Origin: Zootoca vivipara
Taxonomy: Eukaryota
NCBI RefSeq assembly: GCF_963506605.1
Contig: NC_083278.1
Coordinates: 36,952,001-37,016,000, forward strand
Length of the DNA: 64,000 nt
Direction: 5' to 3'
The notes under the pieces were generated by a model. It worked only from the letters and a program-made list of their open reading frames with translations, did no database searches and had not been told where the DNA came from. Positions 1 through 64,000 of this stretch are shown here, piece by piece. The position numbers were made by a program, and so were the translations under genes. Numbering within the stretch: the stretch's first letter is position 1; every line of letters starts with the position of its first letter.

Positions 1-539
1 ATGGCAGCAATCATGTTACCTTAAATTCCGAATCAACCCATTTGTTATGGAACCCAGTGTGTTGACCCCACCATAGGGAAGCCTCCTTGGCAATAGTCAT
101 GGCAGGTTTTATCTCCATATGTCTTTACAGCAAAACGAAAGGGAATATTATAAACGTACACTCCTGATTTACATGACCAAGCATAAAGAAGTTGCTGTTG
201 ATGAAGTCAGTACAATTGCACACTGCCTCCAACGTTCATTTGAGTCACAGAATTTTAAAAGGAGGTGGATAAGAATCTGCAGTGCATCACATTAAATTTC
301 TTAGCCACTTTCCACAAGAACTCTCCAAGTGACATATAGCGATAAGATTCCGATACATAATACTCCACCAAGCTACAAATGAAACCACTAATGTGATCAT
401 ATTGCAAAAACGAATATGTCCATCTCCCTAATAAAACTTTGACCACCACCCCTGTTGGCTGTGATTGCAATCTAGCTGCCTTGGTCACAAACTCAATATA
501 AAATGTGGCTTCCTTACGGTTAAATGGAGTAGGTTGAAG

Positions 540-990
540 AAAGCATGTGGCACCAATTTTGACATGCCTGCTGTGGCTCCTGGTTTGTTTCCAGGTTCAG
601 TTTAATGAGTTGTCTTTGACCTTTAAAGACCTAAAGTGCCCAGGTCCAACATACGTGAGGACTGTCTTCTCTCATATACCTGTTCATTAAGATCTGCTTC
701 ATAGGCGGGTTTTTTTTGGGGAGGGCGGGGAGATGTTGGGCCCAAGATTTTGGAACTTTGTCCCTGGGGAAGTGTGGTCTGCCTTTGCATCGCTAGTTTT
801 CAGTTGCATGTTGAGTGTTCTCTTTCAGAGGGCATTCAAGACCCCCATAGCTGCTATATTGCTGTTGGGCATTTTAGCTGTTGTTGCTGGGGTGTTTTTT
901 TAAAAAATAGGTGTCAAAGCTATTCTGTATGTTTTGTATGCTTTGAACTGTTTTGACACAAAAGGTGTGGCATTAATATTTTAATTAATA
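540..990 (+). mobile_element. Degenerate L2-type LINE 3' fragment
   Basis: Decayed similarity to the L2 C-terminus seen at 53131-53925 (..tggctcc..ggtttgtttcc..ttgacctttaaag); boundaries approximate. Confidence 0.5.
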
Positions 991-1291
991 AATACATAAC
1001 CCAACCAGGGACCACTGCGGTCCATGTAGTTGGAGTCTTAGCTGCCTTCACTTTCTTGCCCTTTTTAGTTGAACACCATGAGGGCAGTGAAGAGCTGCCA
1101 TTTAGCAGTACATTAATTTGTGGCATGGCAAAATGGCTGCCTAGAACTGGCATGTAAAAATGAATGGGGCTTAGAGGGAGAATAGTTTTCTAATTTATTT
1201 TCTTTGCAGTTTTATGTACGTAGCTGGTCATTTGTTTTGTGCTTTATGATTTTATAGTTCTAAGACACTTATAAATAAATAACATAAATAA

Positions 1292-34740
<33,449 letters not shown>

Positions 34741-37180
34741 GTAGTCACTTTCTACATTAACACTTGGTCCCCCCCCCACCCCCACCCTGAGCTTCTCCTA
34801 CCTTAACAATAAAGGGAAGAATTCCTCTGAGCAGCAGAGGACACTTAAACATTCCGTAATTGTCTAGAGATGTTTAATATAAAGTAAACAGATTTTATTA
34901 ATGTGGCAGTTTTTAATTTGTATTTCTGATGTTTTAATTTGTGTAGTGAATTCACTAGTTCTGTGGGTCTGAGCATCTGTTTCAGCCAACTACGTGGTTT
35001 GCTTTTTTTCCGTTCATACACCGATCCCTGCACATAGCATCTGTCATGACACTAAAAGTGCTGTAACGTAGAGTAACACACTACTGGGATTTAACTACAT
35101 AACAATGACTGCATTTTGACTTCCTCTTTACACTGTTAATTCCTTTGCGGTACCCAGAATGTTAGTCTCTCCTTCAAGATAGCATAGCAAAAAGAAAAAG
35201 TACATTGCATCTTATAACTGGAATTGTGAGGCCTTATTGTTAACTTCTACTGTAGAAGTTAAAAAAAAACTTTTATAAGATGAAAGACTTCATGTGCAAC
35301 TTATGAAAGTTGCTTGACATCTAGGTAGATGTCCACAAGAAAGCATTTTGGGAAATGTGTCTTAGGTAGATTGCAGGATTTCAAATACTGAGAGCAGGAC
35401 AATTGTGTCTGGAGTACTTAGGGATATTTAGGCTGATGCACGCTGAATTTACTAAGCAGTGGGTTTTTCCTTTTTTAAACTATTTTTTACAAGACAAATT
35501 TGTTCAGGCAATTCTTCATTTTTATTTTTCGGTTATAGCTTTCTTAGTCAAACGAAGTAAGACAGAGTTAAACAATATTTTACAAAAATATATATCTAGA
35601 TACATTTAGGACTGAAAGCATAAGGGAAGTAAGTGGGTTCCATTTTTCATGACAGCAAAGCCTAATTGTCAGCTGAATTTTGCTGTTCCTTTGTACTTGC
35701 AATGCACATGGGATTAGGTGGCTTCTGTCAGAAACTCAGACTCTTGACGAGTGGCACAGCACTGGAATTTCTAATTGCGCCATGCTGCTTCAAATGGCTT
35801 AACTTCATAGTGTTAAAGTAATAAACTTTTTCTTCTAATCTTACAGATATATTTGCAGCTAATCTTCCAACTTCAGGCTTTGTGGGTTGCTTTTTTTTTT
35901 TGCTAATGTACCCTGGATGGTAATTAAATTTCTTATGTATAACGATTACTTGTTTCACACAGATGGAAGTTGCCTTTTATTGATGTTGCTGGATAGCCCT
36001 ATAGCTGGCTAATATCAACAGATTAAACCTTGGTATTATCTCAGTGTTAGGAGATTTGTGGAAATAAGTATTGTCTGGTTGGGAGGGAAACAGATTGAAT
36101 TTGGGGGGAGCTCCCCCCCTTATTATATTAAGAAGCTAATTACATTTCTGGGCTGTAGTTTTTAATTCTTCAATATTCTTTCTAAGCACACCATTGTCAC
36201 TGCCTTCTGCCACAGCATGCCTCCTGGCAGAAATACCCTCTGCAGTGTAAAAACTATCAAAGTAAAACGCTAAGTGCCCACATGGCTACCAACCTTGGGG
36301 CAGGGTTGAGAGGATGTAAAACTGCAATATTTATTAACCCCCAATTTTAATGCATGGTTTAAAACTGTTCACACCCTGTCTATTTCTTGTCTTCAGTCTG
36401 TAAAAAGCCCCTATCCCTACACATCAACTTTCTGAAGATCTGGTTGGCATGGTCAGCTCTGAGAGCCTTGAGTTAAACTTAGTTGATTGTCGAAGTTGCC
36501 ACCACCAAAAATCCATCAGAGGTTGCACATGCAACCTTCACCCCCCCCAATGGGGGAGCCATAACTTAAATCTAGGGATGAGGAACCTGTTGCTCGCCAG
36601 ATGATATTGAACTAAAATTCTCACCTTTGGCCATTCTGGCTGACGTTGATGGGAATAGGAGCCCAACAAAATCCAGAGGGTTACAAGCCCATCCCAATTT
36701 AAAGGCACTTCTAATTGCACAAAGGAAGGTCTTGCTGTCCCCAGCCTCCTGCATTGCACCATTTGCTATTTTAGTAAAACCCTGACTTTAGGTCTAAAGG
36801 AGCAACAGGAAGGAGGAGGCAGCGCAGAGCCCGTTTGCAGTTCATGGGTTCCAAGTTTATGTATGCAGCCCTTGGTAAGGATCCAACAACAGGAACAAGG
36901 CATACAACACATTTTTCCCATGTAGGGCTATAGCGATAAGAGGATTTTGTGCTGTTTCCTGCACTTGGAGAACCCCTCTAATCAAGGTTAGGCAGAACAA
37001 GATTTGTATATTCAATGCAAAATTGTTGAACTGAGGCCATAGGGACTGGATGTTAGAATTAAAGTTATAGTCATAAGCTAAGCATTAACTGACCATGATC
37101 TAATCAGATACTTCACTAGTTGAATGCTATGTTTTAGATCTGATTGGTGTCACAAATGCATACAAAGCCAGTTGGATAAC

Positions 37181-37325
37181 CAGTGCTTTCCCACCCCCTG
37201 AGAGTACTCAATGGTATGCAGTACCAGCACCTTTTCTCCCCCAAATGTTAAAAGTGTGGCACTTACTGTAACGACTTCATGGTGAGTACCGGCACCTTTT
37301 TTTCCCTTCTTTTAAAAAAGCACTG
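37181..37325. mobile_element. hAT MITE (CAGTGCTTT family)
   Basis: TIR CAGTGCTTT / AAAGCACTG; 8-bp TSD TGGATAAC. Confidence 0.9.
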
Positions 37326-37850
37326 TGGATAACACAATGATTTTTATGGCGAAGAGGTTCAGAGAAAGGGGGGTGGAGAATAGTTAATGAGGAATAGATA
37401 TGTTACACTACATGAGAGCTTCACACCTCTCTGTGTTTCCTACTAGGAGAGAATCACATTCAAATTAAAAAAATGCCTCTTACCCTGTGTATGTTCTGAT
37501 GGTCTCTGTATCCTCCCAAACAGTTATTGACATTATGCATGCTTTTTGTTATTATTTTTTTTTAAAAAAAACCCATCTTGTTAATTACTGCTGCCACTCA
37601 CTTTCCTTGGCATGTCTGGGGCTGTTTCTTATGGACCCCATATCGCATCAAATAGTTAATGGCATATAAAAGATGCACTTTCTCCTTTAAAATATTTTCT
37701 GGGTCGTAATTTAAAGGTAAGGCTTACAAAAGGAGGGGGGGGGGGACTAAAAGTTAAGAACGTAGGCTTGCATAATAGATGAGTTGTATGCATTATATTT
37801 GGGAATCAAAGCCATGAGCAAATGCATCCTAGGAGGTGGTTGTGATAAAG

Positions 37851-38190
37851 CAGGGGTCCCCAAACATACCCGGCTTTGGGTCGGTGCCCACTGTGCTGAT
37901 CGCTCTTCCGGGTCGGGAAAAAGCGCAGAAAATTGTTTGTGCACATGGGCCTCCCCCGACCCGGAAGTGCACCAGAAATGACGTTTGCGCAAGCACGCAA
38001 ACTTTATTTCCGGTACACTTCCAGGTCGGGAGAGGCCCATGCGCATGCACACAAACGATTTTCGGCACTTTTTTTTTTTTACCCGGAAGCGCACTGGTAG
38101 GAGCGGGTGGTGGCAGCGGGCGGCATTGCGGGCCAGATAAGAGGCCTTCGGGCCGTATGCGGCCCACTGACCTTAGTCTGGGGACCCCTG
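37851..38190. mobile_element. Young CpG-rich non-autonomous hAT element in the presumed MYO6 3' UTR
   Basis: TIR CAGGGGTCCCCA / TGGGGACCCCTG; 8-bp TSD TGATAAAG. Confidence 0.94.
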
Positions 38191-38787
38191 TGATAAAGGA
38201 CCCCCCAAATGCTTGCATGTGATGCCATCTATATATACTTTGAATTGGGATGATAACTGCAATATCCCTCACTTCCATATAATCTGGCTTTGTCATGAAA
38301 ATTAGTAACCACCATGTGTTGCTTAAGAGAAAACAAGTTAAGCCCTCCGTTGCAACTAGAAATGGACCTACTGCTGTCTTTTGGTTATGAGATCTCTGGA
38401 AGGGTGGTTCTGTTTTACTTATGCATTTACATTACTTGAATACACCTGAATGGATTCCGATTATTGTTTCAGGGGATGTGATGTTCTGTTGAAGTTCTTT
38501 CTATAGTGTTTGGTCTGCGATGACTGTTTCACATGCTGGTTGCAGTCACTGGATAATGAAAATGCAGTTATAAACATGCCCTGTATCTAAAATCATGTTA
38601 CTTTACCAGGAACACAAACCTGTACAGAAGTTTCCCTTCAGAAAATAGCACAATGTCTTTAACATTCCATTGAAAATTTCCTCAGCTTCTGGTATCTCTG
38701 CCTACTTTATCCCTGGGTTATTTTCACCCGAAACTGTTTTAAGTACTTTGTCAAATGACCTTAATTATGTACTGAAAATTGCTGCAA

Positions 38788-38793
38788 AATAAA
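38788..38793 (+). promoter_or_regulatory. Candidate MYO6 polyadenylation signal (AATAAA); implies a 3' UTR of about 4 kb
   Basis: AATAAA preceded by a TGTA/U-rich UTR-like tract. Other AATAAA copies occur near 34808 and 38906, so the site used is inferred. Confidence 0.5.
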
Positions 38794-38938
38794 AACACTC
38801 CGTTGATCTCTCTGGGATATTATTTATTTAAGAAAGAGTGAGAATGACTGGGGGAGCTGTGAAACTTGCACTTTGCTTTCTCAAGTCAGTGTAACCATTA
38901 AAGCAAATAAACGAACAACATTTGATATTAAAGTAATA

Positions 38939-39162
38939 TAGTGGTACCTCGGTTTAAGAACAGTCCGGTAGAAGAACGATTCGGTTTACAAACTCCGCAA
39001 AACCAGAAATAGTCTCTTGGTTTGAGAACTTTACCTCAGTCTAAGAATGGAATCCGAATGGCAGAAGGGCACCGGCGGTGGGAGGCCTCACTAGGGAAAG
39101 CACGCCTCGGTTTAAGAACAGATTTCCGGAATGGATTAAGTTCGTAAACCGAGGTACCACTG
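38939..39162. mobile_element. Tc1/mariner (Tigger-like) MITE
   Basis: TIR AGTGGTACCTCGGTTTA / TAAACCGAGGTACCACT; TA flanks. Confidence 0.92.
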
Positions 39163-39568
39163 TACTGGCTTCTAAAACTGTCTCATGAATTGGGGTGGGG
39201 TTGGGGTTGGGTGGGGGTGTATGCGTTGAGGGGCTGTCATTGTTTCTAACATTCTTTTTACCAACTATTGCTTTTTTCCTCATATATGCCACATTATTTG
39301 CCACAACCCAATTAAAGATAGATGTGACCATAAACCAGCTTGAATCAGATGAAGCCAAGTTGTTTACAACTTACTTTAAAACAAGCACTGGATTTAGTAC
39401 TTTGTAAGATTATAAAATATTTTTGATTGCCCTTATATCTCTTTTAAATATTTTATGTTATATATATGCATGCATCCTAGATGCACAAAAAAACCTTTCA
39501 ACTACTAAGCAGACATTTTTCTGATATATAACATAGAAATACAGTCTGTCTAAACTCTAGTTAAATAT

Positions 39569-39582
39569 TTTATTATTTTATT
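39569..39582 (-). promoter_or_regulatory. Candidate IMPG1 distal polyadenylation signals (two AATAAA on the minus strand)
   Basis: TTTATT at 39569-39574 and 39577-39582 on +, in AT-rich 3'-end-like sequence. Another candidate lies at 41218-41223. Confidence 0.45.
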
Positions 39583-42351
39583 GAAATACAAAACATTCTC
39601 TCATCCAGCAAAGATATTTGGTAATTAATATTTGAAAATGATAAATTATGGTCAAGAACAATTGTTTCATTATTAAAACTGACATGTAAAAATGGTTTCT
39701 ATTGTTTTTCTTATAGAAATTGGTATGAATAAACATATACAAAAAAAAATAGCTCTGAAATGAAAATATATTGAATACAATGAGGACTCTTAACTTACAC
39801 AACCTCCAGTAGTGCCTGGTGTATAGTGGGATATCTTCAGATATATGCCCTAAAGATGTCATCTAGGCTGTGAAATGGTACCTTGGAGTCCATGTAAGCT
39901 TCCTCGCTGACATTAAGATGAGATCTTCTCCATGTATACATAAATAATGTTACGCTTGACTGTAAACTCAACATTTTTTTTACCTTGAGGCGGCTGACTA
40001 CCTCTAACGCGGCATCTACAAGCCCATATGAGAATATAACTTGGCAGGCGACTTTCTTGACACCGTAAAATAAATAGATGAAGATTAGTTAGCTCAACTC
40101 TTACAGGTATTGGCTCTGAGTAAACATTTAAGAGAAGCAATTAGCCATGGTATTGTTTATATAAGCTGTATTGCCTAAATGCACGCAGGAAGGAGAGATG
40201 GTTCAGGGCACTAGGATTATACCCAGAGCAGAAATGCACTTGATAATTAAAGGAAAACACCTGCCGCTCCAAAAAAAAGAAAGGAAGCAATGCTAGCACT
40301 AGTAAAAGACTTCCCCTTAGTGCTCGGTTCCTAAGCACACCTAACTTTAAATAATTCTGGCTTTGGATATTCTGTACACCTGGGGGGGGGGGGTGAAGAA
40401 GGACCTCTAAGCTGTGCTGTCCTTGCTGCTTTAGAATATTTGAAATTGAGGCTCGTGCATATTCCCGGCTGGCTGTAGGATTATGCACATGCACCAACCT
40501 ATCTAACAAGTCTCTCTACCCCCTACTTGCTGCAGACACCTGAAACACTTTGTTTTTACTGGAAGCAATTCGGATCACTACCAGTTATGCAGTGCTTAGC
40601 ATGCATTGAAGGTTCTGCACAACCTATTATTCCATTTAGACAAATGACCCAGCACAGAAGTGTGGGTTGTAGTGTGTGTGTGTGTGTGTGTGTGTGTCCA
40701 TTTAAAAAAAACTTACTAGATGTGCCTGCATGTTGCTAGTTGATAAGTCTTGTACAGTAACTAATCACACCACATTAGTGGCTTGGTGTCTGTTCTGTGC
40801 GAACAAAAACAATTACTGCAATCTATCACAACCATATGATAGCAAACACATCGCTTCTTATACACACAGCCTAAAATTTACAGGCCGATTCTCAAAAGGA
40901 TATAGGGAAATCTCTTAGCAATTATAGTTAAAATAAAAATGCCCACTTAATGTTTTTAATATCTGTAAAAGAACAGCATTGTGGGGTTTAGTTTCTGTCT
41001 GTCTTATTGTAGGTCACTTTAGGTTGCGCTGAACAAGAGAAAGTGACTAACAAATTTAATAAAGACTTAAAATAATCACTGGTGGTGACGGTTAGGGCTG
41101 AAAACCCCATTGTAAGCTTTCAATACGATTCTCCAGTAATTATAATAAAACAGTTACTACCGCATAATTGACAATCATTACAGTAATTAGTATATGTGTC
41201 GGCCACTTTTCTGTTCATTTATTTTGGGATAGAATTTCCAGCAGAGACTTCTGCATCTGAATCTAAGCTTTAAAATAACAAAAATATTTATCATATAAAC
41301 ACTGTACAGTAATTAAATACATTTAGCACTGCATTCGTGATAACATGGATATTATGTAATGGAGGACAACAGTTTTGACGGAAAGTAGATGCAGCCACCT
41401 TGTTTTTTACTCAAATATAAACTTCAGTTAATGTGTTCACTGTTAGGGAAAAAATGGGTTGCCTTCTGAAGCTCTGTTGTTGCCTCCCTCCTCCCCCAAA
41501 GACTCCATTTATCCGGGTGAGTGAACTTGGTATTACCAGCAGTCCTCTTGGTGAAAATCTGTGGAAACAAAGTGCCAATAATGTGGCCAACATTGACTCA
41601 AAAAACACTCAGAGCTTTCCCCCAAATTCCAGAGTTAATTTCTGGAGTGACACTTGCCCCACACCTTAGACTTCTCTTGAGATAAATTACTGGCCAAAAT
41701 TCATCAGAAAATAACTATTACATTTTCTGAGAATATTTTATTCTTTGGACTCCTCCTGAATTGCTGGATACTTCTATTCCCACCAAGAGTATTTGGCAAC
41801 CACTCCGCCCACTAACAGAGTTAAACACAGATCCAGTTTTAATACTGTTTAGAATTGCTGAAGGAAGCAATTCCATCTTTGCCTTACTCCAACTTACCAG
41901 TGCAAACAAAAATGTATGTATGTATTATACTAATCATTAACTGAATTGAAATTTCACGGTAGAAGTTTCTGTGAATGTTTGAGAAGTCCACTACCCCACT
42001 TGGACACAAGATCTGGGAAAGTGCTTCCCTTCTCCAATGCCCACACCATGCTGGACGGGACGGGATGACAGACATTTTGCTCACCCCTAGAATCCAGTTT
42101 ACAGAATCCAGATCCTCTCCTTCAGTAGTTTGTATCAGGCCTTTGTAGCGCTCAGTTTTTGTTTACTTTCGCACCACTCTTCAATGATTGTTTAGGCTAT
42201 TTTAAAAAGGGCTCAACTATAGCAGTGGCAAATAAATGCAACTGAAGTGTGTTTTGTTCTCTGACTCTCAAAGGCACATATATATTTAGGGGAGGTTTCC
42301 ACACAATAACACTATTATATAGAGCTATTTACAAAAATAAAAACCACAAAC

Positions 42352-42429
42352 CTTTATGCCCGCTGACTGTTGCCTAGAATTCAGGGCGTCAGATACTAAC
42401 TCAGCAGTCTTTGCTTTGTATCAGGTGGT
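42352..42429 (-). CDS. IMPG1: IMPG1 terminal coding exon; (R)[10 protein letters not shown] when joined directly to the EGF exon (stop 42398-42396)
   Basis: ccttcttttccttacag|A acceptor; the RxPD start resembles human RLPD (recalled); possible donor AAG|gtttgt at 42352. Confidence 0.72.
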
Positions 42430-45042
42430 CTGTAAGGAAAAGAAGGATATGAATGTTTACCGCATGCTGGTGTGTGCAAGCCATCAAAGCCAAAAGCTAG
42501 AGCAGAAAGTGCTAACAGTGCAGAAGTGCTAACAAGAATGTTCTGGTCTGAAGCTGTGACAGAGGTTTTAGAGACATTGAGGGTTAGTCCTTTTTAGTTG
42601 TGAAACACCAAAGGCAAGTTGAAGTTGGTTGTTAACAAGGGCAACTAAGAGAAGACCCATTTTGAAGAGGAACGAGTAGTATTTGCATGCATTTTACCTC
42701 CATTCTCTGTTCTGTGGTCATGCTTTTGCAGTTCTCGATCACTGCTCTCTGAAGGACTGATACAAGCACTTACATTACAGGGCCCATGACACAAACTACT
42801 GATGGGTTCATGGTGGTCAAAGGCAGGATTAATTCTGACAGCATTCTCTGTGTTGCTTTGGCTGAGAGGAGGACCTCTACAAGGCAGAACATGTTTGTTT
42901 AGGGTAAGACTTCCTGTCTGTAGTTTTTAAAAGTTCCAAAAAAAACTGTTGGGGGAGGGTTAAGCTGCTTACTCCAGTTTAGGCTTGGTATTGCATTTTC
43001 TTCGCAACTTATATATTAAAGTGATGAGAAGAATAACTAGGCTTAATAAGCCAAGCATCAAAGCTTTGGAGATGTTGGACCGGGTAGGTGCTGGAGCGTA
43101 TTTTGCACAACGCCCTTGGCTGTTTCTACGGGCTGGGCATCTAAAACATGGAGGGAAAGGGAAGCAAAGCAGTTTTATGTCAAAACAAGGGCATGCAGGA
43201 AAAACAATTCAAAACAGGTTCTCCATGCCTGTCCTAAACTCTTCAATCTGTGTTTCAATGCTGCATTTACTGTATATTTATCAGCCGGCACCCAAAGTGT
43301 AAGTAGACACAGTGAAACTTCCCTTTCCTATCTTTCTCCCAGCTCAGATATGCTCCAGGGGTCCCCACCATCACTTGGAGGCACACAGGGGCAAGAGAGT
43401 GAAGGGGAAGTCCTATAGCTCATGTGGATGTCAATTCCACAAGCGGGCTGATTCCACTGAATGCCAGTCATTTATAGGATAGCTCATTTGGGTAGAGCGT
43501 GGTGCTGATAATGCCAAAGTTGCAGGTTCGATGCCCCTAGAGGACAGCTGACTATTCCTCCATTGCAGGGAGTTGGACTAGATTATCCTCATGGTCCCTT
43601 CCAACTCTGTCATTCTATTCCATATTAACTTTTTAATTGTTTGATTTCTTCTTGTAAGACACCCTGAGGACTGCCATAGAGTGCGCTATAAATGCTGTAC
43701 ATAAATTATGGTAATAATACTGTAATAGAATTGCTAATAATAATAACATGGTGTAAGTGGCTGGCAGGCAAATATGTGTTCATTCAGGTTCATTTCCTAT
43801 ACAGAGACATCTCCCACCACAAGCACGGCGAAGCCTCAGATACTTACCTCATGAAGCTCCATATGCTCACTTGGAATGGTGGAAGGTCCTATAAGGAAAA
43901 GAGCTTGGAGCAGGTCTTCCTCACAAGAGGTGCCCGGGGGGCAAGGAAAGGCCAACCTCCCATTTTAGAATATAGAAGCGGGGGGTTGTATCCAAAGCAA
44001 CACAGCGGAGTTCTGCTGGGGCAACGACATTTCCTCTCCTCACTCGACCCACTCCCAAAATGTTCTCCAGAGCATCTCCCAAACCCTGGAGCTGATTTTG
44101 AGGGTGTGCAGGGGGGGGGGGGCTTCAGGGGAGAGGAGGGAAATGTTCCGTTCTGCTAGCGCGTGTCCCTTGCAATAGCAGAACAGGTGCATACCAGGTA
44201 TGCAGCACATGCATTCCTCTCTCCATAACAGGCATGGATATAGGGAGGTTCACATTCTTATTTTGTTTTTCTGGTATGCCTGGTGAGGCGACTGAAGGAC
44301 TTCCTGTCAGTATCTATCAAATATGCTACGAGGAAACTCCCAAGATTACCTCCTTCAATCTACAGATTCTTAAAATGAGCTAAATCTAAACAAAGCGTCT
44401 GATCCATTACACAGCTGACAAGTACATGTAATCTGACAAAAATAACATTTAACGTTGAAGCCCTTTCTGCTGGGCTGCATGAAGTAGATTCCAGCTTATG
44501 GCAAACAATAGAGGTGGGAAGTCAACGTGACCATGTGGAAACCCAAAACTTGATGCTGAGCACAGGCTCATAACAAAGCACTGGCCCATTTAGACCAGTA
44601 TTGTTACCATGACAACCAGGAGCTCTCCTGGGATCTTCCCAGTCCTGCTACCAGAGAGCTTTACAATTGGGAATTTTCTGTAGGGATGCCATAAACCACT
44701 GTTCCCTCCCTAGTCAATGTCTAACCAAGAATAATGGCTGCATTCTATCATGTGATGCTGTTTGCATGATGCAATAGATTCCATAATATATTTCAAATTC
44801 TACAGCAGCATTGATATTCATAATATTCATAATCACAATCGGTCCTGCCACCCTCACAGGCATACTTGGTAGGGATGTGGGGAGAGGGCCTTCTTAGTGA
44901 CTGGCCCCAAAACTTTGGAATTCTCTCCCTGGAGAAGCTAGACTGGCTCCTTCCTTGTCCGGAAGGACAAGAAGGAACAGACTTCTTTTAATGAAAGGGC
45001 TGGTGCCCTGCTGCTTTTATTGTAAGTATCGGTGTGTTTTTA

Positions 45043-45082
<40 letters not shown>

Positions 45083-48000
45083 TGTGTGTGTTTGATTGGT
45101 GTTTAATTGTTTTATAATTATTTTTAAAACAAATAATTTATATTAAAAATGTTTTTAGCTGTTCTTATTTTCTCTCTTTTAAGCCGCCTTGAGTCCCTGG
45201 CCAAGGGAAAGAGAGGGATAAAAATAAATACATATTAATATAATAGTGATGGCACTTACCTACACACTGCCCCTCTTCCTGGAACCAATTCACACTTGCC
45301 ACCATTAACACACAAGTGTGGCTCAATCTCACACAGGCTACGGCACGGCAGACCATCTCTTCGTACATAACCAGGCTTACAAAGGCAATCGGCCTCTTTC
45401 GTCCAGTCGTTCTTTACGCACTGTGAAAATTCGTCGCATCCCATGAACTTGCAAGGATCTGCTTGATCAGCTGTAAAAGAAAAGGATAATCTTTTTTTTA
45501 AAAAAATGGGTCCATTGCTGCAGTGCCACATATCACTTGGCAAAAACTTACTCTTCACTGAGGAGGGAAACAGGAGCTCTCCACAAATACGAGTCTATCA
45601 GTAAAATACATCTTAGAAAAAGAGCCAGCATCATTTTGCTTTTACAAACTGCAGTTATGGATTCTTTTCTTTGGTGATCTGGCTTTCTGTTTACTTGATT
45701 CTCCTGCCTGTGACAGTCATATGCTCAGACTAATAAAGGAGCTGCATATTACAAATAGTAGGAGCCCTGTATCTAGTGCTCCTCTCCATGTCTTAATATA
45801 ATTCATCCCACGTTCTAACCAGCTTGGCTTAGTATGCAAGGAATTGCCGGTGCTGGCATTGGTATAACCAAGAAGCTATGGCATGGCTGGCAGGTAAGGG
45901 CGTTCTGGGCAGGCTGTGACACAGAAGCCCACCTGAAAATGGCCCGAGTCCCACCAGCGGTTCCTAGTCTACTGTTTGAGAAACACTGGTCTAATGACAC
46001 CACTGGTATTTATTATAACATTTATTTTTAAATACTTTTTTAAAAATTTATTTTTAAATACTTTTAAAGTATTTTTAAATACTTTTAAAGTATTTTTAAA
46101 TACTTTAAGTGCTATAAGATTTCTTATCTGATCTTTTTGGAAATCCTCTTGAAGATCTCCCAACTCTTAGAACCACTAGCTAGGAACAACTGCGGGAGAG
46201 CGCTACTACTCTCATGCCCTGCTTGTAGGATTCCTGAAGGCAACTGTTTGAGTACTGTGGGAAGCAGGATCCTGGCCATTGGTCTGATCCAGCAGGGCTT
46301 TCATTTCTGGAAAGGAGTCCTCTTCCCTCTCCGAAATAGTCTGCTACCCACGCAAGCCTGTGACTCATAGCTGCGTGTGTCACTTGGCTCAGTTTCCTTG
46401 GCAGTCTTGCCTCATCTCCAAATATCTGAGAACCAGTATGTAGATCTTTTTCTCATTTTTCCACAACACTGAACTTTTAATTTTATATCTCCCAGGCTTT
46501 TTTTTTTTAAAAAAAGAGAGAGAATGTAACAGTGTTGAAAAAAATCCTTTAGGATATCCTAAGGAAACTGGTCCAAGTAATTGTGTGCCTTGCACCGAAT
46601 TTATTAGAATATCCGTTATTCTAGCAATCCCCAACTAGTCTTACAACACTGAAATAAAAGCCATCCTTTAATCTGGAGATTATATATTTCTGCAGAATCT
46701 TAGAGACAAAGTTGGTTCAGACATAATCCTATTTTTTCAAGTAATGAGTTTTCATCCTACCCTTAAACAAATAGGAAAGCAAGATATATTTGTTCTTCTA
46801 CATATAACCAATCAGGCATTTGTCGACTTCAGTTTTCATTCATAGTTCATTCATTCATCTATTCCAGGGTTTCCCAAAATTTTCAGCTGTTTTTTGGACT
46901 ACAACTCCCATCATCCCTAGCTAGCAGGAACAGTGGTCAGGGATCATAGCAGCCAACTCCTAGGCCTCCCCATAAAATATTTGAGGGACCCCCCAAGTTA
47001 TATAGGTGTTGCCATTCAAATGGTTTGTGAATCTTGTGATTATGTGGGGGGGGGGACTTACCTGGATCCCCCAATATTTTATTCCACTTGGGACCCCTGT
47101 CAGAGATGATGGGAGTTGTAGTCCATCAACAGCTGGAGACCCAAGTTTGGGAAACCCTAATCTAGTCCCATCCCTTGCTCAGTGCAGGAAATCCAGACCA
47201 AGAGCATTCCCCAAGAGATGGATCTCCAAAGAATCTCATGCGCTGCCACCCAGGTAAATGGTTCCACTGTTGAACTGTTCCTAGAGAGCAGCCCTGGTGG
47301 ATCAGAACAGTGACCCATCTAGTACTACCAGTATCCTGTTCTATTAGCTGCCTGTGGGAAGCCCACAAAAGGAAGCTGACCACAACCACACCTGACTGAT
47401 GATTTCAAACAACTGGTACTCAGAAGCATATTGCCTCCATCAGTGGAGGAACAACATAGCTATTAGGATTAGTAGTCACTGGAAGCCTTAGCCTCTATGA
47501 ATTTGTCTAATCCTTTTATAAAGTCATCCTGTTACTTAATCCCATTAGATCTAGACCTGCCCTCTCGGGCAGCAGACAAGATGTCTCTGCCCTCTTGTAG
47601 GTGACAGTCCTTCAGGTATCTGACTACAGCTATCATGTCCTCTGTGTCTTCCCTTCCCCAGGATAAAGAGACCTAGTTCCTTCACCCGTTCTTCATAGGA
47701 CTTCTTTGCAATACCCTTCACCACCGTTGTCCTCTGAACCAGCTCCAAATGTCTACAACCTTCTCAAACTGCAGTGCTGAAGAACCCCCAGAGGAGGCCT
47801 GGCTACTGCAGTGTCTCATCCCTTCAGACCTACATAAAAACAAATGATCAACTATGTTTGGTTTCGCTTACAGTGCTTTTTGCTGCATTTAATCTCACAT
47901 TTTAATCCACAAACTTTGTTCTAGTTAGGAAAGGGGCACAATTTAACACCCATCTTGTTTATCTCATTTAAATGCGCCATCAGCATTCCAGGATGTGGGG

Positions 48001-51000
48001 TAGAAGGAGGATCCTCCAGGACTGTTGTCAAGACAACATTTTAAAGTCATGAATGTTGGCAATGGCAGCAGAGTCATGATAATGCCATGTCAACATACTA
48101 CGGAAATTTTCTTCAGCGGAACCTGAAGTGCCTCACATCTGTGGGAGGATGAGGACAGAAGTTCACAAAGAGTTGTGAATGCATCTTTGCTTAAAATGGG
48201 GAGGGACTAAAAGCCAGAACGAGTACAGCCACAAGTACACAGTGACACACGCAACTTCAGATAAGTAGTTCACATTGCACAGTTGCTATGCCATCTTGAG
48301 ATATTTCTCCCAGTTCCTGTCTGTGATTGCATTAAGGTTCTCTCCGTTACTGTAGCCTGGCTGCCAGCCTCCTCACCCTTCCTTGGTCAGCAGACAGTTT
48401 TCTGTTGTTAAAAATGCACACTCAGCTTCCTACTCCACCCAAGCATATAACCTCAATTTAGCAATGTGCTTATCTCGCAGCAGGGTACCCAGTGCCCATT
48501 ATGCCATGTTCCTGAAGTGTGACTCTTCAAAGGAATGAGAACTCAGGACTGTAATGCCTGATGAACTCTTTCACCAGTTTTGTAGAATGGGTGGCCAAAT
48601 AAACAGATGCTCTTGAGTGCTGCAGCTGCCGTAGGAAGTGTGTGCAAATCAGCAGAATAACTCAATGACAGCAGCATGTTGATCAGAAAACCAAGTGAAC
48701 CTTGGGCTATGTTGGGACCATAGCTGCCAAGCACCCCGTTTTCCCTGGGAAACCCCCGTTTTTACTTACCTTTTCCCGGTGGTCCCCCGTATCACTTCGT
48801 CTCCCGTTTTTCTCCGTTATTTTCTCCTGCCGGCGGCCATTTTTTTCTTTCTGATTTGCCCATCTATGGGCACAAAAAATGGCCGCCGCCGGCTTCAAAA
48901 GTCGCATCTACACATGACCGTAAGTGCGTAGACGTCACTTCCGGTGTCGGCGGCGGCCATTTTGGGTGCCCATAGATGGGCGGGGCAACACCGGAAGTTG
49001 TGTTGATGCACTTCCGGTCATGCGTAGAAGCTGCTTTTGAAGCCGGCGGCAGCCATTTTTGGTGCCCATAGAAGGGCAAAGCGACACCGGAAGTTACGTC
49101 GACGCAACTTCCGGTGTCACGCAGCAGTCCGGGACTTGGAAGGTAACGTTGGGACATGTGAGATACATTCTGGGAGCACATTCTCCACAGTTTTCATTCT
49201 ACTCTTAGATCTGCTTGTGGGAAAGGTCAATTCATTAAAAGAGAGACTCAGTTCTCTGCCATGTTCTACATGATGTTTGGCCGGACATTGGCCAGGGCAC
49301 TGAACAGCTAGGAAATCTCCCCACAGCCTTACAGGAGCTGCTCCCAATGAAAAGCTGCAACAGACCTGCAGCTGCAGAAGGATTGTTTCAGTCATCAGGC
49401 TGGGCCCTCCCAGCCAGCAGCTTTAACTGGCAGAAGATCCTTGCTGCTGCTTCACTTGGCAGGATGGGCCTCTTACTCTTGAGTGATTATGTTGGTGCTC
49501 TCTGTAAGCGTGAAGTACATAGAACATTTGTCAGAACTCCCACTGACTTCATTTGGACTGTGGGCAAAATAATATCTTCCTCGATTTTGGCCTATGCATC
49601 CCCTTTTTCAATAAAAGTAAATATGCAGTAGAGTCAGATTCTCTCTAGTACCCTTTTGTCAATGCTAAGGAATGCTTAAGAGCTTTACATTTTGTTATAC
49701 AAATAAATAAGTGCAAACAACATGTGCCTTGTTTAGCTTAGAATGCATCTATAAATGGCAATGTTTCTTGTCAAAATACGCATTTCCCCAATTGCTATTT
49801 TCTGTTGATAAAAAACAGCTATTTAAGCTCTTGGGCTCTGTGCCATGTTTCACAGGATTCTCAGGAGGGACCCTGATCATGACTTAGAGACAACCTGGGG
49901 CTTTTCATTCTTCCCGTCTTACAGAAAGCAACCAACACCATGAAATGCTTGCAGGAGAGCAATGTTTCTTCCCCCACTGCCCCAGTTTTTTTTTACATCA
50001 CCTGGCTCAATATCAAGGGAATAGCTGTCAATTTCAAGGTTAAGGCGCTGAGCTGCTGCATCACAAAAATCCTCCAGCACACAATGGACAGCCTCTGTGA
50101 TGTTGTACGGCACTGACTTCGCAAACTTCATTTTGCTGTTGACAATCACACTTCCATTGCGGAAGTTCAGTATTTCCAGTTGCTTGAAGCCTGTTAGGTT
50201 GGACTGTAGGTAAGGAAGAAGCTACAAAAAGAAAAAAGAAAAAGAAATAAATGAGAAAACTTTAAGTTAGTGGTGTTCAAACTTTTTTCAAAGAGGGCCA
50301 GATTTTATGAAGTGAAGGGCCATGACCAAAGGGTCAACCAAAGTTGTTGAGCTTTTTTTAAGGTTGGAGTTGTTGAGGTTTTTTTATGGTTTTACCCCAG
50401 GAAATAAACTGCCACAGGGGCTGGATTAAACCGACTGGCGGGGAGGTTTAGTCCCCTGAAACAGACTTTGGACATGCCTGCTTTAAATCCTCTATCACTG
50501 CCCACGTATCATTGATTCCACTTATATTCACTTTTCATTTTGGGGAACATAAATCATCTGCTCTGTTTCACTGACTTTATTAGCAGACTTTACATCTGCT
50601 ACCAGGTTAAGTTTCTCAGTTAGTCTTTAACTGTCTCTCTGGTTAGATCTTCTTCAATAATCTATTAAGATAGATAGAGTGCTGTTTTCCTTCTAATTAA
50701 ATTTCATAGGCTGCAATCCAGTTAAAAAAGAAATCAATGGGACTTAAGCATGCTCAAATGTGAATTGCAGCCATGGGCAAGGCAGTTCTATGGTTTCAAG
50801 AGGGTTTTGCGTGTTGTTAGTTGTTAAATTGAAAAAATGAGCCTTGGATATTTATGTCCCAGCCGCCAAAGTCAACAACGGGTACTTGTGTATACTGGGA
50901 GCTCTGCATTGCATAGCCAATAACTTAGCATGTTTTGTATGTTCTTTCATGGCAAGGAGAGCTAACACCCTCCAGCTATGATTACTCACACTTCCAACCT

Positions 51001-54000
51001 CAGCCTTCTGGCTAAGGAAGCCAAAATTGTCCTGCCCTGCAATGGCAGCAGCAGTGATCAGAGGTAGCTAAGGTAGTTCAAGGGATGCCATCCTTTTTAT
51101 CTTCTGGCGCTGGTTTCCCTTCATGCACACCTAAAAGGGAGGCCCTATCCTCTCATGCCTGCTGGGCTCTGCTTTATGGGATAAGTTAAAATATTCTCTC
51201 TCCAGCCTCCCCTCTTTCAGAGGTGCTGGTGATAGAGCCGCAGTTAGAGAGGAAGACTTTAACCACCACCTAGCTAGATACACAACTCAGGTGAAGTACA
51301 ACCCACCTGAGGGAAGTGCGGATTTTGAAAAATGAGTGTGTTTTGGGTTTTCTATTGTTTCAGAAAGCACAGGTTAGGTTTGCCGTTAAGTGTGAATTGA
51401 CTTCCTCTTCCAACCCAAGTTGAGGCAGGGATGAGGTTGAAACTACATCATCATCATCATCAAATTTCTTTGCTGCCCTTCATCACATGTGATTAGCATC
51501 ATGAACAGAGTTGGGTTGTAAGAAGAGCAGGTGCCACTTTTCTTTTTAAAATGCTTTTCATTATTTGGAATTTGTTTTTAACTTGGGGAATGGCAGGGGG
51601 GGAAATAACAGCTTGCAAATATAAATGCATTGAAAGCAACTCTTTGCTACCTACCAGCTGCATGAACTGCTGTTCGAGTGCTTTGTATTCTGAGGAACTC
51701 CGATTGAAGAGGTCATCGGAAAACCGCATGTTGGTTACTCTCAAGCTGAAGAAGACTACTAGCTCTTTGCCTTTGGCTACAGTTGTCATTGAGCTGGTGG
51801 TTACGTACTTCAGTGGAGGAGCTGGAGTCATATCCGGAGTTTCAGGCAGCGCATAGTAGCCACTTCCATCCTCACTAATTGTTGCTGGCCTCATGATGTC
51901 AACCGTATCTAGTTCAGTAGCAATATCTTGCACCCCCATGTCAAATCCTGTAGGGATGTCACTGTCAGTCACTGCCCACCCAGAGCTTGTTGCTTCAAAA
52001 GACTGGTCAATGACAATGGAAGGACCACTGGTAGTCACAGCAGGCAATAAAATGATCTGATCTGTAGGCCCCAAAATATCTTCAGGAAGAGAGGTGGGAA
52101 GAGCAGGAGAACCAATGACATACGGTATAGTACTTATTGCAGCCAAAATCTCATCGCCTGAAGATTCCAGTTCATCAGTAATCTTTGCATCTAGAAAGGA
52201 AACAACACGTTGAAGAACAAAAACACTGTAGAAAACCCACATTTAAGGTCTGCTATGGAAGATGTCGAAGTGGAATTGTTTACCTATTGTGGCATTTATG
52301 CCCTACTTTCCACTTAAAACACGCACACAAGGTGACTAAAGAATAATTAAAATCCAATTCAGGTAACTGAAATGACAGTAATTCAGCAAAATACAAATCA
52401 AGGTGCCTTATTAAAATGTCAATAAGCTGCAGCAAATAAATACAGGAATTCAACTCCAATCCATTATAGTCTCAAAAGTCCAACAGAACAATAGTGTCCT
52501 AGCTAACCACCTGGCTGCGTGAAAGTGAGGCATCCATCCATATGGAATGAGTTCCACAAGGACTTACCCACACCTCCTCTTCTACAAACACACCACAGTG
52601 GTACCTCTACTTACGTTCACCTCTGGTGACGTATGCTTCGGGATACGTACACGGCAAACCCTGAAGTATTTTTCTGGGTTTCGCCGTGTGCACATGTGCA
52701 GAAGCGCTCTACCGTGCCATGCACATGTGCAGAAGCGGTCCCTCCGGTTGTGGAAACCTCAGGATCTGACTGCGGGTTCGGAACGGATCCCGTCCGCAAC
52801 TGGAGGTACCACTGTAATTCAAACAGAGGTGTTATGCACCTGCAGTTGACATCGGGGGGGGGGGGAGGTAAGCCCTGCCTTGCATAATTGACCACCAGAC
52901 ATGGCACACGCACACCATTTGAATGGCAACGCCTATCAACTTTGGAAGACCCTGCCCCCTCAAATATTTTATTGGGGGAGACCGAAGGGACCTCGGCCCC
53001 TGGGTGTTGGCTCCTATGAATGTGTGTTATCTCAAAAGGAGACCCTATGCATGTGCAGCTGCATAATACTGTGCATGATTTGAAACCCTACATGGTGAAC
53101 GTCCCCAAGTGGATAGAGAGCTCACACTATAATAACAATAATTTATTTGTACCCTGCCCATCTGGCTGAGTCTCCCCAGCCACTCTGGGCGGCTCCCAAT
53201 AGAGTGTTAAAACAATACAGCATTAAATATTAAAAACTTCCCTTCAGATGTCTTTAAAAAATAGGATAGCTGCTTATTTCCTTGACATCTGATGGAAGGG
53301 CGTTCCACAGGGCGGGTGCCACTACCAAGAAGGCCCTCTGTCTGGTTCCCTGTAATCTCGCAATGAGGGAACCGCCAGAAGGCCTCGGCGCTGGATCTCA
53401 GTGTCCAGGCAGAACGATGGGGGTGGAGACGCTTCTTCAGGTATACAGGACCGAGGCCGTTTAGGGCTTTAAAGGTCAGTACCAACACTTTGAGTTGTGC
53501 TCGGAAACGTACTGGGAGGCAGTATAGATCTCTCAGGACCTGTGTTATGTGGTCCCGGCAGCCACTCCCAGTCACCAGTCTAGCTGCCACATTCTGGATT
53601 AATTGCAGTTTCCGGGTCACCTTCAAAGGTAGCCCCACGTAGAGCGCATTGCAGTAATCCAAGCGGGAGATAACCAGAGCATGCACCACTCTGGCGAGAG
53701 AGTCTGCAGGCAGCCTACGTACCAGATGGAGCTGGTACACAGCCGCCCTGGACACAGAATTAACCTGCGCCTCCATGGACAGCTGTGAGTCCAAAATGAC
53801 TCCCAGGCTGCGCACCTGGTCCTTCAGGGGCACAGTTACCCCATTCAGGACCAGGGAGTCCCCCACACCCACCCGCCCCCTATTCCCCCAAAACAGTACT
53901 TCTGTCTTGTCAGGATTCAACACTCCTTCAGATGTATATGTGTAGGCTGCCCTTTTCAATTGTGCTGAATGCATGGATGGCAGAGCAGGCAGAATGCATG

Positions 54001-57000
54001 ACACTGTGGACGGTGCCCGTGGGTACAGTTCTTTTCTGCCCCCCAGATAGCCATTGTGTCACTTTTAGACATTTCCCCCTAAACTATTATTTTAGTAATG
54101 ATAACTCTACATGATTACTTTCCTAATTTATCTTAGGTCACCAAATCTCCTTACAGACCGCCCCCTCCCAATAATGTTTTCTCCTAAATGTGCAAAGGCT
54201 TTGGTATTCTGTACAGAAATATAGAGTACTCAAGAGTCTGTAACCAAAAGAAATATGACAGGAAAGGGAATTAGGAGCACAGCATAAAGATAAAGGGATG
54301 ATGACAATTATTTCAAGAATAATTCACTTCAGTAGTATTGTGTCCTACAAGTTGCTATGCTGACATTTCTTGCTCAGAATCTTCATTTTTACGATTAAAT
54401 CTTCAGCAACTAATTGGTTTGACAAACTGTCGCACCTTTGATGCATGTGCAATTAGGTGCAAATTAGATGACAATGATTTGCCTTTGGTTTGAACATCAA
54501 AATGGTAAAGCTGGCTATCTCCTCGTGTGTAGTCAATACAAATTTGCTGAACACACTTATGCACATTCTTCAGTTATTCCACAAATTCACTGATTCAATA
54601 TTTCCTTAATAACTTGCCAATATACCTTGGTCAAAGGCTGAGTGGTTGCAAGACACATAAGTGGGTTACTGTTGACTTTTATTTAGGTAATTATCTTTTA
54701 ATGAAGTTTGTGTGTGACTGGGTGCAAATGAATGAATATGGTGGAATAACTTACATTTTGTTTGAACGCAGTGATTTAATTCCTTTTTGTGAATAGATTT
54801 AGGTCTGATCTGCAGTTTATTCCCCTCCACAATCCTAGTGAGTGTGGCAAAACAGATAACTCAAGTCTCTGCCATCATTTCTCCTATGCTACTGACTTGT
54901 TCTGCTATTGCAGTGCTGCTGGCAAGGAAAAAATGTCTTTGAAGTTACATTACACTCACCCACCCTATATAATCACTGTTTAGAGACCCCTTACCAGGAG
55001 TGATTCCTACAACGGCAACAGGTGAGGACAAACATCAGTGTTGCATGGACACTGGCTCCAGGGAGCCTGTTTCTCAGATATTTCTCATTGTCACCTACTG
55101 ACTTAGAAGCAGGGAGCTTCAGTGCTCAAGTTGGTGGGGGAGAATTATTACCCAAACTGTGGCATCATCCCCCTACAAAAAAGCAGATAGGCTTACTACT
55201 ACTTAGGAAAACTGAAACTTTTTTAGCTTATACATTCTAAAAAGCTGTACTTCATAAACTTAATATTCTCACCACCACCACCAAGTACCTAGAACCTTGA
55301 GTAAATTTACTGATCTGAACCGCAAACAGGTTGGGCAACAGGTGAGGTTGAGAAGACCTAACAGCATACAGAGGCTATAAACCTTGTCCCTAAATACACA
55401 TTCCTAAGATCATCTATCAAAATAGCTTCCAAGGGTTTGGTGGCCTTACATGAAAGNNNNNNNNNNNNNNNNNNNNNNNNNNNNNNNNNNNNNNNNNNNN
55501 NNNNNNNNNNNNNNNNNNNNNNNNNNNNNNNNNNNNNNNNNNNNNNNNNNNNNNNNNNNNNNNNNNNNNNNNNNNNNNNNNNNNNNNNNNNNNNNNNNNN
55601 NNNNNNNNATGCAGGGGGTTGAACTAGACGATCCTCATGGTCCCCTTCCAACTGCACAATTCTATGTTTCTATGTCAAACTATATTGAAGGTAGAAAATA
55701 GATTTATATACTCACTAACAGAAAAAAATGTTATAAGCAAAGCTTCTCTAAAACAGAACCAATTAACAACTCATGGGAACAGATTAAAATTATGAAATGG
55801 ACAGCTACGGTGAAGGATACCAAAAAATTACAAAAATGACTTACAGAAACGGATCCCTGTGATTCAATGCAGGCAACTCTCCATTTGTATGGGGTTGCGT
55901 CAGCACATAAGCCCATTCTGCCCCCACCCCATTCTGCCGATTCCACCCCTTTCCAGGGACAAAAATGATGTGTGTCTCAGTAGCTGCATGTCAGTTGGGT
56001 ACGTGCAAAATGGTTGTTGCCTGTATATGGGAGAGAAGTTAGGTTTTACAGGAATAGAAGTAGTTTACTATACAAGGTAGTAATATTTATGTGTTAAGTT
56101 TTCATATGAATCTATTTTATAAACAGTTGATAATAAAACATCTAACATGCACACAAGATAGATTAAAACTACGTCTTCATTATTAATACTTTCTCTGGTA
56201 TTGTGAAGAAATTCATTTCATGAAAAAAAAATGCAATCATTACAGTATGCTTATTATTTGCCACTGTATTTTCTGGGAAGGCACTATTTATTTCTGCTTA
56301 CTGTACTTTAACTATTTTGGGCAGCTTAGAGAATTAGTGTTTCCTAATGAAAGGATTATAAAGTGAGAGCCATGCTACTGAATTCTATAAGAGTACCAAA
56401 ACAGCGTGAGTCTAATTAGATGGCTAATATGACAGGAGGGGAATTGCAGGTCAGAGGAGGCCTATGAAAGAATCCTTTATCCGTAACTCAATTTCCTGTT
56501 TTGCTTTTATATTTTGTTGCCTCTCAAGTGCTGTTTTTTTTTTAAAAAAAGAATATGTAAGGACTACCAAAACATTATAGAAAGCAACACGCAGTTTAAG
56601 AACAAAAAGGCGTATGCACAATCCAACAGTGTTAAATCTGGGTTAAGTCCACTCAGTGCTTTTTTTTTTTCTTCTGGTGGTGTATTTTTCTGCCCCAAAT
56701 CAGAGCCTCACATCTCCTTCCCAAAGCTGGGTAACTTTCTGCCCTAGCTTAGGGACAGAGACATGATGCTCTGGCAGGGTCCGATAGCCCTCCCTTGCAT
56801 GGTGAGTTTTTCTAGAAAAAAAGCACTGAGTCCACTAATTTAAACAATTTCTCAGGGCAGAATATTATTCATTTGATTAGAATCTATAGGTAAATTTTCA
56901 GGTAAAAGCTGTTTACATTGGAATCCTGTACCCAAAAGAACATTTCAAGACAGAAAATGAAATAAGCAGCAAGTAGGTATGTATACTGAAGAACTGAGGA

Positions 57001-58841
57001 TGGATTCTTGCATTCATGTACGATGTCTGTAACCCTTTTCTCTCTCTCAGCTTCCACCAACAGCATTCACTTCAGCATGAAGACATAGTGTCGTGCCTGT
57101 TGCTGGAAGATACGGGGACAGTATATTTTAAAACACAGCTTCAATTGTCAATATTTCTGAAAGACTTGTCACCCCCCTCTGGCTTAGCTGCTCTGATGTT
57201 ATGAGTTTCTGGGTGCTGGACACTGAACCCCTGGATTTAGCAAATGTTAAAATATAAGCCAGACCAGTTTCCCGATGAGCTAGTCGCCTGGGAGATGAGC
57301 CATTAAGAGAACAAAAGGAAGACAGTGAGTGATTAGGAAAGCCAAAAACAGGGGCCTCTACGCCAGATGAGGGGGGGACTCCCTCAACTCAGGGTTAGTT
57401 AGGAGGCAAGGGCAGAGTTTGAAGGCGAGTTTTTAGAGCTGGCTATGATGTGACCTGGGAGGACAAAAAGGTGTCAGGCTGTTAAAGGCAGCAAGCTGGA
57501 GAGCATGAGCATGATTTCTTAAGTCTGTTTGGATCCAAGGCTGCGCCTATGGGAGAAGCGAGACCTTCTTGGAGTGTTAGTGCTGTGAACCCCTCCAGGT
57601 TCAGGTTGTGTATATATGTAAATAAATGATATATCATAAGGACAGCACAGTCTCTGCTGTGCCTCATTCCCCAAAGGAAACATGGACCCTGGTTAAACAT
57701 CTGGAACCCCTGGAATCTCACATTGCTTGGAGATTGGAGTGGTGTGCAACAATACAATGCATGTTCTCTGTAAATGGAGATGTAATTCCAAATCAAATCT
57801 TAAATAGGATGCTTAAACCCTTTGTTTCTCATTTGCTACATGACATATTGAACATTATGGCAAACCCTTTCACAGGCTAATTTAATACCCGGAAACTTAG
57901 CTCTATGGTATCAGCGTTTATTGGATGGAGCAATGACAGGAGTCAACAAGGCACAAAACACGTGAAAGAATAAGCCAAGATTCCTAAAAAAAAAAAAGCA
58001 AACAGAAAATTAGAAACTGAAGAATAACACCAATCCTACTGGTTCAACTGCAATGCCTGTTTCTCTTCAATTAGGTGGACTAAAACTATTTGTTATTTCT
58101 CAATACCTAGGGCACATTAGCCCTGGCACATCTCGGGGTGTTTGAAGTACATTTTAAGCTGGATTTAAGGCATAACCTATAAGGGATGACTGGCTATGAA
58201 GGATCTTGATTTGAAATTCCAATTGTTTCTCCCACCCTTTCACATGTTGGGGACATCTTGAACCAGAGTTCCTTTAAATGAACATTTTAAAAAGCAATTT
58301 GTATGGAAGAAAATGTGCAACTTTAGCCTATAGCCAATCAGAAAGTCAGTGCATGATGCTGCTGCAATTGTCTGCACACTTACTTGGGAATAAGAAGCCT
58401 CACTGAACTCAGCGGGACTAAATTCCAAGTAAGCATGCATAGAATTGCACAGTGCTTTTTGGGGGGTGGGGTGGGTGGGCTGAATCTTGGATGAACATGA
58501 AAGCAGCAATGTGTTATTGAAGGAAAGTTTATATCTAACCTGAAAGTTGTGAACGTATTCCTGAAATGTATCTGTATAGCAGACCTTTTTGCAGAAAACA
58601 ATAACTTCCTTGGTACAGAATAATGACTGACTTTTAAAAAAAACTGACAAAAATATGGATGTTTGAACATAGAAATATGAGCTGTCTGAAAAAATCAAGA
58701 TCAGTGTCTTTATTACAATACCCTGTGCTGCTGATGAAATTGCATGTTGCTTCTCCCAAACCCCCAAAATAACCATTGCACATACAATCTAATATTGCTT
58801 TCAGAGTTTCAACTCCCAGGGCTGAAAAGCTTTCTAACCTT

Positions 58842-58883
<42 letters not shown>

Positions 58884-61800
58884 CTATCTATCTATCTGGA
58901 TGTGGAAACAGAAAGCCTTATATTCATCAAAACTTCATATAATTCTCATAAAAGGTACATAGCTGGACTTACTTTTTCTATCTTCAAAGCATTGACTTCA
59001 GCCAGATCATGCTCAACACATCTATAGCAGGAAATGATATTGGCAGACAGTGGATGGTGCTGCTGATGAAAACATTAACAATGACTTTGTCAGTTTGTCA
59101 TCAGACAGAATTTGTAAGAACTAAAAGAAAGGATAATGAAATAATGAAATCAGAGTTCTTACCTGACAAAGCTTGCTCATCCAAAAGAATTTTTAAAAGG
59201 TCCAGTGTCTCTCGTCATTTCAGACGCTTTCACACTTACACCCGCAAACATTGGCACACTTCTCCAGTGGTGTACTTCACATACCTGCCAAGGGCCCTGG
59301 TAAAATTGGGACAACTTGGGTTTTTCTGAAGGAGATTGCGGTGGCTATTTTGGGTGATAATCTCGCGCATTCTAGCCCACAAAATGCACTTTTTTGGGGG
59401 GGGGGCACGATGTTCAAATGCCCTGTGACTTTATCTTCTTTCCACACAATCTGAGCACTGGATTCTGTTGTCCCGTGCCATTTACCTTCCCTTCTATTTA
59501 TTTAGAATGGGTGACAATATTGCCCTTTGTCTCAGCAAATAACACAAGGTCCCTAGAAGTGGAATGGTTTTCATAACGTAAAATCTCTCACCATCATGGC
59601 TATGCCAGTGTATTCAGCTTAAGTGTCTGATCCATCTTGGGCTCACTTTAGTCATTATAATTTTTTTTAAAAAAAGTTCAAAATAAGAAGTTTGGAGGAA
59701 CCAAAGGGGCATCTCTGGCTGGAATCTGTTGCTGAGAAAATTACTTCCTGTCAGTTCATGGTAAGGCTATGCCTAGATCAGAATAGAATGGGAGCAAGTT
59801 CTTTAGCATAATGTTTGTTTCAAATCGTTTCTGAGATGAATAATTCCCTTCTGCTACTTTGGTTAAGGAACCAAAAGCACTAATAACTGTCAGCCCAAAA
59901 AACAAACAAAGGATTTGTCTAAAACCCAGTAATCTGGAACATGAGACCGGTTTGTGACAATGTCTATAAATTAATGAGATGGAGACGAAAGCTGCCTTTG
60001 CCTGCAAGCTGTGTCCACGATGTCTGAAAAACACACAACCATATTTGTTTTGATCTGTTCAACATTCTGTAAGCGCTGAGATGGGCCCCTTTGCATGAAT
60101 AAACTGGCTGCATGTACTTGGAAATCAAACGAGAACTGATAGTTTCCCTTATTTAAACAGTCTTTTGTTTTCAAGTATTTTTTCCCAGTTAGTTCATGCA
60201 GAAGCATGCCTGCAACACACTGAGCTGCCCAGAAAATGCAGCTTCATTTTGTTATAAAATGCCACGTGAAGGAGAGAAGATGGCAGAACAGGACTTTTTA
60301 GGGTGGAATGATTGATGTTATAGGTATAGGCAGGTGCTCCAGCAGCTCATGCCAAGTGGCTGCCCCTGCAAATAAAGTGCAAAAAAAAGCCACGATACAC
60401 TCTGTCATTTGGACTGTGCAGTTTTAGCCTTTATGATGTCAGGAAACCTATTGCTGCAGGTGCTACTGAAGGAATTTTTTTATTTTGCTTTGACTCAGAC
60501 CAACACGGCTACCTACCTGTAACTATTGCTGCAGGTGTTGGTTAAACTCACTATTGGTAATCATCAAAGCAAAATCAACACAAAACATGGCCAGTTTCAA
60601 ATATACAGAGGAGAGGTTACGCATTTTTTTTAAGGTCCACAGTGCAGAGGCATACAATTTGACATTTGAACCACCATACCTATCCATTCTTAAGGAATCA
60701 GCCCTGAGTGCTCACTGGAAGGACAGATCCTAAAGCTGAGGCGCCAATACTTTGGCCACCTCATGAGAAGAGAAGACTCCCTGGAAAAGACCCTGATGTT
60801 GGGAAAGATTGAGGGCACAAGGAGAAGGGGATGACAGAGGACGAGATGGTTGGACAGTGTTCTCGAAGCTACTAACATGAAGTTGATCAAACTGTGGGAG
60901 GCAGTGGAAGACAGGAGTGCCTGGCGTGCTCTGGTCCATGGGGTCACGAAGAGTCGGACACGACTAAATGACTGAACACACATCAGTTTAAAGATATACA
61001 TGAACCTGTTGCCCATGCACACAGCCCCTTTGTTGCGAGCAATGGCAGACGTGGAGCTCTCAAAATTCAGTGGCACCCTGTGCACTGATAAAATCCAGTG
61101 CCCACCCCACCTCTCACGCTCCATTCTACAGCATCATCATGGCGCCCATGCAACATGGTGACCAGTGCGACTGAACTGGTTGCGCTACCCTTAAACTGCC
61201 TCTGTTGTGAGCCATGATTAAAGAGGAGGCATCTAACTAAACAATTTCCTGTTCCATCCAAAACTAGGATTACTAGTTTTGGAACAATCCGGGATACTAA
61301 ACAAAACTACAAACTGAAGTTGGTTTATTATCTTGGAGCATTCCAAAACTGGTAACCAATTTCCCTGGTTTGGATTAGCCAGGAAACTACGGTTTGTTAA
61401 AAGCTCCCAGATTTAACCATGGCTTGGGTACAGGGGACAGAAGCCCTTTGATGATCTCAGCTTAATAAACCAAGATATGATTGTCTAAGTTTGCTGTCAC
61501 AGTTATTTCCCCCCCCCTCTGTTGCCTGTGGAAAGCATTTCAGGGTACCCTGTTAGCTGCTGCAAACCAGAAAGCCAGATAAGGCAAATGCAGGCTAATG
61601 TATCACACGTGGAAGCAGACTGGGAATTGCTGTCACTTTGCTGTCAGCTGAATGAGTTGCAACAAATCCCTTCATACCCCCCCCCCCGAGTGTATAACTT
61701 CCATTTCATCACTGCCTGTCTGAGTATTTTGTCACAAGCCCTAACAGAAAGCACCTTGGATTACTTTCTCTTGTGTGAACAACGAACTTCCTGGGAAGCC

Positions 61801-63708
61801 AAGTTTCTTACCTTGCCCTCGTAAACCTTATTCTGAAAGGGACAATGATAATCTTGACTCCTAACAAACTGCCAGATGTATGCCAAGAAAGACTGCCTCA
61901 CATTCAGCATCTTAACACTTCCTTGCTACCATGAACTGGCCGCTCTGCTCTGAGATGCTGAGAATTTATAGGATCCCAGTGACACATGTGCATTTTTCAT
62001 GCACCTCATGATGATTCCAGCAAACCTGGAGCCCCATTAAACTTGATAGTGACAGCAATGTGAAGAAGAAAATGGAACTGCTTTGCAGATTGCAGCTGAG
62101 ACTTTGGAAATCCTACAGTACATTCCGGCAAAGGCTAGACCCAGGGTGCCAGAGTACCCTGGAAGGCTACAGAATGCAGACCACCAAAGAGATGATTTGC
62201 AGAACAAAAGAATGCTAACTTGTGCAAACCACACTGAGGTATTTCATTTCCAATGTTATATTTTGGGACAATTAACATGCCTATGCATGCAATTGCAGAG
62301 AACAAGGAACACCAAGATCATGAAAATAACACACTGAAAAGAGGCAGGTCCCACATCACCTGGTAGCCTGGCTGGGCAGCTGCTGGTTCCCCACTGTCCC
62401 AACCTCCCTTCCCCAGCTGCGATGCTGCTTCTATTTCTATGTTACATCTGAATCACGCCTCGATTATGAAAGTGATAGATCAATGCCTGGAAGTAGCGCG
62501 GTAGATGGGATGAGAGCTAATAAGCTCCAGCTAAATGCCAATAAGATGGAGGCCCCGAGTCTGGCAAGCAACTTATAATGCTGCACTATCCCTGAAGGAG
62601 CAGGTGTGCAGTTTGGGGGTGCAGAATGCCCAGGTGGTGGGAATGGCACCTTTTACCATCTTTAATTGGTGTTGCAGGTATGACTGCTCTTGGGTCATGC
62701 TAACCATGCCACACTGACTTGGTAACATCAGGACTGCGCTACTGTAATGCGTTCTACAAGGGGCAACCTTTAAGATTGGTACGGAAGCTGCAGCTAATGC
62801 AGAATACAGTGCTTGGGCTGCTGACTAAGGAAGCTTAATGCAAACATTTAACACCGCTTTTTAAAGAACCGCATTGGCTGGCAATATGCTACTGCCATTC
62901 CAAGTTTAAGGCTTTTGTACTTACCTAAAGCCGTAAACTGCTTCTGACTGGGTTATCTGAATGGTTTGCCCTGTATAGATCTGCCTGGAGGGGGGGGGGG
63001 TAGGCCCATTCATGCTCCACTAAACTACAGTGCAGTGTGACATCAACATGTGGCTGCTTTCAGCCTCAGCTATCCCACTCACTTCACCTGCAGTATAGGG
63101 ATGATAATTCTTGCTCACCCTACCAGAGTGTTATAAGACGAACTAAGATAATGTATGTGAGTATATACTTGACATGCAGTATATACATGCTAAACATTAT
63201 TATAAGCACAGTTCATTAAAGATGACTAGAAGGGATTACAAAAAGTTACCTTTTTGTAACAGTAAATGCACATTTTTACATACATAGTATATTGCCATTA
63301 TCTGCTTACTGTCAACACATGGTACGGACACAGGATCTCCTGTACTGGAAAGGTACTAAATAGCTTACCTTGCTCAGAGAGGATTGTTGAGTCTGTGCTG
63401 GGGATCTGGTCTTTCATCTTCTCATCTTCCCTCTCCTCGTCGCTAACCTCCTGAAAGATACCAGCAGTAAATGTTGCAGGTGTGAATAACTGTTCAGTTG
63501 GCATCTCAGAAAAGGCTGGGCTTAAATCATTGCTGGCTGATTGATCTGCTGGAGGAGGTGAATCAGGATCTCCTGGTCTGAGAGGAACCCCAGTACTATC
63601 CAAGGCATTGAAAGGCACTGTGGGCATTGGGTAATCTAGAATGAGGTTTGTATCCTCAATGTCATTAACTGTTGCTGGACTTGCATAAACCAGTAGTACT
63701 TCAGAGGT
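42396..63708 (-). CDS. IMPG1: Interphotoreceptor matrix proteoglycan 1 (SPACR), 3' part (5' exons lie beyond the window)
   Basis: Mucin-like region, SEA-2 ([14 protein letters not shown]...[22 protein letters not shown]) and EGF (DQADPCKF). Convergent adjacency to MYO6 is the established IMPG1 synteny, not that of IMPG2. Confidence 0.96.
42698..42876 (-). CDS. IMPG1: Putative IMPG1 cytoplasmic-tail exon: (E)[59 protein letters not shown]
   Basis: ttctgccttgtag|A, in phase with the TM exon across a 96-bp intron; donors at 42774 (AAT|gtaagt) or 42698 (GAG|gtaaaa); ungapped similarity to the IMPG2 tail (recalled). Confidence 0.8.
42973..43140 (-). CDS. IMPG1: Putative IMPG1 transmembrane exon (168 bp): (R)[55 protein letters not shown](E)
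   Basis: ccctttccctccatgttttag|A ... GA|gtaagc; phase 2-2, stop-free. Supplies Cys5/Cys6 of EGF-2, then an 18-aa hydrophobic run followed by KLRRK. Confidence 0.85.
43477..43620 (+). mobile_element. SINE with tRNA-Ile-like head and CR1-like 3' tail
   Basis: TAGCTCA..GGTAGAGCGTGGTGCTGATAATGCCAAAGTTGCAGGTTCGAT head; TTGGACTAGAT..GGTCCCTTCCAACTC tail; the same tail occurs at 55609-55670. Confidence 0.8.
43848..43888 (-). CDS. IMPG1: Putative IMPG1 41-nt stop cassette exon (R)TFHHSK*
   Basis: ctcttttccttatag|G ... GAG|gtaagt are near-consensus sites; no homology support. Confidence 0.4.
44860..45245 (+). mobile_element. Degenerate L2-type 3' end containing (TG)n at about 45047-45090
   Basis: agggccttct..gtg..gcccc..ctttggaattctctcc motif and taagccgccttgagtccc tail; approximate. 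Confidence 0.55.
45260..45470 (-). CDS. IMPG1: IMPG1 exon (211 bp): EGF-1 and first four cysteines of EGF-2, [11 protein letters not shown]...[10 protein letters not shown]
   Basis: tttacag|CT ... AG|gtaagt; phase 1-2. Confidence 0.97.
46865..47158. mobile_element. hAT MITE carrying a nested second element (46945-47099)
   Basis: Outer TIR CAGGGTTTCCCAAA / TTTGGGAAACCCT; inner element flanked by TCAGGGAT / TCAGAGAT. Confidence 0.85.
47550..47810 (-). mobile_element. CR1 LINE ORF2 C-terminal fragment
   Basis: ELVQR...VKG...[12 protein letters not shown], a typical CR1 motif (ORF 47551..47748). Confidence 0.8.
48719..49147. mobile_element. CpG-rich non-autonomous hAT-like element with internal inverted repeats
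   Basis: 8-bp TSD GTTGGGAC (48711-48718, 49148-49155); left TIR CATAGCTGCCAAG; right TIR degenerate. Confidence 0.85.
50002..50221 (-). CDS. IMPG1: IMPG1 exon (220 bp): SEA-2 C-half [27 protein letters not shown]...SYSLDIEP
   Basis: tttgtag|CTT ... CAG|gtgatg; phase 0-1. Confidence 0.97.
50268..50480. mobile_element. hAT (Charlie-like) MITE
   Basis: Ends TAGTGGTGTTCAAA / TTTGGACATGCCTG; TSD CTTTAAGT / CTTTAAAT. Confidence 0.75.
51655..52190 (-). CDS. IMPG1: IMPG1 exon (536 bp): mucin region and SEA-2 N-half
   Basis: tttctag|AT ... CTG|gtaggt; within ORF 51499..52242. Confidence 0.96.
52596..52814. mobile_element. Tc1/mariner (Tigger-like) MITE
   Basis: CAGTGGTACCTC ... GAGGTACCACTG|TA. 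Confidence 0.9.
52825..53018. mobile_element. Non-autonomous DNA element, inverted relative of the nested 46945-47099 insert
   Basis: Shares CCATTTGAATGGCAAC, CCTCAAATATTTTAT and the terminus TTGGCTCCTATG; left boundary approximate. Confidence 0.7.
53131..53925 (-). mobile_element. L2-clade LINE, 5'-truncated, ORF2 C-terminus largely open
   Basis: [34 protein letters not shown] and [12 protein letters not shown] motifs (ORF 53207..54004) plus simple-repeat tail. Confidence 0.93.
55457..55608. other. Assembly gap (152 N)
   Basis: Run of N; the right flank starts inside a SINE tail. Confidence 1.
56654..56828. mobile_element. hAT MITE (CAGTGCTTT family)
   Basis: TIR CAGTGCTTTTTTT / AAAAAAAGCACTG; 8-bp TSD AGTCCACT. 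Confidence 0.9.
58844..58880. repeat. (CA)n microsatellite
   Basis: Seen directly. Confidence 0.98.
60692..60980 (+). mobile_element. BovB (RTE) LINE 3' end
   Basis: [41 protein letters not shown] and tail GTCCATGGGGTCACGAAGAGTCGGACACGACT. Confidence 0.95.
62470..62985 (+). mobile_element. Degenerate L2-clade LINE fragment
   Basis: [10 protein letters not shown], ..[18 protein letters not shown] remnants with frameshifts. Confidence 0.8.
63369..63708 (-). CDS. IMPG1: IMPG1 mucin-like exon (340 bp): [33 protein letters not shown]...DSTILSEQ
   Basis: tttgctag|ACC ... AAG|gtaagc; S/T/P/acidic-rich, open frame, phase 0-1 fits the next exon. Confidence 0.88.
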
Positions 63709-63915
63709 CTAGCAAAGAGAAGAAAGAAAGGATGAAGAAAACCTGAAGAGAGGAACAATTGCTATGATACTTAACTGTGGTCCACAGAAGGCCACTTCAC
63801 ACATTAAGGTTGCTAAGTGCTTGTCTATTATGATTTAAGTGTACATTGTAGAGCCTTGATTTCTTCTGGTTTCTCTACACTGCACTGCAAACCAGGGGTT
63901 GCCTCTGTGTAATGC

Positions 63916-64000
63916 AAGGGTTTCCCATACTTGGGTCTCCAGCTGTTGTTGGACTACAACTCCCATCATCCCTAGCTAGCAGGACTAATAGTTAGGGATG
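63916..64000. mobile_element. hAT MITE cut by the window end
   Basis: Same family as 46865 (GGGTTTCCCA..GGACTACAACTCCCATCATCCCTAGCTAGCAGGAC). Confidence 0.85.

What the first reader, a model, noticed from the sequence alone, without database searches (positions are those of the whole stretch)
42352..45260. Candidate splicing switch for secreted versus membrane IMPG1, using one terminal exon in several frames
Seen: the exon starting at 42429 ends the protein in all three frames. Direct joining from the EGF exon (phase 2) gives [11 protein letters not shown], a secreted form with incomplete EGF-2. Joining from the tail exon's distal donor at 42698 (phase 1) gives DHLIQSKDC*, the membrane form. 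Joining from the proximal donor at 42774 (phase 0) gives TT*. If the donor at 42352 is used, these stops lie 44, 49 and 69 nt upstream of the junction, so by the 50-55-nt rule only the third should trigger NMD. Inference: skipping two exons converts a type-I membrane protein to a soluble one, and the mammalian secreted gene could have arisen by fixing the skipped isoform.
Basis: inference. Interest (0 to 1): 0.78.

Follow-up and report, generated by a model that had tools for sequence, protein, structure and literature searches.

The report
Lizard IMPG1 membrane and secreted forms
This is the 3' end of the common lizard's eye-matrix gene IMPG1, whose last exons can probably be spliced to give either a membrane-anchored or a soluble protein; public gene models of related lizards, birds, frogs and fish already show this, but no paper found here describes it.

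Summary
All exon edges, phases, three end peptides and the 44/49/69-nt distances reproduce. Stops in all three frames are not special in themselves: 36% of comparable 78-nt stretches have them.

The window is Zootoca vivipara IMPG1, lying tail to tail with MYO6. Version .2 instead reads through the distal donor.

- the skipped secreted form;
- distal donor to last exon;
- proximal donor to last exon;
- read-through.

Pairs of membrane and skipped models also exist in Anolis, Pogona, Hemicordylus, Sphaerodactylus, a crow, Xenopus and three fishes. Monotreme and marsupial IMPG1 end in the skipped-frame peptide, and a platypus model keeps the membrane exon.

Direct RNA evidence here is thin: one contig joins the membrane exon to the tail exon. 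Nothing shows use of the 42429 exon, the skip junction or the 42352 donor, so the NMD part is unsupported.

No paper found describes a membrane IMPG1. Verdict: real and sensibly read, already present in annotation. Moderate interest.

The parts
50002..50221 (-). SEA-2 exon of IMPG1; the GSVIV self-cleavage-type motif is encoded at 50155-50141
   Evidence: Pfam SEA hit; tblastn to P0171; edges and motif position
45260..45470 (-). EGF exon: EGF-1 plus the first four cysteines of EGF-2. Its donor leaves 2 nt.
   Evidence: 71 of 71 residues identical to Zootoca RefSeq protein P0171; phmmer gave 250 relatives
42973..43140 (-). TM exon (168 nt, phase-preserving): last two cysteines of EGF-2, a hydrophobic span, then a basic KLRRK stop-transfer stretch
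   Evidence: identical in P0171; conserved in 21 sauropsid models
42877..42972 (-). 96-nt intron between the TM and tail exons, removed in one contig of run X8
   Evidence: joint 42876|42973, ends CT..AC on the + strand, 1 contig, depth 2.7, 70 letters on the shorter side
42698..42876 (-). Cytoplasmic tail exon with RINPAF. It has an internal proximal donor after 42774 (the gtaagt that encodes the conserved Val-Ser) and a distal donor after 42698.
   Evidence: RINP.F.H.EP and VS.C invariant in 21 sauropsid models; both donors used in Lacerta/Podarcis models
42645..42697 (-). Read-through extension of the tail exon, ending at TAG 42647-42645; it gives the end of RefSeq XP_034965452.2
   Evidence: ORF 42648-42926; P0277 tail; stop
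42352..42429 (-). First 78 nt of the last exon, closed in all three frames (stops at 42423-42421, 42403-42401, 42398-42396). The candidate donor after 42352 is unproven. The exon more likely runs on to the poly(A) signals at 41843 or 41742.
   Evidence: no reads here
34459..34740 (+). Last coding exon of the convergent neighbour MYO6 (marks the locus as IMPG1 by gene order)
   Evidence: Pfam Myosin-VI_CBD E=1.6e-17; ORF list

Best explanation
This is the 3' end of IMPG1 of Zootoca vivipara. The gene encodes a type-I membrane proteoglycan: SEA-2, two EGF repeats, one membrane span, and a short cytoplasmic tail with an NPxF motif. Alternative 3' processing is expected to give two kinds of product.

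(a) Membrane forms keep the TM exon (43140-42973) and the tail exon. They end in one of three ways: by reading through the distal donor to TAG 42647-42645, by splicing from 42698 to 42429, or by splicing from 42774 to 42429. The last exon is then read in two different frames.

(b) A soluble form joins the EGF exon (45260) directly to 42429. It reads the third frame, which is the ancestral one shared with mammalian IMPG1.

A TM-exon-to-42429 join is also frame-compatible.

Shown: the exons, frames and splice signals; identity to RefSeq models; the TM-to-tail junction in RNA-like data; and the same isoform set in models of relatives.

Inferred: that Zootoca makes the skipped form, and that the choice is regulated. 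Also inferred: because SEA-2 carries GSVIV, both kinds of product probably release the same large ectodomain. They would then differ mainly in whether the EGF-bearing stub stays in the membrane.
For: - Exon anatomy.
- P0277 (version .2) shows the read-through end.
- Lacerta agilis X1-X6, Podarcis muralis and P. raffonei models carry all four 3' structures.
- Pairs of membrane and skipped models exist in 13 named species plus platypus.
- In the tree, TM and skipped rows mix within one IMPG1 clade (100/100), with 9 sets of identical rows in more than one group. IMPG2-type tails form the other clade.
- 149 of 168 IMPG1-type TM tails carry [NS]Px[FY].
- 26 of 146 alignment columns are invariant across 21 sauropsid tails, among them RINP.F.H.EP.
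- One X8 contig splices 42973 to 42876.
- The skipped frame differs less than the membrane frame among four lizard lineages: 14 of 48 versus 22 of 42 residue comparisons.
Against: - No read covered the 42429 exon, and no 45260-42429 joint was seen. Only one low-depth contig from a run whose RNA nature is a guess supports any junction, and it runs 64 nt plus 9 loose letters into the upstream intron.
- RefSeq lists a single Zootoca protein. Its newer version does not use the 42429 exon for coding.
- All isoforms of the relatives are computed XP models. I could not see their RNA support.
- The frame-constraint count rests on four lineages and 7-8 residues.
- SEA-2 cleavage is inferred from a motif only.
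Confidence: 0.7

Rival explanations
1. Membrane forms only. In Zootoca the EGF-to-42429 skip is not made at a meaningful level, and the skipped models in relatives are rare splicing noise picked up by automatic annotation.
For: RefSeq has a single Zootoca protein, in two versions, both with TM. The only junction seen here includes the TM exon.
Against: Skipped models recur in 8 lizard species, a crow, Xenopus and fishes. The skipped-frame peptide is conserved from fish to marsupials and varies less than the overlapping membrane frame in lizards. It is the only end seen in 5 of the 8 marsupial models I looked at.
Confidence: 0.2
2. Secreted form only. The TM and tail exons are decaying relics of an IMPG2-like ancestor and are no longer used.
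For: Mammalian IMPG1 is described as secreted and without a membrane span (PMC9478142 and PMC9498744, passages seen).
Against: Both exons are open, have canonical splice sites and are spliced to each other in an RNA-like contig. They are 50-55% identical to bird and turtle tails, with invariant motifs, and both Zootoca RefSeq versions include them.
Confidence: 0.04
3. The donor at 42352 is used, so the proximal-donor form (stop 69 nt upstream) is degraded while the other two escape.
For: The distances 69, 49 and 44 nt are correct, and an AAG|gtttgt site exists.
Against: No read, joint or model seen here uses that donor. The site is a weak match to the donor consensus. Poly(A) signals lie 586 and 687 nt into the exon. 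The convergent MYO6 transcript seems to reach about 41300, which leaves little room for another exon.
Confidence: 0.07

Closest known systems
RefSeq IMPG1 isoform sets of Lacerta agilis (X1-X6), Podarcis muralis and P. raffonei
   Same: They have the same exons and the same four 3' structures: read-through, distal donor to last exon, proximal donor to last exon, and skip of both exons. The tails are 94% identical to the Zootoca tail.
   Different: They are computed models of other species. Zootoca has one listed protein only. Zootoca lacks one codon in the tail exon, and its membrane-frame end is one residue longer.
IMPG2 (SPACRCAN)
   Same: SEA, SEA, two EGF repeats, one membrane span and a cytoplasmic NPx[YF] motif; SEA-2 with a GSxxV-type site (PMC9478142 passages).
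   Different: It forms a separate clade with 100/100 support, has a very different and much longer tail class, and this locus lies beside MYO6.
Mammalian IMPG1 (SPACR), described as secreted
   Same: It is the orthologue. Monotreme and marsupial proteins end, right after the EGF exon, in a peptide homologous to the skipped frame of the 42429 exon.
   Different: Papers state that only IMPG2 has a membrane span (PMC9478142, Fig. 1 legend passage). No therian TM model was seen, but one platypus model has one. Eutherians were not examined here.
Soluble isoforms made by skipping a transmembrane exon, e.g. L1CAM delta-TM under NOVA2
   Same: Skipping a cassette removes the membrane span and releases the ectodomain (PMC6398979; search listing and start of abstract only).
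   Different: Here two exons are skipped, and in sauropsids the shared last exon changes frame. No splicing regulator is known.
Exons read in two frames by alternative transcripts (CDKN2A INK4a/ARF, GNAS XLas/ALEX; recalled, not checked here)
   Same: One stretch of DNA is translated in more than one frame, depending on the upstream exon.
   Different: Only the last 2-10 codons overlap here, so the dual reading adds short end peptides and not whole proteins.

Membership tests
IMPG1 orthologue | Protein identity to annotated IMPG1 of the same or a close species | tested here: met
   tblastn of P0171 (Zootoca XP_034965452.1) on the window: EGF exon 71 of 71, TM and tail exons identical, one V/A difference in SEA-2
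IMPG1 orthologue | SEA domains and C-terminal EGF-like repeats | tested here: met
   Pfam SEA on two exon translations (E=2.8e-6 and 9.8e-6) and on P0171 (E=5.1e-30). EGF models score only below their cut-offs, but the 6+6 cysteine pattern is present.
IMPG1 orthologue | Groups with IMPG1 and not with IMPG2 | tested here: met
   Tree of 66 of 276 eligible rows: IMPG2-type tails form one clade (100/100), and P0171 lies among lacertid IMPG1 on the other side
IMPG1 orthologue | Gene order next to MYO6 (the human arrangement is recalled, not checked) | tested here: met
   Myosin-VI cargo-binding and lever-arm Pfam hits on + strand exons, with the last coding exon at 34459-34740
Membrane/soluble switch by TM-cassette skipping | Cassette exons with canonical splice sites and frame-compatible ends for both inclusion and skipping | tested here: met
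Membrane/soluble switch by TM-cassette skipping | Both inclusion and skipping transcripts observed in this species | tested here: inconclusive
   Only the TM-to-tail junction was seen, in 1 contig of 1 of 4 runs laid. There was no coverage of the 42429 exon.
Membrane/soluble switch by TM-cassette skipping | Both forms present in orthologues | tested here: met
   13 named species plus platypus have both kinds of model
Type-I membrane protein | One hydrophobic span after the ectodomain, followed by basic residues | tested here: met
   The TM exon translation has a hydrophobic stretch followed by KLRRK; the hydropathy filter classed the tail as TM. The signal peptide lies outside the window and was not tested.
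NMD-regulated isoform | Stop codon more than 50-55 nt upstream of a spliced downstream junction | tested here: inconclusive
   The distance of 69 nt holds only if the 42352 donor is used. No evidence of its use was found.
Self-cleaving SEA domain | GSxxV motif in SEA-2 (as in PMC9478142) and cleavage of the protein | tested here: inconclusive
   The GSVIV motif is present at 50155-50141. Cleavage itself cannot be tested with these tools.

The most novel reading that the evidence does not exclude
IMPG1 was ancestrally a type-I membrane proteoglycan with a conserved NPxF cytoplasmic tail, and it still is one in fishes, frogs, lizards, turtles, birds and probably monotremes. The textbook 'secreted' IMPG1 is the TM-skipped splice form, which became the only product in therian mammals. 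In sauropsids a length change in the tail put the membrane form into a second frame of the last exon, and the proximal donor into a third. That tiny multi-frame exon has been kept since before birds and lizards split. If so, the dependence of mouse IMPG1 on IMPG2 for its placement could be a consequence of IMPG1 losing its own anchor.
Probability: 0.45. Interest if true: 0.6.

Novelty: new member of a known kind. Interest (0 to 1): 0.42.

Why it matters
Work on the interphotoreceptor matrix, done mostly in mouse and human, treats IMPG1 as a purely secreted partner of the membrane protein IMPG2. The models gathered here suggest that in most vertebrate groups IMPG1 has its own membrane anchor and a conserved sorting-type motif, as well as a skipped soluble form. 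Those groups include the chick, frog and fish used as eye models. This affects how knock-outs, antibodies and localisation studies in those animals should be read. It also gives a concrete, testable account of how the mammalian secreted gene arose. The facts are already in public annotation, so the gain is in noticing and testing them, not in discovering new sequence.

Tried and rejected
- Three-frame stops as a signal in themselves: rejected, because 36% of comparable stretches have them.
- The gene being IMPG2: rejected.
- The TM and tail exons being relics: rejected.
- Read evidence: the run search listed 22 runs, none on record as an RNA holder. I laid 4 of them (X1, X8, X20, X21) on 39700-45600. 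X1 gave 12 records, none on an exon. X20 gave 5 reads and X21 gave 1, again none on IMPG1 exons. Only X8 gave a junction. X1's word share of 0.28 was not explained by what was laid.
- Eutherian IMPG1 ends: not among the 120 listed of 542 hits. I ran no further search on them.
- tRNA-like origin of the high-copy repeat at 43443-43639: ARAGORN found nothing.
- Literature: five searches and passages of five papers gave no description of a membrane IMPG1 or of this splicing. Subscription papers are not in the library, and I opened no supplements; they may bear on this.
- That NCBI computes alternative isoforms only with transcript support is recalled, not checked.
Full report
**What is in the sequence.** The gene lies on the minus strand.
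- The EGF exon is 45470-45260 (211 nt). It enters with 2 nt, leaves 2 nt, and has the donor TAG|gtaagt.
- The next exon is 43140-42973 (168 nt, phase-preserving). It supplies the last two cysteines of EGF-2, a hydrophobic span and a KLRRK stretch.
- The tail exon starts at 42876. It has a perfect internal donor after 42774 (AAT|gtaagt, phase 0) and a second donor after 42698 (GAG|gtaaaa, phase 1).
- The last exon starts at 42429, behind a strong pyrimidine tract.
- The three frames of 42429-42352 read [12 protein letters not shown] and HLIQSKDC*. The stops lie 69, 44 and 49 nt before a possible junction at 42352.

I checked junction codons by phase arithmetic and did not assemble a joined model.

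**Is it more than chance?** Not in itself. Of 4414 78-nt stretches that follow any AG on this strand, 1602 (36%) are closed in all three frames, and 249 (5.6%) are closed within the first 34 nt. The pattern gains meaning only from the comparison below.

**Which gene and which animal.**
- Pfam finds SEA domains in the exon translations at 49922-50221 and 51502-52242.
- The + strand carries the 3' half of MYO6: Myosin-VI cargo-binding domain and lever arm, with the last coding exon ending near 34740. The two genes converge. As far as I recall, human MYO6 and IMPG1 are arranged the same way; I did not check this.
- A phmmer search with the EGF exon alone found 250 proteins at E<=1e-3, of which 150 were listed.
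- A word search with the C-terminal part of a hit (Sceloporus IMPG1, P0152) found 442 proteins, of which 120 were listed. Among them was P0171, 'interphotoreceptor matrix proteoglycan 1 [Zootoca vivipara]', XP_034965452.1.
- tblastn of P0171 on the window gives 71 of 71 identical residues in the EGF exon, identical TM and tail exons, and a single V/A difference in the SEA-2 exon.

The window is therefore Zootoca vivipara IMPG1, or a very close relative.

A tree of the 180 residues ending at the EGF exon used 66 of 276 eligible rows. It puts all IMPG2-type tails in one clade (100/100) and places P0171 among lacertid IMPG1 on the other side.

- Its later version, XP_034965452.2 (P0277, 809 aa), instead reads through the distal donor to a stop at 42647-42645.
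- The sister genera carry the whole set:
  - Lacerta agilis X1, X2 and X5 read through.
  - X3 ends in GHLIQSKD.
  - Podarcis muralis and P. raffonei have the same four ends.
This is also frame-compatible in the window, because the TM exon keeps the phase.
- Sphaerodactylus X4 skips the TM exon alone.

**How wide the pattern is.** Models with and without the membrane span from one species were seen in:
- lizards: Lacerta agilis, Podarcis muralis, P. raffonei, Anolis carolinensis, A. sagrei, Pogona vitticeps, Hemicordylus capensis, Sphaerodactylus townsendi;
- a bird: Corvus moneduloides;
- a frog: Xenopus laevis;
- fishes: Pseudorasbora parva, Cyprinus carpio, Denticeps clupeoides.

In the tree, 9 sets of identical rows fall in more than one tail class. 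The two classes are therefore isoforms of one gene, not two genes.

The 420 proteins fetched sort as follows:

| Class | Number |
|---|---|
| IMPG1-type TM tail | 168 (149 with an [NS]Px[FY] motif) |
| IMPG2-type tail | 51 |
| Short skipped-type end | 65 |
| Stops at the exon end (fragments) | 67 |
| Other | 50 |
| My end-of-EGF pattern absent | 19 |

In frogs and fishes both forms read the last exon in the same frame. In lizards, turtles and birds the membrane form reads it in a second frame (ends such as GHQMSLQNQD) and the skipped form in the ancestral one (ends such as RSPDQFTKPRLTS). The multi-frame use is thus a shared sauropsid trait, not a Zootoca oddity.

**Are the TM and tail exons under constraint?** I aligned 25 chosen tails. 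Among the 21 sauropsid tails, 26 of 146 columns are invariant. These include RINP.F.H.EP and the Val-Ser that in Zootoca is encoded by the proximal gtaagt. The Zootoca tail is 94% identical to Lacerta and Podarcis, 62-71% to other lizards, 50-53% to turtles and 51-55% to birds.

For the overlapping codons of the last exon, four lizard lineages differ at 14 of 48 positions in the skipped frame and at 22 of 42 in the membrane frame. PPD is invariant in the skipped frame, while the overlapping membrane-frame residues vary. This is a small sample, but it points to selection on the skipped-frame peptide, and so to that form being made.

**Mammals.**
- Echidna and platypus IMPG1 end in RFPDDSTKSTVIS and RSPDDSTKSTRRS.
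- Of the 8 marsupial models I looked at, 3 end in a clearly homologous peptide (for example RSPDHSLKPELTS), 2 stop at the exon end, and 3 have other ends (the two Sarcophilus models and Macrotis).
- A UniParc entry (P0194) is 99.2% identical to platypus IMPG1 over the shared parts. It continues from the EGF exon into a hydrophobic span and a tail with SPVF.

Eutherian proteins were not among the rows listed, so that step is not shown.

**RNA evidence in this species.** The run search listed 22 runs, none on record as an RNA holder of the stretch. I laid four of them on 39700-45600.
- One 311-nt contig of X8 (RNA by guess only, depth 2.7) joins 42973 to 42876 with GT..AG ends on the gene's strand. 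The TM-to-tail junction is therefore real.
- The same contig runs 64 nt, plus 9 loose letters, into the intron upstream of the TM exon. That looks like partly processed transcript.
- No read or contig lay on the 42429 exon. No 45260-42429 joint was seen, and nothing used the donor at 42352.
- X1 gave 12 records, none on an exon. X20 and X21 gave 5 and 1 reads, also none on IMPG1 exons.

**The NMD argument.** The arithmetic is right, but the premise is unsupported.
- AAG|gtttgt is a weak donor.
- Poly(A) signals lie at 41843 and 41742 on the gene's strand.
- X8 contigs and + strand poly(A) signals suggest that the convergent MYO6 3' UTR reaches about 41300.

The simplest reading is an unspliced last exon, in which case none of the stops is premature.

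**How it most likely works.** The donor of the EGF exon chooses between the acceptor at 43140 (membrane forms) and the acceptor at 42429 (soluble form). Within the membrane branch, the tail ends by read-through or by either of two donors.

If that cleavage holds here, both branches release the same large ectodomain. They would differ in whether the EGF-bearing stub is tethered and carries an NPxF sorting motif. This step is inference.

**What is known.** Papers state that IMPG1 is secreted and that only IMPG2 has a membrane span (PMC9478142, Fig. 1 legend and introduction passages; PMC9498744, passages). Five searches and passages of five papers turned up no description of a membrane IMPG1 or of this splice choice. 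Supplements were not opened and subscription journals are not held. The sequence facts, however, are in RefSeq. The finding is an independent and correct re-derivation of annotated isoforms from raw sequence, together with a reasonable evolutionary reading.

**Verdict.**
- Observation: confirmed.
- Interpretation: partly supported. The main idea is supported, the NMD part is not, and expression in Zootoca is untested.
- Novelty: a new, unpublished member of a well-known kind.
- Interest: moderate.

Noticed in passing
window 1000-34740, + strand: The 3' half of MYO6 (lever arm, tail, cargo-binding domain), convergent with IMPG1. The last coding exon ends near 34740.
   Followed up: partly
window 39700-41300: X8 contigs (depth 2-7) and a few X20 reads cover this stretch between the two genes. 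It is probably a long MYO6 3' UTR, since + strand poly(A) signals lie at 41144 and 41312. The X20 first mates lie on the + strand, which in a stranded library would mean minus-strand RNA; there are too few reads to tell.
   Followed up: partly
window 43443-43639: A very high-copy element in the intron (summed contig depth 175 in X1 and 151 in X8), SINE-like by eye. ARAGORN finds no tRNA there.
   Followed up: partly
window 45032-45101 and 40664-40706: Simple dinucleotide repeats that the reads tool skipped. The first lies in the intron after the EGF exon.
   Followed up: no
window 50002-50221: One residue differs from the RefSeq Zootoca protein (A in the window, V in P0171). This points to another individual or assembly.
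   Followed up: no
window 42698-42876: The Zootoca tail is one residue shorter than the Lacerta and Podarcis tails in the stretch after SESSD. The gap is in frame, so the exon phases are unchanged.
   Followed up: partly
window 53210-54058, minus strand: A 283-codon open stretch inside an IMPG1 intron that looks like the end of a retrotransposon reverse-transcriptase gene. Not searched.
   Followed up: no
   Followed up: no
proteins P0196 (Lagopus), P0193 (Gavialis), P0195 (Chelonia): These models go from the EGF exon into the tail without a membrane span, and the Lagopus tail has NSAF in place of NPAF. This is either loss of the TM exon in some lineages or gaps in the models.
   Followed up: no
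run X1: X1 held 0.28 of the sampled words of 41000-45600, yet only 12 records were laid, none on exons. The mismatch is unexplained.
   Followed up: no

What the first reader, a model, noticed from the sequence alone, without database searches (positions are those of the whole stretch)
42973..43140. Hidden transmembrane exon: a membrane-anchored form of the 'secreted' IMPG1
Seen: a 168-bp phase 2-2 exon on the minus strand with a good pyrimidine tract/AG and GA|gtaagc, too short for the ORF track. Spliced to the EGF exon (which ends ...GAVC-AG) it reads [57 protein letters not shown]. It adds the missing CxC...C pair of EGF-2, then an 18-residue hydrophobic helix and a positive-inside KLRRK. 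Established: mammalian IMPG1 is secreted and lacks a TM domain, while its paralog IMPG2 has this EGF-TM exon layout (CRCRVGENWWYRGKHCEEF...TM, recalled). Inference: this lizard IMPG1 keeps the ancestral type-I membrane architecture, giving a possible second membrane tether for the interphotoreceptor matrix. I cannot tell whether automated annotations already predict this isoform.
Basis: partly seen in the sequence, partly recalled or inferred. Interest (0 to 1): 0.92.

Follow-up and report, generated by a model that had tools for sequence, protein, structure and literature searches.

The report
Annotated transmembrane exon of lizard IMPG1
The 168-base exon is real, is spliced into RNA, and gives this lizard's IMPG1 eye-matrix protein a membrane anchor that mammalian IMPG1 lacks, but public annotation of this species and of many reptiles and birds already contains it.

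Summary
Observation confirmed. Window 43140..42973 (minus strand) is a 168-nt phase 2-2 exon with an AG acceptor and a GA|gtaagc donor. It encodes the last two cysteines of EGF-2, a short stalk, an 18-residue hydrophobic helix and KLRRK.

The locus is IMPG1. It lies tail-to-tail with MYO6, whose Myosin-VI cargo-binding domain is on the plus strand at 32.2-34.7 kb.

The exon is not hidden:
- The NCBI models XP_034965452.1 and .2, "interphotoreceptor matrix proteoglycan 1 [Zootoca vivipara]", hold the window's EGF, TM and tail exon peptides exactly.
- About 35 protein clusters, mostly RefSeq IMPG1 models of lizards, geckos, turtles and birds, carry the same EGF-TM-tail layout.

Spliced contigs from three public runs (three organisms, three studies) show both predicted junctions, 45260>43140 and 42973>42876. 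One of them also shows the TM-skipping junction, from the EGF exon to the last coding exon read in another frame. That is the secreted-type ending annotated in many birds and turtles.

Best reading: sauropsid IMPG1 is made as an IMPG2-like type-I membrane proteoglycan, with splice variants that lack the anchor.

I found no paper that discusses this; papers on human and mouse say only IMPG2 has a TM domain. The reading is sound, the novelty is low and the interest is modest.

The parts
50002..50221 (-). SEA-2 exon (LLPYLQSN...SLDIEP + G). It holds the GSxxV-type autoproteolysis motif GSVIV at 50155..50141.
   Evidence: Translation. Pfam SEA on the neighbouring exon and on the whole RefSeq protein at residues 500-595, E 2e-30. 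The motif's role in IMPG1/IMPG2 is from PMC9478142.
45260..45470 (-). EGF exon (phase 1 to 2). It encodes EGF-1 and the first four cysteines of EGF-2, and ends GAVC + AG.
   Evidence: It is 100% identical to residues 607-677 of XP_034965452.2 by tblastn. Five of five substitutions against two related lizards are synonymous.
42973..43140 (-). The finding: the 168-nt phase 2-2 TM exon. EGF-2 C5-C6 ([12 protein letters not shown]) lies at 43140..43107, the stalk [14 protein letters not shown] at 43106..43065, the hydrophobic helix [18 protein letters not shown] at 43064..43011, and the stop-transfer KLRRK at 43010..42996.
   Evidence: Exact match in the NCBI Zootoca IMPG1 proteins. Joints 43140^45260 and 42876^42973 in contigs of three runs, with 0 mismatches in 168 nt in run X1. 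Kyte-Doolittle 2.46 and the chance control. AlphaFold2 helix 699-726.
42698..42876 (-). Cytoplasmic-tail exon, 179 nt (phase 2 to 1): (E)[59 protein letters not shown]. The NPAF motif is at 42830..42819. An internal alternative donor AAT|gtaagt lies at 42774|42773.
   Evidence: Conservation of NAVRINPAF(D/E)H(D/H)EP and CSVSAC across 19 sauropsids. Joint 42428^42775 in run X3.
42645..42697 (-). Read-through of the last coding intron. It gives the alternative C-terminus [17 protein letters not shown], with the stop at 42647..42645.
   Evidence: It is the ending of XP_034965452.2. Contig 1 of run X1 is unbroken over 42348-42876. Similar GK(M/T/V)H endings stand in models of Phrynosoma, Hemicordylus, Paroedura, Phaethornis and Lagopus.
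42352..42429 (-). Last coding exon, read in two frames. After the tail exon it reads (G+AC) DHLIQSKDC, with the stop at 42403..42401. After the EGF exon directly it reads (AG+A) [11 protein letters not shown], with the stop at 42398..42396; this is the anchor-less, secreted-type ending. The 3' boundary is not verified.
   Evidence: XP_034965452.1 ends DHLIQSKDC. Bird and turtle short models end R-SPDQFTKPRLTS. Joint 42428^45259 in run X2. Contigs of all three runs stop matching at 42348, beside AAG|GTTTGT.
32206..34740 (+). Last exons of MYO6 (cargo-binding domain), convergent with the IMPG1 gene. They mark the locus as IMPG1.
   Evidence: Pfam Myosin-VI_CBD, E 5e-23 and 1e-13. ORFs. That MYO6 and IMPG1 are neighbours in human is established knowledge and was not tested here.

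Best explanation
The stretch is a genuine and already annotated coding exon of the common lizard's IMPG1 gene.

Spliced between the EGF exon and a tail exon, it does three things:
- It finishes the second EGF-like domain by supplying cysteines 5 and 6.
- It adds a 14-residue stalk.
- It adds one membrane-spanning helix with a positive-inside KLRRK.

The roughly 75-90 residues that follow would then be cytoplasmic. They include a conserved NPAF motif.

The resulting protein has the order signal peptide (seen in orthologues), SEA-1, mucin region, SEA-2, EGF, EGF, TM, tail. That is the domain order described for its paralogue IMPG2.

Inferred mechanism: as shown for mouse IMPG2, the SEA-2 motif (GSVIV here) self-cleaves. 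The large glycosylated ectodomain can then be shed into the interphotoreceptor matrix while a small EGF-TM-tail stub stays in the photoreceptor membrane.

Alternative splicing gives other endings:
- Skipping the TM and tail exons (347 nt) shifts the frame of the last coding exon and gives an anchor-less, secreted-type protein with an incomplete EGF-2.
- An internal donor in the tail exon, or retention of the last intron, changes only the tail.

Shown: the exon, its splicing, its conservation, its annotation and the helix prediction. Inferred: membrane insertion, topology, SEA cleavage, shedding, and which isoform dominates in photoreceptors.
For: Sequence and frame.

Identity of the gene:
- The Myosin-VI cargo-binding domain is on the opposite strand just downstream.
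- SEA domains are found.
- The window's EGF, TM and tail exon peptides are found exactly in XP_034965452.1 and .2, IMPG1 [Zootoca vivipara].

Annotation elsewhere:
- phmmer of the 55-residue exon peptide against 1.84 billion representatives gave 3 hits. The best is Phrynosoma IMPG1, whose cluster also holds Sceloporus XP_042302838.1.
- 31 IMPG1 proteins of lizards, geckos, turtles and birds, nearly all covering 93-100% of the EGF-TM-tail query (one 75%).
- Their alignment keeps RCPxRR..C, the hydrophobic core, (K/A)(L/I)RRK and NAVRINPAF(D/E)H(D/H)EP.

Expression:
- Joints 43140^45260 and 42876^42973, with CT..AC on the plus strand (GT..AG on the gene strand), appear in Logan contigs of runs X1, X2 and X3. 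These are three organisms and three studies.
- The X1 contig (2829 nt) is 99-100% identical to the window.

Membrane helix:
- Kyte-Doolittle mean 2.46.
- Only 1 of 48,068 six-frame windows combines that hydrophobicity with a following K/R cluster.
- AlphaFold2 predicts a single helix at 699-726, pLDDT up to 81, with a disordered tail.

Constraint: lizard to bird or turtle identity is 54-56% for the TM exon, against 43-50% for the mucin region and 83-95% for SEA-2 and EGF.

Other:
- GSVIV is present, and its role in IMPG cleavage is described in PMC9478142.
- Short models ending R-SPDQFTKPRLTS match the other frame of the last coding exon and the joint 42428^45259 in X2.
Against: - The three runs are labelled only 'RNA? 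(a guess)' and their tissues are unknown. That they are RNA is inferred from the clean GT..AG intron removal.
- Contigs show presence, not abundance.
- The X1 contig retains the last coding intron, so it may partly reflect unfinished transcripts.
- Raw RNA reads of the same species (X21) gave no cover of any IMPG1 exon, probably because the tissue does not express the gene.
- There is no protein-level evidence of membrane insertion, cleavage or localisation.
- The AlphaFold2 model is poor overall (mean pLDDT 42).
- Pfam EGF hits across the junction are below the cut-off (hEGF 13.9 against 29.3 bits).
- Substitution counts against close relatives are tiny: TM 1 synonymous and 1 I>V. The distal tail shows 4 non-synonymous changes.
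- Many bird, turtle, crocodilian and galliform models lack the TM exon, so the anchored form may not be universal or dominant.
Confidence: 0.88

Rival explanations
1. The exon is real and spliced, but the membrane-anchored form is a minor or tissue-restricted isoform. On this view the main retinal product in lizards, as in mammals, is the secreted form made by joining the EGF exon straight to the last coding exon.
For: - Run X2 carries the skipping joint 42428^45259 at contig depth 11.8, against 6-7.9 for the TM joints.
- Most bird and turtle models are short forms ending R-SPDQFTKPRLTS.
- The same frame is open in the window.
Against: - In X1 (the window's species) and in X3, only TM-including joints were assembled between the EGF exon and downstream exons.
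- Both RefSeq versions for this species choose the TM form.
- Many short bird models are homology-based 'partial' entries, so their lack of the exon says little.
- The short form leaves EGF-2 with four of its six cysteines.
Confidence: 0.25
2. The exon is a decaying relic of an ancestral IMPG2-like anchor. On this view it is open by chance in this genome and has no function.
For: - Mammalian IMPG1 is described without a TM domain.
- Galliform and gharial models skip the exon.
Against: - The frame is open and the features are conserved in about 35 clusters spanning squamates, turtles and birds.
- The predicted junctions are used in three organisms.
- The hydrophobic core, the basic cluster and the two cysteines are kept over that whole span.
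Confidence: 0.02
3. The locus is IMPG2 or another paralogue, so a TM exon is simply expected.
For: The EGF-EGF-TM-tail domain order equals that reported for IMPG2.
Against: - It is convergent with the MYO6 cargo-binding-domain exons, the known IMPG1 neighbourhood.
- It matches exactly the proteins NCBI names IMPG1 in this species.
- The protein is about 800-870 aa long, not about 1240.
- It shares its last coding exon with the IMPG1-type short ending.
Confidence: 0.02
4. The hydrophobic stretch is translated but does not act as a stable membrane anchor, for instance because it is removed or serves as a retention or degradation signal.
For: There is no experimental evidence of membrane insertion, and the structure model is weak overall.
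Against: - An 18-19-residue segment with a Kyte-Doolittle mean of 2.46, flanked by KLRRK and followed by a 75-90-residue hydrophilic tail, is the classical stop-transfer arrangement.
- It is not C-terminal, so it is not a GPI signal.
- The tail carries conserved motifs, which makes sense only if the tail persists.
Confidence: 0.05

Closest known systems
IMPG2 (SPACRCAN), the paralogue
   Same: - The domain order is the same: SEA, mucin, SEA-2, two EGF-like repeats, one TM helix and a cytoplasmic tail. The human coordinates are quoted in PMC10558372.
- IMPG2 has a SEA-2 GSxxV self-cleavage that releases an ectodomain and leaves a membrane stub (PMC9478142; bioRxiv 10.1101/2025.07.29.667331). 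The lizard IMPG1 has GSVIV.
   Different: - It is a different gene: next to MYO6, about 800-870 aa against 1241, and named IMPG1 by NCBI.
Mammalian IMPG1 (SPACR)
   Same: It is the orthologous gene by name and neighbourhood. It has the same SEA, mucin, SEA-2 and EGF parts and is made by photoreceptors, according to the literature.
   Different: - It is described as secreted, with one EGF-like domain and no TM.
- The lizard, turtle and bird models add C5-C6 of EGF-2, a TM helix and a tail.
- Whether mammals keep relics of the exon was not testable here.
Short IMPG1 models of birds and turtles (for example Coturnix, Dromaius, Pelodiscus)
   Same: They come from the same gene. They end GAVCR-SPDQFTKPRLTS, which is the other frame of the same last coding exon. 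The window's equivalent is [11 protein letters not shown].
   Different: They lack the TM and tail exons. They appear to be the secreted splice form. That the cloned chick SPACR is of this kind is my recollection and was not checked.
SEA-(EGF)-TM mucins such as MUC1 and MUC3
   Same: They are type-I membrane mucins with a self-cleaving SEA module next to the membrane and a shed ectodomain. MUC1 is the reference for the GSxxV motif in PMC9478142. The ESM Atlas's nearest cluster for the EGF-TM-tail part was 'mucin-3A'.
   Different: The Atlas score was only 0.84, which is chance level by the tool's own controls. No sequence homology was shown beyond the shared domain types.

Membership tests
IMPG1 orthologue (as opposed to IMPG2) | Genomic neighbourhood: tail-to-tail with MYO6 | tested here: met
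   Pfam Myosin-VI_CBD on the plus strand at 32206-34737, E 5e-23 and 1e-13. The IMPG1 exons are on the minus strand from 42352 upward. That MYO6 and IMPG1 are neighbours in human is established knowledge.
IMPG1 orthologue (as opposed to IMPG2) | Sequence identity to proteins named IMPG1 | tested here: met
   The window's EGF, TM and tail exon peptides are exact substrings of XP_034965452.1 and .2. tblastn is 100% over the EGF exon.
IMPG1 orthologue (as opposed to IMPG2) | Placement in the IMPG1 clade of a tree that includes IMPG2 | not tested
   No IMPG2 sequence could be obtained.
Type-I single-pass membrane protein | One hydrophobic segment of about 18-25 residues | tested here: met
   [18 protein letters not shown]. 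The Kyte-Doolittle 19-residue mean is 2.46. AlphaFold2 predicts a helix at 699-726. The hydrophobic core is kept in all 31 orthologues.
Type-I single-pass membrane protein | Positive-inside flank on the C-terminal side | tested here: met
   KLRRK directly follows the helix. The form (K/A)(L/I)RRK is conserved, with R723 invariant and K721, R724 and K725 at 90% or more.
Type-I single-pass membrane protein | N-terminal signal peptide | tested here: inconclusive
   The first exons lie outside the window, and the Zootoca models start at MAKHRTKR. Orthologues start MHLK(S/T)GLIFLII..LALQVQG, which looks like a signal peptide. No predictor was run.
Type-I single-pass membrane protein | Experimental membrane integration and topology | not testable with these tools
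   This needs expression, carbonate extraction, surface biotinylation or protease protection.
EGF-like domain (completeness of EGF-2) | Six cysteines with EGF spacing | tested here: met
   C-x6-C-x5-C-x9-C-x-C-x9-C, read across the junction (and the protein). C676, C678 and C688 are invariant in 31 sequences.
EGF-like domain (completeness of EGF-2) | Match to a curated EGF profile above its cut-off | tested here: not met
   Pfam hEGF at residues 660-680 scores 13.9 bits against a cut-off of 29.3. Short EGF profiles often fail on single divergent repeats, so the domain is claimed from the cysteine pattern only.
Self-cleaving SEA module | GSxxV motif in SEA-2 | tested here: met
   GSVIV at 50155..50141. 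G556, S557, I559 and V560 are invariant and V558 is nearly invariant. The motif definition is from PMC9478142.
Self-cleaving SEA module | Actual cleavage | not testable with these tools
   This needs a western blot of the expressed protein and a motif mutant.

The most novel reading that the evidence does not exclude
In sauropsids, and perhaps in the vertebrate ancestor, IMPG1 is primarily a membrane-anchored, SEA-cleaved proteoglycan like IMPG2. Regulated splicing would switch it between anchored and free forms, through inclusion of the TM exon and a last coding exon read in two frames. Mammals would have lost the anchor, and that loss would be why mammalian IMPG1 depends on IMPG2 for its placement in the interphotoreceptor matrix. 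No paper in the searchable library discusses this.
Probability: 0.5. Interest if true: 0.45.

Novelty: already known. Interest (0 to 1): 0.3.

Why it matters
- The field's working model comes from human and mouse. In it, IMPG1 is a free, secreted matrix component whose localisation depends on membrane-bound IMPG2.
- The sequence data, already sitting in RefSeq, show that reptiles and birds encode an IMPG1 with its own membrane anchor and cytoplasmic tail, plus splice forms without it. Many of these animals have cone-rich retinas.
- This bears on how far chick or reptile retinas can stand in for human IMPG1 disease.
- It bears on how the matrix is tethered in cone-dominant eyes.
- It bears on when the anchor was lost on the way to mammals.
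- It is an under-discussed point of comparative biology rather than a discovery. The exon itself is ordinary annotated coding sequence.

Tried and rejected
1. Third homologue search, with the TM and tail part of P0046 (UniParc UPI00022405B0, 1078 aa, taxon unknown, TM present). It found only itself. No named amphibian, fish or mammal protein with this exon was obtained. This is no evidence of absence, because the search needs shared 5-residue words.
2. Quick tree. P0046 sits on a very long branch as sister of the squamates (SH-aLRT 92). The tool warns that its place is unsure, so I drew no conclusion about the age of the exon from it.
3. ESM Atlas on residues 676-801. The best scores were 0.80-0.84 (mucin-3A, pro-neuregulin-4 and EGF proteins), which is chance level by the tool's own controls. 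I used it only as a lead.
The loci of other species could not be fetched, so there is no dN/dS and no check of whether galliforms and crocodilians have lost the exon.
5. Pfam on the exon peptide alone gave only sub-threshold hits (Hol_Tox, Syndecan) that reflect the hydrophobic helix. I rejected these as family assignments.
6. Raw RNA reads of the window's species (X21) covered no IMPG1 exon. This is uninformative because the tissue is unknown.
7. Paper searches for a TM form of IMPG1 in chick, fish or lizard found none.
Each exon was searched by reference, and full-length work used the database proteins P0019, P0128 and their orthologues.
9. Relic exon, IMPG2 mis-assignment and GPI signal were considered and rejected (see the rivals).
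Full report
**1. Observation**

On the minus strand, 43140..42973 is a 168-nt exon.
- A long pyrimidine tract and AG precede it, and GA|gtaagc follows it.
- Read in frame by reference (window:42975-43139:-), it gives [55 protein letters not shown] with no stop.
- The upstream exon (45470..45260) ends GAVC + AG|gtaagt.
- The downstream exon starts at 42876 behind a tag acceptor.
- Across the junction the cysteines read C-x6-C-x5-C-x9-C-x-C-x9-C, a complete six-cysteine EGF pattern. The exon supplies cysteines 5 and 6.
- The best 19-residue Kyte-Doolittle mean is 2.46.
- Of 48,068 stop-free 19-residue windows in the six frames of the window, 87 are as hydrophobic. Only this one is followed by four or more K/R.

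**2. Which gene**

- Upstream exons on the same strand carry SEA-domain sequence.
- They also carry the SEA-2 motif GSVIV.
- On the plus strand at 32.2-34.7 kb lie the last exons of MYO6 (Pfam Myosin-VI_CBD, E 5e-23 and 1e-13; ORFs). The two genes therefore converge, which is the known IMPG1 neighbourhood.
- phmmer of the 55-residue exon peptide against 1.84 billion representatives gave three hits. The best is a Phrynosoma protein that UniRef names IMPG1. Its cluster also holds Sceloporus undulatus XP_042302838.1, an 864-aa IMPG1 that reads ...GAVCRCPVRRNRGERC...TM...KLRWK...NPAFDHDEP....

**3. Already annotated**

- A search with the EGF-TM-tail part of the Sceloporus protein returned 31 IMPG1 proteins of lizards, geckos, turtles and birds, nearly all covering 93-100% of it (one 75%).
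- One of them is NCBI's IMPG1 of Zootoca vivipara (XP_034965452.1, 801 aa). It contains the window's EGF, TM and tail exon peptides as exact substrings and ends DHLIQSKDC.
- The current version, XP_034965452.2 (809 aa), also has the window's alanine in MKFAKSV. It ends [17 protein letters not shown], the read-through of the last coding intron.
- The window is therefore Zootoca vivipara, or something indistinguishable from it. The 'hidden' exon is part of this species' RefSeq model.
Each exon was used by reference, and full-length analyses used database proteins.

**4. Conservation**

In 19 aligned C-termini and 31 full-length proteins, the following are kept from lacertids to birds:
- R-C-P-x-R-R...C;
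- the hydrophobic core;
- (K/A)(L/I)RRK;
- NAVRINPAF(D/E)H(D/H)EP;
- CSVSAC.

Identity of Zootoca to turtles and birds, by region:

| Region | Identity |
|---|---|
| TM exon | 54-56% |
| Mucin region | 43-50% |
| EGF exon | 83-84% |
| SEA-2 | 95% |

Against two related lizards, the substitutions seen in read contigs are as follows:

| Exon | Synonymous | Non-synonymous |
|---|---|---|
| EGF | 5 | 0 |
| TM | 1 | 1 (I>V) |
| Tail | 2 (proximal part) | 4 (distal part) |

These numbers are too small for a dN/dS.

**5. Expression**

One run search and one read lay-out were allowed.
- Logan contigs of three runs (X1, X2, X3) carry the joints 43140^45260 and 42876^42973. The skipped ends are CT..AC on the plus strand, which is GT..AG on the gene strand.
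- The three runs come from three organisms and three studies.
- X1 matches the window at 99-100% (0 mismatches in the TM exon). It is a 2829-nt contig joining the EGF, TM and tail exons, with the last coding intron retained.
- The runs are labelled RNA only as a guess and their tissues are coded. Clean intron removal in three species argues for cDNA.
- X2 also shows 42428^45259, the EGF exon joined to the last coding exon.
- X3 shows 42428^42775, which uses an internal donor AAT|gtaagt in the tail exon.
- Raw RNA reads of the same species (X21) did not cover the gene at all.

**6. Isoform logic**

- The TM exon is 168 nt, so skipping it alone keeps the frame. Models of Lagopus and Gavialis do this.
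- The TM and tail exons together are 347 nt. Skipping both shifts the frame of the last coding exon.
- After the tail exon, the last coding exon reads DHLIQSKDC-stop. After the EGF exon it reads [11 protein letters not shown]-stop.
- Most bird and turtle models found with a turtle query are of this short kind and end R-SPDQFTKPRLTS.
- The short form has only four of the six cysteines of EGF-2. This fits the anchored form being the complete architecture and the short one a splice derivative.

**7. Mechanism**

- AlphaFold2 on the 31-sequence alignment is poor overall (mean pLDDT 42), as expected for a mucin. It gives one long helix at 699-726 over the hydrophobic segment (pLDDT up to 81) and a disordered tail.
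- With an orthologue-type signal peptide, the protein would be type I.
- By analogy with mouse IMPG2, SEA-2 self-cleaves at GSxxV, the ectodomain is shed and a membrane stub remains (PMC9478142; bioRxiv 10.1101/2025.07.29.667331).
- On that analogy the lizard IMPG1, which has GSVIV, would be delivered as a membrane protein, cleaved, and release its glycosylated ectodomain into the matrix.
- These steps are inferred, not shown.

**8. Known or new**

- Searches for a TM form of IMPG1 in chick, fish or lizards found nothing.
- The exon is thus known to annotation pipelines but apparently not discussed.
- How old it is remains open. One TM-bearing protein of unknown taxon (P0046) is 55% identical to the Zootoca protein, but its place in a quick tree is unsure. 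No IMPG2, amphibian, fish or mammal sequence could be compared.

**9. Verdict**

- The claims of a hidden exon and of high novelty do not hold.
- It is a sound, ordinary, already annotated exon with a modest comparative-biology angle.

I tested the second directly.

Noticed in passing
window 42352-42429 (-): The last coding exon is read in two frames that both look conserved. DHLIQSKDC / GHQ..QNQD follows the tail exon, and [10 protein letters not shown] / SPDQFTKPRLTS follows the EGF exon. This is a short dual-coding stretch tied to the anchored-versus-secreted choice.
   Followed up: partly
window 42348-42352 (-): Contigs of all three runs stop matching the window at exactly 42348, beside AAG|GTTTGT, and run on for up to about 1.9 kb of sequence not found in 41900-42347. 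The 'terminal' exon is probably followed by one more intron and a 3'UTR exon further downstream. The read-through ending (stop at 42645) would then lie about 300 nt before a junction.
   Followed up: no
P0044 (Lagopus muta), P0115 (Coturnix japonica), P0043 (Gavialis gangeticus): Galliform and gharial IMPG1 models lack the TM exon. Lagopus and Gavialis join the EGF exon in frame to a tail exon, and the Lagopus tail looks degraded (NAARMNSAFEHDEA against [14 protein letters not shown]). This may be lineage loss of the anchor. It might explain why chick SPACR counts as secreted.
   Followed up: no
window 42877-42972 (-): The 96-nt intron between the TM and tail exons is retained in low-depth contigs of X2 and X3. 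Retention gives GAG TAA at once, which would be a TM protein with a tail of only about 13 residues (...[13 protein letters not shown]-stop). Gene calls on Logan contigs (P0002, P0003) end the same way.
   Followed up: partly
window 63370-63627 (-): The exon here is used in a short form in the Zootoca RefSeq model, starting at [11 protein letters not shown]. The longer open frame upstream (..[25 protein letters not shown]..) matches the longer isoforms of other lizards, so there is an alternative acceptor in the mucin region.
   Followed up: no
window 43388-43635: There is a very high contig and read depth (hundreds to thousands) in all four runs, with many variant letters. This is an interspersed repeat inside the intron between the EGF and TM exons.
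   Followed up: no
window 55437-55600: A run of N (an assembly gap or masked stretch) lies inside an IMPG1 intron.
   Followed up: no

Follow-up and report, generated by a model that had tools for sequence, protein, structure and literature searches.

A Conserved Cytoplasmic-Tail Exon in a Predicted Membrane-Anchored IMPG1 of the Lizard Zootoca vivipara and the Resemblance of Its Core to the IMPG2 Tail

Introduction

A paralog of the gene examined here encodes IMPG2 (SPACRCAN), which belongs to the same matrix as IMPG1, is a membrane proteoglycan of type I, and has the same SEA-EGF-EGF-TM order. The tail of IMPG2 spans some 120-160 residues. It carries a core of the form E-x-A-[VT]-K-[YF]-N-P-[MV]-[YF]-E-S-D some 34 residues past the transmembrane (TM) helix, together with Y-Y-R-R-Y-P, S-T-D-F-S-S-E-E-I-R-H, and I-I-E-L-Y-A-K-D-R-Q-F blocks. 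Cleavage of IMPG2 in SEA-2 sheds the ectodomain and leaves a fragment in the membrane (PMC9478142), and retrieval of the IMPG2 fragment from outer segments requires ubiquitination of lysines in the cytoplasmic tail (bioRxiv 10.1101/2025.07.29.667331).

A literature search for a membrane form of IMPG1, or for an NPxY-type motif in the tail of either IMPG1 or IMPG2, found no mention of them; in the papers covered, IMPG1 is described as secreted only. In the LDL receptor family, APP, and integrin beta tails, FxNPxY serves as an endocytic and PTB-binding signal, and PTB recognition that is independent of phosphorylation tolerates Phe in place of Tyr. Here, we analyze an exon of Zootoca vivipara that lies in a 64-kb stretch of DNA (the window), and that an initial annotation, made from the sequence alone, had taken to encode an IMPG2-like cytoplasmic tail with an NPxF motif. 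The IMPG1 gene runs on the minus strand of the window, and all features below are given on that strand.

Results and Discussion

Exon Boundaries

Read from 42876 to 42698, the tail exon is a stop-free stretch of 179 nt whose acceptor (AG) and donor (GT) are both canonical. The acceptor, ...TGCCTTGTAG|AGGTCC, sets the exon start at 42876, and the donor, AATGGAG|GTAAAATG, sets its end at 42698. The exon is made up of one base that finishes a Glu codon, 59 codons, and one base of the following codon; its first base closes GA|A, the Glu codon opened by the final two bases of the TM exon. The frame is free of stops from 42926 to 42648. The coordinates first proposed, 42698-42876, coincide exactly with the exon as delimited by the splice sites in the sequence, and translation from 42875 reproduces the peptide that had been reported and runs on to ...R-T-E-N-G. 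A second stop-free exon had been placed 96 nt past the TM exon, and this spacing is borne out: the intron between the two (42877-42972, GT-AG) is exactly 96 nt, and in the tblastn alignment it shows up as a gap of 32 codons with stops.

An open frame alone carries little weight because stretches of at least 59 codons free of stops occur 333 times in the window. This number favors the reading that the exon is a chance frame in noncoding sequence, intronic or 3′, as does the lack of RNA coverage over the tail exon in the four runs described below. Initial searches with the exon itself were negative: no Pfam family matched, and a word search with the 59-residue exon found nothing among the proteins of 32-103 residues that it covers, which says nothing on full-length relatives because only proteins of that size were covered.

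Identity of the Gene

As the Pfam and word searches with the tail exon gave nothing, the EGF-like exon of IMPG1 was used as the query. Exons were searched singly and public proteins were mapped to the window by tblastn. The EGF-like exon (45260-45467) is 100% identical to residues 607-677 of P0180, a public protein named "interphotoreceptor matrix proteoglycan 1 [Zootoca vivipara]". Its Pfam EGF matches are subthreshold and its family matches are strong. When searched in a representative library (45468-45262, 69 residues), it gave 250 proteins at E ≤ 0.001, with matches to both IMPG1 and IMPG2 at E values down to 4e-39. Between 64 and 90% identity, every named match that was checked is an IMPG1; IMPG2 begins at ∼62%. 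Among the best 150 of the 250 matches, three kinds of C-terminus occur. Two of them, that of IMPG2 and that of fish IMPG1, combine a TM helix with a long tail; in the third, IMPG1 has either a short secreted end or a TM exon spliced directly to the secreted end. Only one representative among these best 150 of 250, the IMPG1 of Phrynosoma platyrhinos (P0007), matches both the TM exon (69%) and the tail exon (70%); its cluster mate is a RefSeq model of Sceloporus undulatus (XP_042302838.1).

A word search with region 735-864 of the 864-residue Sceloporus protein, which spans the TM and tail, found 31 IMPG1 proteins from lizards, geckos, turtles, and birds, with identities of 53-89% and E values from 1e-23 to 4e-69. 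These cover 75-100% of the Sceloporus region (93-100% for 30 of the 31). For each of the 31, one source or more uses the name IMPG1, and PF01390 is recorded on every one. Exon order and the invariant core described below are the same as in the window in other sauropsid IMPG1 proteins, including those of Sceloporus (XP_042302838.1), Anolis sagrei, Pogona, Podarcis, Terrapene, and Falco.

By tblastn, P0180 is 100% identical to the TM exon, to the tail exon (residues about 734-792), and to the nine codons of the last exon (residues 793-801); single-residue differences occur elsewhere, such as A/V after the SEA-2 motif. The assignment to IMPG1 is in keeping with the remaining features of the locus: the best named matches are IMPG1 ahead of IMPG2, an EGF-like region is present, and the SEA domains include an N-G-S-V-I-V in the SEA-2 exon (50141-50158), a G/SxxV-type autoproteolysis motif as defined in PMC9478142. 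We therefore regard 42876-42698, with high confidence, as the penultimate coding exon of a membrane-anchored IMPG1 (SPACR) isoform in this lizard. The exon is already in public annotation (RefSeq, nr) for Zootoca vivipara and for about 30 other sauropsids. It is not new, since P0180 and these ∼30 other reptile and bird models contain it.

The same data settle the question of a chance frame. The exon must be more than chance because of the 100% match to residues 677-792 of Zootoca IMPG1 and the conservation across sauropsids; the exact match to the annotated P0180 is accompanied by conservation at the protein level in birds, turtles, and fishes, with a core of 15 invariant residues. A noncoding open frame is refuted by these observations and retains practically no probability.

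Neighboring Exons and C-Terminal Isoforms

The EGF exon closes with two bases of a codon and is the upstream exon common to all C-terminal isoforms. The TM exon (42973-43140, 168 nt) is 100% identical to P0180 and 69% identical to the Phrynosoma model, and it encodes a hydrophobic stretch of ∼20 residues followed by the basic stop-transfer sequence K-L-R-R-K. Downstream of the tail exon lies an intron of 268 nt (42430-42697, GT-AG), in which read-through would stop at 42647-42645, and then the start of the last coding exon (42401-42429), which is placed by its translations, by the match to P0180, and by an RNA joint at 42429. After the tail exon, this last exon reads as nine codons, D-H-L-I-Q-S-K-D-C, of which the leading D is split, with a stop at 42403-42401. 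After the EGF exon, it is read in a different frame and gives a short end and then a stop, which is the secreted form. Stops are present in all three frames of the last exon, and in the window the end of the secreted form is similar to those known for the IMPG1 of echidna, newt, and toad.

Four RNA runs with the same species label were mapped to 39700-45650. An RNA contig covers the whole EGF exon, and contigs from one run (X14) contain two joints from it: 45260→43140, which connects the EGF exon to the TM exon with GT..AG ends, and 45260→42429, which connects the EGF exon to the last exon and skips the TM and tail exons. No read or contig in the four runs falls on 42698-42876, which we attribute to the runs probably not being from eye tissue; the use of the tail exon in Zootoca thus rests on the public gene model together with conservation.

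Where the tail exon ends requires some consideration because its coding sequence contains an internal GTAAGT (42768-42773, within C-N-V-S-A-C) that looks like a perfect donor core. An exon end at this point, AAT|GTAAGT (42774), would give a tail that closes with ...G-P-C-N and then T-T-stop contributed by the last exon, and the resulting phase does give an early stop in that exon. Against this, all 31 of the orthologous models and P0180 continue as C-[SN]-V-S-A-C and then into the conserved S-S-S-E run, and the fish IMPG1 tails align past the site. We consider it very improbable that the exon ends at this point: the internal GTAAGT is ruled out as a true donor because every orthologue, P0180 included, reads through it as C-S-V-S-A-C.

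A second alternative is that the main product retains the 268-nt intron, in which case the tail exon would be a terminal exon that runs to 42645. Isoforms of this kind are annotated in Lacerta agilis (X2/X5), Podarcis raffonei (X4), Hemicordylus, geckos, and two birds (one of them Corapipo X2), where the protein continues as G-G-K-M-H-x-N... from a common G-G-K-M-H start. They are a minority, however: after the tail exon, 22 of the 33 models listed, among them Zootoca P0180 and the majority of the bird and turtle models, are spliced into the last exon and have a conserved end of the type G-G-H-Q-x-x-x-Q-x-Q-D. Moreover, the read-through sequence past G-G-K-M-H is not conserved, and the G-G-K-M-H start that these isoforms have in common overlaps the donor site GTAAAATGCA itself. 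Retention as the main outcome is thus unlikely, although the C-terminal end may vary, given that some annotated isoforms of relatives do retain the intron. We retain splicing from the tail exon to the last coding exon as the preferred structure.

Conservation of the Tail

The tails of 31 distinct sauropsid IMPG1 proteins were aligned with the exon of the window. The columns that are at least 90% invariant read E-x-A-V-R-I-N-P-x-F-x-H-x-E-P, to which are added the cysteines of F-C...C-x-V-S-A-C and the S-E of a serine run. Three conserved blocks are thereby apparent in the exon: a near-invariant core of 15 residues (42804-42848), E-N-A-V-R-I-N-P-x-F-[DE]-H-[DE]-E-P, which is also the part that aligns with IMPG2; a cysteine block, F-C..C-S-V-S-A-C; and an acidic serine run, S-S-S-E-S-S-D. 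Conservation of ENAVxxNP across reptile IMPG1 had been put forward as a check on the original reading, and the motif is indeed part of the core that is nearly invariant in the sauropsid models. The window and P0180 have in common a one-codon deletion, S-D-R-E-L versus S-D-Q-G-x-L in other lizards, a change such as coding sequence would be expected to show.

Profile comparison extends the family beyond sauropsids. When the sauropsid exon profile is aligned to fish IMPG1 tails with hhalign, the probability is 97% (E 8.4e-11, 54 columns). Judged by these profiles, the nearest relatives of the lizard tail are the long tails of fish IMPG1. A TM helix with an NPxF tail is found in proteins that their sources name IMPG1 from gar, Arapaima, several teleosts, stingray, elephant shark, and coelacanth, so that the core of the IMPG1 tail, which we take to be ancestral, reaches back to teleosts, gar, coelacanth, and cartilaginous fishes. 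Like the lizard protein, these have a TM helix, ∼29 residues, the core (in fish F-E-N-T-[LV]-R-V-N-P-V-F-E-N-D-D), and then a P-C/serine-rich stretch. The fish tails go on for ∼60-70 more residues (E-N-I-H-L-S-I-E-I-P..., D-F-H-H-C), whereas the sauropsid tail is without them and ends soon after the tail exon.

Relationship to the IMPG2 Tail

The tail had been proposed to resemble that of IMPG2, on the strength of 13/43 ungapped identities to a human IMPG2 peptide. We set this peptide aside and compared IMPG2 proteins from the database instead. The same count, in the same register, is obtained with camel IMPG2 (P0098); the count is 9-11/43 for the IMPG2 of turtle, frog, and coelacanth, and 4-7/43 for that of teleosts. 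GP and H, which were part of the original argument, do not hold up as evidence, as these positions are variable within both the IMPG1 and the IMPG2 families. Ungapped identity is in any case not discriminating here, the mean best value over all IMPG2 tails being 7.6 versus 7.1 ± 0.4 for shuffles.

Profiles are more informative. In a single planned comparison, hhalign of the sauropsid exon profile against 54 IMPG2 tails gave a probability of 23% and a P value of 9.2e-4 over 18 columns, which in IMPG2 read x-S-L-E-x-A-x-K-Y-N-P-M-Y-E-S-D. In 300 column shuffles of the IMPG2 alignment, scores were 9.1 ± 1.8 with a maximum of 15.3, compared to 24.5 observed; none of the 300 reached it. The fish IMPG1 tails also align to the IMPG2 tails (64 columns, probability 12%, P 0.0025). 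The position of the motif is similar as well: the distance from the TM helix to the core is ∼29 residues in IMPG1 and ∼34 in IMPG2, and the lizard tail contains an IMPG2-type core, ExAx[KR]xNPx[YF]E. The similarity is detected only with profiles; a phmmer search of 150 IMPG proteins (the best of 250) with the tail and TM exons as single sequences found no IMPG2, only the Phrynosoma IMPG1. It is also confined to the core. None of the distal IMPG2 blocks YYRRYP, STDFSSEEIRHIYEN, and IIELYAKDRQF is found in the sauropsid IMPG1 tail by hhalign, and this tail ends ∼45 residues past the core.

The alternative of a chance likeness, or of convergence upon a short linear motif, with no shared descent, must be weighed in light of these numbers. 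Only 18 columns are aligned, the probability calibrated by HH-suite is the low one given above, phmmer is blind to the relationship, and the mean ungapped identity is barely above that of shuffles. These points are opposed by the P value of 9e-4 from one planned comparison and by the column shuffles, none of which comes near the score, as well as by the placement of the motif about 29-34 residues past the TM helix in both families, by the alignment of the fish tails to IMPG2, and by the fact that IMPG1 and IMPG2 are paralogs with the SEA-EGF-EGF-TM order in common. We judge chance or convergence to be improbable. The alignments point instead to homology of a core of ∼18 residues between the IMPG1 and IMPG2 tails, with nothing beyond the core, a conclusion that we hold to be probable to a good degree. 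The proposed link to IMPG2 hence stands for the E-N-A-V-[KR]-x-N-P-x-[YF] core (P 9e-4, 0/300 shuffles) and falls for the rest of the tail, whose closest relatives are IMPG1, not IMPG2.

The NPxF Motif

The four NPAF codons of the core (42830-42819) fall downstream of the TM helix and the basic stop-transfer sequence, a position that predicts a cytosolic topology. It had been suggested that a Tyr-to-Phe difference in this motif separates the two paralogs in trafficking or signaling. This suggestion does not survive comparison with the families: the residue is Y in 24 and F in 25 of the 54 IMPG2 cluster representatives, and both Y and F are present in fish IMPG1. IMPG2 proteins with F include those with NPMF in teleosts and with NPVF in a marsupial and camel. 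As about half of the IMPG2 representatives carry F, the contrast is no property of IMPG1 and IMPG2 as such. In sauropsid IMPG1, the residue is F in all 32 sequences (Y in none), and the Y of IMPG2 is found in turtle and frog, the tetrapod non-mammal representatives seen, and also in coelacanth. Because these IMPG2 proteins have Y, it is plausible from the sequences that an F/Y contrast exists locally, in sauropsids.

The motif resembles the canonical FxNPxY of the LDL receptor family, APP, and integrin beta tails in that IMPG1, too, would be a membrane protein of type I with an NPx[YF] in its cytosolic tail. It differs at position -5, where the canonical signal has an aromatic residue. Position -5 is Arg in all 31 sauropsid IMPG1 proteins, and it is Lys or another nonaromatic residue in the IMPG2 sequences compared. 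We infer only by analogy that the NPxF motif of IMPG1 might bind an adaptor.

Conclusions

Taken together, the exons indicate an isoform switch. In the membrane isoform, the EGF exon is joined to the TM exon (168 nt), the 96-nt intron would be removed ahead of the 179-nt tail exon, and the 268-nt intron would be removed ahead of the last coding exon, which would add eight residues and a stop for a cytoplasmic tail of ∼80 residues. Skipping of both the TM and tail exons places the last exon in its other frame, giving the secreted C-terminus that is known from mammals. By analogy with IMPG2, for which cleavage in SEA-2 and lysine-dependent retrieval of the fragment are described, autoproteolysis of IMPG1 at the G/SxxV site of SEA-2 would leave a membrane stub that bears the tail. 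With its NPxF/acidic core as the signal for sorting or for adaptor binding, this stub would be trafficked or retrieved in photoreceptors. We put forward this functional reading, in which the SEA-2 stub keeps the tail and the core sorts it or binds adaptors, tentatively and at somewhat less than even odds. A broader and still more doubtful possibility is that ExA[VT][KR]xNPx[YF][ED] is a signal older than the IMPG1/IMPG2 split that governs the sorting or retrieval of such stubs; non-mammalian vertebrates would then have two membrane IMPGs with this signal, and mammalian IMPG1 would have lost the signal along with the TM exon.

The proposed functional split between the IMPG paralogs at Y/F fails, and the exon itself is ordinary. 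What the database models indicate is that the IMPG1 of reptiles, birds, and fish also has a membrane form, whose inner tail is strongly conserved and has a core in common with IMPG2. Since the exon is annotated and the literature searched is without the membrane form or the motif, we see in the shared core not a discovery but a modest lead, as yet unexplored. It is a small, testable one, which may bear on how membrane stubs of the IMPG family are sorted in photoreceptors.

Translation indicates that the last coding exon of IMPG1 (42352-42429, minus strand), which contains stops in all three frames, is used in at least two of them, depending on the exon that precedes it. When the EGF exon (45260-45467, minus) is joined directly to it, 10 residues are read before a stop, and this joint (45260 to 42429) is present in RNA; when the tail exon (42698-42876, minus) precedes it, the reading is H-L-I-Q-S-K-D-C, followed by a stop. 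A contig from the RNA run X14 extends past the last coding exon by 13 further letters that correspond to 41554-41542 of the window (minus), which implies an additional downstream 3'-UTR exon and a junction from 42348/42352 to about 41558 (minus). This junction, AAG|GTTTGT ... CCACAG|A, is canonical only if the downstream exon begins with G where the window has A, and is otherwise non-canonical.

In the read-through stretch of the retained intron that follows the tail exon (42645-42697, minus), the first codons spell G-K-M-H-A-N, a start also found in those annotated isoforms of lizards, geckos, and birds that read through this intron. Because these codons coincide in part with the donor GTAAAATGCA, the agreement may stem from constraint on the splice site and not from coding.

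A probable SINE lies in the intron that separates the EGF exon from the TM exon; its tRNA-like head (43473-43542, plus) scores 22.3 bits against the Rfam tRNA model, below threshold. We attribute to this head the very deep contigs of 31-33 letters at 43496-43532 in RNA runs X1 and X14. Two GT/CA microsatellites, excluded as repeats from the read analysis, lie at 40664-40706 and 45032-45101, and a run of 152 N at 55457-55608. By tblastn, the large central exon (51550-52206, minus) is only 83% identical to the public Zootoca vivipara IMPG1 protein P0180, versus 97-100% for other exons; the exon may consist of variable mucin-like sequence, or the two may differ in isoform or allele. A single A/V mismatch is also present after the SEA-2 motif, at ∼50130.

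In four public models, P0054 (coelacanth), P0145 (Brienomyrus), and the IMPG2-type P0105 and P0114, the EGF exon is joined directly to the NP-motif tail with no TM helix. Their sequences look as if the TM exon alone had been skipped, and these TM-less forms could be either model errors or real isoforms.
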